Below are positions 1 through 55,842 of a DNA stretch of 55,842 bases, one piece after another; within the stretch, counting starts at the first letter, position 1; every line of letters begins with the position of its first letter. Where the stretch lies: contig JBBCAX010000182.1 of NCBI GenBank assembly GCA_051382335.1, forward strand, positions 1 through 55,842, written 5' to 3'. The position numbers and the translations under genes were made by a program. The DNA is from Deltaproteobacteria bacterium TL4. GTDB lineage: Bacteria > SAR324 > NAC60-12. The notes under the pieces were generated by a model. It made no database searches. It was not told where the DNA came from and was given only the letters and a program-made list of their open reading frames with translations.

Positions 1-517
1 GTTCTATCGCAACCATACAAATTTCGGGATGGTAAGTTTCATCTTCACACATTGTAATTCGTTTATCGGGCATTTCTGAGCCCAGTTGTTCGATTTCCTC
101 TTGTGCAAACTCAGCCAATTTTGTCTCCATCTGGCCAGAAATCTTTTTTTGAGTCGTTTCCGAAGCGGCCACAAAAGCAGACAAGCCGCTTAAATGCAGA
201 AATTCACTCACATTATGAGTACTCGCAACTCCTACTTTTGTGAAAACAAAATGCAATGCAGTCATCAAACGATGGAGAAAACATAAACCAGAAGGACTTT
301 CAAAAAAGTGAATGACGTCAATATCACTCTCAATGTTATCTTTGCGAGCAAGCCAATTCTGCAAGGTAGAGCGTGGAACATCATTTTCTTGGCACCATTG
401 ACGTTGGCTCAATTCTCTGGTGCGTTGTTCAAAATCGATCACGTTGGCTACGATTTCTGAGCGTGACCAAAATCGTTTTGATGTTGATTCTTCTAAAGGA
501 TTAGAGTCTGATTGCAT
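1..517 (-). CDS. Transposase-like protein (DUF6399-type), N-terminal part; runs off window start
   Basis: Manual translation from ATG at 517: MQSDSNPLEESTSKRFWSRSEIV...VPRSTLQNWL (HTH-like)...FFESPSGLCFLHRL...CEDETYHPEICMVAIE, open to position 1. Not in the ORF track because no stop lies in the window. Confidence 0.7.
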   Translation of the reverse strand, partial: MQSDSNPLEESTSKRFWSRSEIVANVIDFEQRTRELSQRQWCQENDVPRSTLQNWLARKDNIESDIDVIHFFESPSGLCFLHRLMTALHFVFTKVGVASTHNVSEFLHLSGLSAFVAASETTQKKISGQMETKLAEFAQEEIEQLGSEMPDKRITMCEDETYHPEICMVAIE

Positions 518-635
518 GGTTCATTCGGGTGAGAGGGTTAACATGATTTTTGAAAAATTGTTAATACACTACTCCTGATTGAGTTGCAATTTCTACTAAT
601 TTTTAGACAGGGTGGCCGAACTTACGACCAAGCCC
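1..635 (-). mobile_element. Insertion sequence end; terminal inverted repeat at 614-635 (GGCCGAACTTACGACCAAGCCC)
   Basis: The same 22-mer is the right TIR of a TSD-flanked MITE at 11200-11221. It lies upstream of the transposase-like ORF, and radical SAM-like sequence starts right after it at 636. Confidence 0.75.
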
Positions 636-1823
636 CTCAATCCCAAGGCAGTCCTCTGTTTTTATGGATTATATGCTTCGATCAATGCCTCCTGTTTGAA
701 AGAAATGGGGGTTCATCTGGTTTTGGGCGGCGAATTTGAAGAGCCGTTATTACGATACTGCCTCAAGTATCAGGAAAACAAGACACTCTCTTCCAAGATT
801 CCGTTTGAATCCCATACGTATTTAGAGCGTATCAACTTTCAAATCCCTGACCGTCATGATCTGCCTGACCTGTCTCGATACGCCCAGCTCATCTTACCGG
901 GTTCTCGTAAAAAAACAGCTTATGTTGAAGCCAGCCGTGGCTGTAAACACCAATGCCGGCATTGTCCCATTGTTCCCGTTTATCAAAAACGTTTTTTTGT
1001 GATTCCTCAAGACGTAGTTTTAGCGGACATCCGGCAACAAGTCGCCAGCGGTGCGGAACACCTCACCTTTGGAGATCCTGATTTCTTCAACGGCATAGGC
1101 CATGCGCTGCCCATCGTACAGGCCTTACATGCGGAATTTCCAACGTTAACGTATGATGTGACCCTTAAAATAGAGCATCTTTTAAAACACCAAGCCTCGT
1201 TGTCTGTGCTGAAGGAAACCGGATGTTTGCTCATTACCAGCGCAGTAGAGTCCTTTGAAAATGAAACCCTTGAACTGTTACAAAAAGGCCATACGGTTGA
1301 GGACATTCGAACCGTAGTTCAGATTCTTCGGGAGCTCTCAATTACTTTAAATCCAACCTTCATTGCCTTCACACCGTGGACTACTTTGGCAAACTATCGT
1401 CATTTTTTAACGTCCCTGGTGGCTTTGGATTTAGTGGAACACGTTTCTCCGATACAACTGGCCATTCGCTTGCTGGTTCCCCATCAATCCCGACTGTTGG
1501 AGTGCCAGGAGTTACAACATTTTTTTGAAGTTTTTGATGAAAAACAATGGGTTTATCCTTGGAAAAACAGGGATCCCCGGATGGAGGAACTCCAGCTTCG
1601 TTTAGTCGCGCTGATCGCAAAAAATAGCGCGTCCAAACACTCACGGACCACGATTTTCAGTCAAGTTTGGAACATCGCTTCGGAATACGCGGAAGCCGAG
1701 AACCCGTTTCCACCTTTGCCGAATATTCCTCAACGAGCAACGGTTCCTTATCTCAATGAACCTTGGTATTGTTGAGCAGAACCCACCGAAGAGCAGGTGG
1801 CTCTTCTCAAAACGAGGCTGTAG
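636..1823 (+). pseudogene. CUAEP-tail radical SAM selenoprotein, 5'-truncated by IS insertion; UGA 1773-1775 read as Sec, true stop TAG 1821-1823
   Basis: CKHQCRHC (CxxxCxxC) motif. The frame continues through TGA as YLNEPWYC-U-AEPTEEQVALLKTRL*. The first 8 codons of the predicted ORF (612-635) are IS end sequence. Confidence 0.85.
1788..1806 (+). promoter_or_regulatory. Putative bacterial SECIS hairpin
   Basis: GAAGAGC-AGGTG-GCTCTTC: perfect 7-bp stem with G-rich loop, starting 12 nt after the UGA. Confidence 0.7.
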
Positions 1824-1940
1824 ACAGTCCTCTTTGATTGTGAATTAAAAAGGTGAGTCCACTCAATACGCAAAAAACGCTAAATTTATTTTCGTGTGTT
1901 TCGTGGACTGAAGCGTAAAAATAACCCCAAGCTTTCCTGG

Positions 1941-3209
1941 ATGGACATTATGGGAGAACAAAAACCCAGAATTCTTTTATTGATTCCCAATACAAGTTAC
2001 CGAACCACCGCTTTCTTGAGTGCGGGTTCCAAACTTGGGGTGGAGGTTGCCGTTGCGTCTGAAACGAAAAGATCACTGGCTGATCTTGCACCGGGAACCA
2101 CTTTAAAAATTGATTTCAGAGATTCAGGGCAAGCGGTAAAGGCAATCCTGGAATTTGCGGAATCTTATCCGTTGAAAGCGGTCCTGGGCGTTGATGATGA
2201 ATCGGTGATCTTGGCGGCGGAGGCCAGTTTAGCGTTGGGATTGGTTCATAATCCAATTGAGGCGGTCATGCTCACAAGAAATAAGGTTTTGATGCGTGAA
2301 AAATTATCGAAACATCCGCTTCTTGCGCCTCAATATTGGTTATTTTCTCTTCAGGATCAGGTTGCTGAAATGGCACAGACCGTTTCCTACCCTTGTGTTC
2401 TAAAGCCACTTTTTCTGTCCGCAAGTCAGGGGGTGATTCGTGCAAATAACCCCACCGATTTTCTTTCCGCATTTCAAATCATTGAATCCCTGCTCAACGA
2501 TCCGGCTATCGCAAAGCGAGGTCAGCAAAAAGCCCGGCAACTTTTGGTGGAATCCTATATCCCGGGTGCTGAAATTGCGCTCGAAGGCCTGCTCATTAAA
2601 GGCAAACTCAAGCGGTTGGCACTTTTTGATAAACCGGATACGCCGGAAGGTCCTTTTTTTCCTGAAACCATATATACCACCCCCTCCCAACTCTCGGCGG
2701 TTGTGCAACGTCAGGTGGATGAGCTCATCCAACAGGTTTCTGAAATTATCGGTTTGTATGAGGGTCCCATTCATGCGGAGATGCGCGTTAATGAACAAGG
2801 CCTCTGGCTGCTTGAAATCGCGGCACGTTCCATTGGAGGACTTTGTTCCAGAGTCCTTCAATTCACAGGAGGCATGTCGCTTGAGGAGTTAATTCTACGT
2901 CATGTTTTAGGAAGAAATCTTCACGCTGCGGAACGACAGGATCGTGCTTGTGGTGTGATGATGCTGAGCGTATCTCAAGCCGGTGTGTTGAAAGAAGTCA
3001 GGGGGCTTGAGGCAGCCAAACAAAAACCGGGGATTAAGGATGTTTTAATCACCATTGCGCCTGAGACGCCAGTGGAACCGTTACCCAAGGATGCCCGTTA
3101 TTTAGGCTTCATTTTTGCGGAAGGAGAGACGCCTCAGGAAGTTGAAGCAAACTTGCGGCAAGCGGAACAGTGTCTGGAAATTGTGATTGACGTCCCTGAC
3201 CATTTATAA
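1941..3209 (+). CDS. ATP-grasp domain ligase
   Basis: Motifs TRNK..MR, YPCVLKPLFLSASQGVIRA, LVESYIPGAE, HAEMR, LEIAARSIGG. Start at ATG 1941 or 1950. Confidence 0.85.
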   Translation: MDIMGEQKPRILLLIPNTSYRTTAFLSAGSKLGVEVAVASETKRSLADLAPGTTLKIDFRDSGQAVKAILEFAESYPLKAVLGVDDESVILAAEASLALGLVHNPIEAVMLTRNKVLMREKLSKHPLLAPQYWLFSLQDQVAEMAQTVSYPCVLKPLFLSASQGVIRANNPTDFLSAFQIIESLLNDPAIAKRGQQKARQLLVESYIPGAEIALEGLLIKGKLKRLALFDKPDTPEGPFFPETIYTTPSQLSAVVQRQVDELIQQVSEIIGLYEGPIHAEMRVNEQGLWLLEIAARSIGGLCSRVLQFTGGMSLEELILRHVLGRNLHAAERQDRACGVMMLSVSQAGVLKEVRGLEAAKQKPGIKDVLITIAPETPVEPLPKDARYLGFIFAEGETPQEVEANLRQAEQCLEIVIDVPDHL

Positions 3210-3313
3210 CCTTGATTCTATCAAGTTCAGATGTCAAGCATCACTATAGACGTTCAGACATCAGAACGACAACGCTTTGTTTCGTTTTACTATCCTTTTT
3301 CCTTTTTAGTGCT

Positions 3314-4645
3314 ATGGTCACCGCGAAAAGCAGTATCAAACAGGGGAATGCTGCCAGAAAAAAGCCATTAAACTATTTGAATACCAAGTTTGATATTTAT
3401 AATGTCAGATGTCTCCCTGATGTTGGAGGTCTGTACTATAACGAATTTCGACAACGAGTGGATGAAATCAAAAATCACTCTGGAAGCATCCTCAATTCAG
3501 CGACTAAAGCGTTTAGCGCCTTACTCTTTTCCAAAGCAGAGAAACAAGAACAGGCCAAGTCTTTTGCTCGTCGAAGCGGACTCGATATTGTGGATTTTGA
3601 GCCTAGCCAAAGTAATACGGAAATTGTGGAACAATTAGGAAAAAATCCGCTTCAACACCGTCAACGTGTCACACTTGCGACTAAGGTTCATAACTCGGTG
3701 AAGTCTCTGCCTGTCGAGCAAATGCGCCAAGTCTTAATGCAAATTTCGGTTCCTATGGGCTTTGGTGAATTTGATGTAGGCAACATGAAATTACTGGCTT
3801 CGGGAAACCGGAGATATAAAGCCAAACTCTTGATCCTGTTTCACCATGAAAAACAAAAAATCATGAGGGCTACAGGAGGAAGCAGTTATGAGCAAGACCC
3901 TCATTTCCAATGTTTGCTCCGAAACGAACAGTTACTGAAAAAATTAATGGAAAGGTCCATTGATAAAATTCAAACTGCGGATTTTGTCATCTCGCTCAAC
4001 TTGTCAACCATCACCAAAGTCCTGGATGGAACCTTGAATATTCCGAAAGGGACAAGTATGGAGGATAAACGCCGTTCTTTGGAAAGGAACCTGGCCGGAA
4101 TTGTGATGACGCTCATGGAAGTTGAATTTCTTCACCCTGAGTTGATTCGTATCATCGAACAGTATATGCGGCCTTTGAACCCTGCGAGTCCACTGTCTCA
4201 TTATGTGGAGGCCTGTCTTTGGAGCAATCAATTAAAAATCCAGACCATCCACGAAGAATTTGCCTCAGGTAAAACAGAATCGCTAAACGCCATCGAAAGT
4301 AATATGATTCAGGAGGAGTTTTCGAAAGCGAATATCGAAAAAGTCATGCGAGGTTTATTAAAAAATTGTCTGACGGCTTATGCGACCAGTCTCAAGTTAT
4401 TGCCCAATCTCAGCAATATGAAGCAAATGCAGAAAAAAATTCTGATTGAACATGCTAAAATGTGTCTCTATGCCTATTCCTTGAAGATGCAACTGAAAGC
4501 CTCAGACGCTGTGATCAAAAGTATTATTTTGAGCGGGTCGAAGTCCTTGAGAAAAGCCGAGTATACACCTGAAAATGATAAAATGAATTTAATCAGCAAC
4601 TATAAAATCATCTTGGAAGATTTTGGGATGCCCTCTCCTTTTTAA
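3314..4645 (+). CDS. Hypothetical protein, probably alpha-helical
   Basis: Long ORF (track 3212-4645); ATG 3314 is the more plausible start; no recognisable motif. Confidence 0.7.
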   Translation: MVTAKSSIKQGNAARKKPLNYLNTKFDIYNVRCLPDVGGLYYNEFRQRVDEIKNHSGSILNSATKAFSALLFSKAEKQEQAKSFARRSGLDIVDFEPSQSNTEIVEQLGKNPLQHRQRVTLATKVHNSVKSLPVEQMRQVLMQISVPMGFGEFDVGNMKLLASGNRRYKAKLLILFHHEKQKIMRATGGSSYEQDPHFQCLLRNEQLLKKLMERSIDKIQTADFVISLNLSTITKVLDGTLNIPKGTSMEDKRRSLERNLAGIVMTLMEVEFLHPELIRIIEQYMRPLNPASPLSHYVEACLWSNQLKIQTIHEEFASGKTESLNAIESNMIQEEFSKANIEKVMRGLLKNCLTAYATSLKLLPNLSNMKQMQKKILIEHAKMCLYAYSLKMQLKASDAVIKSIILSGSKSLRKAEYTPENDKMNLISNYKIILEDFGMPSPF

Positions 4646-4733
4646 ATTTTTATACGTTCCTTTCCAAAGACTTCTTCAAGTCACACACAATTTGCATATC
4701 GTTTTCCATACTGATCCCTATTCCGTCAAGTCC

Positions 4734-4858
4734 CGTAGGGAGGCCTCAATTGAAGGCGGCCTTGGTTATTTTCAGCCGTCCCTACGAACCTAAAGAAATA
4801 GGTGCTTTTTTTCCCAGCGATAAATCGCCGGGCGATTTTCATAAGGTCCCTCCGGGAC
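4734..4858. repeat. REP-like palindromic elements
   Basis: CGTAGGGA...TCCCTACG arms, and CCCAGCGATAAATCGCCGGG...GTCCCTCCGGGAC palindromes, in intergenic DNA. Confidence 0.5.
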
Positions 4859-4962
4859 TATAAACATTAGGCAAAAAAATGGGAGGAACCCCATGAACTC
4901 CAGGCAAAATTCTACGGTTCAGGGCTAGGGGGATGATGTGAGTTCAAACGAGGAAACAGGTA

Positions 4963-7900
4963 ATGATTAAACAGGCATTCGCATTATTTCAAGATCTCTT
5001 TGGTTTGTTTTTTGTCACCTCAGGCTGCGTCTCTGTTCTTTTGGGAGGATTCATCGTGGGGATCGAGTCCCCGGCTTTTGGTGCGGAGCCTGACATTATC
5101 TACACCTGGAATCGCCAATACTATGGCAAACTCAATGGAGAACGAAGACTGCTGTATACCCGTTCTTTCAACCGGAGTCAGTTGGCTTTCGCGGATATTG
5201 ATGGAGATGGAGTGGATGAATTGTTTGTGGGTAAGGAAAATGGTACTGTCGCCTTTTTTGTCAATAAGGGGACGCCTGAACAGCCCCAATTTGAATTACA
5301 AGAGGAAGACTATAAAATATGGCGCCAGGACGTGGACGATAATCAGCACACCAAACGAATAGAAACGAGTATTCATGTGGGTGGAAACGCGGCTCCTGTG
5401 TTTGTAGATATTGATGATGATGGGGATTTGGATTTGTTCATTGGTTCAAAAGATGGAAGCCTCTTTTTCTACGAAAACCAAGGGCATAAACTTTATCCGT
5501 CCTTTGAATTAGCCTCCCCCTTATACATGGGACTCCGACCTGGTACCAATACGGTGGTCCGCTTTGCGGATGTTAATGCCGATAGAGCGTTAGATATGCT
5601 TGTGGGGACAGGTGAGGGGAAAGTTTTACTGTATACTAATGCTGGAAGGATGAATAAAGCTTATTTTTGTCAGGGGAAAATAGATTCCATAACCACCGAA
5701 CCGAATTGCCCTGGACCTCCCGTGGTGATTGATGACATCCGACCTGACATCGACGCGGCACCAGAGTGGGTTGATTGGAATCATGATAACAAACTGGATC
5801 TGGTTGTTGGAAAATCAGATGGGAAAATGAATTTTTATGTAAACCGGGGAACTTATTTTGAGCCGAAGTGGGAATTGGAATCAAACCGGTTTTTATTCCT
5901 GGATTCAGGCGGATTTGCGATTCCACGATTTTATGATCTCAACCGTGATGGTTTTCCTGAACTGTTCATCGGAACCTCCTCTTCTACGGTGATTTACTAT
6001 GAAAACCAGGAAGTCATCCGTCACAGCCTGGAAAGTATTCAGGAGGTAGATTGGACGTTGTTTAACTGGGAACGTCCCCCAACCGAGCTGCTGAGTAAAG
6101 CCTGTGATTTATTAGGCGGCATTTTGGTCTGTTTGCCTCAATTGGGACAAGCCCTTAACCTCCCCGACAGTCTTACGCTCAAAGGAGATTTTAATAGCCT
6201 TGCGAACGCTCTGTTGAAAGCTGACAGTAGCTTCAATCATACGGTTCCGATCCCCGAAATCAAAGCGACAACAGAAGGAAGTGGTGTTCCTCCGAAGGGA
6301 CAAGGGACTTCCCCCGCAGGGCAGATCAACACTCGCGCGCCTTCGTTTCAGGCAAATACCAATGTGCCAAGTGCCCTCCCTCCCGCTGGTGTCCAGGGCA
6401 CACCTCCCGCCGCAAAACCCGGTCAGGGAACGGGAGACTCAAAAAAAGAAAGTCTCCTTGTAACCACACGCAATCGGCTGTGGCTGGTGTCAAAAAATTA
6501 CCTGGAATTTGGTGAATTCATCCCTAATGATCGGCATACGGTCATTACGAGTGGAGATTGGAACAATGATGGGAAAGTGGATCTCTTGTTAGGAAGTCTC
6601 TCTGGAAGACTCTCTGCTTATCAAAATAAAGGGACAGATACCGCGGAAGATTGGTCTGCTATTGCAGAACCGATATTTGCTCCAAACCAGCGAGAACAGA
6701 GTGCGCCCACGCTAGGAGATATTGATGGGGATGGGGATTTGGACCTCCTCGTTGGTAATCGTGCTGGACGTTTGGAACTCATAAGGAACACTGGCAGTAA
6801 ACAAAGTCCTGTCTGGAAAATTGAAACGCTTTTTTATTCACAAATTGATGTAGGAAACAATAGTATTCCAACCTTGTGGGATATAGATCAGGATGGAGAC
6901 CTGGATTTATTTGTGGGAAATAGTCGGGGACGGATTATTTTCTATCAAAACCAGGGTAATAAAAACACTCCCCAATTTGTCATTAAAAGTACACGGTTTT
7001 CAAAAGTGCTTGTGAGCAACAACGCCGCACCGGCTTTTTTCTACTGGGGCGAGGATCCTCACCCCGATTTACTCATTGGAGCACGAAACGGACAAATCCA
7101 ATTGGTTAGCAACAATCCACTCCCTGGCTATCCGGTCACTCAGGGGTGGCAACTGGAAACCCCCAACTGGACTGAACTGGAAACACAAAGCTTCAGCACT
7201 CCTCATTTCATGGATCTGAATAAAGATCAGAAGCCTGATTTACTCATGGGAAGCGGTAACGGGAAAGTGCTGGTCTGGCTCAATGGAGGTTTTGAAAAGG
7301 TTGCGGATCTTCCTCCGGAACCTGCCGTCACAACCAGTAATACGGTTGATAAAGAGCCAGAAGAAACGGTCGTGGAAAATGAAGACTTACCTGAGGTGGT
7401 TGTAGAAGAGGAATTGACGGAAGAAGAACACGCCTCAGAGCGTGAAGTAGAAGAACCGCCTAATATTCCCTTTGACCCTGTCTATACGCTTACGAGTAAA
7501 AAATATGGGGATTTAGCTTTTGGAAAACGGGCGGTGCCCGTGTTTTTTGATATTGAGGGTGATAATGACCTGGACTTGTTTGTTGGAAATAAAGAGGGAG
7601 AAATTCATCAGTACTTGAATGAAGGAACCCCGACCGCTCCGCATTGGGTTCTGGTGACTAAAAAGTTTTTAGATTACGAGGGCGGAAAAAACGCTACGCC
7701 CTTATTTGCGGACTTGGATAATGATGGAGATCTGGATTTCCTGGTAGGTAATGAACAAGGTGAGATGACTTATTGGGAAAATAAAGGTTCGCCAGAATCT
7801 GCCGAGTTTGTCCCCAATCCCACCCCCTTTGCCGGAGTAACGGGAGGTCGTAACGTCAGACCGGCGGTGTTTGATATTAATGCCGATGGCGCGAATGATG

Positions 7901-8286
7901 TGATTCTGGGAAATTTTCAGGGCTATTTACGGGTTTATCTCCAAATCCGCGGAGCCAATGGATTTCGCATGGAACTCCATCATCGGGAATATATGGGTCT
8001 TGATGTTGGTTTAGGGGCAACTCCCACCTTTGCGGATATCAACAACAGCCAGACTTTGGATTTGATCATTGGCTCAGACCAGGGGAAACTGTTTGCGTAT
8101 AATCAGGATACGATCACTCCCAATAATCAATGGGGCTGGAGTCTCAATAAGCGCTATTTTAAAGACTTGGTTCTGCCCCTTGGCTGTTTTCCCGTCTTTG
8201 TGGATCTAGATCAGGATGGCGATGTGGATATGTTTATTGGTAGTGATGAAGGGACGATCTATTTCTATGAGAACAAGGCCAAATAG
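4963..8286 (+). CDS. Secreted FG-GAP/VCBS repeat (Ca-binding beta-propeller) protein
   Basis: N-terminal hydrophobic signal. Many DxDxDGDxDLxxG repeats in three blocks separated by Pro/Gly-rich and Glu-rich linkers. Confidence 0.85.
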   Translation: MIKQAFALFQDLFGLFFVTSGCVSVLLGGFIVGIESPAFGAEPDIIYTWNRQYYGKLNGERRLLYTRSFNRSQLAFADIDGDGVDELFVGKENGTVAFFVNKGTPEQPQFELQEEDYKIWRQDVDDNQHTKRIETSIHVGGNAAPVFVDIDDDGDLDLFIGSKDGSLFFYENQGHKLYPSFELASPLYMGLRPGTNTVVRFADVNADRALDMLVGTGEGKVLLYTNAGRMNKAYFCQGKIDSITTEPNCPGPPVVIDDIRPDIDAAPEWVDWNHDNKLDLVVGKSDGKMNFYVNRGTYFEPKWELESNRFLFLDSGGFAIPRFYDLNRDGFPELFIGTSSSTVIYYENQEVIRHSLESIQEVDWTLFNWERPPTELLSKACDLLGGILVCLPQLGQALNLPDSLTLKGDFNSLANALLKADSSFNHTVPIPEIKATTEGSGVPPKGQGTSPAGQINTRAPSFQANTNVPSALPPAGVQGTPPAAKPGQGTGDSKKESLLVTTRNRLWLVSKNYLEFGEFIPNDRHTVITSGDWNNDGKVDLLLGSLSGRLSAYQNKGTDTAEDWSAIAEPIFAPNQREQSAPTLGDIDGDGDLDLLVGNRAGRLELIRNTGSKQSPVWKIETLFYSQIDVGNNSIPTLWDIDQDGDLDLFVGNSRGRIIFYQNQGNKNTPQFVIKSTRFSKVLVSNNAAPAFFYWGEDPHPDLLIGARNGQIQLVSNNPLPGYPVTQGWQLETPNWTELETQSFSTPHFMDLNKDQKPDLLMGSGNGKVLVWLNGGFEKVADLPPEPAVTTSNTVDKEPEETVVENEDLPEVVVEEELTEEEHASEREVEEPPNIPFDPVYTLTSKKYGDLAFGKRAVPVFFDIEGDNDLDLFVGNKEGEIHQYLNEGTPTAPHWVLVTKKFLDYEGGKNATPLFADLDNDGDLDFLVGNEQGEMTYWENKGSPESAEFVPNPTPFAGVTGGRNVRPAVFDINADGANDVILGNFQGYLRVYLQIRGANGFRMELHHREYMGLDVGLGATPTFADINNSQTLDLIIGSDQGKLFAYNQDTITPNNQWGWSLNKRYFKDLVLPLGCFPVFVDLDQDGDVDMFIGSDEGTIYFYENKAK

Positions 8287-8439
8287 TTTTAGTCATAGAC
8301 TCACAATTATCTTGCACCATTACCGATAATCCCTAAACTTTCCCCACTTTTTTAACGTCGTCCCCGCTTGGGGATAATCGCTGTTGAACTCTGTTCAATA
8401 CAGTACGCATCCCACCTTACCATCGGAAAAAGAGGCCTT

Positions 8440-8940
8440 ATGAAATGGCTTTATCTCTTGCGACATGCCAAATCGTCTTGGAAAGATGAAAAATTGTCAG
8501 ATCATGACCGTCCTTTAGCAAAACGCGGTCAACGGGATGCTCCCAGGGTGGCTCGAGTGCTCCATAATTTGGAACATCCCCCTGAGTTGATCCTGTCTTC
8601 TACCGCGGTACGTGCGGTGCAGACGGCAATGTTTCTTTGTGAGACCTGTTTCCAGAAGACTCCGTTTATTAAAGTGGAACGACTTTATGAAGCCTCTCCG
8701 GGGACCCTCTTGAGAGTGATTCAAGAGCAATCCGATCAGTACCGTGCACTCGTCATGGTTGCCCACAATCCTGGATTAGAAGACCTGGTCATGCATTTAA
8801 CCCCAAACGAAGAGTATGTCCAATTTCCAACTGCGGCATTGGCAGGATTCAAATTTGAAGTGAACTCCTGGAAAGGAGTGGATCTGGGGAAAGGAACTCT
8901 TGAAACTTTAGTCTATTCACGTTCATTGGAGGAAATATAA
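8440..8940 (+). CDS. sixA: SixA-like phosphohistidine phosphatase
   Basis: LYLLRHAKSSW, DHDRPL, SSTAVRAVQT and VAHNPGL motifs; ATG 8440 follows AGAGG. Confidence 0.85.
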   Translation: MKWLYLLRHAKSSWKDEKLSDHDRPLAKRGQRDAPRVARVLHNLEHPPELILSSTAVRAVQTAMFLCETCFQKTPFIKVERLYEASPGTLLRVIQEQSDQYRALVMVAHNPGLEDLVMHLTPNEEYVQFPTAALAGFKFEVNSWKGVDLGKGTLETLVYSRSLEEI

Positions 8941-10637
8941 TGATGCTACTGAACCCTAAAAACGAAAAATTTGAGCACCTCGATGAGGCTTCCGCCAAAC
9001 TTTTGAAAAAGGTTGTTGCCTTTTTTGAGGATCGCGGAAAAGCAAAGTTGAAAGCTGACGACCATGCCGCGTTATGGTATTCAGATTTCCTTGATTTTCA
9101 AAAAAGAGAAAAATTATTTGCCACCTTCCTGACTCCTTCCAGTTATGGCAAAAACAATTCACGCTGGGATACCTATCGTAACTGTCAGCTTAACGAAATT
9201 TTAGGTTTTTATGGGTTGAGTTATTGGTATACCTGGCAGGTGACCATTTTGGGATTAGGCCCCTTATGGATGAGTAAGAATGAGGAGCTGAAAAAGAAAA
9301 CCGCCCAGTTGCTTCAGGATGGAAGTATCTTTGCGTTTGGACTGTCTGAGAAGGAACATGGTGCTGATATTTATTCGAGCAGTATGCTGCTCACTCCAGA
9401 CGGCACTGGTCAATATAAGGCCAATGGCGAAAAATATTACATTGGAAATGGCAATGAAGCCGCCTTGGTCTCAACCTTCGCCAAAATGTCCGATACCGGC
9501 GATTATGTCTTTTTCGCGGTCGAATCCCAGCATAAAAACTATGAGTGTGTGAAAAATGTGGTTCATTCACAAAATTACGTTGCGGAGTACCGCTTGAAGG
9601 ATTATCCCATTTTAGAAAAAGATATTTTACAGAAAGGCAGAGAGGCCTGGGATGCCTCGTTGAACACCATCAATGTTGGAAAGTTTAATCTCGGCTGGGC
9701 GTCGATTGGTATTTGCACACATGCTTTTTACGAAGCCTTGAACCATGCGGCTCATCGTCGGCTGTTTGACAAATATGTTACCGAGTTTGTCCATATCAAA
9801 CAATTGTTTGTGGATGCTTATACCCGGTTGGTCGCAATGAAGCTCTTTGCTTCAAGAAGCGCTGATTATATGCGTGCCGCTTCTCCTGAGGACCGTCGCT
9901 ATTTACTTTATAATCCGATGGTGAAAATGAAAGTGACCACTCAAGGAGAGGAAGTGATTAATCTGCTTTGGGATGTCATTGCCGCAAAAGGCTTTGAAGC
10001 GGATATGTACTTTGAAATGGCGGTCAAGGATATCCGGGCGCTACCCAAGTTAGAAGGAACGGTACATGTCAATATGGCACTGATTATCAAGTTTATGGCC
10101 AATTACTTTTTTAAACCCGGCAAATTCCCTGAAATCTCAAAAATGGATCAACCCGTCAATGACGATTTCCTCTTTAATCAGGGGCTGACCAAAGGCTTAA
10201 GCAAAATTAAATTCCATGCTTATAAAAAGGCTTATAACAGTAAATCCTTGCCCAATCTCAACATCTTCAAAAACCAAATCAAAACCTTGAAGCTGTTTTT
10301 GGTGGTTGCCAAACCGGACAAAAAGCAAATCGAGGATATTGATTTCCTACTCAACCTGGGGGAATTGTTTACCTTGGTGGTCTATGGACAGTTAATTATT
10401 GAAAATGCGGCAATCCTGCAAGTTGAAGATGATCTTCTGGATCAGATTTTTGATTTTATGATCCGGGACTTTTCAAAATACGCCTTGCAGCTGTACTCGA
10501 AAACCAGCAGTACCCTTGCGCAAAGAAATCTTTGTAAATACATGATCAGTAAACCCGCGACAGACATTGATCGCTATCACAGGGTTTTGGAAAAGCATGT
10601 CTATTCTTTAACAGATCAATATACCATGAATGCGTAA
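8940..10637 (+). CDS. Acyl-CoA dehydrogenase family protein
   Basis: FGLSEKEHGADIY, GEKYYIGNGN and LPKLEGTVHVN motifs; start overlaps the sixA stop. Confidence 0.9.
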   Translation: MMLLNPKNEKFEHLDEASAKLLKKVVAFFEDRGKAKLKADDHAALWYSDFLDFQKREKLFATFLTPSSYGKNNSRWDTYRNCQLNEILGFYGLSYWYTWQVTILGLGPLWMSKNEELKKKTAQLLQDGSIFAFGLSEKEHGADIYSSSMLLTPDGTGQYKANGEKYYIGNGNEAALVSTFAKMSDTGDYVFFAVESQHKNYECVKNVVHSQNYVAEYRLKDYPILEKDILQKGREAWDASLNTINVGKFNLGWASIGICTHAFYEALNHAAHRRLFDKYVTEFVHIKQLFVDAYTRLVAMKLFASRSADYMRAASPEDRRYLLYNPMVKMKVTTQGEEVINLLWDVIAAKGFEADMYFEMAVKDIRALPKLEGTVHVNMALIIKFMANYFFKPGKFPEISKMDQPVNDDFLFNQGLTKGLSKIKFHAYKKAYNSKSLPNLNIFKNQIKTLKLFLVVAKPDKKQIEDIDFLLNLGELFTLVVYGQLIIENAAILQVEDDLLDQIFDFMIRDFSKYALQLYSKTSSTLAQRNLCKYMISKPATDIDRYHRVLEKHVYSLTDQYTMNA

Positions 10638-10694
10638 CCGCTCTTAAGTCAAGAGTGACAGGGGCGTGTCAATGACTCCAGGAATGAAAGCCGT

Positions 10695-10985
10695 CTACAC
10701 TGAGGACGGCTTTCTGATTTTTTTTAACGCTTTGACGCAATTCTGTACTGAGGCCAGCCTGCCTTTTTTTCGGATGTGATCCACCATCCTCTCCAGGCGA
10801 CTGAATTTCTGTTCCAACTGTGCTTTCCCCATGTGTATTTCTTCCATCAGCATGACATGACGATCGGCCAGGTATTTGAAATAACGATCGTAACGCTCCG
10901 CATCAATTTCCTGATGCTCCAACTGCCCTTGGAGTATCTCAACTTCCTTCAAAAAATTTTGTAACGCTAACTTTTCTCGATCCAA
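10695..10985 (-). CDS. Small hypothetical coiled-coil protein
   Basis: 96-aa ORF with AAGGAGG RBS upstream of a TTG start. Confidence 0.6.
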   Translation of the reverse strand: MDREKLALQNFLKEVEILQGQLEHQEIDAERYDRYFKYLADRHVMLMEEIHMGKAQLEQKFSRLERMVDHIRKKGRLASVQNCVKALKKIRKPSSV

Positions 10986-11027
10986 TCTTTTGCCTCCTTC
11001 ATCATCATTCTATGGGTTTAGGGGCTC

Positions 11028-11281
11028 GGCTACCCCTTAAAGCGGGACATTGGTAGGCGGGGATTACATGCCCCGCTTTTCTGAGCGTTGAGTTTGCCGG
11101 GGTTGGTCATATTTTCGGCCAGGGGTAGCCTTGGGTTTCGCCCCGAGGAACAATGTGCTCGGTATCCCCTGGGACGAAACCCAGGGCTACCATCAAAATG
11201 GCCGAACTTACGACCAAGCCCAGTTTGCCGGACACGTAGTTCCGACCTACCATCGAGGTGTCCCGGATTAAACGAGTAGCC
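11028..11281. mobile_element. MITE with GGCTAC-type TIRs (outer element)
   Basis: Left GGCTACCCCTTAAAGCGGGACA; right end reverse-complements to GGCTACTCGTTTAATCCGGGACA. Flanks AGGGGCTC / AGGGACTC match 7/8 (TSD). Confidence 0.65.
11099..11221. mobile_element. 123-bp MITE with the same TIR as the window-start IS
   Basis: 22-bp TIRs at 11099-11120 and 11200-11221 (18/22 match). Perfect 8-bp TSD AGTTTGCC at 11091-11098 and 11222-11229. Internal hairpin GGTAGCCTTGGGTTTCG...CGAAACCCAGGGCTACC. Confidence 0.85.
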
Positions 11282-11440
11282 AGGGACTCCCCTTCAGAGT
11301 GCCATTAACTCCTTGATAATTAAAATAAATAATCACCAGTAACCTCCGTTGCATTCAATCAAAATAACACTGAAAAGTCAAAACAGAAACATAATAATGA
11401 GCGGATGATGAGACTTCCATCATAAAAATTAAAAAAACAT

Positions 11441-11467
11441 TAAAGAATTCATCAAGGATACCGATAA
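11441..11467 (+). promoter_or_regulatory. Sigma-28 (FliA) promoter P1
   Basis: TAAA-N15-ACCGATAA. Confidence 0.7.
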
Positions 11468-11530
11468 GAAAGATAACCGTCTGTTAGATGGGATAACAAC
11501 ATAAATACACAAAACATCAAAAAATAAGAC

Positions 11531-11557
11531 TCAAGAATATTGACAAGATGCCGATAA
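11531..11557 (+). promoter_or_regulatory. Sigma-28 (FliA) promoter P2
   Basis: TCAA-N15-GCCGATAA. Confidence 0.75.
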
Positions 11558-11625
11558 GGTAAGTAAGCGGTTGTTATTTTAGTAAACGATTATCTGGCTC
11601 TTTAGTGACCAGCTTTAAGGAATGA

Positions 11626-11728
11626 TATAGATGTCCAGAAAAGTTCTGTTTCGGGGGGAGGGCGTCCCGCCCTCCGGTGAGGGCAAGATGTCCTCGTTCC
11701 CAGGAAAAAACTTATCTGGAATACTATA
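11626..11728. mobile_element. TA-ended MITE (IS630-like) with a GC-rich REP-like core
   Basis: TATAGATGTCCAGAAAAGTT ... AACTTATCTGGAATACTATA (16/20 inverted match). Confidence 0.55.
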
Positions 11729-13064
11729 ATCGGGAACAATCGTTAGAGCGTTCTTATTTCTCAGGGGGCTTCTCAGAGGAGTTAATTTCACTTAAGGAAT
11801 GGATATGATATTGGTTTTTGAAAAAAGCAACCTTTTCCTAATTGACGTGAATACACGGAAAACAAAGAATTCATGAGGTTCTCACAGAAACGATCAGAGG
11901 GTATGCCCCTCGTCTTAAGGCAGAACTTTATCTTTGATTTCAAAGAATAACGCTGTTCTCATTGCGGCCGAGTTTGAGGTTGAACCTAATTTTGGTCTCT
12001 CTGCGACCTCCTTGTCGAGGCTTTGCCTCACGATGCAAATTTGCAAGGTTCGGCCTTGTCTGGAGAGTCAACATTTCGTAGGAATCGCTTCAATGTGAAC
12101 TGAATCGGTTTTATCTCAATGAATTGTGTCTTAACGGAACAAACATGAAGGTCGCTCTTGAGAGTCTGATTTTTCATAATTGTCCGCTTAATCCTAATCA
12201 AACAAAGGGCTTAGGATTAAGCGTAGGATTACGATTAAAAAAGTATTGCGATCATCGAACTCAAATTAAAGTAAGAGGTCTCGTTTTCATTGACGTCGGA
12301 GTGCCGTTCTTGAACACGTTACTGTCAGACACAACGTAAGGTGTCTGAATAGTCGTTGTCGCCTGGTTGGCTTTTGCGGTTAGATCCTGTTTTGAAAAAT
12401 ACACAGCTTTTTTAAGAAGCAACGACCTATTCCGCAACGCTCCCCACACAGGAATCCTGTGTAAAACGATAGGAACGATTCGAATGGACGAGAATGTGAT
12501 TAAGCCTATAAATCATGCTTGAAACACATGAAATCATTATGAATTTCGATCTTGAATGACGTATTTATGAACGCAAAGAACGAATTGATTTCAGCTCAAC
12601 GCAAGAAGATCTGGGTGAACGTTTGGATAACATAGAAAGTTTGTTTCTGCTCGAAATAAAGTAGAGTCGCCACCTTGTCATGAGGTGACGCTATTTAGAA
12701 AACAAGCAGGGGTTCCAAGAACACTGGATCTCTTTGTGGGGGCCTGCATGACGATTATGTAATAAATGTGTTTTGATGTGTTGTTGTTATTTATCTTTTC
12801 AAAGGAATAGCTTCGCGAACTTTAGCGTGTTTCGTTTCCTTAACATAAAAATATCGTAGTGTTTTAGTACGAAAAAAAGCCTTTGAAGTCAAATGTGGAT
12901 GTTTTAGGACCCCCTGATTGAAAAGACTTATGAAACTCAAGAGTTGTTTTGTGATGTTGTGTGTTTGTGTAAATCTGTAATTAAAATAATATTTAGTGGA
13001 TATTCTGTATCACGAATTGTGACGTAGAAACATCTATTCACCCCCCATGTAAGGAGGTATTGTC

Positions 13065-14675
13065 ATGGCTATGCGTGTGAATCATAATATAGCTTCGATG
13101 TCTGCTCTCAGACATCTGGACAAAACCAACAGGTCAACCCAGAAGAATTTGGCAAATCTGTCTTCAGGACTGAAGATCAATTCGGCAGCGGATCATCCTG
13201 CGGGATTAGTGATTTCAGAGCGTATGCGAGCACAGATTTCAGGTATTGATCAAGCGATCAGGAACTCCGAAACATCGATTTCGATGGTTCAGACCGCTGA
13301 AGGCGCCCTGAGCGAAGTCAGTAACATTTTGATCAATATGAGACAGCTTGCGCTTCATGCGGCGAACGAAGGGGCAAATGATCCCCAAATGCTGCAAGCG
13401 GATCAGAGTGAACTGGAAAATTTGCTTTTTTCTGTAGATCAAATTTCAAAAAACACTCAATTTGGAACTAAAAATTTACTGGATGGTACCACCGGAGCGA
13501 GTGGAATTACCGTTGGGGAAGGACTGGCTTTTGTGGAAGCTTCCACCACGACGAAACCCTCTCCAGAAAAGGGTTATGAAGTTGATATTCAACAAGTCGC
13601 GACTCAAGCTATCACCAAAGGGATTCGTCCAATCACAGTGGCAGATGTAGAGAATCAGAATGTGACCTTTGTGATTAACGAAGGCGGCAGAACGATGTCT
13701 TTGAACACAGAGGATCCCTCCGTAAGTGCCGCCTTGAAAAAAATGATTGATAACCGAAATGCCAGCCCTGATGTGTATAACGAGGATTTAACGAACAAAA
13801 ATATTCGTACGGTGATTGCTCAAAAGTTACAAGCTGGTAGCGAGGAAGCGGGGCTTGCCGTTGATGTCTATATTGATGAAGCAGGAATGTTAACCATTCG
13901 TCATCATGAATTTGGAGCAAGACCTTCTTTTAATGTGACAAGTAACATTGATGGAGTTTTGTCTCCCAAAGCCAATGTTGCGAAAATGGCCACCCCTGGA
14001 AAGAATATCGGAGGCTTTATTGGTGGAGATTTAGCCTTCGGAGAAGGACAGTTTTTAACCGGTGCGCAGGGAACTTCTACGGAAGGATTAAAAATCAAGT
14101 ATGATAAGGTACTGGGCACTCATTTTGAGGACATCATCAATCCGGAAACCGGTGAAGTCACCGGAAGGTCTGTGGAGCAAAACGACAATCAAAGCTTGGT
14201 AGGCGCGCCCGTGGACGGTTATATTCATGTGAGTCAGCAATCACTGGCCTATCAGGTGGGTCCCAATGAGGGGCAGCAAATTCGACTTTCAATCGGTAAT
14301 GTGAAATCGAACCATTTAGCAAAACAAGTGAACAATGAAAGTGGTTTTAGCAGCCTTTCGGATGTTGATTTAACCACTAATCGTGGTGCGCAAGACGGTA
14401 TTTTGCTCATTGATCGGGCGATTAGTGAAGTCTCCGGGATAAGGGCACGCTTGGGTTCTTTCCAGAAAAACGCCTTGGAAACGAATCTGAGTAGTTTGAG
14501 AGTTGCTGGAGAAAACTTAACCAATGCGGAATCTGTGGTTCGTGATGCGGATATGGCAGAAGAAATGAGCGATTTTACCAAGAATCAGATCATGCTGGCT
14601 TCTGGAACCGCAATGGCGGCACAGGCAAATCAAATTCCAAAGTCCGTCCTGCAATTGATTAGTGGCGCTCAGTAA
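13065..14675 (+). CDS. fliC: Flagellin (536 aa)
   Basis: MAMRVNHNIAS, LSSGLKINSAAD, QTAEGAL N-terminus; RDADMAEEM..FTKNQIM..AQANQ C-terminus; AAGGAGG RBS. Confidence 0.95.
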   Translation: MAMRVNHNIASMSALRHLDKTNRSTQKNLANLSSGLKINSAADHPAGLVISERMRAQISGIDQAIRNSETSISMVQTAEGALSEVSNILINMRQLALHAANEGANDPQMLQADQSELENLLFSVDQISKNTQFGTKNLLDGTTGASGITVGEGLAFVEASTTTKPSPEKGYEVDIQQVATQAITKGIRPITVADVENQNVTFVINEGGRTMSLNTEDPSVSAALKKMIDNRNASPDVYNEDLTNKNIRTVIAQKLQAGSEEAGLAVDVYIDEAGMLTIRHHEFGARPSFNVTSNIDGVLSPKANVAKMATPGKNIGGFIGGDLAFGEGQFLTGAQGTSTEGLKIKYDKVLGTHFEDIINPETGEVTGRSVEQNDNQSLVGAPVDGYIHVSQQSLAYQVGPNEGQQIRLSIGNVKSNHLAKQVNNESGFSSLSDVDLTTNRGAQDGILLIDRAISEVSGIRARLGSFQKNALETNLSSLRVAGENLTNAESVVRDADMAEEMSDFTKNQIMLASGTAMAAQANQIPKSVLQLISGAQ

Positions 14676-15141
14676 TCAATAAATCGGATACGTTAAGTAG
14701 GGGAGCCTTTTTCTCAAAGCTTGATTCTTTGGACGATTGGGAAAACTCAGCGTTATTGTGACAATAGTTAACGTATTCGGAGGTTACCTTATAGGCGGAG
14801 GCCCTTTTCTCTATAAGCTTAGGGTTTTCCGCTTAAGAGAGATACCTCGTCAAGGAAGGTACAGAAATTTTAACGTACCTTCGTAGCAATAGGGAGCCCA
14901 GTGCTCCGCTAAAAAATAAGCAGCCTGAGGTTGAGAATGACACAAGGCTTGTTCTTGGTGTAATGATTTTCACTTTAAGGCTCACCTTTGGATCTAACGA
15001 TGAGGAGATAGCGCGTCGTAATGACTCTCTTGGAATTTAGACCTTCAGGGAGGATGGCGATCGGAAAAACAGTGTGCTTCTAACCCTGGTTTTTTGACTT
15101 TGCTATAGCGGGAATAGAAATAAAAACAGAGATTTCTGAAA

Positions 15142-15169
15142 TAAGGAATAAAGGGAAAGGTTCCGATAG
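15142..15169 (+). promoter_or_regulatory. Candidate sigma-28 promoter for the second flagellin
   Basis: TAAG-N16-TCCGATAG; weaker match than P1/P2. Confidence 0.5.
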
Positions 15170-15359
15170 GGATGTCAGTCCAGTGTTCGCAAGTAAAAAC
15201 GTACTTTGTAACCAGGACAGAACCCTTGTCTTGGCTACCTGCTTAAGCCGGGACAGTAAATTTTCTTAATCTTAAGTGAGCAAAACGGGATTACGCTTAC
15301 GAAGCGCAAATAATAGCAAGAGGATCAATCAGTTCGAGGATTAAATGAGTATCCCCTTT

Positions 15360-15597
15360 GGCTACCCACTTAACACAGGGGAGGATGTGTTAGCGAGCTT
15401 GTGAGCGTAACGCCTCAGGCAGATGCGGGCTTATTGAGGCTCGGCTAACCCTACTTTGAATAGCTGTCCCGCCTTTTGTAAGAAAGTGGTAGAAGGGGAC
15501 TACGTGCCCCTCACTTTGCCGGGCATGTAATCCCGGCTTACCAATTACTTTCAGGCTTCGTTGTGAGACTTGTCTCATGGGGGTTAAGTGGATAGCC
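15360..15597. mobile_element. MITE with GGCTAC-type TIRs containing a REP pair
   Basis: GGCTACCCACTTAAC ... GTTAAGTGGATAGCC (14/15). Flanks TCCCCTTT / GCCTCTTT. REP pair at 15487-15543. Confidence 0.65.
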
Positions 15598-15916
15598 GCC
15601 TCTTTGTTAACAAATGCGGGGTTCTAAAAATCCTGATCGTTCCGAGTTTCCGGAGGGGAGCACAAAACTTTGAACAGGTTGATGTTCAACTTTTGAAAAA
15701 TTGAAGATCCATCTGTTTATTGACGGTTCTCTTGAAGTGAGGACAAAAAGGTAGAGTCGCAGCGTGTTTTACAGGTTGAGGGGTCCGTCAACAACCTGGA
15801 ATCCGCCTTAATTAACGATAAAACCACGCTCTCGGAGTGCAGGATTTTATACAAGCTATGGGTTATTTAAATACTTTTGTTTTTAATGCTCCTGTTTCAT
15901 CACGGGAGCCTTTTTC

Positions 15917-15934
15917 CAACACATGGAGGTGTTG
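15917..15934 (+). promoter_or_regulatory. CsrA/RsmA-type binding hairpin
   Basis: CAACAC-ATGGAG-GTGTTG: perfect stem with an ANGGAN loop about 66 nt before the flagellin start; a second GGA lies in the SD. Confidence 0.65.
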
Positions 15935-16000
15935 TTTTTTTTGTAGTGAATGTCTCAATCATTAATTAGCAAACATCTTATTTGATGTAGGAGGTCCATT

Positions 16001-17551
16001 ATGTCTTTTAGAATAAACCACAATATAAGCTCCATGAATACGCAGCGTATGTTGAATAACACAACACGTGCTCAAAGCAGTAGTTTGGAACGATTGTCTT
16101 CTGGTCAAAAAATCAACAAGGGTTCTGATAGTCCTGCCGCCTTGGTTATTTCAGAACGTTTACGTTCTCAAGTTTCAGGCTTAACACAAGCCATTGATAA
16201 CTCAGAAACTGATATTTCCCTGGTGCAAACCGCAGAAGGCGCACTCAACGAGGTCAGCCGAATGTTAATCAATGCACGTCAGTTATCCGTTCATGCGGCG
16301 AACGAAGGTGTAAATGATGATGTGATGCTGGCTGCAGATCAGTCTGAGATAACCAATGCGTTAGACACCGTAGATCGAATTGCCAAATTTACGCAATTTG
16401 GAAAGAAAAACCTGATTGACGGCAGTCGAGGTGCCAGTGGCGTTGCCAATGGCGAAAATTTGGAATTTGTGAGTGCCTCCACAAAAACAAAAACCTCAGG
16501 TGTTTCAGGGTATGGGGTTAATATTACGCAAGCCGCAACACGTTCAGAGCTGAATGGGACGGTTGGCTTAACTCAAGAAATCATTGATAGCGGAGAGCGC
16601 ATTACCATTTTGGAAGGTGGAAAAACCCTTCATTTTGCCACGAAAAAAGGAGAGAGCGTCGAAAGTACATTGAACGCACTTGCCGTAAAAATTGGGGAAG
16701 TAGGTTTGGATGTTGAATTGTTGCGGGATGACACAGGGTTCAAAGCCCCTGCCGTGGATTCAGCACAAATATCGTCTACACAGGATGCAAATGCTAATGT
16801 GGAAGGGGTGGAATCTGACATACCTCCGGCAGCAATGAAAGGTTTAATTCGTTTACGTCACAAAAAATATGGAAGCGAATTTTCGATTTCAGCCTCCAGT
16901 TCAACGGCAGGCATTTTATCAAAGCAAAGTAATGTAACGGTTGAAGCCAAACGCGGTTTGGATGTCGCAGGAAAAATTAATGGAGAAGAAGCGGAAGGTC
17001 GAGGTCAGACCCTGACTGGGAAATTGGGAACCAAAAATACAGAAGGCTTGTCCATTCGCTTTACTGGGGAAGTCGCGCCACCTCCCAATACAACCATTGG
17101 TGCTGTCGCGGTATTTAATAACTCCTTAAAGTTTCAAATTGGAGCGAATGCTGGACAGACCACAGAGTTTTCTATGAAAAATATGAGTTCTCGTGCTTTG
17201 GGAACAGGAATTGAAACGGAGAGCGGCTTTAAAATGCTGAGAGACATTGATGTCACTACCGCACAAGGGGCCCAAGACTCCATCCGTATTTTGGATGAAG
17301 CGTTGGTGCAAGTAGCGTCAACTCGTGGTGATTTAGGAGCCTTCCAGAAAAACAACCTGGTGAGTAACCTGAACTCCTTGAGAAATACTCATGAAAACTT
17401 AACCAACGCTGAATCTGTGATTCGTGATGCGGATATGGCTCAAGAAATGGCAGACTTTACCAAAAACCAGATTATGATGCAATCTGGTACCGCGATGTTG
17501 GCACAAGCTAACCAAGTTCCTCAGGCAGCTTTATCGTTGCTGAATCGTTAA
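16001..17551 (+). CDS. fliC: Flagellin (516 aa)
   Basis: MSFRINHNISS, LERLSSGQKIN, QTAEGALNE, IRDADMAQEMADFTKNQIM motifs; AGGAGG RBS. Confidence 0.95.
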   Translation: MSFRINHNISSMNTQRMLNNTTRAQSSSLERLSSGQKINKGSDSPAALVISERLRSQVSGLTQAIDNSETDISLVQTAEGALNEVSRMLINARQLSVHAANEGVNDDVMLAADQSEITNALDTVDRIAKFTQFGKKNLIDGSRGASGVANGENLEFVSASTKTKTSGVSGYGVNITQAATRSELNGTVGLTQEIIDSGERITILEGGKTLHFATKKGESVESTLNALAVKIGEVGLDVELLRDDTGFKAPAVDSAQISSTQDANANVEGVESDIPPAAMKGLIRLRHKKYGSEFSISASSSTAGILSKQSNVTVEAKRGLDVAGKINGEEAEGRGQTLTGKLGTKNTEGLSIRFTGEVAPPPNTTIGAVAVFNNSLKFQIGANAGQTTEFSMKNMSSRALGTGIETESGFKMLRDIDVTTAQGAQDSIRILDEALVQVASTRGDLGAFQKNNLVSNLNSLRNTHENLTNAESVIRDADMAQEMADFTKNQIMMQSGTAMLAQANQVPQAALSLLNR

Positions 17552-17617
17552 AGCGGCAATTAGTGGAATTCTCTGCTTTTTAGGGGGTGATGTTACTAAT
17601 TAATTGACGTTCCTACA

Positions 17618-17649
17618 TTCTATCGGGGTTATGGATAACCCCGATAGAA
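17618..17649. terminator. Strong hairpin after the second flagellin (terminator or 3' stabiliser)
   Basis: TTCTATCGGGGTTA-TGGA-TAACCCCGATAGAA perfect inverted repeat; no U-tract on the + strand. Confidence 0.55.
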
Positions 17650-17960
17650 AATCAGGAATAGCCGCAAAACCAGAACGGGTTTGATACGTTCATCGGGTTA
17701 ATTTTTCACTTTTGAAACGTAAGGTAGGGTGCCGCTTAAGCGAAGCGAGCGCACAAAAAAATGAAGATTTCACCTACTCTGAGTAGAATTCATAGTTGGG
17801 ACGTTAGCATACGAACCTCTAGCTCATAAAACAACAACAGGAACTGCGTCGAAAATGATAATAAACTTGTATCCGCAGGGAGTTGGGTTATTAATGAAGA
17901 CTGAGTGTAACCAGGATTATCGTTGTAATCATAGCAATAGGCTACGAAGTTTAAACGTGC

Positions 17961-19067
17961 ATGACTCCCTCGAACATTTTGAAGCATCAACTAAAAACAG
18001 TTTCCATCAACTCATCCACTCAACAGGGGCTTGAGGCTCTCAAGGGAGCTATTCAAAGCAGCGAGGAACTTGCCCGGCGTTTGAGTTTGAATGAGGAATC
18101 GCAAGCACAGATTACCAAGACCTACAAGGTCAGAGTCCCTGAATATTACTTAAATTTAATACAGTCGCCCCATGATCCTATTTGGAAACAGGCGATTCCT
18201 GATCTCCATGAATTAGATGAAGATCACTTACCTGAAGATCCCTTTGAAGAAGATGCCTCATACTATTCTCCGACCCCTCATTTAACTCATCGCTACCCCG
18301 ATCGAGCGCTGCTTTTAGTTACGGATGTCTGTCCCATGTATTGCCGATATTGTATGCGTAAGCGGAAAACACAAAAAAAAGGAGGCGTTTCTCAACAGAC
18401 CGTTCTTCAGGGGATTGATTACATTCGTAAAACTCCCCAAATCCGTGAAGTCATCCTGTCCGGTGGTGATCCGATGATGCTCTCGGATCGTCGTTTGGAG
18501 GAAATATTACAAGCCTTACATCAAATCCCACATCTGGATCTTATTCGGATCCATACCCGAATGCCTTGTGTCCAGCCCCAACGAATTACGCCTGAACTCG
18601 GGGCCATGCTGTCCTCGTTTCACCCTTTATTTATTGTCGTGCATTTCAACCATCCCAGAGAGTTGACCCCTGAAGCGAGTCAAGCATTGAGTTATTTGGC
18701 AGATTCCGGTATCCCCTTAAGTAACCAGTCTGTTTTGCTCAAGGGGGTCAATGATGATCCTCAGGTAATGAAACAACTTTGCCTGGGACTTCTCAAAAGG
18801 CGAGTGCGGCCTTACTACCTCCATCAGGCAGACCTGGTCCATGGAACCGATCATTTCCGAACACGGGTAGAAACCGGAGTGGAAATCATCCGACAATTAC
18901 AAGGACAAATCAGTGGACTCGCCATTCCTCAATTTGTGATTGACGGACCTGGAGGTGGAGGTAAGGTTCCCCTGATGCCAGATCAAGGTCAACAGATCAC
19001 TGAAAAATTTGTGATTCTTAAAAACTGTGAGGGAAAAACCATGATTTATCCTCAAATAGAAGGGTAA
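17961..19067 (+). CDS. KamA/EpmB-family radical SAM aminomutase (lysine 2,3-aminomutase-like)
   Basis: THRYPDR, CPMYCRYCMRK, ILSGGDP, RIHTR, HFNHPRE, NQSVLLKGVND, RPYYL and GGGGKVP (PLP lysine). Confidence 0.9.
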   Translation: MTPSNILKHQLKTVSINSSTQQGLEALKGAIQSSEELARRLSLNEESQAQITKTYKVRVPEYYLNLIQSPHDPIWKQAIPDLHELDEDHLPEDPFEEDASYYSPTPHLTHRYPDRALLLVTDVCPMYCRYCMRKRKTQKKGGVSQQTVLQGIDYIRKTPQIREVILSGGDPMMLSDRRLEEILQALHQIPHLDLIRIHTRMPCVQPQRITPELGAMLSSFHPLFIVVHFNHPRELTPEASQALSYLADSGIPLSNQSVLLKGVNDDPQVMKQLCLGLLKRRVRPYYLHQADLVHGTDHFRTRVETGVEIIRQLQGQISGLAIPQFVIDGPGGGGKVPLMPDQGQQITEKFVILKNCEGKTMIYPQIEG

Positions 19068-19075
19068 ACGCCTCT

Positions 19076-20044
19076 ATGATGAAATCAACTAATAATCCAC
19101 CCTCAACCTCGTTGATGGACGCCACAGGATCCAAAGCCTTCATGCGTGGAATGAGTTTTCAAATTCAAGGACAGTTGCAGGATGCCATCCAGATGTATCG
19201 GAAAGCGATTGACGAAGGGTTTCTGCCTGCTCGTCTGCAGTTGGCCTTTTTGCTGTACACAGAGTTGGGAGCCTATCAGGAAGCCTTGGAACACTTGGAA
19301 CTCCTCTACCCCACCTATCCGCAAGTATCGTATAATCTGGGGTTTGTGTATTTGAAAGCCAAACGCTTTCCCGAAGCCATTTACTATTACAAGAAAGCGG
19401 CGCAGGAAGGAGTCGCTCTGGCTTACATCCAACTAGGCTATATTTACGAAGCGTTTCAGGACTATACTGAAGCCATCATCCATTATCAAATCGCCCTCTT
19501 TCATGGTGAATTTCAGGCGAATATCTTATTGGCCAAACTCTATGAAGTGTTGGAAAATTACGAATGCTCGGATTTCTATTATGCCGCTGTCCTGAAACAG
19601 GATCTCACAGAGCTTGTTAAGAAAATAAAATCGTCTTGCTTTCCCAATGGCAGAGCCGCAAAACGAATCCATCATTTTCATCAGCAACTTCAGCAAGAAC
19701 AAGTGAAGGCCTATTTAGCTCAGGGACGGATCCATCAGGGACAGGGGCATTACCTTAAAGCCCTGCAAGCCTATCAAAAAGCTGTTGATTTGGAAGAATC
19801 GTTGGGAAGCGATCTGATGGAACAACTTTTGGATTGTTTCTATAATGAGCACGAATGCCTGATTCTGCTAAGAGAGGCCATTCAACAAGGCGTAACCGAA
19901 GGCTATTATTTTCAAGCGCAGATCCATGAACAAAGAGGGGAACTGCCACAAGCCCTGGAATCAATCCGTCAGTACAATCAAAAAACTCAGAACTCTCAAA
20001 TCAGAGGCTTGGAATTTCTGGAAGTGTTACTGTCCAAACGCTGA
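19076..20044 (+). CDS. TPR/Sel1-like repeat protein
   Basis: Repeated helical motifs such as YNLGFVY..EAIYYYKKAA; 8 bp downstream of the KamA-family gene. Confidence 0.8.
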   Translation: MMKSTNNPPSTSLMDATGSKAFMRGMSFQIQGQLQDAIQMYRKAIDEGFLPARLQLAFLLYTELGAYQEALEHLELLYPTYPQVSYNLGFVYLKAKRFPEAIYYYKKAAQEGVALAYIQLGYIYEAFQDYTEAIIHYQIALFHGEFQANILLAKLYEVLENYECSDFYYAAVLKQDLTELVKKIKSSCFPNGRAAKRIHHFHQQLQQEQVKAYLAQGRIHQGQGHYLKALQAYQKAVDLEESLGSDLMEQLLDCFYNEHECLILLREAIQQGVTEGYYFQAQIHEQRGELPQALESIRQYNQKTQNSQIRGLEFLEVLLSKR

Positions 20045-20137
20045 GAGCGAGGTCCCCAAACACGAGCGGTTTAGGGACATTTATGGCGGAAGACTTGGCC
20101 TTTTTTTAATTTCCAAGGCCCTCAACTTCTTTCACTA

Positions 20138-20605
20138 TTAGCCTGGAACGGAAAATCCGAAATTATCCAAATTGATTTCTTTGGCCCCAGAGGTATCTCT
20201 CGAAACCCTTTCACCATCAAATTCCCCCTGGACTTTAAGTTTTCCTTGTTCAAAAAAATAATGGCCTTTAATGGTACCATCTTCATAAATCTGCGCGTTG
20301 ATGATCATGCCGATCTTATCCACGTTTCCTTGTACATCCAGGGCGCCGCTCGGATTCACAAACGCGGTCACTTTGACTAACTTTTTATCCTGATTCAGCA
20401 AGCGAAACTCTGCCTGCCCATTGAGGATCAAGAACTCTACGTCTCGCGATTCACCTTCCACCGGATTTTCGTTAATCGTTGTGCGGTAGTAGTGAGTGAC
20501 ATATTTACCATCGAACAGAGTGGATGTCGGCCTTTTTGGTGCGGACGAGCATCCTATTACAAAAAGCAGAGCGGCTGCCAAGAGAATCAAACTATTTTTT
20601 TTCAT
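20138..20605 (-). CDS. Lipoprotein, hypothetical
   Basis: MKKNSLILLAAALLFVIG-C lipobox; GAGGAGG RBS. Confidence 0.8.
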   Translation of the reverse strand: MKKNSLILLAAALLFVIGCSSAPKRPTSTLFDGKYVTHYYRTTINENPVEGESRDVEFLILNGQAEFRLLNQDKKLVKVTAFVNPSGALDVQGNVDKIGMIINAQIYEDGTIKGHYFFEQGKLKVQGEFDGERVSRDTSGAKEINLDNFGFSVPG

Positions 20606-20831
20606 AAACCTCCTCAAGCAAAAATTTCAATCTGATGTTTTATCGTTGACTAACAAACCATAACTGTTTTTATCTATCGAAACTCATGTCCATTGTCTAG
20701 TTGAAAGATAAAAATTTCGTAGCGACTCAGTCTGAGTTGATTTCACGAAAGGCACAAAAAGGCACGAAGAACATTTCCAGTATTTTTAGCGAACTTTCAT
20801 TTTAAGGCGGAGTTGTTACGAGATCTGACAC

Positions 20832-22142
20832 TTATACAGGCATATCAATGATGATTTTAAGCATGGAGTCTCCCCCCTCAACCACGGAGCATTGGCCATG
20901 CTGTGCTTGAAGGGACAGCTTGACAAAGGGGAGAAATAAGGAAGAAAGGCTGTATTCATCCAGCGGTTGTTTCATGAAATTGGAAAAGTCAAATTCTTGG
21001 GGGTTGAGCTGTTTCATGAAGGGATCCGGTTCAAGTCGAAGGACCAGACGAACATGAGTGTCAAAAGCGTCGGTTTCAATTACAATCGCGGTATTGAGGT
21101 GTCGGTCTGAAATTTTCAAAAATAAATATTCCAAGCCATAATTAACCGCAGTTCTAAATAAAACGCTATCGAGCATGGCCTCAGCAATTCCGCCTTCGGG
21201 AAAAGAGGTTCTCACATTAAAGGAGGCCTGTTGGTGTTGCTGTGTAAACGTTTCTAAAGCTTGATGGATTAAATCAATAACATTGTGACGGTTAAGCGTT
21301 GGCTCAAACTCTTGATGTTCCAACTTGTACAGATACAAAAGAAGCTCTGAAAATTGGAAGGCCTGCTTTCCATATTGATCCGCATGTTGTTGGAAATCAT
21401 AGCGGCCGAGCTCATTCTCAGGGGTTAACCCTTTGAGATAATTCCAAACGTCAATCATTTTGACGGTATCCCTGAAATATCGGATTAGTGAGTAAAAGAC
21501 GACTTCACGCTCACGAGCCTGACGGATATTTTCTTGAAGTTTTTCGGATAAATTCTTAATTTCCATTTCATGTTGCTGTAAACGTCCCAATAACAATGTT
21601 GGTGTCACTTTGCTCTTTTCTTGACTTCCTTGACGAATCGATTTATGACAACTTTCCAGGAAGAGACTCAATTGCTGAATCAAAAGTCGCAACAATTGTT
21701 GTTGTTCCTCGGAACCTTCAGCCTCCTGAGACAGTAACTCCACGAGGCCGATTGAATTTTGATTGACATCTTTTAAGGGAAAAATTTGTATTTGCGTTAT
21801 TCCCTGTTTGAGGTATTCTCGTGCTTCTTCAAAAGGCGGATTCTGACTGGAATCCTTCTGATAGGTGTAGCTGTGACTCTCTTTAAACACCTGAGAGGCC
21901 ATCGCATGAGCTTCTGGATGTAAGGCAGGGAGTTTCATGCGTTTTTCAATAAAATGCTCGTAATGCCAATTATTGAAAAAAACCCGAACTCCAACACAGG
22001 GGAAAAGTGAAGGCACCTGAACCATAAATGTTCGAACCAAATCCTGGGCAAGGGTTTTCCCACTGGCCTGCGAACGAGCTTGCTGGAGTTTGGTTAAAAT
22101 AGTGATGAATTGATGAGCATAGATTTTTTCATCGTTTCCCAT
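20832..22142 (-). CDS. GAF-like domain + coiled coil + degenerate histidine-kinase-like C-terminus
   Basis: IFPLKD...IGLVEL GAF-like strand; C-terminus resembles HATPase layout (QAQHGQCSV) without clear H/N/G boxes. Confidence 0.55.
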   Translation of the reverse strand: MGNDEKIYAHQFITILTKLQQARSQASGKTLAQDLVRTFMVQVPSLFPCVGVRVFFNNWHYEHFIEKRMKLPALHPEAHAMASQVFKESHSYTYQKDSSQNPPFEEAREYLKQGITQIQIFPLKDVNQNSIGLVELLSQEAEGSEEQQQLLRLLIQQLSLFLESCHKSIRQGSQEKSKVTPTLLLGRLQQHEMEIKNLSEKLQENIRQAREREVVFYSLIRYFRDTVKMIDVWNYLKGLTPENELGRYDFQQHADQYGKQAFQFSELLLYLYKLEHQEFEPTLNRHNVIDLIHQALETFTQQHQQASFNVRTSFPEGGIAEAMLDSVLFRTAVNYGLEYLFLKISDRHLNTAIVIETDAFDTHVRLVLRLEPDPFMKQLNPQEFDFSNFMKQPLDEYSLSSLFLPFVKLSLQAQHGQCSVVEGGDSMLKIIIDMPV

Positions 22143-22255
22143 AAGCCCTTTATTTAAAATAACTATTTTCCAGTTTTCCCTTGATAAAACAATGGTGCAA
22201 TGAATGTGCAAACCTAGAACATGAAATTTCAAGATAACATAAACGGATAACCATC

Positions 22256-22897
22256 ATGACAACACCCAATCGACAAAACTCACTGACAACCCTCACTTGC
22301 CTCGATTTTGAGGGCGTTTTAATTCCAGAAATCTGGTTAGGTCTCGCTGAAAAAACAGGCATTGAGGAGCTAAGACTCACCACACGCGATATTGTGGACT
22401 ATAATGAACTGATGCGACACCGACTTAAAATGCTGGATAAGCATCAATTAACTTTGAAGGACATCCACGAAGTCGTGGAAACGCTGAACCCCCTGGAGGG
22501 CGCCCTTGAATTTTTAACGTGGCTGCGTCAACGAACAGAAGTGATCATTCTTTCAGATACGTTTAGGGAATTTGTTTCCCCTTTACTAGCCAAATTACAA
22601 TATCCTACCATTTTTTGTCATTCCTTGATTTTGGGCGAAAATCAGAAAATTGTAAACTATCAATTACGTCAGGAAGATCAAAAAAGGAAGGCGGTCCTGG
22701 CCTTAAAAAGTTTAAATTTTCACATTCTGGCCTCAGGGGATTCCTATAATGATGTAAGTATGTTGAAAGAGGCGGACACCGGTATTTTCTTCTGTCCTGC
22801 TGAAAAAATCACTAAAGAATATCCGCAGTTTCCTGTGGCCCGGAGTTATGAAGAACTGAAAGCTCATTTGTGTCGATTGGGAGGCGTGAGACCCTGA
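22256..22897 (+). CDS. thrH: Phosphoserine phosphatase / homoserine phosphotransferase
   Basis: CLDFEGVLIPEIW, LTTRDI.DY, ILSDTF and GDSYND motifs. Confidence 0.92.
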   Translation: MTTPNRQNSLTTLTCLDFEGVLIPEIWLGLAEKTGIEELRLTTRDIVDYNELMRHRLKMLDKHQLTLKDIHEVVETLNPLEGALEFLTWLRQRTEVIILSDTFREFVSPLLAKLQYPTIFCHSLILGENQKIVNYQLRQEDQKRKAVLALKSLNFHILASGDSYNDVSMLKEADTGIFFCPAEKITKEYPQFPVARSYEELKAHLCRLGGVRP

Positions 22898-22988
22898 CAG
22901 AGCGGGAATACCGCCCAGTAGGATGTAAGCGATATTGTCGACATAAAAACGTTCTATGGAATAAGCTAACTTATTATGTCAGGTCTGT

Positions 22989-24719
22989 ATGCATTATTTG
23001 TTATCGAATAGCGTCAAGTTCATGGGAATACCCTTGCTGCTCCTGATTTTTCAAGGAGAGGTTTTTGCGCAGAACGTGAGGTTGCTCTACCACGAAGGCG
23101 AGCTCTTTGTTAAGAATCAGGAACAACAATTCATTCCACTTCAGGAGGATAAAATCACGGATAGCAGCACTCTGAGGGTGGGGGAATCTGAGGAACTTCA
23201 GATTTCAGAGGACGTTCTGACGGAACAGGTTTTATCTTCGTTGAAACAAGCAGTGATTGTTTTGAGCTATTCTAACCGGGAAATGTTAACCTTTCTCAAA
23301 GGATCAACCCTGGTCCGCACCATCGGATATGATCGCATTCCTGCTTATTCCCTAAGCGGAATAGGTCATATTTTTATTGATGAAGCCACGGATCTGGAGC
23401 CCTTTGAATTTCGTGTCAACAACTTGCATTTGCAAGCCAATAGGAAAACCCATTTGTTCTTCAACAGTCTGGTTGTTCCTCCGGAATTGATTCTAATTCA
23501 AGGCGGCATCTTCGAACTCCCTTATGATTCAGAACCTGCTGAAGAACAAATCCCGCTTACCTTGAAAAAAGAGGGGGCTCTCCCTGCCATAAGCCAACAA
23601 ACCTTAGTTCCCGGATTTTTCACTCCGGGGGCTTACCATCATGCGGGAACAGCGGATGTCACTCCAGGAACGTTAACGCTCTATCGGTATGGTCAAAAAT
23701 ATGAGATGTCAGGAACCTCCATTCCGCTAATGCTGTATGACACGATTGAAAGCGGTCCCGATCAAACGATAACCATGGTTTTGATTTCAGGCGATCAAAT
23801 CCGACTTTTTGGAAATAGTCGATTTACCATTGCTGAAATAGAAGAAAAGGAAAAAACGCCGCGCTCCCTATTGGACAAGCTTTGGAAAAGCATGTTTCAA
23901 ACTGGAAAAGAATATTCCTTAAACGCTGATTTTTCAGGAAGAGTACAAGCCACGGTCAAACCTCGTACCGTCAAAAACATCGTCCGTTTCGATTCGGCGA
24001 CTGCTACGATTGGAGTCAAGGGGACAGAGTTTGTCGCGGTCAGCACTCCCGCGTTAACAGAAATCGCGACTATTTCCGGAACGCTGCTGGTTTCTGATCC
24101 CGACGGTGCCGGTGTCGTTGAAGTGACTCAGGGCATGATGACCAAAGTAATAAAGGGAACGTTACCAATACTTCCCATTCCAACACCTCCCGAATTTTTA
24201 CAAGCATCAACAGGGCTCTCCCCTGTAGGCAAGCCTTCGGAAAAAACACTAAAAGCTGAAGAAACGTCTCTACCTGAAAATGTAAAGAATCATCTTCCCT
24301 GGGCGCTTATTGATCCAATAATCCTTCAAGGGGGGATCACCGAAGAGGAACAAAAACAATATTATAAAACTTTATATGGAACGGTGTCTCAAAAATACAA
24401 CGTCATTTCCCAAGAGAGATTCCAGGAAGCCTTGACCATACTGAATCAAGCTTATGAACAGCCTCGATTCAAACAATGTCAATCGTCTGAATGTTTGGAA
24501 CGACTTAAAAAAGCCTTAGCCGTAACAGAAGTTTTTATCTTTTCCGCATTGAGAAAAACCGGTGATACGAGGATCAACTTTAAGAGACTCAATACCAAGA
24601 AAGTTTACACAAACCTCTGCGAGATTTGTTTGCCTCGTGAAATCAATCGGCGCATTCCCTATATCGTAGGTCAGTTACTGCAAGACCTGGAACGGGAACC
24701 TCCTGTTTCTGAGCCATAA
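22989..24719 (+). CDS. Secreted FecR-domain protein
   Basis: Signal peptide; DTIESG...IRLFGNS and ATIGVKGTEF FecR motifs; C-terminal CQSSECL segment. Confidence 0.7.
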   Translation: MHYLLSNSVKFMGIPLLLLIFQGEVFAQNVRLLYHEGELFVKNQEQQFIPLQEDKITDSSTLRVGESEELQISEDVLTEQVLSSLKQAVIVLSYSNREMLTFLKGSTLVRTIGYDRIPAYSLSGIGHIFIDEATDLEPFEFRVNNLHLQANRKTHLFFNSLVVPPELILIQGGIFELPYDSEPAEEQIPLTLKKEGALPAISQQTLVPGFFTPGAYHHAGTADVTPGTLTLYRYGQKYEMSGTSIPLMLYDTIESGPDQTITMVLISGDQIRLFGNSRFTIAEIEEKEKTPRSLLDKLWKSMFQTGKEYSLNADFSGRVQATVKPRTVKNIVRFDSATATIGVKGTEFVAVSTPALTEIATISGTLLVSDPDGAGVVEVTQGMMTKVIKGTLPILPIPTPPEFLQASTGLSPVGKPSEKTLKAEETSLPENVKNHLPWALIDPIILQGGITEEEQKQYYKTLYGTVSQKYNVISQERFQEALTILNQAYEQPRFKQCQSSECLERLKKALAVTEVFIFSALRKTGDTRINFKRLNTKKVYTNLCEICLPREINRRIPYIVGQLLQDLEREPPVSEP

Positions 24720-24826
24720 ACAGCGGGCGGTTTCCATGTATTGAGGCCTTATTCCTGCATTGCTTTCAAGACAATAAAAAACAAGGATGAAACTTCAAGA
24801 TACGTTACAGAAGACACAGGTTTGAG

Positions 24827-25468
24827 ATGACATTTTCCCATCATACATTGAGAATCAGGATCAACGCTTTAGCCTTAATGGGACTACTGCTGCTGGGCTT
24901 ATGGCTTCCAATCCCCGTTTGGGCTCAGAGTGAAGGTTCCACAGGAATTTATTATGAAAGCTTATCGGCCAAGAACCGATTGAAACTGGGGAATGTCGAT
25001 GAAGAAGACGGTTTCTTTGAAGATACCCGAATTCATCTGTCGGAGTTATCAGGTAAGTTCCATCGATCTATTATCGATAATATCAGTTGGGGTCTTGCGG
25101 TGGGTGTGATCCGGGCGATAGGAACCGCTGGAAATACTAAAATCACAACAGCGGGTCCTTTGGTTGGGGTTGAGGTGGTTTTTGGGCAACTCACTGAATT
25201 AACATTCGGTTATGAAATAGCGAGCCTGGAGGATGTGATTTTTACAAGCATTCACCCCATTACAGGGGAGCATCGTTTCTATAGAACGGACGGCAATTTC
25301 AAAAGTATGTATTCAAGTCTGGGACTTGCCTTTGAAATGACGGATAAAGCGCTGATTAAATTTTATATCGCGCAAAAACAAGCGGAACTCATGATTAATC
25401 ATGATCAGTTATCGGTGTTGAACACAATGTACAATGGCGCGGGAATGGCGATAAAAATTTTGTTTTAA
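24827..25468 (+). CDS. Putative small outer-membrane beta-barrel protein
   Basis: Signal peptide, amphipathic strands, C-terminal Phe. Confidence 0.55.
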   Translation: MTFSHHTLRIRINALALMGLLLLGLWLPIPVWAQSEGSTGIYYESLSAKNRLKLGNVDEEDGFFEDTRIHLSELSGKFHRSIIDNISWGLAVGVIRAIGTAGNTKITTAGPLVGVEVVFGQLTELTFGYEIASLEDVIFTSIHPITGEHRFYRTDGNFKSMYSSLGLAFEMTDKALIKFYIAQKQAELMINHDQLSVLNTMYNGAGMAIKILF

Positions 25469-25473
25469 CCAGC

Positions 25474-26763
25474 CTATTCATAGCGTAAAGCTTTGGCTGG
25501 ATGCGTTCGTGCGGCTTTGGTCGCGGGATAAATGGTCACTAAAAAGCAGATGAAAAAAGAGCAGAGTGCGGTTATTCCTACGTCGAACCAGTTGATCAAA
25601 ATCGGAATTCTATTACCGCCAGGATAGACGCCAGGAGGGATTTCAATCACATCGAAGGTCATGATAAACCAGCAAATCCCCAAACCCATCAAGATCCCGG
25701 CTCCGGTTCCGATGCTTCCGATAATCGCCCCTTGAATCATAAAAATTTTACGAATACTGTGGTCGGTTGCGCCTATGGATTTTAATATCGCGATTTCTCC
25801 CGATTTTTCTATCACTAACATCACCATGGAACTGATGATATTGAACGCGGCAACCACCACAATCAAAGTCAATATTAGAAATAACGCGATTTTTTCTAAT
25901 TTCATCACTTGAAAAATACCCCGGTTATCATCGGCCCAATTACTGACCAGGAATTGAGTTTTTTCCTGCAGGGCTCTGGAGACTTCCGGCGCCATTTCCG
26001 GATCCGTGATCTTGACCCCGAGGCCTGTGATATTCTCTCCCAAATTGAAGACTTTTTGGACTAACCGATAATCCATAAAGGCTAAAATTTCATCATAGCC
26101 TGAAATTCCAGATTCAAAGATTCCAATCACTTCCAGCTTTTTGACTCTGGGAACAAGGCCCACTGGCGTCATCCGTTCATTGGAAGAAATCAGCTTCACT
26201 TCGCTTCCGATCCCCGCATTGAGCTGCTGTGCCAGCATGGCGCCCAGAATAATTCCTGATTTTGTTTGATTTTTATGAGACAGCGGATAAGAAAGACGGT
26301 TGAGCACTCGTTCGGCAATTTGACGTTGTTCTTCAAGTCCTGGAGGTTTCTTCGGATAAACTTCCTCCCGGATGTAAGAAGCGATCGAAGTGACACTCGG
26401 TTCTTGTAGGGGATCGATTCCACGTAATAAAACTCCTTTTTGCTTTTGGTTCCCCATCAACAAGGTTTGTTTAAAAATATAGGGAGCCGTTGCCACAACG
26501 TTGGAATTTTTCTGGATGGTTCGTTGGAGGCTTTCGATTTCAGTGAAATGATCGTCCCAGGAAAAGACACTCACATGAGGTAAGGACCCGGTGATGGCCA
26601 TTCTTAAATTATCACGGAATCCATTCATCACCGAAGTGGACGTGATCAACGCTATATTTCCCAGGGCGACTCCGCAAATCGAAATCCAGGTAATGATGGA
26701 AATGGAGCGGTCCTTGATGGGGGAGAATAAATAGCGTTTCCCCACAAATAATTCATATTGCAT
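25474..26763 (-). CDS. lolE: Lipoprotein-releasing ABC transporter permease, LolC/E family
   Basis: SVMNGF, LRGIDP, VAAFNIISS, EIAILKSIGA and YPATKAA..P..ALRYE motifs. Confidence 0.9.
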   Translation of the reverse strand: MQYELFVGKRYLFSPIKDRSISIITWISICGVALGNIALITSTSVMNGFRDNLRMAITGSLPHVSVFSWDDHFTEIESLQRTIQKNSNVVATAPYIFKQTLLMGNQKQKGVLLRGIDPLQEPSVTSIASYIREEVYPKKPPGLEEQRQIAERVLNRLSYPLSHKNQTKSGIILGAMLAQQLNAGIGSEVKLISSNERMTPVGLVPRVKKLEVIGIFESGISGYDEILAFMDYRLVQKVFNLGENITGLGVKITDPEMAPEVSRALQEKTQFLVSNWADDNRGIFQVMKLEKIALFLILTLIVVVAAFNIISSMVMLVIEKSGEIAILKSIGATDHSIRKIFMIQGAIIGSIGTGAGILMGLGICWFIMTFDVIEIPPGVYPGGNRIPILINWFDVGITALCSFFICFLVTIYPATKAARTHPAKALRYE

Positions 26764-26806
26764 AAAGCTTGTCCGTTCGTGAGATAAATCGTCAGCAAGG
26801 CAGATA

Positions 26807-29452
26807 CTACAATCGTTCCCGAAGGTAGCTTTGAATCAAAGAAGGTGCTTGTTGAAGCGCTTGAAGCAGCTTTTCGGGAGCTTTGACTCCAGCCTGCGCC
26901 AAATGAGGTTTTCCTCCTCCGCGTCCATCGGCAACCGCTGCGACAAGGTTCACAAGATCTCCAGCTTTAAGTTTTTGTGCCACCAGATCCTCGGAAACCA
27001 CACACAGTAAGGTCACTTTATCACTGATTTCTGAAGCAAGAATCGCAATCCCGGGTTTTAGTTTTTCCCTCAAGGAATCCCCCAGGCTTTTTAAAGTGTC
27101 GATATGATCTACAGCCACCTGACACACCAAAACCTGAACCCCTTCGATGGTTTGCGCCTGGCTAACCAACTGCGCGGCGTCTCCGGAGGCACTTTCTTTT
27201 TTGAAGGCTTGCAGATCCTTCTCAAGCTGCCGCTTTTCTTCCATTAACTTGTGAAGGAGACCGGGTAATTTTTCTGTACTGGTGTTCAAAAGCTGGCGCA
27301 ATTCCTGGATGGCTTTGCCTTCTTCCCGAATCATCTGTGCTGAGGTTTTTCCAGTGACAGCGACAATTCGGCGAACGCCTGAAGCAATGGCACCTTCTGA
27401 GGTGATGCGGAAATACCCGATTTCTCCTGTTGCCTGGACATGACAGCCGCCACAAAGTTCGGTTGAAAAACCAGGAATATTCACCACACGAACCCGATCT
27501 CCGTACTTTTCGCTAAACAAGGCGGTCGCCCCCTTTTCAAGGGCTTGATCGTATCCTGTTTCATAAATTTCAAGAGGCGTATTGTTTCGGATTTCTTGAT
27601 TGACCCTGTTTTCGATACGTTCCAATTGTTCTTCTGACGGTTTCTCAAAATGGGTGAAATCAAATCGGAGGTAATCCGGATGTACCACCGAACCCGCTTG
27701 ATGAACGTGATTTCCCAGTACCCCTTTCAGGGCGGATTGAAGTAAATGGGTTGCGGTGTGATTAGTCGTTATCGAGGCTCTGAACAAGCGATCAATTTCA
27801 GCCGTAACCGATCCGTCTGCCGGCGTTTGAACACCTTCACACACATGAATAATGGCATCTCCCTCTTTTCGAACATCCACAACTTTCCATTGAACGGCAC
27901 CTTGTTTCAAAGTCCCCTGATCGGCAACCTGCCCTCCTGATTCCGCATAAAAGGGCGTTCGATCTAAAACAATCAGCCATTGCCCTGCTTCATTTTGAGC
28001 ATAACGGCGTATGATTGAATTGCTCAAAAACGTTTGATATCCAACAAATTGAGAATGATTTCCTTCAGAAAGGAGGGTCCATGAATCAAGTGTCCTTTTA
28101 AATTTTGCGGCTTCACGAGCTTTGGTCCGTTGCTCTTCCATACATTCAACGAAAGCGGCTTCATCCACCGACCAGCCACGTTCTTCACACAGCAGGCGAG
28201 TTAAATCTACAGGAAAGCCGTAGGTATCATACAGCTTAAAAGCTTCGGATCCCGCGAGACGTTTTTCAGTGTGCGTTGTGGATTGTCCCACCATCTGTTC
28301 GAAGATATCCAAGCCACGATCCAAGGTTTGGCCGAAACTTTCCTCTTCAGCGCGGATGACCCCCGCGACATGCTTTTCCTGCGCACGGAGTTCCGGGAAC
28401 GCTTCCCCCATAATTTCAACCAAGGTAGGTACCAGTTGATGAATGAAAGGCTTTTCCATTCCGAGAACCCGTCCGAAACGTGTCGCTCGACGTAGCATTC
28501 TTCGAAGGACATAGCCCCGGTTTTCATTGGAAGGAATCGCACCATCCGCGATAGCAAAACTCAAAGAACGTAAATGATCCGCGACCACTCGAAAAGCAAC
28601 TCCGATTTCGCCTGTTTCATGCGGGCTTTTCCCTGTGATTTTTGCGATTTCAGCGAGAATCGGAGTAAACAAATCTGTGCTGTAATTAGAATCCACAGCT
28701 TGCAAAACACGGCAAATCCGTTCCAATCCCATGCCTGTATCAACATGACAATCCGGCAAATTTTCGAGTTTTCCTGAAGGCAGGCGGTTGAACTGCATGA
28801 ACACCAAATTCCAGAGTTCGATAAAACGCCAGCAGCCATCAACATTGACACCACAGTGATGTCGCTCATGCAAGGGACAGGTTCCTTCACCCAAGTCAAT
28901 ATGGAGTTCTGAACAAGGGCCGCAAGGGCCAACATCACCCATTTCCCAAAAATTATCTTTTTTGCTGCAACGCAAAATTTGCTTGGGGTTGATGTCGGTC
29001 TGTGTTTTCCATAGTTCCGCGGCTTCATCATCCGGTTCCAGATTTTCAGAAGGAACCCCCTCAAAAACGGTTGCCCACATCTTTTCCTTAGGCAGGCCCC
29101 ATTGTTCTACCAATAACTCCCAAGCCCAGACAATGGCGTCTTGCTTAAAATAATCACCAAAAGACCAATTCCCCAACATCTCAAAAAAAGTGTGATGATA
29201 GTTATCGCGTCCTACATCCTCCAGATCATTATGCTTTCCGCTGGCTCGAATACATTTCTGCGAATTTGCCGCTCTTGAGTAAGTCCGTGTGCCTGTCCCC
29301 AAAAAGACGTCCTTGAATTGATTCATCCCGGCATTAATGAATAACAAGGTCGGATCCTCAGAAGGAATGACAGGTGAACTGCGGACGTAGTAATGTTCTT
29401 TTGATTCAAAAAATGAAATAAACTCTTGCCGGATTTGTTTTGACGTTTTCAA
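26807..29452 (-). CDS. alaS: Alanine--tRNA ligase
   Basis: DPTLLFINAGMNQFK, HHTFFEMLGNWSFGDYFK, DTGMGLER, NHTATHLL and ELCGGCH motifs. Confidence 0.98.
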   Translation of the reverse strand: MKTSKQIRQEFISFFESKEHYYVRSSPVIPSEDPTLLFINAGMNQFKDVFLGTGTRTYSRAANSQKCIRASGKHNDLEDVGRDNYHHTFFEMLGNWSFGDYFKQDAIVWAWELLVEQWGLPKEKMWATVFEGVPSENLEPDDEAAELWKTQTDINPKQILRCSKKDNFWEMGDVGPCGPCSELHIDLGEGTCPLHERHHCGVNVDGCWRFIELWNLVFMQFNRLPSGKLENLPDCHVDTGMGLERICRVLQAVDSNYSTDLFTPILAEIAKITGKSPHETGEIGVAFRVVADHLRSLSFAIADGAIPSNENRGYVLRRMLRRATRFGRVLGMEKPFIHQLVPTLVEIMGEAFPELRAQEKHVAGVIRAEEESFGQTLDRGLDIFEQMVGQSTTHTEKRLAGSEAFKLYDTYGFPVDLTRLLCEERGWSVDEAAFVECMEEQRTKAREAAKFKRTLDSWTLLSEGNHSQFVGYQTFLSNSIIRRYAQNEAGQWLIVLDRTPFYAESGGQVADQGTLKQGAVQWKVVDVRKEGDAIIHVCEGVQTPADGSVTAEIDRLFRASITTNHTATHLLQSALKGVLGNHVHQAGSVVHPDYLRFDFTHFEKPSEEQLERIENRVNQEIRNNTPLEIYETGYDQALEKGATALFSEKYGDRVRVVNIPGFSTELCGGCHVQATGEIGYFRITSEGAIASGVRRIVAVTGKTSAQMIREEGKAIQELRQLLNTSTEKLPGLLHKLMEEKRQLEKDLQAFKKESASGDAAQLVSQAQTIEGVQVLVCQVAVDHIDTLKSLGDSLREKLKPGIAILASEISDKVTLLCVVSEDLVAQKLKAGDLVNLVAAVADGRGGGKPHLAQAGVKAPEKLLQALQQAPSLIQSYLRERL

Positions 29453-29473
29453 TGGTGTCCTTAGGCGGTGTTA

Positions 29474-29746
29474 TTAATCATACATGACAAAAACTGGGGG
29501 TAGATCCTGTTTTTGACCACTGACTGGCGGGCCGTGTTCACTCCACATTTTTACTTCATTAATCAATGATGTAGGCTGAGCACTACCCATCAGAAAATAA
29601 AAAATAGTCGAAAAGAGATTAATCCCTAAAAACCAAATCAGAAGTGTTGTTCTAGAAGGGTTTCCTGTTAAACTCAAGACAACAATTGGAACATTCCTTG
29701 AAAAAAAATATCGACATCTACTCAACATGGTGCTATACCTCTCCAA
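29474..29746 (-). CDS. Small hypothetical membrane protein; start uncertain
   Basis: One hydrophobic segment; same strand as and just upstream of alaS. Confidence 0.35.
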   Translation of the reverse strand: MERYSTMLSRCRYFFSRNVPIVVLSLTGNPSRTTLLIWFLGINLFSTIFYFLMGSAQPTSLINEVKMWSEHGPPVSGQKQDLPPVFVMYD

Positions 29747-29761
29747 CTGACTTCAATTGTT

Positions 29762-29843
29762 GCGAGAGTGGTGAAACTGGTAGACACGCTAGATTTAGGA
29801 TCTAGTGCCGCAAGGCTTGGGGGTTCGATTCCCTTCTCTCGTA
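29762..29843 (+). tRNA. tRNA-Leu (anticodon TAG); CCA not encoded
   Basis: Acceptor GCGAGAG/CTCTCGT, D-arm with TGGTAGAC, anticodon arm CTAGA-TTTAGGA-TCTAG, long variable arm GCCGCAAGGC, T-loop GTTCGATTC. Confidence 0.95.
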
Positions 29844-29989
29844 CGCTTCCTACTTTTTATCTGTTGTTACTATCTTTTTATTCAGCGCGTTTTTTGACAC
29901 CGTCACTGTCTGTTATCTGGCTGGATGTCAAAATGTCTCACAAAGTCTCTCCTCAGAATCTTGTCAAAAAACAACTCTTCAAGCTATTA

Positions 29990-30180
29990 TTTCCGATGGT
30001 TCATCAAACAGTTCCTATTTATTGTTGGGAAGATCCTAAAACCCCTCCGATTTATAAAACTAACTCAGGTCGATATCGGCTCAATATTTTAGGAGCCTAC
30101 GATCTAAAAGAGGCGCACCGGGTCTATCAGCGTACTGAAGCAAATTGTGATGCCACCCAAGTCATTGAGTTTTTAAATTC
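29990..30180 (+). pseudogene. IS630-family transposase remnant
   Basis: YCW...KTNSGRYRLNILGAYD...NCDATQVIEFL resembles the IS630 DDE-domain segment; the rest is absent. Confidence 0.6.
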
Positions 30181-30347
30181 ACAATTAGTTTTTTTTAGAG
30201 GCATTTCGTCAACTGTTTTCTGTTTCAGTTCAGAATTATATTTCGGACCAACCTTTAAGATGATAGTAATGTGATAGAACTTTTATGGAATAGGGGCTAG
30301 GTTTGTTCCAGTTAACACTTTTTAGAGGCTTTGTAGAGGAGAATGAA

Positions 30348-31316
30348 ATGGAAGTTGAAGATCAAAAGGAGTGGAACGCGGGGGAATCAACGTTATTGAA
30401 TTGGTTGCTGAGCCATCGGACAAATCAAGCTTCATTTCACCATGAATTAACACTCAAGGCGTGGTGGGATCTTTACCAGCAAGAGGTAACTGCATGGCCT
30501 TCTCCCTTTGAACGAGCCATTGTTGGCGGAATGCTTGCGGATCGTCTGGCTTTTGCGTTTGCGGGCGGATATCACAACGCCTTGAGGCAAATGATGCCAA
30601 CGCTTTCAGCTCAGCAGATGGTTTCCCTGTGTATTACGGAAGAAGGCGGTGGGCATCCAAAAGCGATTAAAACGAGGCTTACCCCCAAGAGCAAGTCAAC
30701 ATCAAGTTGGGAAATTTCCGGTTCAAAAAAATTCATCACTTTGTTGGAAGAAGCGGAGCAATTGTTGGTTGCTGTTTCTGAAGGTTTTAATGCTGAAGCG
30801 CGTAATCAAATTCGTTTGGTAAAATTGGATGCGAAAGCCTCCGGTGTTCAGGTTGAACGTATGCCCGATTTACCTTTTGTTCCTGAAATATCTCATGGCG
30901 TTTTACACCTGAAGCATGTGGAGATTAGCGAAGATCAAATTCTGCCGGGAGATGGTTACGCCGAATACATAAAACCGTTTCGTACGATTGAAGATATTCA
31001 TGTCTGTGCGGGATTATTGGGGTTTTTAACACGCTTGTCCTTTCAATTGAACTGGCCTGAAGCGATTGGTGAAGAAATTTTGATGCTCATGACAGGGTTG
31101 GGGGCTTTTAATGGCGGAACTGTGACTTCACCCGCAATGCATATTGCCTTGGGTGGTTTTTTTCGGTTGCTGCAAAATTTACTGGCACAAATCAATCCGT
31201 TATTGACGCAAGAAAAACTGGAAATTGCTCAACGTTGTCAACGAGATCTGCCTTTGATGAATGTTGCCGGACACGCACGTACCCAGCGCTTGAAAACGGC
31301 GTGGGAAAGCGTTTAG
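30348..31316 (+). CDS. Short acyl-CoA dehydrogenase-like protein
   Basis: SLCITEEGGGHP, ISGSKKFIT, LPGDGY..YIKPFRTIED motifs. Confidence 0.8.
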   Translation: MEVEDQKEWNAGESTLLNWLLSHRTNQASFHHELTLKAWWDLYQQEVTAWPSPFERAIVGGMLADRLAFAFAGGYHNALRQMMPTLSAQQMVSLCITEEGGGHPKAIKTRLTPKSKSTSSWEISGSKKFITLLEEAEQLLVAVSEGFNAEARNQIRLVKLDAKASGVQVERMPDLPFVPEISHGVLHLKHVEISEDQILPGDGYAEYIKPFRTIEDIHVCAGLLGFLTRLSFQLNWPEAIGEEILMLMTGLGAFNGGTVTSPAMHIALGGFFRLLQNLLAQINPLLTQEKLEIAQRCQRDLPLMNVAGHARTQRLKTAWESV

Positions 31317-31361
31317 TGAGTTCTTGTGATTATTTCATACATCCTGCGGAGGAGTCCCTTT

Positions 31362-32756
31362 ATGTCTAAACAGGTCCTGTTCTTATTAGTGCTGATGCTG
31401 ATGCTGGGACAGGTATCAAGGCTGATGGCCGAAGAAAGCGTTAGTGATTCAAAGGACACGGACTCTTCTTCTTCGCTATCCATTCCTGCCGGATTAGAAA
31501 ACAAAGATCCTCTTTCGGCAAAGGATCTCGCGAAAAAAAAGGAGGGAACTTATTTTACAGGCTTACCTTTACTCAACTCCGACCCCGACACCGGTATAGG
31601 TTATGGCGCTCGTGTTTTTCATTACAACAATGGTGAACGGAGTGCGCCCCTGTTTCGTTATACTCCTTATTTTTATAAGCTGTATGTCCAGTATTTTGCG
31701 ACAACGAATGGCATGGAGGATCACGGAGTTACCATCGATCTCCCCTATATCGGCGGGAGTTTGTTCCGTTTAACTGTCGCCTTGGCTTTAGAAAAAAACA
31801 TTACAGAAAATTATTTTGGAACCAATAGCCGCACTTTGTCCGATTTCAAACTCCCCGCGGAACTTCAACAGAAAACAGGGAAGAAGACGTCCTATTCAAA
31901 CTATGAAGCTTATCACAAGGAACTGTCGAAAATCAACGAGGATGGCAGCACTTATGCGCGCTACCACCAGTATCTGCTTGAAAATCCAAGTTTTAAAGTT
32001 GTGTTGGATCGAGATCTGGTCGGCGGTGTGATTAAGTTGAAGGGGGGGGTGACGCTGACGAAAGTCAAGATTGAAGATTACTCAGGGAAACGTGTAGAAG
32101 TCGATGGGGATTCCGGGATTATGGGGAAATCGAAACTGCGTGAAGATTTTGAGGCAGGGCTGATTCGTGGAATTGAAGGGGGTTGGGACAATACTCTGCA
32201 AATTGGTCTGGGTTATGATACTCGTGATTTTGAACCCGCACCGAATACCGGAACGTTCACGGATATGTTGATTGACATTTCCAGTGAGGGGATGGGCTCT
32301 GATTTTGAGTATACCCGTTATACCTTTACCTCACGAGGCTATTTTAGTCCTTTTGCTAAAACGGCGGAGGTTGTCTTTGCCGCACGAGGCCTCTATTCTG
32401 AAGAGCTTGGAGAGATTCCCTTTTTCGCGCAAGAAAGCCTTGGTGGCGTAAGAACGTTAAGAGGGTATCGAAGAAATCGCTTTGTCGGCGATGTACGAAT
32501 ACTGGCCAATTTTGAGGTGAGATGGGATTTTATGAGTTTCTCCACAGAAAAACAGCATTTTGAATACCTGCTCGTGCCTTTTGTTGATTTTGGGAAGGTT
32601 TTTGATCAAGGCGACCCTTTCAATTTCGAGGCGTTGAAACAGGGGCAAGGTGTCGGCTTCCGTATCGCCTGGAATCAGGCGACTATTATTATTTTGGATT
32701 ATGGCCTCAGTCCCGAAGATTCGGGATTCTATGCCAATTTCCGCCACATTTTTTGA
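31362..32756 (+). CDS. Omp85/BamA-TamA-family outer-membrane protein without POTRA domains
   Basis: Signal peptide; YDTRD, LGG.RTLRGYRRNRF, PFVDFG motifs; C-terminal Phe. Confidence 0.8.
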   Translation: MSKQVLFLLVLMLMLGQVSRLMAEESVSDSKDTDSSSSLSIPAGLENKDPLSAKDLAKKKEGTYFTGLPLLNSDPDTGIGYGARVFHYNNGERSAPLFRYTPYFYKLYVQYFATTNGMEDHGVTIDLPYIGGSLFRLTVALALEKNITENYFGTNSRTLSDFKLPAELQQKTGKKTSYSNYEAYHKELSKINEDGSTYARYHQYLLENPSFKVVLDRDLVGGVIKLKGGVTLTKVKIEDYSGKRVEVDGDSGIMGKSKLREDFEAGLIRGIEGGWDNTLQIGLGYDTRDFEPAPNTGTFTDMLIDISSEGMGSDFEYTRYTFTSRGYFSPFAKTAEVVFAARGLYSEELGEIPFFAQESLGGVRTLRGYRRNRFVGDVRILANFEVRWDFMSFSTEKQHFEYLLVPFVDFGKVFDQGDPFNFEALKQGQGVGFRIAWNQATIIILDYGLSPEDSGFYANFRHIF

Positions 32757-32802
32757 GGATCCTTAGGGTTCCTTTTCACAGCTTTAAGGAGATTATTTTG
32801 AG

Positions 32803-33405
32803 ATGACACCTGAACGGGAAAAACTTGTTGAAGCCTACTATAAAAATAAAATTCAAGGGGTCGAGTTATTCATTGATAATGTTTTTGATCCCCATAATGT
32901 TGCCGCGATTTCCAGAACCGCAGATGGTTTGGGTATTGAAACCATGAATCTTTATTACACTTACAATCAATTTCCAGAATTCACTAAGGAGGGCAAAAAA
33001 TCCAGTTCCAGCGCGACCAAGTGGATTAAATTTCACACGGTTGAGACACTGGCGCCTTTTGTTGAAGAGAAGAAAAAACAAGGCTTCATTTTTTTTGGGT
33101 GTGATCTGAACGCTTCCGCACAACAATTACCCGCGTTATCTTTTCCTGAAAAAAGCCTGATTGTTCTTGGCGCTGAAAGTCTGGGTTTATCCTCTGAAAT
33201 CAAGGCGATTTGTGATGAGTTCCTTTACATCCCCATGGTTGGTGTTGTGGAAAGTTTTAATATTTCTGTAGCTGCCGCAATTATTATGTATGAGGTTTTT
33301 CGACAAAAAGGCACGCATCTCCAATGTTCTTCAGAATATGTCCGCAAATCCCCTAATAGAAACTCAAAGCGAATTCCTCGTTCACTTGCAAAGTATCATG
33401 AATAG
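32803..33405 (+). CDS. trmH: SpoU/TrmH-family RNA 2'-O-methyltransferase
   Basis: DPHNVAAISRTAD, VLGAE..GLS and IPMVG.VESFNISVAAAI motifs. Confidence 0.85.
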   Translation: MTPEREKLVEAYYKNKIQGVELFIDNVFDPHNVAAISRTADGLGIETMNLYYTYNQFPEFTKEGKKSSSSATKWIKFHTVETLAPFVEEKKKQGFIFFGCDLNASAQQLPALSFPEKSLIVLGAESLGLSSEIKAICDEFLYIPMVGVVESFNISVAAAIIMYEVFRQKGTHLQCSSEYVRKSPNRNSKRIPRSLAKYHE

Positions 33406-33495
33406 TGTATAAACGGTTTTTAAATAGCTCATGGTTGCCATGATTTGTGAGTATTCGATACTGAATTACTTCTTTTTACGCTGTCCTATAAAATT

Positions 33496-34923
33496 ATGAA
33501 AAAATTTATTGAAAAAATAACGGATAATACACACCTTTCATTCATAGTTGTCGTTCTTTTGATCTTGGTTATCAGTGTTGGTTTTTATTCTGCGGAATTA
33601 AGAACGGTTATGGTTTCATCGAATCCGACTCAAACGTCCATGGCTTCAAAAGATACAGACTATCGTGAACTCAAAATGGAACCTTTGAGTCTTGCTAATG
33701 CTGGTGTGTTCACACAACAACTGGGAACACCAGAGTCTGATTCAGGAAAAGGAATTGCCTTGGACGGTTCAGGGAATGTGTACCTTGTCGGTACGACTGG
33801 AGGAAGCCTGGGAAATAATACATTTCATGGCGAAACGGATTTGTTTTTGGCAAAGTATAGTCCTGATGGACACTTGCTTTGGGTTACGCAACTTGGAAGT
33901 ATGGGGACTGAAACAGGAGATGGGATTATGGTAACTCCGACTGGAGATATTTTTGTTATAGGGACAACCACAGAGCGGTTAGGCGACGATATTCCTCAAG
34001 GAGCAAGTGATTTGATTTTGGCAAAATATAATTCTGAGGGCGAACTCCAGTGGTTGCGTCAAAAGGGAACGTCAGGTCAAGATGAAGTTTCTGGAATTGC
34101 GATGGATCATTCAGGGAATTTGATTTTGGTCGGTACCACCCTTGGGAGTATGGATGGGCAAACGTACCAAGGACAAAAAGACGCGTTCGTCATGAAATTT
34201 GATCTTCAGGGTAAGTGGCAATGGACTCGTCAGCTTGGCACTGACAAAGATGAGTTTGGAAGTGGGATTGCCGTTGATGCCAAGGATCAGCTTTACATGG
34301 TTGGAAGTACGAGCGGCGCTCTCCAGCAAGATCATCATGTGGGCGGGTTTGATGTGTTTGTCCTCAAATTTGATCCAAGTGGTGTAAGACAGTGGGTTCA
34401 ACAATTAGGAACGCCTAAAACCGATTATGGTCATGCCATTACAGTAAGTAATTCGGGTGAAGTTTATGTGTCAGGAAGTACAGAAGGGGATCTCAATACA
34501 GAGACTGTAACCCAGATTAAGGGTGAAATGTTTGTGATGAAATTTACGGCTAATGCTGAAAAACAATGGATCCGTCAACTCGGAGCAACCGGCACGTATT
34601 GGGGTGTGAGGGCTTATGGGATTGTTCATAATGCTTCTTCAGGAGATGTGTTTGTAACAGGTGAAGCGGATGTCCCCCTTGAGGGACAGCTTCATTCTGG
34701 TGGGCCAGATATCGTTGTTGTGAAGTATAATGTCCATGGTGAAAAGAAGTGGGTTCGGCAAATAGGAACAGGTGCCAGAGATCATGGTTACGGTCTTGCA
34801 GTCGATTCCGTGGGTGATGTCTATGTCACTGGCGATGCTTGGGGGGGCTTGGATGGGAATGTACCTCAAGGACTGTATGACATCATTCTCGTTAAATATT
34901 CAGCAGAGGGTGTCAAATATTAA
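33496..34923 (+). CDS. SBBP (seven-bladed beta-propeller) repeat protein, membrane anchored
   Basis: About seven repeats of QLGT..D.G.GIA.D.SGNVY..G.T.G...D.F..KY; N-terminal TM segment. Confidence 0.85.
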   Translation: MKKFIEKITDNTHLSFIVVVLLILVISVGFYSAELRTVMVSSNPTQTSMASKDTDYRELKMEPLSLANAGVFTQQLGTPESDSGKGIALDGSGNVYLVGTTGGSLGNNTFHGETDLFLAKYSPDGHLLWVTQLGSMGTETGDGIMVTPTGDIFVIGTTTERLGDDIPQGASDLILAKYNSEGELQWLRQKGTSGQDEVSGIAMDHSGNLILVGTTLGSMDGQTYQGQKDAFVMKFDLQGKWQWTRQLGTDKDEFGSGIAVDAKDQLYMVGSTSGALQQDHHVGGFDVFVLKFDPSGVRQWVQQLGTPKTDYGHAITVSNSGEVYVSGSTEGDLNTETVTQIKGEMFVMKFTANAEKQWIRQLGATGTYWGVRAYGIVHNASSGDVFVTGEADVPLEGQLHSGGPDIVVVKYNVHGEKKWVRQIGTGARDHGYGLAVDSVGDVYVTGDAWGGLDGNVPQGLYDIILVKYSAEGVKY

Positions 34924-34992
34924 TTCGATCTCAGCTTAGTGACTCGGCGATTCTGGTCCCGATTGTGAGATTTTTGCCAGGGAGAGTTGCCC

Positions 34993-36174
34993 TCATTTGG
35001 AGTGCGTGTCTTCGCCCTCTCCTGCATCACATAAGGAAAGAACAATTGGGGGCCTGAGAGCTAGTGTGTTTTTGATTAAATAAAGCAACAATTTTGCCCT
35101 GGTTTTGAGGAACCACTTCAAGACTTTGAGCTTTGGGTAATTTTCTTTCATCATCTTGATTTCTAAAGGGGTGGGGATTAGAAAAAAGAAGGGAAAGAGG
35201 TATTTCTGAATCAGCGATAACTCGGGAATCTCATAGTTGAGTAGGGTATTCAATTCTTTGGTCAGTGTGGTTAGAATGACTTGTTCGATGGTGCTGATTT
35301 CACCTAGGAGCTGTTCCTGGTGAAACGCTTTTGAAAAACCATGGGATTTCCCTTTGAGGCTGTTTCCCCAGAATTTTTTACCCATAAAGGTGCTGTCTTC
35401 CAGGCTCCTGGCATAAGAGATCCCTATCAATTCGCATAATTGTTTCATTTGTTTCTGACTGAAACTGTCTATTTTGAAGACGATGATTTCTATCTTGTTT
35501 TCCAACAAAGGATAGAAATGGTTGCATTGTTCTGGAAGTACATCAAAATGGTAAAATAATTGATTCCGAATTCTCGATTTCTCCTTGATTTGTTTTAAGG
35601 TAGAGATGTATCCGTTGATTGGATGTCTTACGGTCGCAATGGCTTTAGCGTCTTTAAAATATTTATGGTATTTGATCGCGCTGATGTGGTTGTGAGGATG
35701 ATGAAGCATAATTTTTTTATGAGACAAGTCCATCTTGTGGGCTTTTGCGTAGCTGTAGTAAATGGCTTTGATGACATTTCCGGGATTCAGCGCGACAGGT
35801 TTCAGAAATTGATAGTAATAATCCAGAAACACTTTTTTTGAAGTATAAATTCCCTCATTTCTATTTTCGCCAAGGCAATATAACTCATTGGCTGGTGTTG
35901 AGGCTGAAGTCCCTTTAGCTGTATCAAAAAAGAATTCATTGGATGCCAGGAAAATTTCTAGCGCCTGATCCGGGTCTTTAAGGTTGGGAGTCTCCAGTAG
36001 CGATGTGAATTCAAAATAGCCGGGTAACCCTAGAATTTCAGCATGTCCGTCAAGCAAACTGTGTAAAAACATGACTCCTGAACGGGCATGGTGGGTCATC
36101 ATAAAGGACGGTAAGGAGTCCATGAACTCATTAGGCGTCAAGCCGTGTTCTGTTTCCTTTAAAGACTGGTTCAT
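34993..36174 (-). CDS. Sulfotransferase-like protein
   Basis: ARSGVMFLHSLLDGH (5'-PSB-like) and TVRHP (3'-PB-like) motifs. Confidence 0.6.
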   Translation of the reverse strand: MNQSLKETEHGLTPNEFMDSLPSFMMTHHARSGVMFLHSLLDGHAEILGLPGYFEFTSLLETPNLKDPDQALEIFLASNEFFFDTAKGTSASTPANELYCLGENRNEGIYTSKKVFLDYYYQFLKPVALNPGNVIKAIYYSYAKAHKMDLSHKKIMLHHPHNHISAIKYHKYFKDAKAIATVRHPINGYISTLKQIKEKSRIRNQLFYHFDVLPEQCNHFYPLLENKIEIIVFKIDSFSQKQMKQLCELIGISYARSLEDSTFMGKKFWGNSLKGKSHGFSKAFHQEQLLGEISTIEQVILTTLTKELNTLLNYEIPELSLIQKYLFPFFFLIPTPLEIKMMKENYPKLKVLKWFLKTRAKLLLYLIKNTLALRPPIVLSLCDAGEGEDTHSK

Positions 36175-36327
36175 ATTCGTATGCCTTCCTGTGATCTCAT
36201 CCTTATCGTTTTCATTTTCCGATTGTTCCTCAAAATAGGCGGGTTATCGAAGCCTAAAAAAGCACGAATTCCCTCCGTTGTCAATGGTTCAAAATATTTT
36301 TTTCTAATTTTCTGCCCCAACACTTCG

Positions 36328-36425
36328 TAGTGGTTGTAAGTCTTTCCTGGGAATGCGTGCCTCCTGCCCGCAAAAGCAGGCGGGACGCCTACGCTCCCAG
36401 CCCAAAATACTTTTCTAAAACACTA
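36328..36425. repeat. REP-containing MITE-like element
   Basis: TAGTG...CACTA ends around the palindrome CTGGGAATGCGTGCCTCCTGCCCGC-AAAA-GCAGGCGGGACGCCTACGCTCCCAG. Confidence 0.5.
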
Positions 36426-36427
36426 TA

Positions 36428-36549
36428 CGCTCATATCTGTTTTGAGGTGGCCAGCAAACTATGCTACAGTTTAATTCGCTCTTAAGTGCGTTACCAAACA
36501 ATTTCTCAGGGCTATGATGATGCCTTCCATCTTAAAACAGATATGAGCG
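36428..36549. mobile_element. 122-bp MITE
   Basis: CGCTCATATCTGTTTTGAGGTGG ... CCATCTTAAAACAGATATGAGCG (21/23 inverted match), TA-rich flanks. Confidence 0.7.
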
Positions 36550-36623
36550 AATAAACAACTACTTATACGGTGTTTCATGCAAAAACTTAGGATATTAAAG
36601 CAGAGTCTTGAAACGAGTTAGGC

Positions 36624-36644
36624 GGCCGAACTTACGATCAAACC
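36624..36644. repeat. Solo degenerate copy of the window-start IS end
   Basis: GGCCGAACTTACGATCAAACC vs GGCCGAACTTACGACCAAGCC. Confidence 0.65.
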
Positions 36645-36679
36645 ATAAAAATCATACTGAATTTTATTAGGAGCGTCTC

Positions 36680-37582
36680 ATGCACGATCACCAGCATCAC
36701 CAGCATTCACAGGAAGCCGAATCAGAAGGCACCTCAAATATAACCTTTGCTTTTCTGTTGAACGCAAGTTTTACGGTTATTGAAATTGTGGGAGGATTGT
36801 GGACCAATAGTGTCGCGATTTTAGCCGATGCGCTGCATGATATGGGGGATACCCTCTCCTTGGGGTTTTCGTGGTATATGGAACGCATTTCTAAACGCAA
36901 ACGCGATGCGCAATTTTCCTATGGTTATAAGCGATTTTCTCTGCTTGCGGCGTTCCTCAACAGTCTCATTCTCATTTGCGGTTCTCTTTTGATTCTCTCA
37001 CAAACGATACCCCGTTTATGGGCACCTCAACCTGTGCATGCGGAAGGAATGCTTGGCTTGGCATTGCTTGGTTTTTTTGTAAACGGCCTCGCTGCTTACC
37101 GGATGAGAACAGGAAAAACCATGAACGATAAATTGGTGAGTTGGCATTTGTTGGAAGATGTCTTGGGGTGGGCTGCCATTTTGGTGGGCAGTATGGTGAT
37201 GATGTTCGCCGATCTTCCGATCCTGGACTCCATGTTATCTCTTGGAATCACTCTTTATGTTTTATGGAATGTAACCAGCGCTTTGAAACAAACCTTGATG
37301 ATTTTTCTGCAATCCATTCCTGATAATGTTGATATTCCGCTACTGGAACAGCAAATCTGCGACCTTGCTGAAGTCCAGAGTATTCACGATACCCATGTCT
37401 GGACTTTGGATGGCGCTTATCATATTCTCACAACCCATGTGGTCCTTCCTTTGGAAGTCTCCGCCCAAGCGATTTGTGAGACAAAACAAAAAATCAGAAA
37501 ACTCACCCAGGCCTTGGATATTGATCATGCCACGATTGAGATCGAACTCCCTGATGAAGTCTGTCATCTCAAAGAATGTTAA
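36680..37582 (+). CDS. Cation diffusion facilitator (CzcD/ZitB-like) metal efflux transporter
   Basis: His-rich N-terminus; ILADALHD, FSYGYKR, HLLED and HDTHVW motifs. Confidence 0.92.
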   Translation: MHDHQHHQHSQEAESEGTSNITFAFLLNASFTVIEIVGGLWTNSVAILADALHDMGDTLSLGFSWYMERISKRKRDAQFSYGYKRFSLLAAFLNSLILICGSLLILSQTIPRLWAPQPVHAEGMLGLALLGFFVNGLAAYRMRTGKTMNDKLVSWHLLEDVLGWAAILVGSMVMMFADLPILDSMLSLGITLYVLWNVTSALKQTLMIFLQSIPDNVDIPLLEQQICDLAEVQSIHDTHVWTLDGAYHILTTHVVLPLEVSAQAICETKQKIRKLTQALDIDHATIEIELPDEVCHLKEC

Positions 37583-37914
37583 GGTCTCTCTTCCTCATAA
37601 TGTAGCGCTAACCAAATCGTTGTTTGTTTCTTGTCCGTCCATTCGACCCTATGTTTGCAATGGGCCGGAATATTCAAGTGATCTCCTCCGAAAAGTTCAA
37701 TGATGTCGGATTCATGCTCAAATTTCAATCCGGCACTTCCTTGTAGCAGAATTACCCATTCACTCCAGTCTTGATCATACCATTTGCCTTCAGGCGTGGC
37801 TTGTCCTGTTGATACAATTCGTTCCAACCGGAACTGCCTGCCCGTCAGGAAGGGGGTAATTATTTCCTCCTTTGAGCTTTCTGCAAACTCTCGATAAAGG
37901 TTTTCAATGTGCAT
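37579..37914 (-). CDS. Cupin domain protein
   Basis: ERIVSTGQATP..WYDQ..EWV.LLQG; IPAHCKHRVEWT. Confidence 0.85.
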   Translation of the reverse strand: MHIENLYREFAESSKEEIITPFLTGRQFRLERIVSTGQATPEGKWYDQDWSEWVILLQGSAGLKFEHESDIIELFGGDHLNIPAHCKHRVEWTDKKQTTIWLALHYEEERP

Positions 37915-39025
37915 AAGTCCTCTGCCTATCTAAAATATGGAAAAAATCCAACTGAACGGCCTTGCCCTGAGAAGGGGAATCCAAATTCGAAATTCCAACT
38001 CCCAGTAGCCTGATGGCTTTATTGGGAAATTCCTCGTGACATACGTGATCAAGCTTCTGTTGACACACGGTATAGATTTCTTCAAAGTCAGAAAAATCGT
38101 CGTCCTTGCTGATGCTCCGAGTGATCTGTAAAAAATCATGAAATTTGACTTTCAAGGTTAGAGTTCGGCCCTCCATCGACTGACGGTCCATCCTTTTCAT
38201 TAAATCATCCACGAGCTTTTGCAACTCTTCAAGCAGTTCAATGCCATAGCGTAAATCCTTCGAGTACGTGTTCTCTGTACTGATGGATTTACGTTCCCGA
38301 TTCACAACGACAGGTCTGTCATCAATGCCCCTTACCCGTTCATACAATTCATGACCAAATTTGCCAAAATGTTCAACCAGGAACTCTTCTGATTTCTCAT
38401 ATAAATCCTGTCCTGACGTAACTCCCTGCTCTTCCAATTTTTTGGCCGTGACTTTGCCTACATAGGGGATTTTACGAACATTCATTTTTAAAATGAAGTC
38501 CTGAGCTTTTTCGGGGAGAATGACATACAAGCCATCAGGTTTTTTTTCTTCTGTAGCGATTTTGGCCAAGAATTTGTTGTATGAAATGCCTGCAGAGCAG
38601 GTGAGTCCAATTTCCTCCTTGATTTGCCTTTTGATTTGCTGTGCCAGACGCGTAGCCGAAGGTTCGCCTTTCTTATTTTCAGTCACATCCAGCCAGGCCT
38701 CGTCTAAGGATAAAGGTTCTATGATCTCGGTGTACTGTTTGAAAATTTCATGGATTTTGGCGGAAATCTCTTTGTATCTTGAAAATCTCGGAAATAAAAA
38801 GATCGCACCAGGACAAAGATGGTAGGCTCTGCTGGTCGGCATAGCGGAGTGGATCCCATACTTTCTCGCTTCATAACTTGCGGCAGCAACAACCCCACGA
38901 CTTTCCGGACTTCCCCCGACAATGAGGGGTTTGCCTTTCAACTCAGGGGCATCCAGTTGTTCTACAGAAGCATAAAAAGCATCCATATCGATATGAATGA
39001 TCTTTCGGACAGTCATAGTATTCAT
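37904..39025 (-). CDS. dinB: DNA polymerase IV
   Basis: IIHIDMDAFYASVEQ, SYEARKYGIHSAMP, SLDEAWLD and NKFLAKIA motifs. Confidence 0.97.
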   Translation of the reverse strand: MNTMTVRKIIHIDMDAFYASVEQLDAPELKGKPLIVGGSPESRGVVAAASYEARKYGIHSAMPTSRAYHLCPGAIFLFPRFSRYKEISAKIHEIFKQYTEIIEPLSLDEAWLDVTENKKGEPSATRLAQQIKRQIKEEIGLTCSAGISYNKFLAKIATEEKKPDGLYVILPEKAQDFILKMNVRKIPYVGKVTAKKLEEQGVTSGQDLYEKSEEFLVEHFGKFGHELYERVRGIDDRPVVVNRERKSISTENTYSKDLRYGIELLEELQKLVDDLMKRMDRQSMEGRTLTLKVKFHDFLQITRSISKDDDFSDFEEIYTVCQQKLDHVCHEEFPNKAIRLLGVGISNLDSPSQGKAVQLDFFHILDRQRTYAH

Positions 39026-39046
39026 TAACGTGTAATTGAGTCATGG

Positions 39047-39715
39047 TTACACACTGATAACCAAAAACGCATCGTGTTTGGTTTTCTTCATAAACAGAAC
39101 ACACTTGTGACGTGACAAATCAGTCCAATTAGCATATTTTGTAAGTCCCCTGTTGAGCCATATAGACATGCATTTAAATAAATTCAGCATGCATATTTTG
39201 GATGACCCATTTAATCGACTCATGATTAGGAGTGTCAAAGCTTGCTTTGACCAGAAAAGCCAAAGCTTTTCTTTGAATTTTGCCAAAGCAAGCTTAAGAA
39301 AATAATCATAGCTATTAAACTCCTGGGTATATCCCTTGAAGTTCAGGACTAATTTATTTTGTGAAAAACCAAGGGAAAGCTGATCGCCTGACAGACTCCC
39401 AATAGACAAAGTTTTTTGAGGCGCACCATTTTCTACGATGTCCCGATGAAACAAATATTGAATATTGCGGATCGGAGTTGAGGACTGTTGCTGGATGAAA
39501 TTATCATCACTGGTTTCATCTCTGGCGTTCAGCATCAGCCACGTCGCGATAAACTCGGCTCGGGTTGCATAAAACCTCAAGGCTTCCAGGACGGTGGTTT
39601 TCCCTGAATTATTTTCACCGACCAACAGATTGATCCGTTTCAGCGGATCGATTTCCAGTTTCTTGAGGATTCTGAAGTTTTCAATGACTAACGAGTTTAA
39701 GATTAAATCGGACAT
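39047..39715 (-). pseudogene. AAA/ABC-type ATPase (AAA_15/AbiEii-like), N-terminal half only
   Basis: IENFR..INLLVGENNSGKTTVLEAL Walker A; no signature or Walker B (DE) region; tail looks non-homologous. Confidence 0.65.
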
Positions 39716-39882
39716 GGTTCACCTTCTTTTCCATTAAAAACATGATGCAAGATCGACTGCATCAAGGTTTCATTCTGCTTTCGGGATTGCGCCAGTTGGG
39801 ATTCCAGATCGTCACATAAGGCCATCAGTTGATCGACTTTGGCTACGATGCGCTTTTGTTCTGCGAGGGGGGGCAATGTCAG
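39703..39882 (-). pseudogene. hsdS: Type I restriction-modification HsdS C-terminal fragment
   Basis: LPPLAEQKRIVAKVDQLMALCDDLE conserved helix; upstream part replaced by a REP-containing element. Confidence 0.8.
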
Positions 39883-39922
39883 TAATGAGTTATACTTGCG
39901 TTGGGTTAAATCTTTAATTTTG

Positions 39923-39995
39923 TGGTAGGTCGGGATTACATGCCCGACCCCTGAGAACGCTGGAATAGGGCGGGGCATATAATCCCCGCCTACCA
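39923..39995. repeat. Inverted REP pair (GTAG family)
   Basis: TGGTAGGTCGGGATTACATGCCCGAC ... GGCGGGGCATATAATCCCCGCCTACCA; related copies at 11051, 15487 and 53787. Confidence 0.75.
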
Positions 39996-40068
39996 CAAAC
40001 AATTCATTATGAGGTGGGTTTTAGTATTTAGGAACGAGAATTGTTATTTAATTCTCATTCTTAAAAAA

Positions 40069-41142
40069 CTAACGTCTTCGGAAACCTCCAAAGGAGCGTT
40101 TTGAGCCGCCAAAGGAGCGGGAACCGCCAAAGGACTTTCTCGAAGGACTCTGATAAGTGCGTTTTTGAGGGGTTCTTAAGGGTTCCGAACGTTGCAGGTT
40201 GGAGTTGCTGGACTGACCAAAGCCTCCCGACCTTAACGCCTTATTGGAATTTCTTGCTTTGTATTGACTGGTTTTGATTTGATTAAGTGATTGGGTGGGC
40301 GTCTTTTTAAAGCTACTGGTCGCGTCTTTTCCTGAAACAGTTTTCGCCGCGGAAACCGAAGGTTGAGCCTTGCTTAAATTGGCGGTTTTAGCAACACGGG
40401 TGCGTTGTACGGTTGTGACAGGAGCCGGTGTATAACCCCCATAAGGCATATAGCCAAAACCATAGAATCTCGGAGTAAAAAGATAATGCATCATCATTGA
40501 GGTCATCAGAATGCTGGAGAGGCTGGACTCGTGATGATAATGCCTGGGTTCTGAGCCGGACTGCTGATACATTTGAGGGTTGGGTGTTGATTGCATCACC
40601 ATCTTTTCATCATTTTGCTTGATTGCGGAAGCCGTCATGATTTCAATGGATTTGTTTTCCACAATATCTCGCCAAGCTTCCTGATCCGAGGTTGAAGGAT
40701 ATGTGGACACCTCATTGGGATCGGGGACCAAGATGGAGAGTTGTAAAAATTCTTGTCCCTCTCCGATATCTTTGGGAATCACAATCACAGGATCAGCCAA
40801 ACCATCATTATTCAAATCAATCGTGCTGATGTCTTTTATCTTATTGGAAACATTGCTCACCAAGGCTCTGACAAAGTCAGCTTCACCAACACCCGAACTG
40901 GATGTTTCCTTCATCGCCTCGGCAATCAGCGCTGGAATTAATTCAGGGTTCAGGTGTTCGGTCAGGTCCACTCCCAAGCGCGCAATGGCCTCAGCATCCA
41001 GGGAATCGCTAATGCCTATGGGCGCGTTTTCAGCGGTGGAGAGTCTTTTCTTTTCCTCTTGATCACCATCAGAAAAAATCCAGTACCCGATTACTAAAAA
41101 AATTGCGATCAAAAACCATTGAGTCGGCGTTATATTTTTCAT
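40069..41142 (-). CDS. Membrane-anchored hypothetical protein with a basic low-complexity tail
   Basis: N-terminal TM, DLNNDGLADP loop, C-terminal RSFGG repeats. Confidence 0.8.
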   Translation of the reverse strand: MKNITPTQWFLIAIFLVIGYWIFSDGDQEEKKRLSTAENAPIGISDSLDAEAIARLGVDLTEHLNPELIPALIAEAMKETSSSGVGEADFVRALVSNVSNKIKDISTIDLNNDGLADPVIVIPKDIGEGQEFLQLSILVPDPNEVSTYPSTSDQEAWRDIVENKSIEIMTASAIKQNDEKMVMQSTPNPQMYQQSGSEPRHYHHESSLSSILMTSMMMHYLFTPRFYGFGYMPYGGYTPAPVTTVQRTRVAKTANLSKAQPSVSAAKTVSGKDATSSFKKTPTQSLNQIKTSQYKARNSNKALRSGGFGQSSNSNLQRSEPLRTPQKRTYQSPSRKSFGGSRSFGGSKRSFGGFRRR

Positions 41143-41819
41143 TAGTTTAACTCCCTATGTTTGCTTTTCCAGAGATGAATATGATGGAGATCTCTGAGGT
41201 CTCCATCAAAAAAATCAGCATGATGTTCAATATTGATTTCCAGTAGAAATACAATACAGAACAGAATTTTCTTTTCTTTATCTGAAACTTTATCGCCAAA
41301 CAGGTGATCTCCAGAGGCTTCAGCGACACCAACACCACTATCAAATAAGGCTTGTTTATACTCTTCAACTAAATGTTCCGGTAACTTTTTGAGTAAGGCT
41401 CTGATGTCTAACAGCATTAAAATAATGTCTTCAGTACGTGCGTGGAGAATTTTATTGGACAGCGCTTGTTGTTCCTTGGCGTTAAGTTTGACCAATCGAC
41501 TTAAATCATCTCCAAAAATTTCTTCGATTTTGTGAAAGCCTTTTTCGATACTCAACCCTTCTTTGAAGGAGGTATGTTTGTCAGCGTAACTGACCAAATA
41601 AACTATGGTATAAAAAGTATGTTTTAAGGTGACTCGTTCTTCATCGGAGAGTTGCTCTAGTGTTCTGGCCAGAGATCCTGTCAAGTTGGGGAGATGACGG
41701 TCTAACAAACGCACCGCGGCTTCTGCCGGAGAAAGTCCCGCCTGCTTTGAGTAATGCAATAACCGGCGCCACAACGGAACGGGTAAGTGTATTTTTAGAG
41801 AATGATGATTGAATAGCAT
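41142..41819 (-). CDS. Hypothetical protein with TerB-like features; start uncertain
   Basis: LVSYAD...KE and VAEASG...VSDKEK motifs; stop overlaps the next start (TAATG). Confidence 0.6.
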   Translation of the reverse strand: MLFNHHSLKIHLPVPLWRRLLHYSKQAGLSPAEAAVRLLDRHLPNLTGSLARTLEQLSDEERVTLKHTFYTIVYLVSYADKHTSFKEGLSIEKGFHKIEEIFGDDLSRLVKLNAKEQQALSNKILHARTEDIILMLLDIRALLKKLPEHLVEEYKQALFDSGVGVAEASGDHLFGDKVSDKEKKILFCIVFLLEINIEHHADFFDGDLRDLHHIHLWKSKHRELN

Positions 41820-41977
41820 AATGTTCCTGAACTCAAATCCGTAGATCCCACGCACTCAGCCACGAAGGAACACAAAGAATAAACAAGAGATGAAGTGGGG
41901 TCAACGATGCAACTCTCTGCGATAATTATGCCAATACAATCAGTCTTAAACAAGAGAAATCTACTGTTTTTTCAAAG

Positions 41978-43003
41978 CTACCACCGCGCATAATGATCTT
42001 CTACGAAACCATAAAGTCCCTCAAGTTCAATTTTGACATTGGAATTTGTTTTTAAAATTCCGTAATACTTGCCAAAAAACTGTCGAAAATTTGTTGCGAT
42101 GACGCCTAATCCTATTTTTTCCGCACGGCAGCCTTCAGGTTTGAAAACCAACTCTAATTTTTTATCAAAAGAACGCAGTTTCCATTCATCGGTAGGGCGA
42201 TATCGGTTAAAGTCAAAATGAACGGTATCTATTTTGGTAGGCTTTCCTTCATGCCAAAAGACATTTTCCGTGAATCCCGTTTCATTAACACCTGCCGCAA
42301 TATTGAGTCCGATGCTTTTTCCTGAGTTCAGTCGACCCGAAAAACACCCCCAATTCCAGAATGTATCCCGCCTCATAAAACCACAACTCCAGTCATAAGA
42401 ACCCATCACGCCTGCTTGTTTTAAATCCAGCGTTCCTTGTTCCCATTCGAGTGTTCCCTCAACGGGTAAGCCTGCGCCCTTTTGGGTATAAACCCAGCCA
42501 TCATATCCTGCTCGCGTACAGATGGACATGGGTTGAAATAAGGGTTCTGCTTCAGAAAGAGTTGCCTTCAAGGATTCGCCACTTCCCAGTTTGAGCTCAA
42601 TTCGGCGTTGGCGAGGCTCAGACGTACTGGTCATTTTTATTGTATTTCTAAAGCTTCTGAAGGTCGTTGTGCCTTCGCTGGGAGTCAGAGGAAAGGACGT
42701 TGCGATTCCAGGAAGTATAAAACTATACTCCTTTAAGGTTTGACTGAGTGGATGGTAAATATAAAAAAAAGCATGACTCAATACTTTCAAGTCCACAATG
42801 GCGCATCCTATGACAATCTGCGAACTGAGAAATCCTAAAAATTGAAATTTATTCAGTTTCAAATATTTTTGTATTCGTCCCAATGGACGATCCAGAGGGG
42901 TGCGATAGTCAAAATCCAGATAGTTAATTTCAGCAACAGGTTCTGAAAAAATTCCGTAGTTGGGAGTGCCATCCGCTTGGATTAAACGAGTTTGATGAGA
43001 CAT
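41978..43003 (-). CDS. DUF2804-family protein
   Basis: WVYTQK, YDWSCGFMRRDTFWNW, ENVFW, NFRQFFG and GFVEDHYARW motifs. Confidence 0.8.
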   Translation of the reverse strand: MSHQTRLIQADGTPNYGIFSEPVAEINYLDFDYRTPLDRPLGRIQKYLKLNKFQFLGFLSSQIVIGCAIVDLKVLSHAFFYIYHPLSQTLKEYSFILPGIATSFPLTPSEGTTTFRSFRNTIKMTSTSEPRQRRIELKLGSGESLKATLSEAEPLFQPMSICTRAGYDGWVYTQKGAGLPVEGTLEWEQGTLDLKQAGVMGSYDWSCGFMRRDTFWNWGCFSGRLNSGKSIGLNIAAGVNETGFTENVFWHEGKPTKIDTVHFDFNRYRPTDEWKLRSFDKKLELVFKPEGCRAEKIGLGVIATNFRQFFGKYYGILKTNSNVKIELEGLYGFVEDHYARW

Positions 43004-43022
43004 CAGCCTCTCCTGAAAAAGT

Positions 43023-44474
43023 TCAACGCTTCGATGGTGAAAGATACTCACCATCAATATTTAAATGGTCGTTGAGGGATTGGGGAATCCCTATGGCACC
43101 GTTTAAATTGGCGTCTATGAAATTAGCCCGTTTCACATGAACACCTCTGAGACGGGCCTGTTGAAGGATAGAATGCTGCAAGTCGGCACCATTGAGATTG
43201 GTATCTACCAAAAATGCGGCACTTAAATTGGCTTGGACTAAACTTGCTCCGTTGAAATCCGCCTGATACAAGAAGGCCCCATTCAGCATGGCCCCCTCCA
43301 GGTTGACTTCACGGCCTTTCACTTTTTCAAAATTGGCTCCTTGCAGGGTTGCGCCTCGCAGATTAGCTTCCTCAATCACCGCTTCTTTTAAATTGACTTT
43401 AACCAAACGGGCATTTTGCAGGTTTGAATGCGAGAGATTGGCCTTCGTCAGCGTTGCGCCTGCTAAATTGACTCCGTAGAAATTTGAAGAGGACAGATCT
43501 AAGCCTGCCAAGTTGGCCTCTTCAAAATCACAGTGAACGTAACTATGGTTTGTTGTGGGGGCGTCACAATTGCCTTGGGGCAATGCTTTTGAGGAAACGC
43601 TTTCCTTTTTAAGATCAGGCAGATTTAGCTCTTCGTCCACAGGGATGAGGTCAGATTTCAGTGTCGTGAGTTTTGGTGAGAGTTTTTCTTTTTCAGAAAG
43701 TGTGGTGGGCGGCAACACCGGCTGAATTTCGACTTGAGCGGGTTTTGGTTTTGCCATAACCCTCATTTTATCAGCGGTATCTGCGGAGCCCTCCGTTACC
43801 GTCTCATCCTGTTTTTCTAATACAACTAAATGCCGTTTCGCATTGAAATCCCCCTGGTTTGCCGCTTTGGTAAACCATTCCATGGCTTGGGGCTTATCCT
43901 GTGGGACATATTTCCCACGTTCATACATGAGTCCCAAATAATATTGAGCCGGGGCGTGACCTTGGTTGGCTGATTTTTGATACCAGTTAAAGGCAGTTTC
44001 TGGATTTTGATCCACGCCTCGGCCATAGTAGTACATGAATCCCAAGTAATATTGCGCCGCCGCATGCCCCTGTTCTGCCGCTAAATAAAACCACTCAATC
44101 GCACGGGAAAAGTGTTGTTCTACACCTTTGCCATAATAGGACATAAACCCTAAAAAATACCGCGCGTTTTTGTCTCCTTGTTTGGCCGCCTTGTTAAACC
44201 ACTGTAAGGCGGTGGCATAGTTTTGGGGAACGCCTCGTCCGTGATAATACATCAGCCCCAGTGCAAACTGAGCTGAAGCATGACCGCCTTGTGCTGCTTT
44301 TTCATACCATTGTACCGCTTGCTGGTAATCTTGAGGGGTCTCTTGAGTTCCCAAATTATACGTGCGCGCTTTTAGATAAATCGCTTCATTATCAAGAGGT
44401 TCCTCAGCGAAAAGGACAGACGTCTCAAAAAGAATAAGCGTCAGTAACATGAGTGCGGAAATCAACCATTTCAT
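43023..44474 (-). CDS. Secreted Sel1-repeat + pentapeptide-repeat protein
   Basis: Signal peptide, about five Sel1 repeats (AQYYLG.MY..G.GV), then A(N/D)LxG pentapeptide repeats. Confidence 0.88.
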   Translation of the reverse strand: MKWLISALMLLTLILFETSVLFAEEPLDNEAIYLKARTYNLGTQETPQDYQQAVQWYEKAAQGGHASAQFALGLMYYHGRGVPQNYATALQWFNKAAKQGDKNARYFLGFMSYYGKGVEQHFSRAIEWFYLAAEQGHAAAQYYLGFMYYYGRGVDQNPETAFNWYQKSANQGHAPAQYYLGLMYERGKYVPQDKPQAMEWFTKAANQGDFNAKRHLVVLEKQDETVTEGSADTADKMRVMAKPKPAQVEIQPVLPPTTLSEKEKLSPKLTTLKSDLIPVDEELNLPDLKKESVSSKALPQGNCDAPTTNHSYVHCDFEEANLAGLDLSSSNFYGVNLAGATLTKANLSHSNLQNARLVKVNLKEAVIEEANLRGATLQGANFEKVKGREVNLEGAMLNGAFLYQADFNGASLVQANLSAAFLVDTNLNGADLQHSILQQARLRGVHVKRANFIDANLNGAIGIPQSLNDHLNIDGEYLSPSKR

Positions 44475-44592
44475 AGAACACATGAGTCGGATAGGAAAAA
44501 GTCCTGAATTAGAGGTGACTCCTTCTTGTGAGTTCAATAAGGATTTGTTAAAAACGATGATCTGATCCACCATCTTCTCAAAAGAGGTTTGC

Positions 44593-45513
44593 ATGAATAC
44601 AATTTTTATGGGAACGCCTGAAATGGCAATACCTACTTTACAGAGTCTTGTCGATTTCGGGTGCAATGTTCAAGCTGTTTATACACAACCTGAGCGACCC
44701 GTCGGAAGAAAAAAGCAACTCATCCCTTCTCCCGTGAGGGCCTTTGCGGAATCTCATCAATTCCCTGTTCATACTCCAGCGAAAGTAAATACCGCTGAAG
44801 AGCTGGATCGCTTGAGACAACTGGCCCCTGATTTGATTGTTGTCTGTGCCTTTGGACAAATTCTTCCCCAAGCCCTTTTGGATCTTCCGAAGCTTGGATG
44901 CTTTAATTTGCATTTTTCCTTTTTACCCCGTTGGCGAGGGGCCAGTCCCATTCAAGCCGCAATTCGTGAAGGCGATGTGAGTACAGGGGTTTCCCTTCAA
45001 AAAATGGTGATGAAACTTGATGCGGGGCCTCTTGTCGCGCACTCAGCGCCTGTCACCATTCAGGCCAACGATACCTACGAAACGTTGGGAAACCGTTTAA
45101 GCCTCGTTTCGGGAGCGTTGCTTCAGGAAATTCTTCCCCGTTTGGAAAATCAACGCTTTGTCTTAAAAGAACAAGATCCCGCGAATATCACCTTTTGCAA
45201 AATCATTAAAAAAGAGGAAGGACGCGTTTTATGGCATGAGCAAACAGCCCTCGAAATTGAAAGAAGGCTAAGAGCGTACACTCCCTGGCCTGGTACCTAT
45301 AGCATCGATCGACAGGGAAAGCGACTGCAATTTATGAAAGTTCAGGTTTTGAATGAAAGGTATCCTCCTGGAATCCTTTCTCCTGAAGGTATCATTGGCG
45401 CAAACGATGGAGCCATTCAGGTACTGGAGCTTAAACCTGAAGGAAAGGCTGTCATGTCAACAGAAGATTTCCTGAGAGGGCATCTGGATTTAATTGGAAC
45501 TGAGCTTTTTTGA
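44593..45513 (+). CDS. fmt: Methionyl-tRNA formyltransferase
   Basis: IFMGTPE, YTQPERP.GR, NLHFSFLPRWRGASPIQ, LDAG and PWPG motifs. Confidence 0.95.
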   Translation: MNTIFMGTPEMAIPTLQSLVDFGCNVQAVYTQPERPVGRKKQLIPSPVRAFAESHQFPVHTPAKVNTAEELDRLRQLAPDLIVVCAFGQILPQALLDLPKLGCFNLHFSFLPRWRGASPIQAAIREGDVSTGVSLQKMVMKLDAGPLVAHSAPVTIQANDTYETLGNRLSLVSGALLQEILPRLENQRFVLKEQDPANITFCKIIKKEEGRVLWHEQTALEIERRLRAYTPWPGTYSIDRQGKRLQFMKVQVLNERYPPGILSPEGIIGANDGAIQVLELKPEGKAVMSTEDFLRGHLDLIGTELF

Positions 45514-45680
45514 CCACGCCAGTTCTGGAGAAGCCAGCGTTCTCCGTAGTCTCTTGACGTTCCGTATTATCGCGATGGAAGCTTCATATTTTATTTTTTA
45601 AAAAGGGTATTCCCTTTTAAATTATTCTACGATAAGAGGGTGATTAGGGGTTTTACTTAATTTGTTTTAGAGAGGACACT

Positions 45681-46118
45681 ATGACACGCTTAATTGGTAC
45701 GTTGATCCTTATGTTAGGGCTTAATTACGCAGCTGTTTGCGCTCAAGAAAAAAAGATACAACCCGGAACCAATCCCCAGGCAGCGGTGACTCAGTCCGCG
45801 GAAGATGTGCTTTATGGTCCTTTTGCACCTATCATTCTTCTGAAAGACTATGTCGAAGATGTCTCCGTGACAGAGGACAACATCATGGTCAAACTCACGC
45901 CCCCTCATCGGGATCAAATCATTACAATCCGTATCTCCGATGCGGAACGATCTCAGTACCGCTATTGGCTAAATAATGGAAAAACGGATTTTCAAGTTAA
46001 GGTTTATCGAGGCGGAAAACGGCAAGGCTATACTTATCTCATTCGTACCGCGGCGGGGTTTATTGAATATTGGGAGGGCAACACACTCTTCTTGCATCTT
46101 GCTCGCTTACAAGAATGA
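45681..46118 (+). CDS. Secreted hypothetical protein
   Basis: Signal peptide; GAGAGG RBS. Confidence 0.7.
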   Translation: MTRLIGTLILMLGLNYAAVCAQEKKIQPGTNPQAAVTQSAEDVLYGPFAPIILLKDYVEDVSVTEDNIMVKLTPPHRDQIITIRISDAERSQYRYWLNNGKTDFQVKVYRGGKRQGYTYLIRTAAGFIEYWEGNTLFLHLARLQE

Positions 46119-46156
46119 GGCACCGACTATGACAGAAGGCTCGTTCCGCGCCTGAA

Positions 46157-46175
46157 AAGGGGCAAAACGCCCCTT
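46157..46175 (-). terminator. Candidate intrinsic terminator between convergent genes
   Basis: AAGGGGC-AAAAC-GCCCCTT; short T-run on the minus strand. Confidence 0.45.
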
Positions 46176-46216
46176 CTACGGAGTCACAAATTCCCTGAAT
46201 CTCTCAAGACTATTCC

Positions 46217-47668
46217 TTAGTGGCCATTTTTTGTTCGGTTTGCGACAATTTGTACAAAAGAACGGGATCGCAGCTCCTCTAAGGTGATCCCTGCCGCCAA
46301 GACTTCTGCTTCCGTAATGGCACCACAGGCCATTCCTCTCAGAAAATAGTTCAATAGACCTTGTCCCGTCGCCGCGTCATCGAAGGTATTGCCGACCAGT
46401 GTTGCCTGTGCCGCACGTTTGAGAAAGGCCTTCAATCTGCGTGAGGCATCCTCCAGGCTTTTCAGAAAATAAAAATCAACGGCCGCATAACGAATGGGAA
46501 GCTGGGCAGGATTTAAATCCCATCCCTGGTAATAGGCCTGTCTCAAGGAGTGCATGATATTGTTGAAGTGCAGCTTCCATGCGGAGTGCACAACCGAGCG
46601 GTTTTCTTCAATTTGCTGATTGCTCAAACCGAGTCCTTCTTTGGCCGCTTTATGCGGTCCGATCGGCATAATGGTCGTCGCGCCATCCACAACATTAACG
46701 CCTGTTCCTGCCATGGTGACTTGTAAAACATGTCGCGCAAAATCTGACGCAGGGTGGGTGTGACTTTGATAGGCTGCGGTGATATTACAGGTTGCCGTGT
46801 AATCATAGGTTCCAAAAATAGTGGAAATACACCGTCCCTTGCTTGCTTCAACCAACAAAGGCACGGTATTTTCGCCTTTTTGATTGATGATGGCTTGAGT
46901 TGTTTCAATCATCAACTCTAACTTTAGCGCCCCTGGAGCAAAGTTCGTTTTATTTTCAATAGCTTCCAATAAGCGGACTAACGCCTTAACCTGTCCCGGG
47001 CAGGTTACTTTAGGCAACGTAATCACAAAATTCTCAGGAAGTTTCCCCCCAGCCAGTTCGGAAAGACGAGTCAAACACAAATCCAGGGTTCGGACGGCTC
47101 GTTGTCGACATTCTTCAGTAAAACTCTTGATTCGAATTCCAATGAAAGGCGGTAAAATTCCGGTTTCCATGCCCTTGGCCAGTTCTTCCGCGACTTGAAG
47201 AGCATGTTCATCTTCCTCAGCATCAGGACGATTTCCGTAACCATCCTCAAAATCAATCCGACTATCCTCAATGGGTTCTTTTTTGAGTTTTGCGGTGACT
47301 CGTTCGTAAATTGTATAAGCAAGCCACGCGTCGGCATTGACTCGACGCGCACGCGCGGGATCTTCGGCGATGGCGTCTCTCAACGCATTCAACTCGGACT
47401 CTGAATTGGACAAACTGTCTGCGCCTGGAAGTTCTACCACTTTTGCGAATGCCGCAAAATTGGGAGCAAAATCTTGTAAGGCTCTGAGTCCCAAACTTCC
47501 AAGTTTTTGCGCGGATTCGGATCTAAAAAGATGGGCTCCCCCATAAACGGTATGAACCGGTTGACGCGCGGAAGAGTCGCCTGGATACGATTGTTTGAAC
47601 TCTGCGTTGGCCGCCGCTAACTCATCAAAGATACTCTGAGTATCGTCTTTTGTAAGAGATAATTTCAT
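46217..47668 (-). CDS. HpcH/CitE-like aldolase/lyase superfamily protein
   Basis: RQPVHTVYGGAHLF, RIDFEDGYG, ELMIET, FGTYDYTA and YQGWDL motifs; AGGAG RBS. Confidence 0.75.
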   Translation of the reverse strand: MKLSLTKDDTQSIFDELAAANAEFKQSYPGDSSARQPVHTVYGGAHLFRSESAQKLGSLGLRALQDFAPNFAAFAKVVELPGADSLSNSESELNALRDAIAEDPARARRVNADAWLAYTIYERVTAKLKKEPIEDSRIDFEDGYGNRPDAEEDEHALQVAEELAKGMETGILPPFIGIRIKSFTEECRQRAVRTLDLCLTRLSELAGGKLPENFVITLPKVTCPGQVKALVRLLEAIENKTNFAPGALKLELMIETTQAIINQKGENTVPLLVEASKGRCISTIFGTYDYTATCNITAAYQSHTHPASDFARHVLQVTMAGTGVNVVDGATTIMPIGPHKAAKEGLGLSNQQIEENRSVVHSAWKLHFNNIMHSLRQAYYQGWDLNPAQLPIRYAAVDFYFLKSLEDASRRLKAFLKRAAQATLVGNTFDDAATGQGLLNYFLRGMACGAITEAEVLAAGITLEELRSRSFVQIVANRTKNGH

Positions 47669-47849
47669 CTCACTCTCCTGATAAATGGGAAAATAGGAAT
47701 TGTCTGCAAGAAAACTTCTATTCAACTAGAAGTTAAGCGTGATTTTCTAGCAGATATAAGATAAACTGCAAGACCTCGCGTGGACGGTGTTATTTTTTCT
47801 GAGATTTTTTAATAAAATCAGCGCTTCATGAATATCTTTTTAGAGCAGT

Positions 47850-48896
47850 ATGTCACTCAACATTAAAGACCTTACTTACGATGAATTACAGATGTGGATG
47901 CAGGAAAACAGAGAGCAAGCCTACCGGGCTGGTCAGGTTTTTTATTGGCTTTACCAAAAAAGAGTCACGACCTTTGAGCCGATGGCAACGCTTTCAAAGC
48001 GTTTACGAGAAAAACTGGAAAACGCTTTTTATATCAGCAAACTGAAACGTCATAACGTTTTACACTCTGTGGATGGCACGGCTAAATATGTTTTCGAACT
48101 TGAGGATGGAAATCGGATCGAAACCGTGCTGATGCCTCATCAGGATCATTACACGGTTTGTGTGTCCTCGCAAGTGGGGTGTCCTATGGGCTGTGCTTTC
48201 TGTATGACGGCAAAAATGGGCTTCATCCGGCATTTACGAACCTCTGAAATCATTGATCAGATTATTGAATTGTGGCATGATTTACCGGAAGGTGAAACAC
48301 TGAGAAATGTTGTATTCATGGGAATGGGAGAGCCCTTTCATAACTATAACAATGTGATCAGAGCGCTGATGATTATGATGCATGATCATGGGATGAATTT
48401 TTCTTCTCGAAGAGTCACCCTCTCCACTTCCGGGTTAATTCCCAAAATCAAAAAGTTCGCGACAGAAAGCGTTAAAGCCAATCTGGCGATTTCACTCAAT
48501 GGCGTTACCGATGAGATCCGATCTCAACTGATGCCGGTTAATAATGCTTATAATCTGGAAAAATTAATCGAAGTTTGCAAAGCCTACCCCCTGGAATCAC
48601 GAAAACGGATCACCTTTGAGTACATCCTCTTCAAGGGAATTACGGACTCCCTGGACCATGCCAAACAGTTGATTAAACTTCTTCACGGCGTAAAATTTAA
48701 AATCAATCTGATTCCCTACAACGAAACGCCAGACAGCCCTTTTAAAAAACCTGCTGAAGCACAAGTCCAACAGTTTCAGCAATATCTTCTGGATCATGGC
48801 GTCGTCGCTACCTTACGAATGTCTAAAGGTCAGGATATTCAGGGCGCCTGTGGGCAACTGATTACCGAAACGTCTCAGCTTGCCGTAACCTCCTGA
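47850..48896 (+). CDS. rlmN: 23S rRNA/tRNA m2A methyltransferase
   Basis: CVSSQVGCPMGCAFC, NVVFMGMGEP, INLIPYN and DIQGACGQL motifs. Confidence 0.96.
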   Translation: MSLNIKDLTYDELQMWMQENREQAYRAGQVFYWLYQKRVTTFEPMATLSKRLREKLENAFYISKLKRHNVLHSVDGTAKYVFELEDGNRIETVLMPHQDHYTVCVSSQVGCPMGCAFCMTAKMGFIRHLRTSEIIDQIIELWHDLPEGETLRNVVFMGMGEPFHNYNNVIRALMIMMHDHGMNFSSRRVTLSTSGLIPKIKKFATESVKANLAISLNGVTDEIRSQLMPVNNAYNLEKLIEVCKAYPLESRKRITFEYILFKGITDSLDHAKQLIKLLHGVKFKINLIPYNETPDSPFKKPAEAQVQQFQQYLLDHGVVATLRMSKGQDIQGACGQLITETSQLAVTS

Positions 48897-48990
48897 AATA
48901 AGCGTGGATTGGTTAGCCCCCGCCCGACTCTTCTACGGAAGACGCCTTTTTTCTTGTTGTCAATGATCTGCAGGACAACAGCCCCCTGAA

Positions 48991-49377
48991 TTAGAAAGAC
49001 TTGGGCGTAATCAAGTTGTACAGTGTTGGGAAGAGTAAGAAAAGGTTGAGCGAAACGAGGACAATACAGGCAATGCACATAAACACGATCATCAAAGACA
49101 AGATTTGTTTTGATCGGGGCGTGCGTGCTCGCTGAGCTAATTGCGCTTTGTCCTTTTTTCTACGATCATTTCCCATCAGGAAGACAAAGTAAATACTCGT
49201 GAGCGGAATAACGCCACGCAAATCAACCATATGAAACTTGGATTTATTCCAGAATGAATCAATGGCCTGTTCTATTTCGATACGTTGTTCTTTGGACATT
49301 GATTTGTAGACCTCAGGATCTACATTATTCAATATTCGTTCTGTAAGAGGGTGTATCGTCTTTTCTTCTTCAGCCAT
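48991..49377 (-). CDS. Hypothetical membrane protein
   Basis: H.VDLRG.IP...YFVFL.G.DRR motif and C-terminal TM; AAGGAG RBS. Confidence 0.7.
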   Translation of the reverse strand: MAEEEKTIHPLTERILNNVDPEVYKSMSKEQRIEIEQAIDSFWNKSKFHMVDLRGVIPLTSIYFVFLMGNDRRKKDKAQLAQRARTPRSKQILSLMIVFMCIACIVLVSLNLFLLFPTLYNLITPKSF

Positions 49378-49652
49378 AATGCTCCTTCATTTGAAAATCC
49401 AAGTAAATAACTGATGCGAAAATAACATCAAGTAGAATTAAAGATTATCGCTTTCTATTTGACACATCGAAGATCTTTTGTCGAGAAGGAAAAACATTTC
49501 AAGCAAAAAGAAATTGCTTGTGTCACCAAACAACCTATGGAAGAATGCGGCACGACCTCCTGTCTGGGTTCAGAATGATTCTTTTTTCAACCGGATGGAT
49601 GTTTTTCCTTCAGAAATTAAAACAAAACGCACCAAAACAGGTATCGAAGGTA

Positions 49653-50438
49653 ATGATGATGACACTTAGGAATTTGCTCGCGGGGTTGCTTCTGAACTGC
49701 ATGTTTTTCATAACAAGTTCACCTGTGTATGGTCAAGGAAAAGCCGCAATCATGGGAGCTGACTTATGGTGTCCTTATGCCTGTGAAGGCGGCAAAAACT
49801 TTAACGGATTTTCTGTTGAAGTGACCCAGGAAGCGTTACGATTGAAGGGATGGAAGACCGAGTATATCAATGCTTCCTTTGACAGGGTTACGTTGCAAGT
49901 CGAGACGGGGCATTGGCAGATCGCAATAGCAACGGACTCTGTCTTTACGCCTTCCCTCCTGATAACAAAGGAACCGGTCGCTTATACAAAATGGGTTTTC
50001 GTTGTTAGAAAAGACGAGAATTGGAAATTTGAAGGAGTTGCCTCCTTGCGGAAAAAGATATTGGGTGGCGTCAAAGGTTATGTCTATTCACCGGCAGTGA
50101 TGGACTATCTAGAGCAGCATAAAAACAGCGATCGGATTTTTCTCATTGCTTCTGTCACCCCGCAAAAGCAAGGGTTATCCATGCTTGTGGAAAATCGAAT
50201 TGATGTTTATTTGGAAGACGAAATCGTGATCCGGTATTGGGCAAAACAGTTGAAAATTTTGGATAAAATTGAAGTTGTCGGTATTGATTCGGAAATCCCT
50301 TTGTATAACGGATTAAAAACGCATGATGAAAACGCGGCACAGCTTGCGGAACTCATCGATAGCGGAATCAGGGAATTAAAAAACACGGAGACCCTGAAGC
50401 GTCTCTTAACCAAATACGATATTTCCATTTGGAAATGA
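49653..50438 (+). CDS. Periplasmic substrate-binding protein (family 3-like)
   Basis: Signal peptide; D.WCPY, GFSVE, GYVYS and RIDVY motifs. Confidence 0.85.
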   Translation: MMMTLRNLLAGLLLNCMFFITSSPVYGQGKAAIMGADLWCPYACEGGKNFNGFSVEVTQEALRLKGWKTEYINASFDRVTLQVETGHWQIAIATDSVFTPSLLITKEPVAYTKWVFVVRKDENWKFEGVASLRKKILGGVKGYVYSPAVMDYLEQHKNSDRIFLIASVTPQKQGLSMLVENRIDVYLEDEIVIRYWAKQLKILDKIEVVGIDSEIPLYNGLKTHDENAAQLAELIDSGIRELKNTETLKRLLTKYDISIWK

Positions 50439-50528
50439 ATCCCCTTTGAACGGGCGTGTTTAGCGGATCTCGTCTCTGCCTACTGTGCCAAAATCGTGGG
50501 AGATGGCATCCAATGAAAGGATACCTAA

Positions 50529-52397
50529 ATGTTGCCGCAATTGAGTAGAGAATATTCGCGCACGCATCGGTTAAGCTTTCGTGTTTTATTTTACATTTTG
50601 CTGTGTAGCACCATTTTCACAGTAATCGGCACCGCGTTTCAGTTGTATACCGAGTATCAAAGGGATCTGGAAAAAATTAATGAAGGCCTCAACCTGGTCA
50701 AGGATGGTTATTTAAAACCGCTTACTTTGAGTGTCTGGACTATTGATGAACGCCAGCTTGCCACTCAGTTGGAAGGACTGTTGTTGATGCCCGACATTCG
50801 CAATGTCCAGGTTTTTAATCCCGCCCGCCAATTACTGGCCTCAGCCGGAAGCTCCCTCGGAAACAGAGTTGACGTCCACGAATTTCCTCTCATTTATAGG
50901 GATCAGATGATTGGCACTCTGCATGTCACCGCGGATCTTAATCAAGTCTATGCTCGAATGCAGAACCGAATCCTGCTCATTTTATCGACTCAGATCATCA
51001 AAACCTTCTTGTGGTCCTTTTTGGTGTTATTCATCTTTCACCAATTAATCATGAGACACATCCATACGATGACCACCTACCTCCAAAAGTTTGATGTCGG
51101 TCATATGGAACGGCCCCTAACGCTGGAACGGAAACAAACAGCTTCATCCGAGTCAGACGAGTTGGATCAGGTGGTAAATGCTTTGAATCAGATGCGTAGT
51201 AATCTAATCGCGTATATTGACGAACGCAAAAGAGCGGAGGAAGAGCGATTTAAGTTGGAGGTACGGCTCCAACAATCGCAAAAAATAGAAGCCGTCGGCA
51301 CACTGGCTGGTGGAATAGCTCATGATCTTAACAACATCCTCTTTGGAATGATGGGGTATACCGAACTGGTACGACAACGACTCCCTCCGGGGAGCGAGCT
51401 GAAGGGCGAACTGGATCAGGTTCTGATCGGAGGAAATCGGGCTAAAGAACTCATTCGGCAGATTTTGACCTTCAGTCGACGGACTGAGGTAAACCGGACT
51501 CCCTTGGAAATTGTCCCCCTTATCAAAGAATCTCTCAAATTTATGCGAGCTTCCTTACCCACTACGATTAGAATTGATCAGCATATTGAGGTAAGTCGCA
51601 GCACTATTCTCGGGGATCCCGCTCAATTTCATCAAATCCTCGTCAATCTTTGTACCAATGCCGGCTATGCCATGAAACAAACAGGAGGGGTATTGGACGT
51701 CAGTTTGCGGGAGGTTGAGGTCAAGCCCGAATTGGCAGAACTTTACGAATTGAACGAGGGCCTGTATTTGAAATTGTCTGTTCGTGATACAGGGCATGGA
51801 ATGTCCGCTAAAGTTAAGGAACGGATTTTTGAGCCCTTTTACACCACAAAACCCCAGGGCGAAGGCACAGGCTTGGGGCTTTCTGTAGTTCATGGTATCG
51901 TCAAAAGCCTCCAGGGAACGATCACCGTTTCCAGTGAAGAAGGGAAAGGAAGTCTGTTTGAGCTTTTTTTTCCCTGTATGACAGTAACAATTGCGCCTGT
52001 GGCTGAGAAAATCCAGCACACTCCCAGAGGCAAAGAACACATTTTATTGGTAGAAGATGAGGAACTACTGATCAAAATGATTACGAAAATGTTAGAAAAA
52101 CTGGGTTACCGCGTGACAGCCGTAATGAATAGTACTGCGGCCTTAGACGTTTTTCTCTCGACTCCTGAACAATTTGCGCTGATCCTCACCGATCAGACCA
52201 TGCCTGTGATGACAGGAGCCGAACTGGGGGAAAAAATCATCAAGCTCCATCCTCAAACGCCGCTCATCCTGATGACAGGTTACGCTAAACTGATCGCTGA
52301 AGAAAAAGCCAAGGAAATTGGTTTTCGCCAGTATCTGGTGAAACCTTTTGATCAGTATGAATTGGCGAATGCTATTCGGGAAGTCCTGGATGGTTAG
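50529..52397 (+). CDS. Membrane hybrid sensor histidine kinase (HAMP-HisKA-HATPase-REC)
   Basis: LAGGIAHDLNN, NLCTNA, DTGHGM, GTGLGLS, LLVEDE and TDQTMP motifs. Confidence 0.93.
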   Translation: MLPQLSREYSRTHRLSFRVLFYILLCSTIFTVIGTAFQLYTEYQRDLEKINEGLNLVKDGYLKPLTLSVWTIDERQLATQLEGLLLMPDIRNVQVFNPARQLLASAGSSLGNRVDVHEFPLIYRDQMIGTLHVTADLNQVYARMQNRILLILSTQIIKTFLWSFLVLFIFHQLIMRHIHTMTTYLQKFDVGHMERPLTLERKQTASSESDELDQVVNALNQMRSNLIAYIDERKRAEEERFKLEVRLQQSQKIEAVGTLAGGIAHDLNNILFGMMGYTELVRQRLPPGSELKGELDQVLIGGNRAKELIRQILTFSRRTEVNRTPLEIVPLIKESLKFMRASLPTTIRIDQHIEVSRSTILGDPAQFHQILVNLCTNAGYAMKQTGGVLDVSLREVEVKPELAELYELNEGLYLKLSVRDTGHGMSAKVKERIFEPFYTTKPQGEGTGLGLSVVHGIVKSLQGTITVSSEEGKGSLFELFFPCMTVTIAPVAEKIQHTPRGKEHILLVEDEELLIKMITKMLEKLGYRVTAVMNSTAALDVFLSTPEQFALILTDQTMPVMTGAELGEKIIKLHPQTPLILMTGYAKLIAEEKAKEIGFRQYLVKPFDQYELANAIREVLDG

Positions 52398-52467
52398 ACG
52401 GAGTGCGGATTGCGCCTTCCTGGCTTTGGGAGGAGCAACAACTTAAAGCAAAGGAAGAAGGAGACTT

Positions 52468-52824
52468 ATGAGCAAGCAACATCGACCTGGCCTTCAGAAA
52501 GGTTACTTGGTGACCAGAACATTAAAACTGGAAGGTTTGACCTCGCAAAATAAGGAGGTCGTTTTTCAGCAACTGGACCAGCTAGGGGGCATCGATGAGG
52601 TGTCCATTGTGGAGGAGAAAAAGCTCTTAAGAGTGGCCTACGATGGTTCGAAACTTGGGATAGACGATATTGAAAAAATCCTCATCGCTCATGGTTGTGG
52701 CTTTGCCGTGGACTGGTGGAACCGGTTGAAGTTGGGAGGATATCGTTTTACCGACCAAAATATCAGAGATAACGCGGCGCATGTGCCGCAGTGTTGCAGT
52801 GAACCCCCGAAACAGGAAAAATGA
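52468..52824 (+). CDS. HMA-like (ferredoxin-fold) domain protein lacking CxxC
   Basis: LKLEGL...L..LGGIDEV...LRVAYD pattern; C-terminal CC. Confidence 0.7.
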   Translation: MSKQHRPGLQKGYLVTRTLKLEGLTSQNKEVVFQQLDQLGGIDEVSIVEEKKLLRVAYDGSKLGIDDIEKILIAHGCGFAVDWWNRLKLGGYRFTDQNIRDNAAHVPQCCSEPPKQEK

Positions 52825-53243
52825 TGAACAGGAAAATCATTATCAGCGGTGTGTTGGTTTTTTTATTATTAGCGCTCGTGTCGTGCTTGTCCGTTGAGGC
52901 CGAGACTCCAGGGCTGCTCAAAAATATATCTCCGCAGGAATCCTTGGCGCTGATTCAAAAAAACGATAAAAATCCGGATTTTGTCCTTCTTGATGTGAGA
53001 ACGCCGGAAGAATTTTCGCAAGGTCACCTTCGGGGAGCCGTTCTGCTAAATTTCAAGGCACCCACCTTCTCAGAAGCTTTGGGACAATTGGATAAGCATA
53101 AAACCTATCTCCTTTATTGTCATAGTGGAAGACGTAGTGGCGAAACCTTGACGATCATGGGGAAACTGGGATTTCAACAGGTCTCCAATATGTCCGGAGG
53201 AATTGTTGGGTGGAACGAAAACCATTTACCGGTCGAAAAATAA
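52821..53243 (+). CDS. Exported rhodanese-like protein
   Basis: LLDVRTPEEF..GHL, YCHSGRRS and MSGGI..W motifs. Confidence 0.9.
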   Translation: MMNRKIIISGVLVFLLLALVSCLSVEAETPGLLKNISPQESLALIQKNDKNPDFVLLDVRTPEEFSQGHLRGAVLLNFKAPTFSEALGQLDKHKTYLLYCHSGRRSGETLTIMGKLGFQQVSNMSGGIVGWNENHLPVEK

Positions 53244-53277
53244 ACATCGTCCTTTTGAGGAGGACTCAGCTTGATTC

Positions 53278-53646
53278 ATGAGGGAAATACATAGGATGCA
53301 TGGGATGCACTTTAAATTTTTTTGGATTATCCTGTTGGTGTGTTTCGGGGTTATTCTGCTGCGAAAATTTTTAAATCGGCAATTGAAATTGAGTTCCCCA
53401 AAGGAATCCTCTTTTCCAGAGGAGGACACTCCGACGTCTTTCAAGAATAAAGCCTCAGGAAAAATTCCTGAAGAGCTTAAGCAAGCAGGACTGCGGGTGT
53501 TAGATAGCCTGGATTGGGACATTCGATTTTTGGAAAAACAACGCTTAGAGGCGACAGACCCCAAAAAACGACAGGAGCTCGACGCTCAATTGAACCGAAA
53601 AAGAGAGGAATATCACGCCACGGCAGAGCGTTTAGATCTCTTGTGA
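53278..53646 (+). CDS. Hypothetical protein (TM + coiled coil); start uncertain
   Basis: N-terminal hydrophobic segment followed by charged helices. Confidence 0.6.
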   Translation: MREIHRMHGMHFKFFWIILLVCFGVILLRKFLNRQLKLSSPKESSFPEEDTPTSFKNKASGKIPEELKQAGLRVLDSLDWDIRFLEKQRLEATDPKKRQELDAQLNRKREEYHATAERLDLL

Positions 53647-53811
53647 ATCGGGGAACCTCCTTTATTTTGTGATCTGCCCATTAGATCTTTGCGGTTCATA
53701 GGCCACATCGGCTTAAGCTGAAGACCCTTCGCTCAATAACCTTTTGCTTTGGGGAATGGGAGTCAGGGGGCAGGGAATAAAGAAACGGTAGCGCGGGATT
53801 ACATGCCCGCG

Positions 53812-54039
53812 AATATCTTGCCCATACTCTCCGATATCATCATAAAACTCCTCTCCAAAAACGCGGAGGATCGTTACCAAAGGACCTTCGGTCTCAAACA
53901 CGATCTGCAAAAATGCCTCGATTTTCTCGTAGGTTGGAGTGAGCAAAGCGAAACCCAACAATCCCCATTCCCTTTGTCTTTGGATTTGCAACAGGCGTTT
54001 CCAGAGACCAAAGGATTTTCGGTGAGAAATCTAAAATGA
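53812..54039 (+). pseudogene. Chimeric remnant: Ser/Thr-kinase/AAA sensor fragment joined to a DUF1016 (YhcG) fragment
   Basis: ILSDIIIKLLSKNAEDRYQ..GLKHDLQKCL..FPL followed by DLQQAFPETKGFSVRNLK*. Confidence 0.6.
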
Positions 54040-54125
54040 AACCCAACCTATACTTTTCACAGCCAGACTGGAAAAATTTCTTTTGAAGTCAGACTGGTTA
54101 TCACTAAATTTAAGGAGAAAACCCT

Positions 54126-55703
54126 ATGAAATTTTTTAATACCGCGGGACCCGTCAATCCTGAAAAACACTATTGTCTGAAGCCTTTGGAGCGAATCAAT
54201 CTGGATGAAATTCTGACGCTGATTGATAACGAAAAATACTTCATCCTTCATGCCCCACGGCAGACTGGCAAAACCTCCTGTCTGTTGGCGCTTATGAACC
54301 ATCTCAATGAGGGTGAAACGTATCGTTGCGCTTATGTCAATGTGGAATCCGCGCAGACAGCCCGTGAGAATGTAGCTAGTGGCATCCAGGCGATTTTAAG
54401 TGCGACAGCCTATGGAGCGGAATTGTATTTGAAAGAATCATTTCTGAATAACAACTGGAAATCGATTCTGGAGAAAAGTGGAGCGCATGACGCTCTCCGG
54501 GAAGCGCTTGCTCAATGGACAAGAATCGATTCCCGTCCATTGATTCTGATGATTGATGAAATCGACGCACTGGTAGGCGACACGCTAATCTCGGTTCTGC
54601 GTCAATTGCGTGCTGGTTACACCGCTCGACCGGATGATTTCCCTCAAAGCGTCATTTTGTGCGGAGTCCGGGATATTCGGGATTACCGGATTCACACCGC
54701 GGGTAAGGAAATCATCACCGGAGGCAGCGCCTTCAACATCAAGGCGGAATCGCTGAGACTCGGCAATTTCACCAAACCAGACGTGATGACCCTGTATTTA
54801 AAACATACCGAGGAAACTGGCCAGGAATTTACCCCGGATGTCTTTGAATTGGCCTGGGAACTGACGGAAGGACAACCTTGGCTGGTGAATGCCTTGGCCT
54901 ATGAAGTGAGTTACAAAATGAAAGAAAATCGCGATCGCTCCCGAAAAATCACCGCGGAAATGATTGAAACCGCTAAGGAAAATCTCATTCAGCGCAGAGA
55001 AACTCACTTGGATCAACTAACCGACAAACTGAGAGAAGAACGGGTACGCCGAGTGATCGAACCTATTTTGTCAGGGAACTCATTGCCGGTGGATATATGG
55101 GACGACGACGCTCAATATGTTGAAGACCTGGGACTCATTTATCGGCGTCCCCAATGGCAAATCACCAATCCCATTTATCGGGAGATTATTCCTAGAATAT
55201 TGGTAAACACCACTCAGGAAACCATCACTCAGGAAAAGTCCTGGTATGTGTCACCCGCTTCAGGACGATTGGATATGAACAAACTCCTGTTGGCCTTTCA
55301 GGAATTCTTCCGTGAAAATTCGGAACACTGGCTCCAGCAGTTTCAATACAGGGAAGCCGGGCCACAGCTTCTGCTTCAGGCGTTTTTACAGAGAATCGTC
55401 AATGGCGGAGGACGAGTGGAACGAGAGTATGCATTGGGAAGTCGCCGCACCGATCTGCTGGTCAAATGGAACCATCCTCAAGGAGTCCAAAAAATTGTGA
55501 TTGAGTTAAAAATACTCTACCATTCGCTGGAAGCGACCCTTGAGGAAGGAACCCGTCAAACTGCTGATTACATGGATTTGTGCGCTACCCAAGAAGGCTA
55601 CCTGCTGATCTTTGATCGAACCTCCAGCAAAAGCTGGGACGAAAAAATTTTCCATCGGGAAATCACCCACGAACATAAAACCCTTCAACTCTTAGGAATG
55701 TAA
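54126..55703 (+). CDS. AAA ATPase with C-terminal PD-(D/E)XK nuclease-like domain
   Basis: FFNTAGP, HAPRQTGKT Walker A, LMIDEID Walker B, REY..G..RTDL..VIELK. Confidence 0.88.
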   Translation: MKFFNTAGPVNPEKHYCLKPLERINLDEILTLIDNEKYFILHAPRQTGKTSCLLALMNHLNEGETYRCAYVNVESAQTARENVASGIQAILSATAYGAELYLKESFLNNNWKSILEKSGAHDALREALAQWTRIDSRPLILMIDEIDALVGDTLISVLRQLRAGYTARPDDFPQSVILCGVRDIRDYRIHTAGKEIITGGSAFNIKAESLRLGNFTKPDVMTLYLKHTEETGQEFTPDVFELAWELTEGQPWLVNALAYEVSYKMKENRDRSRKITAEMIETAKENLIQRRETHLDQLTDKLREERVRRVIEPILSGNSLPVDIWDDDAQYVEDLGLIYRRPQWQITNPIYREIIPRILVNTTQETITQEKSWYVSPASGRLDMNKLLLAFQEFFRENSEHWLQQFQYREAGPQLLLQAFLQRIVNGGGRVEREYALGSRRTDLLVKWNHPQGVQKIVIELKILYHSLEATLEEGTRQTADYMDLCATQEGYLLIFDRTSSKSWDEKIFHREITHEHKTLQLLGM

Positions 55704-55739
55704 TGCCAATCAACGGCTATCAACTCAAGGAGAAACATT

Positions 55740-55842
55740 ATGAAAGTTAAATCATCGATAGGATTATCTGATTTTAAAAAACTCATTCAAGGACACTATT
55801 ATTATGTGGATAAAAGCCTTTTGATTCAAGAACTCCTGGAAA
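55740..55842 (+). CDS. AAA-ATPase-like protein, N-terminus; runs off window end
   Basis: MKVKSSIGLSDFKKLIQGHYYYVDKSLLIQELLE; AAGGAG RBS. Confidence 0.8.
   Translation, partial: MKVKSSIGLSDFKKLIQGHYYYVDKSLLIQELLE

Follow-up and report, generated by a model that had tools for sequence, protein, structure and literature searches.

ArsL is the closest characterised relative of the protein described here. It cleaves the C-gamma–S bond of SAM and joins the aminocarboxypropyl (ACP) group to As(III), which is bound by a CCxxC tail; deletion of the tail abolishes the product and leaves SAM cleavage intact, and an accidental C–S bond was also recorded, homocysteine sulfinate being formed from dithionite (accessible parts of 10.1101/2024.02.01.577332 and 10.64898/2026.04.29.721666). 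SAM is reported to be bound canonically (accessible part of 10.64898/2026.04.29.721666). The tail binds no cluster, and among CxxxCxxC enzymes ArsL alone is described as generating an ACP radical from SAM (10.1101/2024.02.01.577332). In its accessible part, PMC8552651 mentions neither selenocysteine nor a ligase.

A related family, NF040546, ends in a CUAEP or CCAEP tail and is described as an uncharacterised CU-motif selenoprotein in the accessible part of the Haft preprint (10.1101/2022.07.06.499078), in agreement with the initial annotation of the DNA studied here, which had called its reaction uncharacterised. We found no biochemistry for the family, and no report on its reaction or on its pairing with a ligase, in a literature search that took in few subscription journals. 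The same annotation presented the gene as a hidden selenoprotein; the family had already been named for its selenocysteine (Sec), and what is new is a broken member. Two further systems serve for comparison, the L-amino-acid ligases BL00235 and BacD/YwfE and the DUF6399 (PF19936) elements; no paper naming DUF6399 was found in the literature searched.

The window, that is, the whole stretch of DNA analysed, comprises 55,842 nucleotides of Deltaproteobacteria bacterium TL4 (GCA_051382335.1, contig JBBCAX010000182.1). The features on which the comparison rests are the following.

1..517, minus strand: 5' part of a DUF6399-type transposase gene, running off the contig start and antisense to the radical SAM gene (ATG at 517; homology).
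610..635, minus strand: 26-bp terminal inverted repeat of the insertion sequence (IS) (identical 26-mers at both junctions).
636..643, plus strand: 8-bp target-site duplication CTCAATCC (identical to the 8 bases before the IS end on contig C363).
636..1823, plus strand: 3' part, about codons 74-470, of the gene for a CUAEP-tail radical SAM selenoprotein (NF040546).
942..965, plus strand: CxxxCxxC [4Fe-4S] motif CKHQCRHC (sequence).
1770..1775, plus strand: Cys-Sec dyad TGT TGA (interchange of TGA and Cys codons among homologous loci).
1788..1806, plus strand: predicted SECIS hairpin with a 7-bp stem and the loop AGGUG (covariation; contrast between TGA and Cys genes).
1950..3209, plus strand: intact ATP-grasp protein of the L-amino-acid-ligase type (PF18130, PF13535 and PF18603 over cut-off).
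2844-2846, plus strand: invariant Cys299 (TGT) in the ARxIGGxC loop of the ligase (aligned ligases).

The gene derives from the NF040546 family. Its 3' part alone scores 508.4 bits (cut-off 500) over profile positions 73-467 of 468, and the 5' part, which lies on C363, covers positions 1-78 with 94 bits more. It shares with the family the CxxxCxxC motif, the W[YF]C-U/C-AEP tail and a length of 470 codons across the empty site, compared with 468 positions in the model. The three motif Cys are invariant in 66 homologues; outside motif and tail, the invariant Cys are limited to C84 and C275. The radical SAM domain PF04055 is found at 37 bits (cut-off 29.5), and the B12-binding domain PF02310 of an intact member scores 25.7 bits, below its cut-off of 32.1. 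A structure model of an intact relative has a pLDDT of 91, with a confidence of about 63-78 in the tail; its closest solved folds are AprD4 (first), OxsB and TsrM. A PDB sequence search returned AprD4 alone (E 8e-6) and no structure of ArsL or of the CUAEP family. The copy in the window differs from the family in being split by the IS after about codon 76. Residues 1-76 are detached, a single full-length polypeptide with the N-terminal B12-binding-like domain is not encoded, and what this allele specifies falls short of a whole member. Sixteen of the copies in the 17 family-bearing relatives are continuous, and that of G034 is broken at two contig ends.

The initial annotation noted that the listed reading frame ends at the first tail Cys, read the following TGA as a Sec codon and pointed to a perfect hairpin 12 nt beyond it. 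The sequence is exactly as it described: TGT (1770-1772) and TGA (1773-1775) are followed in frame by GCA GAA CCC ACC GAA GAG CAG and onward to TAG at 1821-1823, with the tail C-U-AEPTEEQ, so that the read-through translation ends ...NEPWYC-U-AEPTEEQVALLKTRL. The hairpin GAAGAGC-AGGTG-GCTCTTC begins at 1788, with stems at 1788-1794 and 1800-1806, and its loop begins at a distance of 20 nt from the UGA, inside the 16-37 nt range that the accessible part of PMC10778597 reports for SECIS loops of bacteria. The genome has 1686 frames of 150 codons or more that end in TGA; 15 of them have a perfect 7-bp hairpin starting 10-17 nt past the stop and one, the radical SAM gene, has CAG[GT]T[GT]G as a loop motif at the same offset; hairpin plus loop motif are therefore more than chance.

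The second codon of the dyad in 95 homologous loci is TGA (73), TGC (11) or TGT (7), and the four with no tail match were left out, which leaves 91 loci (73 TGA, 18 Cys) for comparison. AEP follows the dyad in all 18 loci with a Cys codon in place of TGA, which gives the CCAEP that the initial annotation had expected. Neither of the findings that it named as refuting, homologues that stop at WYC with no conserved AEP or a genome without selA, selB or tRNA-Sec, was observed. The loop motif is kept in 64 of the 73 TGA genes versus 3 of the 18 Cys genes, and the mean local hairpin energy is -10.2 versus -5.3 kcal/mol; since the loci are related, p-values for this contrast are overstated. A cultured TGA carrier, Thermomicrobium roseum DSM 5159, reads WFC-U-AEP, and the sequence downstream of its TGA has no loop motif at the usual offset. 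The stem covaries as well, with 14 two-sided changes in 16 sequences of the same order, a number matched by none of 500 shuffles; the structure was drawn from one of these 16 sequences, which are kin and not independent. Every one of the 17 family-bearing relatives shows one TGA. The machinery for Sec is complete in the genome, as the earlier reading needed, with selA (C168), selB (C250), selD (C310) and tRNA-Sec (selC, C154) all over cut-off, and selA was detected in 39 of the 40 relatives. SelD, too, is a selenoprotein in this genome, with CG-U-AAK and a strong hairpin downstream (G000:C310:7917-8840).

Could the UGA be a true stop followed by a chance hairpin? When the 40 nt that include the UGA are folded, the minimum is a competing hairpin that sequesters the UGA (-14.9 kcal/mol, compared with -10.4 for the SECIS-like hairpin). 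The latter becomes the energy minimum once the UGA and at least 6 downstream bases are omitted, which we infer mimics a ribosome sitting on the codon. The contrast between TGA and Cys genes is weak in the fixed 7-bp register (at least 5 pairs in 49/73 versus 7/18), and 107 of 120 database matches to the protein, one of them the window's own, end at the first Cys; the other 13 read CCAEP. Against a true stop stand the replacement of TGA by Cys with AEP always next, the loop-motif and energy contrasts and the full sel gene set, and we regard it as scarcely credible. The in-frame UGA is very likely decoded as Sec. Judged from sequence, the interchange of UGA and Cys, the SECIS, the sel genes and the IS with its target duplication together make up a reading that we hold with near certainty. 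Databases usually miss the Sec of this family, as the 107 truncated matches illustrate.

The initial annotation also treated 636-1823 as the protein. The frame stands, but this is not the whole gene, position 636 being the first base past the IS. The interrupting element has the inverted repeats, target duplication, transposase and many copies of an insertion sequence. Its transposase part in the window is 41% identical over 135 aa to a DUF6399-annotated protein, on which PF19936 was confirmed, and the C-terminal part of the transposase lies on C96:177-605 beside the other IS end, with PF19936 over cut-off. An end of that other type lies at G000:C363:102-127. The genome holds 17 ends of the window type and 13 of the other, or 13-17 copies by end count, and 6 sites have IS flanks that match over exactly 8 bp, with no site matching over 7, 9 or 10 bp. 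The middle of the IS is absent from the assembly next to either end. Another copy paired by its 8-bp duplication (G000:C401:39745 and G000:C198:20290) breaks into a frame of 714 codons or more; the remaining four paired sites are found at frame edges or close to them. A repeat of about 125 bp at about 11098-11221 of the window (minus strand, its end at 11221) has 23 of the inverted repeat's 26 bases at its start and looks like a non-autonomous (MITE-like) derivative of the IS; it has 12 copies by repeat search and about two dozen by BLAST, and is itself nested in another short repeat present in many copies (about 11025-11280).

The 5' part of the gene lies outside the window, at G000:C363:357-128 on the minus strand, directly behind an nfuA-type gene (C363:1297-368) with rhodanese, Fe-S_biosyn and NifU domains. 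Across the empty site the frame has 470 codons, and its sole internal stop is the Sec codon, at codon 455. Of the 127 columns that reach at least 95% conservation, 22 fall within the detached residues 1-77, and in the model of the intact relative these residues make up strands one to three of the N-terminal domain. The two halves keep 150 of 161 conserved columns (family range 134-161, median 158), and because of this the insertion looks recent. Decay of the halves was considered and not seen, and a recent insertion accounts for its lack. No second copy of the radical SAM gene was found in the genome, and the split allele is therefore likely a recent knock-out. We think it highly probable, judging from the sequence, that the allele is non-functional and that no full-length enzyme is made from this copy; with the gene interrupted, the full-length protein is probably absent in this organism. 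The insertion is perhaps also polar on the ligase gene.

The allele might nevertheless work, if a shortened protein suffices, if the IS is present in only part of the population or if two contigs were wrongly joined. In the 3' part the frame is still open, cluster motif, Sec codon and SECIS are all preserved, and the family cut-off is cleared without the 5' half; both halves together retain the conserved columns given above. The ligase gene is intact, and candidate starts exist at GTG 612 (inside the inverted repeat), TTG 696 and ATG 705. Against this, the detached part carries the 22 highly conserved columns, a consensus scan of 300-3400 found no plus-strand promoter-like site, both flanks run into IS sequence with no contig spanning the empty site, and the exact 8-bp duplication with the in-frame 470-codon empty site favours a true, recent insertion. 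We consider a working allele improbable and take the knock-out reading forward. The radical SAM gene appears dispensable in the lineage, since 23 of the 40 relatives have no match and the copy here is split.

By sequence, the CUAEP family is a sister of ArsL. The 3' part scores 245.5 bits against the ArsL family NF040542, below the cut-off of 450, and the next family scores 38 bits. Identity to ArsL is about 33-37%, and 36.5-36.9% over 88% of a homologue among the RCCLKC-tail matches listed; the two-domain layout is the same, and the adjacent CC of ArsL aligns on the CU of the CUAEP tail. An ArsL-type protein is identical to the CUAEP family in 75 of 127 conserved columns and differs in 52, including PMHT versus PLFD and the residue before the third cluster Cys. 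The tails differ too. That of ArsL, RCCLKC, has three As-binding Cys (CCxxC), whereas the CUAEP tail offers two ligands, Cys and Sec, lacks the third Cys and sits about 50 residues further out. The initial annotation had inferred that the Cys-Sec dyad is a redox or metal(loid)-binding arm; for a metal(loid)-binding role, which would be a prediction for the CUAEP family, the As(III)-binding tail of ArsL, not named there, offers a precedent. ArsL is found with ArsM and ArsQ in an ars operon; the CUAEP family instead has a conserved ligase and NfuA or YggX.

Genes of an ars operon (arsM, arsQ, arsR, transporters) did not recur beside the CUAEP family: none of the ars families was found among 67 neighbour representatives, which cover recurrent neighbours only (from 116 recurrent clusters plus another clustering), and nine queries from an ArsL-type locus gave, ligases aside, only one ArsR-like match in 110 loci. 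That ArsL-type locus (L145:2635-3858, Priestia plasmid NZ_CP064098.1) contains a ligase-type ATP-grasp gene, arsR, an aquaporin and a permease, with no ArsM in the 13 kb shown, and is possibly an arsinothricin-hydroxy dipeptide pathway. Its ligase was considered as an orthologue of the partner ligase and rejected (22% identity, no GGxC). Elsewhere in the genomes, an ArsM-like gene occurs in 12/17 family-bearing versus 5/23 other relatives (8 versus 3 over cut-off). It was not found in 5 of the 17, including the single-contig G006, and the ArsM matches of the genome studied here are below cut-off. Ten below-cut-off ArsM-like methyltransferases in 8 genomes have one in-frame TGA (e.g. G030:C94, G010:C22, G004:C23, G028:C22) and possibly contain Sec. 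Two Bryobacterales loci (L086:8168-9493 and L103) have a gene for a SAM-dependent methyltransferase (Methyltransf_9) after that of the radical SAM protein.

The gene downstream of the radical SAM gene shares its three ligase domains with BL00235 and BacD/YwfE, and BL00235 (3vot) is its closest solved relative (E 3e-32). Where BacD has Met334, two residues after Trp332, it differs in having a Cys that is invariant and in one genome is replaced by Sec; Trp332 is described as a substrate-pocket residue (accessible part of PMC6920838). The invariant residue, Cys299, is Cys in 70 of 70 aligned rows. Its place in the pocket is presumably that of BacD Met334, with which it aligns. The ligase in the window was considered as a selenoprotein and rejected, its codon being TGT. 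One other ligase, L147 (G084:C77:40932-42170, minus strand), has TGA at the invariant Cys (SIGGL-U) with a 9-bp hairpin about 10 nt downstream and is, on this sequence evidence, a selenoprotein; it is the only one with TGA among 14 ligases in a second class, and there is none in 72 loci of the other set. Its genome has no NF040546 match.

Ligase and radical SAM gene are inherited together. The ligase is present in 17/17 of the relatives with the radical SAM gene versus 4/23 of those without, and one of these four has an internal TAA. The second class, 151 genomes centred on a Caldilineaceae genome, repeats the pattern with the two genes mostly unlinked: 12 genomes have both, one the enzyme only and two the ligase only, so that the ligase is found in 12/13 genomes with the enzyme and in 2/138 without it. 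No radical SAM remnant was detected at E <0.1 near the orphan ligases of G011, G017, G018, G023 and G084. L131 (G017:C76:29799-32747) has nfuA and the ligase pointing towards each other at a distance of 802 bp and shows no trace of a radical SAM gene, which suggests that the latter was lost in the G017 lineage. Further along the window lie a 477-aa frame with no Pfam or NCBIfam match (3212-4645) and a 1107-aa FG-GAP repeat protein (4963-8286), neither of them recurrent beside the module.

The neighbourhood was summarised for 80 named loci, the best of 577 and rich in Acidobacteriota. The ligase occurs in 54 of these 80, YggX in 40, aconitase in 28, NfuA in 10, DUF169 in 8 and SufC in 6; no locus has both YggX and NfuA. 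Almost all of the aconitase link is due to related Acidobacteriota loci, and suf and Rrf2 genes are seen in a few loci. YggX was not found in the genome studied here. A dedication of nfuA to the module was rejected for this genome's family, in which it is single copy in 24/24, and nfuA is present in 40/40 relatives with or without the enzyme. The fusion of rhodanese and NfuA is likewise general in this family. In four relatives nfuA stays beside the ligase with the radical SAM gene elsewhere or missing.

Because ArsL is the closest characterised family, we propose that the intact form of the UGA-Sec enzyme split here would transfer the ACP group of SAM to a soft atom held by the tail, a reading to which we give an even chance. 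The enzyme would cleave the C-gamma–S bond, releasing methylthioadenosine, and form an amino acid with the ACP group on a heteroatom (As, S or Se); this step, argued by analogy, seems to us just as likely to be right as wrong. An acceptor that needs two ligands would suit, since the tail offers two in place of the three Cys of ArsL. A tentative first guess for the acceptor is trivalent methylarsenite, and a somewhat less likely second is a sulfur or selenium atom bound to the tail. The partner ligase would then grip the product through its pocket Cys or Sec and join a second amino acid to give a dipeptide; granted the ArsL-like step, we give this about an even chance. NfuA or YggX would keep the [4Fe-4S] cluster loaded, YggX being known for the servicing of such clusters. 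In favour of the proposal are the co-occurrence of the ligase and its pocket Cys or Sec, the kinship with ArsL, the uneven distribution of the ArsM-like gene and the ligase beside an ArsL-type gene. Against it are the 52 differing columns, the absent third tail Cys, the lack of recurrent ars genes nearby, the five family-bearing relatives in which ArsM was not found, the low identity of the ligase found next to the ArsL-type gene, the lack of an NF040546 match in the genome that carries the Sec ligase, and the presence of nfuA in all 40 relatives regardless of the enzyme. To our knowledge, ACP chemistry has no signature among the residues.

The Fe-S neighbours keep two other functions of the intact enzyme alive. 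One is a canonical 5'-deoxyadenosyl-radical enzyme, possibly using cobalamin and engaged in Fe-S housekeeping, in which the Cys-Sec tail holds no substrate and serves as a redox arm, with a cluster, a protein thiol or a product being recycled by it. YggX, aconitase, NfuA and SufC at the frequencies given above agree with this, as do the alternation of YggX with NfuA, the occasional suf and Rrf2 genes, the folds of AprD4, OxsB and TsrM and the four relatives in which nfuA has stayed by the ligase. It is nonetheless rather unlikely: ArsL is far closer in sequence (245 bits versus 38 or fewer), the B12-binding match of the intact member falls short of its cut-off, the aconitase link is mostly a matter of one related group of loci, and the ligase is left unexplained.

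The other, to which we give clearly less weight, is the insertion of sulfur or selenium, either from a persulfide or perselenide on the tail or from a sacrificial Fe-S cluster rebuilt by NfuA, the product being either an amino acid resembling homocysteine or a residue modified in a partner protein. NfuA serves the sulfur-inserting enzymes MiaB and lipoyl synthase (accessible part of PMC8593673), the NfuA upstream of the gene here has a rhodanese-like domain, ArsL itself can form a C–S bond by accident, and arsenic genes do not recur nearby. Yet beyond motif and tail only C84 and C275 are conserved, which leaves no extra Cys cluster for an auxiliary Fe-S centre; the tail of ArsL binds no cluster, and the rhodanese-NfuA fusion occurs in the genome's family whether or not the enzyme is present.

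In summary, the window holds the 3' part of a known type of selenoprotein gene, split by an insertion sequence, and its copy is the wrong one to study. Returning to ACP transfer to a tail-held atom, a wider reading, which we regard as speculative, is that a radical SAM selenoenzyme and a ligase with a Cys or Sec in its pocket form a widespread, unrecognised pathway of two enzymes, in which an aminocarboxypropyl-metalloid amino acid, for example trivalent arsinothricin made directly from methylarsenite, is turned into a dipeptide. The pathway would be spread over SAR324, Acidobacteriota, Chloroflexota, NC10 and Gemmatimonadota, and the genome studied here would be a natural knock-out of its first step. 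If this is true, the chemistry of ArsL would be extended by a far more widespread sister family, one that has a Cys-Sec tail and is inherited along with a ligase, and an unknown metabolite would be indicated.

Follow-up and report, generated by a model that had tools for sequence, protein, structure and literature searches.

A long putative leader between distal sigma-28-type promoter boxes and one clade of SAR324 flagellin genes

The window analyzed here, a 55,842-nucleotide stretch of DNA from Deltaproteobacteria bacterium TL4 (SAR324), carries on its plus strand a flagellin gene of 536 aa (13065-14675), whose product contains the Pfam Flagellin_N and Flagellin_C domains and finds its best public matches among flagellins of SAR324 cluster bacteria. 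A second flagellin follows at 16001, and there are ten flagellin-like matches in the genome as a whole. A Shine-Dalgarno (SD) sequence, AAGGAGG, precedes the first gene at 13051-13057 (+). Two near-perfect promoter boxes of the sigma-28 (FliA) type stand far upstream on the same strand: P1, TAAAG-14-ACCGATAA (11441-11467), with a predicted start site near 11474, and P2, TCAAG-14-GCCGATAA (11531-11557), with a predicted start near 11564; they lie 1624 and 1534 nt from the ATG at 13065. The two boxes score up to 21.8 bits against a matrix of 37 distal boxes, whereas no sigma-28 site in the interval down to the ATG exceeds -0.3, less than the 5.3 ± 3.3 reached as a maximum in shuffled sequence. 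This agrees with the initial annotation, which had found sigma-28 matches only some 1.5-1.6 kb upstream of the ATG. Scans of the region for sigma-70 promoters and terminators gave matches at chance level only, and no sigma-54 box was found there. The interval 11474-13064 (+), with limits set by prediction, is a candidate 5' untranslated region of about 1.5-1.6 kb in the flagellin mRNA; the assignment draws on the absence of an ORF, its single copy, the conserved layout, and contigs from RNA libraries of a relative.

The genome encodes fliA, rho, rnc, csrA and fliW; it is rated 100% complete, and neither hfq nor flbT was found in it. Just 5' of the promoters, a MITE family with up to 82 genome matches occupies 11025-11290, with related pieces at 15325-15600, and a 96-aa ORF without a Pfam or NCBIfam match runs divergently from the leader (10695-10985, minus strand). 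The 1.3-kb gap before the second flagellin (14676-16000) contains MITE pieces and two terminator-like hairpins (15888-15934), and no sigma-28 box.

The region between the boxes and the gene appears to be non-coding. Its longest ORF is 71 aa and none of its 13 small ORFs matches Pfam, which bears out the earlier statement that it holds no credible ORF. The initial annotation had also attributed only about 100 bp of it to MITEs, and a single MITE of 103 bp does lie inside (11627-11729, ends read from the sequence); it is a lineage-specific passenger with up to 196 genome matches over 11616-11739 and is distinct from the family upstream of the promoters. There is no second copy of 11750-13075 in the genome, and among its 320 gaps of at least 500 nt only one offers a longer stretch free of repeats and ORFs. 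Its stems are absent elsewhere in the genome, so they are not the dispersed repeats that had been raised as a counter-explanation. An Rfam search returned only a tRNA in the window and nothing in the gap, sub-threshold hits being confined to miRNA-type matches on MITEs (E up to 5), and 20 relative loci gave no match at all; the earlier remark that hallmarks of a c-di-GMP riboswitch or group II intron are missing is in line with this. Phage and plasmid collections gave no match to the leader, nor was there a real match in 60 related genomes, leaving the window's stems without a homologue for covariation analysis; a 29-nt match in G002 was dismissed, as it sits before an unrelated transporter-like gene.

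The leaders of relatives also read as non-coding, because their indels ignore the reading frame (69 of 75, in eight pairs, are not multiples of three) and they have no small SD-preceded ORF in common. A leader-peptide attenuator was rejected in this context, with no short SD-bearing ORF common to any of 24 leaders; a 23-codon ORF at 11805 occurs in the window only. Against the non-coding reading, stop-free frames of at least 150 codons occur in the gap of five GC-rich relatives. The possibility of a flagellin fossil was likewise discarded: a profile search of 22 leaders in six frames gave E values of at least 6, the best tblastn matches were short and on the reverse strand, and tblastx gave no matches on other contigs.

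Comparison with orthologous loci shows that this arrangement is widespread. Upstream sequence of 200 nt or more is available for 44 distinct orthologue loci; 37 of them carry sigma-28 boxes, the nearest of them 492-1777 nt from the ATG; the other seven are cut short at 200-1128 nt upstream and lack a box. The box-bearing loci span 10 genera, and 22 of the 37 are strains of one genus, g11. Boxes are usually tandem in the other genera, and relatives carry tandem boxes at the same place as P1 and P2. Three further loci have box-to-ATG distances of 885, 1105 and 1133 nt. No internal sigma-28 site scored above shuffles in 20 of 22 leaders, and paralogous flagellins that have a box mostly carry it 61-422 nt upstream. 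In a quick tree, where the 'long' label was assigned by similarity score and three rows have cut-off leaders, the long-leader flagellins, the window's gene included, form one clade (SH-aLRT 99). Orthologues occur in most genera of the family and none was found outside it at equal score; across this SAR324 family the leaders range from 0.5 to 1.9 kb. By these sequence comparisons, the layout is real and conserved family-wide before one SAR324 flagellin clade. Seven orthologues (L005, L007, L009, L013, L016, L018 and L031) lie within 350 nt of a leader-side contig end, which suggests that assemblies often break here.

At intermediate distances the leaders are more similar than the fourfold sites of the flagellins they precede (0.80 v 0.62, 0.82 v 0.68 and 0.65 v 0.46, with two more pairs at 0.73 v 0.62 and 0.74 v 0.68), given that alignment inflates leader identity, for which the shuffled baseline is 0.39-0.47, and that L008/L036 is left out since the same CDS was picked for both. 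When the fourfold sites of the upstream gene serve as reference, the excess stays for L045/L050 (0.73 v 0.57) and is gone for a pair from genus g12 (0.74 v 0.76). In the leader set L035 was replaced by L008 and L210. Between genera, leader identity falls to the shuffled baseline and the leaders cannot be aligned; only the promoters, a 27-bp palindrome described below and the SD are common to leaders across genera. The mean folding z was negative in all 19 leaders tested and near -2 in five of six g11 leaders. Such fast turnover of primary sequence between genera suggests that what selection maintains is leader length, folding at the local level and a small number of signals, rather than a single overall fold. 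For the large RNA that the initial annotation had considered, a fold common to the whole family is not supported, as leaders fail to align across genera and the window's own stems are without a homologue.

Other apparent similarities among leaders were rejected. The word CCGTAC, present in eight of 17 lineages, occurs in unrelated contexts and is absent from the window; the likeness of g11, g2, g3 and L117 in having a hairpin followed by TCGAAYTG is post hoc and weak; no antisense sigma-28 site is common to the leaders; and a pairing between the 5' end and the SD, predicted in g11, was not reproduced in other genera, and the same bases can also pair locally.

Within the window's leader, the longest hairpin lies at 12174-12234 (+), with 13 perfect pairs and about 21 when bulges are included; the region 12170-12240, chosen post hoc, has a z of -5.35, with none of 200 shuffles as good. 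A hairpin cluster at 12005-12069 (+) reaches -28.7 kcal/mol (z -2.37; 6 of 200 shuffles as good). Further stems at 12325-12348, 12348-12431 and 12446-12462 fall within 12321-12462 (+; z -2.2 and -3.0), that at 12348-12431 competing with other folds, and another hairpin about 400 nt 5' of the ATG occupies 12659-12696 (+; z -3.0). All four stems named in the initial annotation are therefore present, while its description of the region as dense in stems holds in part: the 12170-12240 hairpin is strong and 11735-12700 as a whole has a z of -2.72, but the folding is modest against other gaps, and in 100-nt tiles the leader ranks 30th of 70. The folding z-score analysis it had suggested gave -2.8, -2.4 and -2.1 in 700-nt windows over the 5' two thirds, but +0.2 in the last 700 nt, which are unstructured; 38 other long gaps used as controls gave -0.25 ± 1.6, with values of -2.8 or lower in 6 of 76. 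The plus and minus strands fold about equally. Overall, the folding of the window's leader is modestly above that of other long gaps.

A better-conserved structure is seen in the marine genus g11, whose leader shows more conservation than synonymous sites do and where a hairpin of 19 pairs lies about 470 nt 5' of the ATG with 93% of 304 cells paired. Two of its pairs show two-sided changes, ten of the 19 never vary, and the rows are related, so the covariation is thin. The many G-U pairs fix the hairpin to the plus strand as RNA, and a competing 7-pair hairpin on the same strand takes its 3' strand. Two divergent genomes that did not contribute to the model also retain the hairpin, and 10 of 18 g11 genomes have it, each at a single site. 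Internal deletions relative to close relatives, of about 320 nt in L045 and about 170 nt in L048, both leave it in place. Neither the window nor any of 11 other genera gives a hit with the g11 model; individual long stems are present in most of the remaining leaders. In the window, the hairpin at 12659-12696 sits where the conserved g11 hairpin does and gives no match to its model; that at 12174-12234 is the best candidate for the same role, with only putative homology. RNase III substrates are duplexes of about two helical turns, a shape shared by the 19-pair g11 hairpin and the window hairpin of about 21 pairs, in a genome that has rnc. In L036 (3311-3526), a hairpin module of about 77 nt is repeated three times in tandem and is present once in its relative L008.

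The only internal element common to all genera examined, which the initial annotation had missed, is an AT-rich pseudo-palindrome of 27 bp at 12976-13002, with the consensus TGTCA-N17-TGACA and a core of AAAAT-N3-ATTTT. It was found in 21 of 21 leaders, GC-rich ones included, at fixed length and 59-204 nt 5' of the ATG; with a matrix seeded on g11 and the window, its leave-one-out score exceeded all 40 shuffles in 20 of the 21. The window's copy scores 17.7 bits, against at most 10.7 before the eight paralogous flagellins of the genome (8/8). Because its spacing is fixed and its mismatches disrupt pairing, the palindrome is likely to be a DNA element bound by a dimeric protein; we know of no regulator that matches it. 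A matrix built without the window gives 28 genome matches above 15.5 bits. The best (29.5 bits; L200, G000:C256:4927) belongs to a flagellar cluster, where it follows two ORFs resembling fliS by eye, precedes an unknown gene of 420 aa and stands 2.3 kb ahead of a further flagellin; the second best (L201, G000:C374:22452) lies between sucA and a pseudopilin-like gene. It is possible that the strongest copies mark a regulon.

To look for transcription we compared RNA libraries with L073, a g11 relative of the window with its box at 368 and its ATG at 1512. Eleven runs recorded as RNA contain 0.43-0.61 of the words of this locus, and coverage extends over 24-29 of 30 bins. Contigs from three RNA studies fall on its leader (425-786, 429-1033, 490-858 and 1090-1400), and one (1147-3203) takes in 365 nt of leader, the palindrome, the SD and the gene and continues past the stop codon; none of those listed extends from promoter to ATG. 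These contigs show neither strand, ends nor level, the libraries may contain DNA, and a spanning contig is not the same as a single transcript. The data fit transcription of at least 365 nt of the L073 leader, with DNA in the libraries as the other possible source. Contig depths were 66-90, 22 and 100-160 in the 5' half and 13-24, 8-17 and 17-20 in the flagellin, although contigs cannot rank parts of a gene, and a DNA-like run gave 23 and 34-48 for the same parts. No listed RNA contig crosses 1034-1089, where the hairpin is, whereas the DNA-like run does; the end points of the RNA contigs vary, one coinciding with a switch between alleles, and cDNA synthesis can itself be blocked by a strong hairpin. 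Two of the contigs, starting at 425 and 429 and thus some 25 nt downstream of the predicted start, open with a sequence that we take to be the library adapter. These hints from depth, gap and adapter motivate the gated and released-RNA models discussed below and are not counted as evidence. The L073 leader contigs contained no joint, and so gave no sign of splicing. An inversion switch is not supported either: four runs on L073 gave no strand-changing joint, in contigs that drop rare variants. Long-range inverted repeats in the window are of low complexity and match at 72-86%. The segment L073:3229-4827, which separates the first and second flagellins of g11, encodes a 532-aa ORF with only a partial Flagellin_N match.

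We propose that the distal boxes drive RNA through the non-coding region, and consider this likely. As to function, our preferred reading, to which we give about even confidence, is a 1.5-kb sigma-28 leader gated by the cutting of, or stalling at, a hairpin together with a protein operator. Polymerase carrying FliA would start at the tandem boxes, taken here as working promoters, late in flagellar assembly, and one transcript would run from P1/P2 into the flagellin gene. Midway along the leader, a long hairpin would serve as a cleavage site for RNase III or stall the polymerase, and a dimeric regulator, presumed to bind the palindrome near the start codon, would set the number of transcripts that reach the SD, so that the gate would pass only part of them to the flagellin. 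In the window its own hairpins would take over the part of the g11 hairpin. The initial annotation's proposal of a long leader or co-transcribed RNA is thus retained in so far as the layout in 10 genera, the plus-strand hairpin of g11 and the contigs of a relative favor it, but without the single family-wide fold. A Rho site is not favored since the leaders are richer in G than in C; rho is present, and in none of 20 80-nt tiles of the window does C exceed G by more than 2. A NusG paralogue (L215:1480-2025) was rejected as a player, as it belongs to an unrelated cluster with genes that by eye are polysaccharide-like. More speculatively, and with considerable doubt on our part, the hairpin might set free the first 600 nt or so of the leader as a stable sigma-28 RNA serving a separate function; an abundant marine lineage without Hfq would then tie the synthesis of flagellin to a long regulatory RNA and to a so far undescribed flagellar transcription factor.

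The same features can be read as two transcription units, the boxes driving a separate RNA of some 600 nt with its 3' end at the hairpin, the flagellin having its own promoter downstream, and we regard this as unlikely. MotR, made by termination in the motA 5' UTR (PMC10578931), provides a parallel, and in several pairs conservation is highest over the first quarter of the leader. The g11 hairpin block can also be taken for a weak sigma-28 box in the sense direction, TGAAG-15-CTTGATAA, but this scores -1.0, below chance, and in one held-out g11 genome TGAAG has become TGAGG with the G-U pair kept. Similarly, an antisense sigma-70 box, TTGACG-18-TATCAA, is present in seven of seven g11 leaders, yet two held-out g11 genomes retain the hairpin and lose the antisense -35. 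No internal promoter is common to the genera; the promoter-bearing flagellins here use sigma-28 boxes, and the window's flagellin has no other. In a passive leader, control would instead be exerted on the DNA, by the tandem promoters and by the palindrome as a roadblock or loop anchor, with folding serving to avert termination and decay. This would explain why only DNA-type signals are common to the genera, and would suit the length range of 0.5 to 1.9 kb, the tolerated MITE and internal deletions, the excess of G over C through most leaders and the second palindrome that 5 of 21 leaders carry another 180-370 nt upstream. We nevertheless judge it quite improbable, as the invariant core of the g11 hairpin, its wobble pattern and the competing 7-pair hairpin exceed what passive folding needs, and as 1.1 kb is kept in genomes of 2-3 Mb.

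Two further readings have little to recommend them. OLE, GOLLD and ROOL are large ornate non-coding RNAs, and a leader of this kind, with one conserved fold, would be in keeping with its size, with a location-independent folding signal in g11 and with several small g11 helices that show two-sided changes. Neither the window nor the 20 relative loci matched Rfam, however, neither alignable sequence nor a model match links the genera, and the consensus fold of 12 g11 leaders comprises only 61 pairs in 1203 columns, which makes an ornate RNA the most improbable of the readings considered. A CsrA sponge of the CsrB/RsmZ type, in which GGA motifs would be many, enriched and conserved, or a giant CsrA-controlled leader in a CsrA-FliW-flagellin switch, is suggested by the adjoining csrA and fliW genes, by GGA at 1.4-1.6 times the base-composition expectation in GC-rich leaders, and by the C. 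jejuni flaA leader, which titrates CsrA (PMC4894983). In the window, however, GGA occurs 25 times against 23 expected and ANGGA seven times against seven; the complement TCC is also raised in the GC-rich leaders, and GGA ranks 17th of 63 trimers for conservation in g11. We consider CsrA control of either sort very unlikely.

The gated leader can be set beside known systems. It resembles MotR in that a sigma-28 promoter is common to an upstream RNA and a downstream flagellar gene (PMC10578931), here judged from sequence; for MotR, termination versus read-through in the 5' region has been proposed as the control point. The SAR324 region differs in its length of 0.5-1.9 kb, in its location before flagellin itself and in belonging to a genome in which hfq was not found, whereas base pairing by RNAs of the MotR type is aided by Hfq, and its discrete 5' RNA is only putative. 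The C. difficile flgB leader is a 498-bp 5' UTR with a c-di-GMP riboswitch, an invertible flagellar switch and Rho-dependent termination (PMC7446863). In both cases a long untranslated region gates flagellar transcription after initiation, as proposed here for SAR324, but the flgB leader follows a sigma-A promoter and is a third of the length, and its riboswitch and invertible segment were not found in the SAR324 leader. A long imperfect stem in an rnc-bearing bacterium recalls the RNase III-processed duplex of C. jejuni CJnc190 (PMC8687705), which is a small trans-acting RNA, whereas cleavage is here only proposed. In common with C. jejuni flaA, the SAR324 locus has a sigma-28 flagellin mRNA, csrA and fliW, and a leader with a possible second role. 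The Hag-FliW-CsrA network of B. subtilis is reportedly of the same kind. The flaA leader acts through two GGA loops (PMC4894983), while in the far longer SAR324 leader GGA is neither enriched nor specially conserved. In hfq, the riboswitch and GGA motifs, respectively, the SAR324 leader does not fit the MotR, C. difficile flgB or C. jejuni flaA family. In the literature found, judged by titles and the openings of abstracts, a long sigma-28 leader before a SAR324 flagellin is unreported, and supplements to RNA-motif surveys could hold the g11 hairpin.

Flagellin leaders are typically tens to a few hundred bases long, and even the comparable flagellar leaders are far shorter than those of SAR324 (498 bp for C. 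difficile flgB). The retention of a kilobase leader on one flagellin clade, including in ocean genomes of 2-3 Mb, points to a costly form of control after initiation. For an uncultured and abundant group, the locus offers three handles: the hairpin, the 27-bp site, a copy of which is found at a second flagellar locus as well, and the stable 5' RNA that is predicted here.

The longest repeat-free, ORF-free stretch of the genome, 2.2 kb in length (L205, G000:C367:9428-11652), lies between a sigma-28 box on the minus strand (C367:13699) and a 135-aa gene of no known family, which has the 27-bp palindrome 96 nt upstream; this is possibly a second very long leader.
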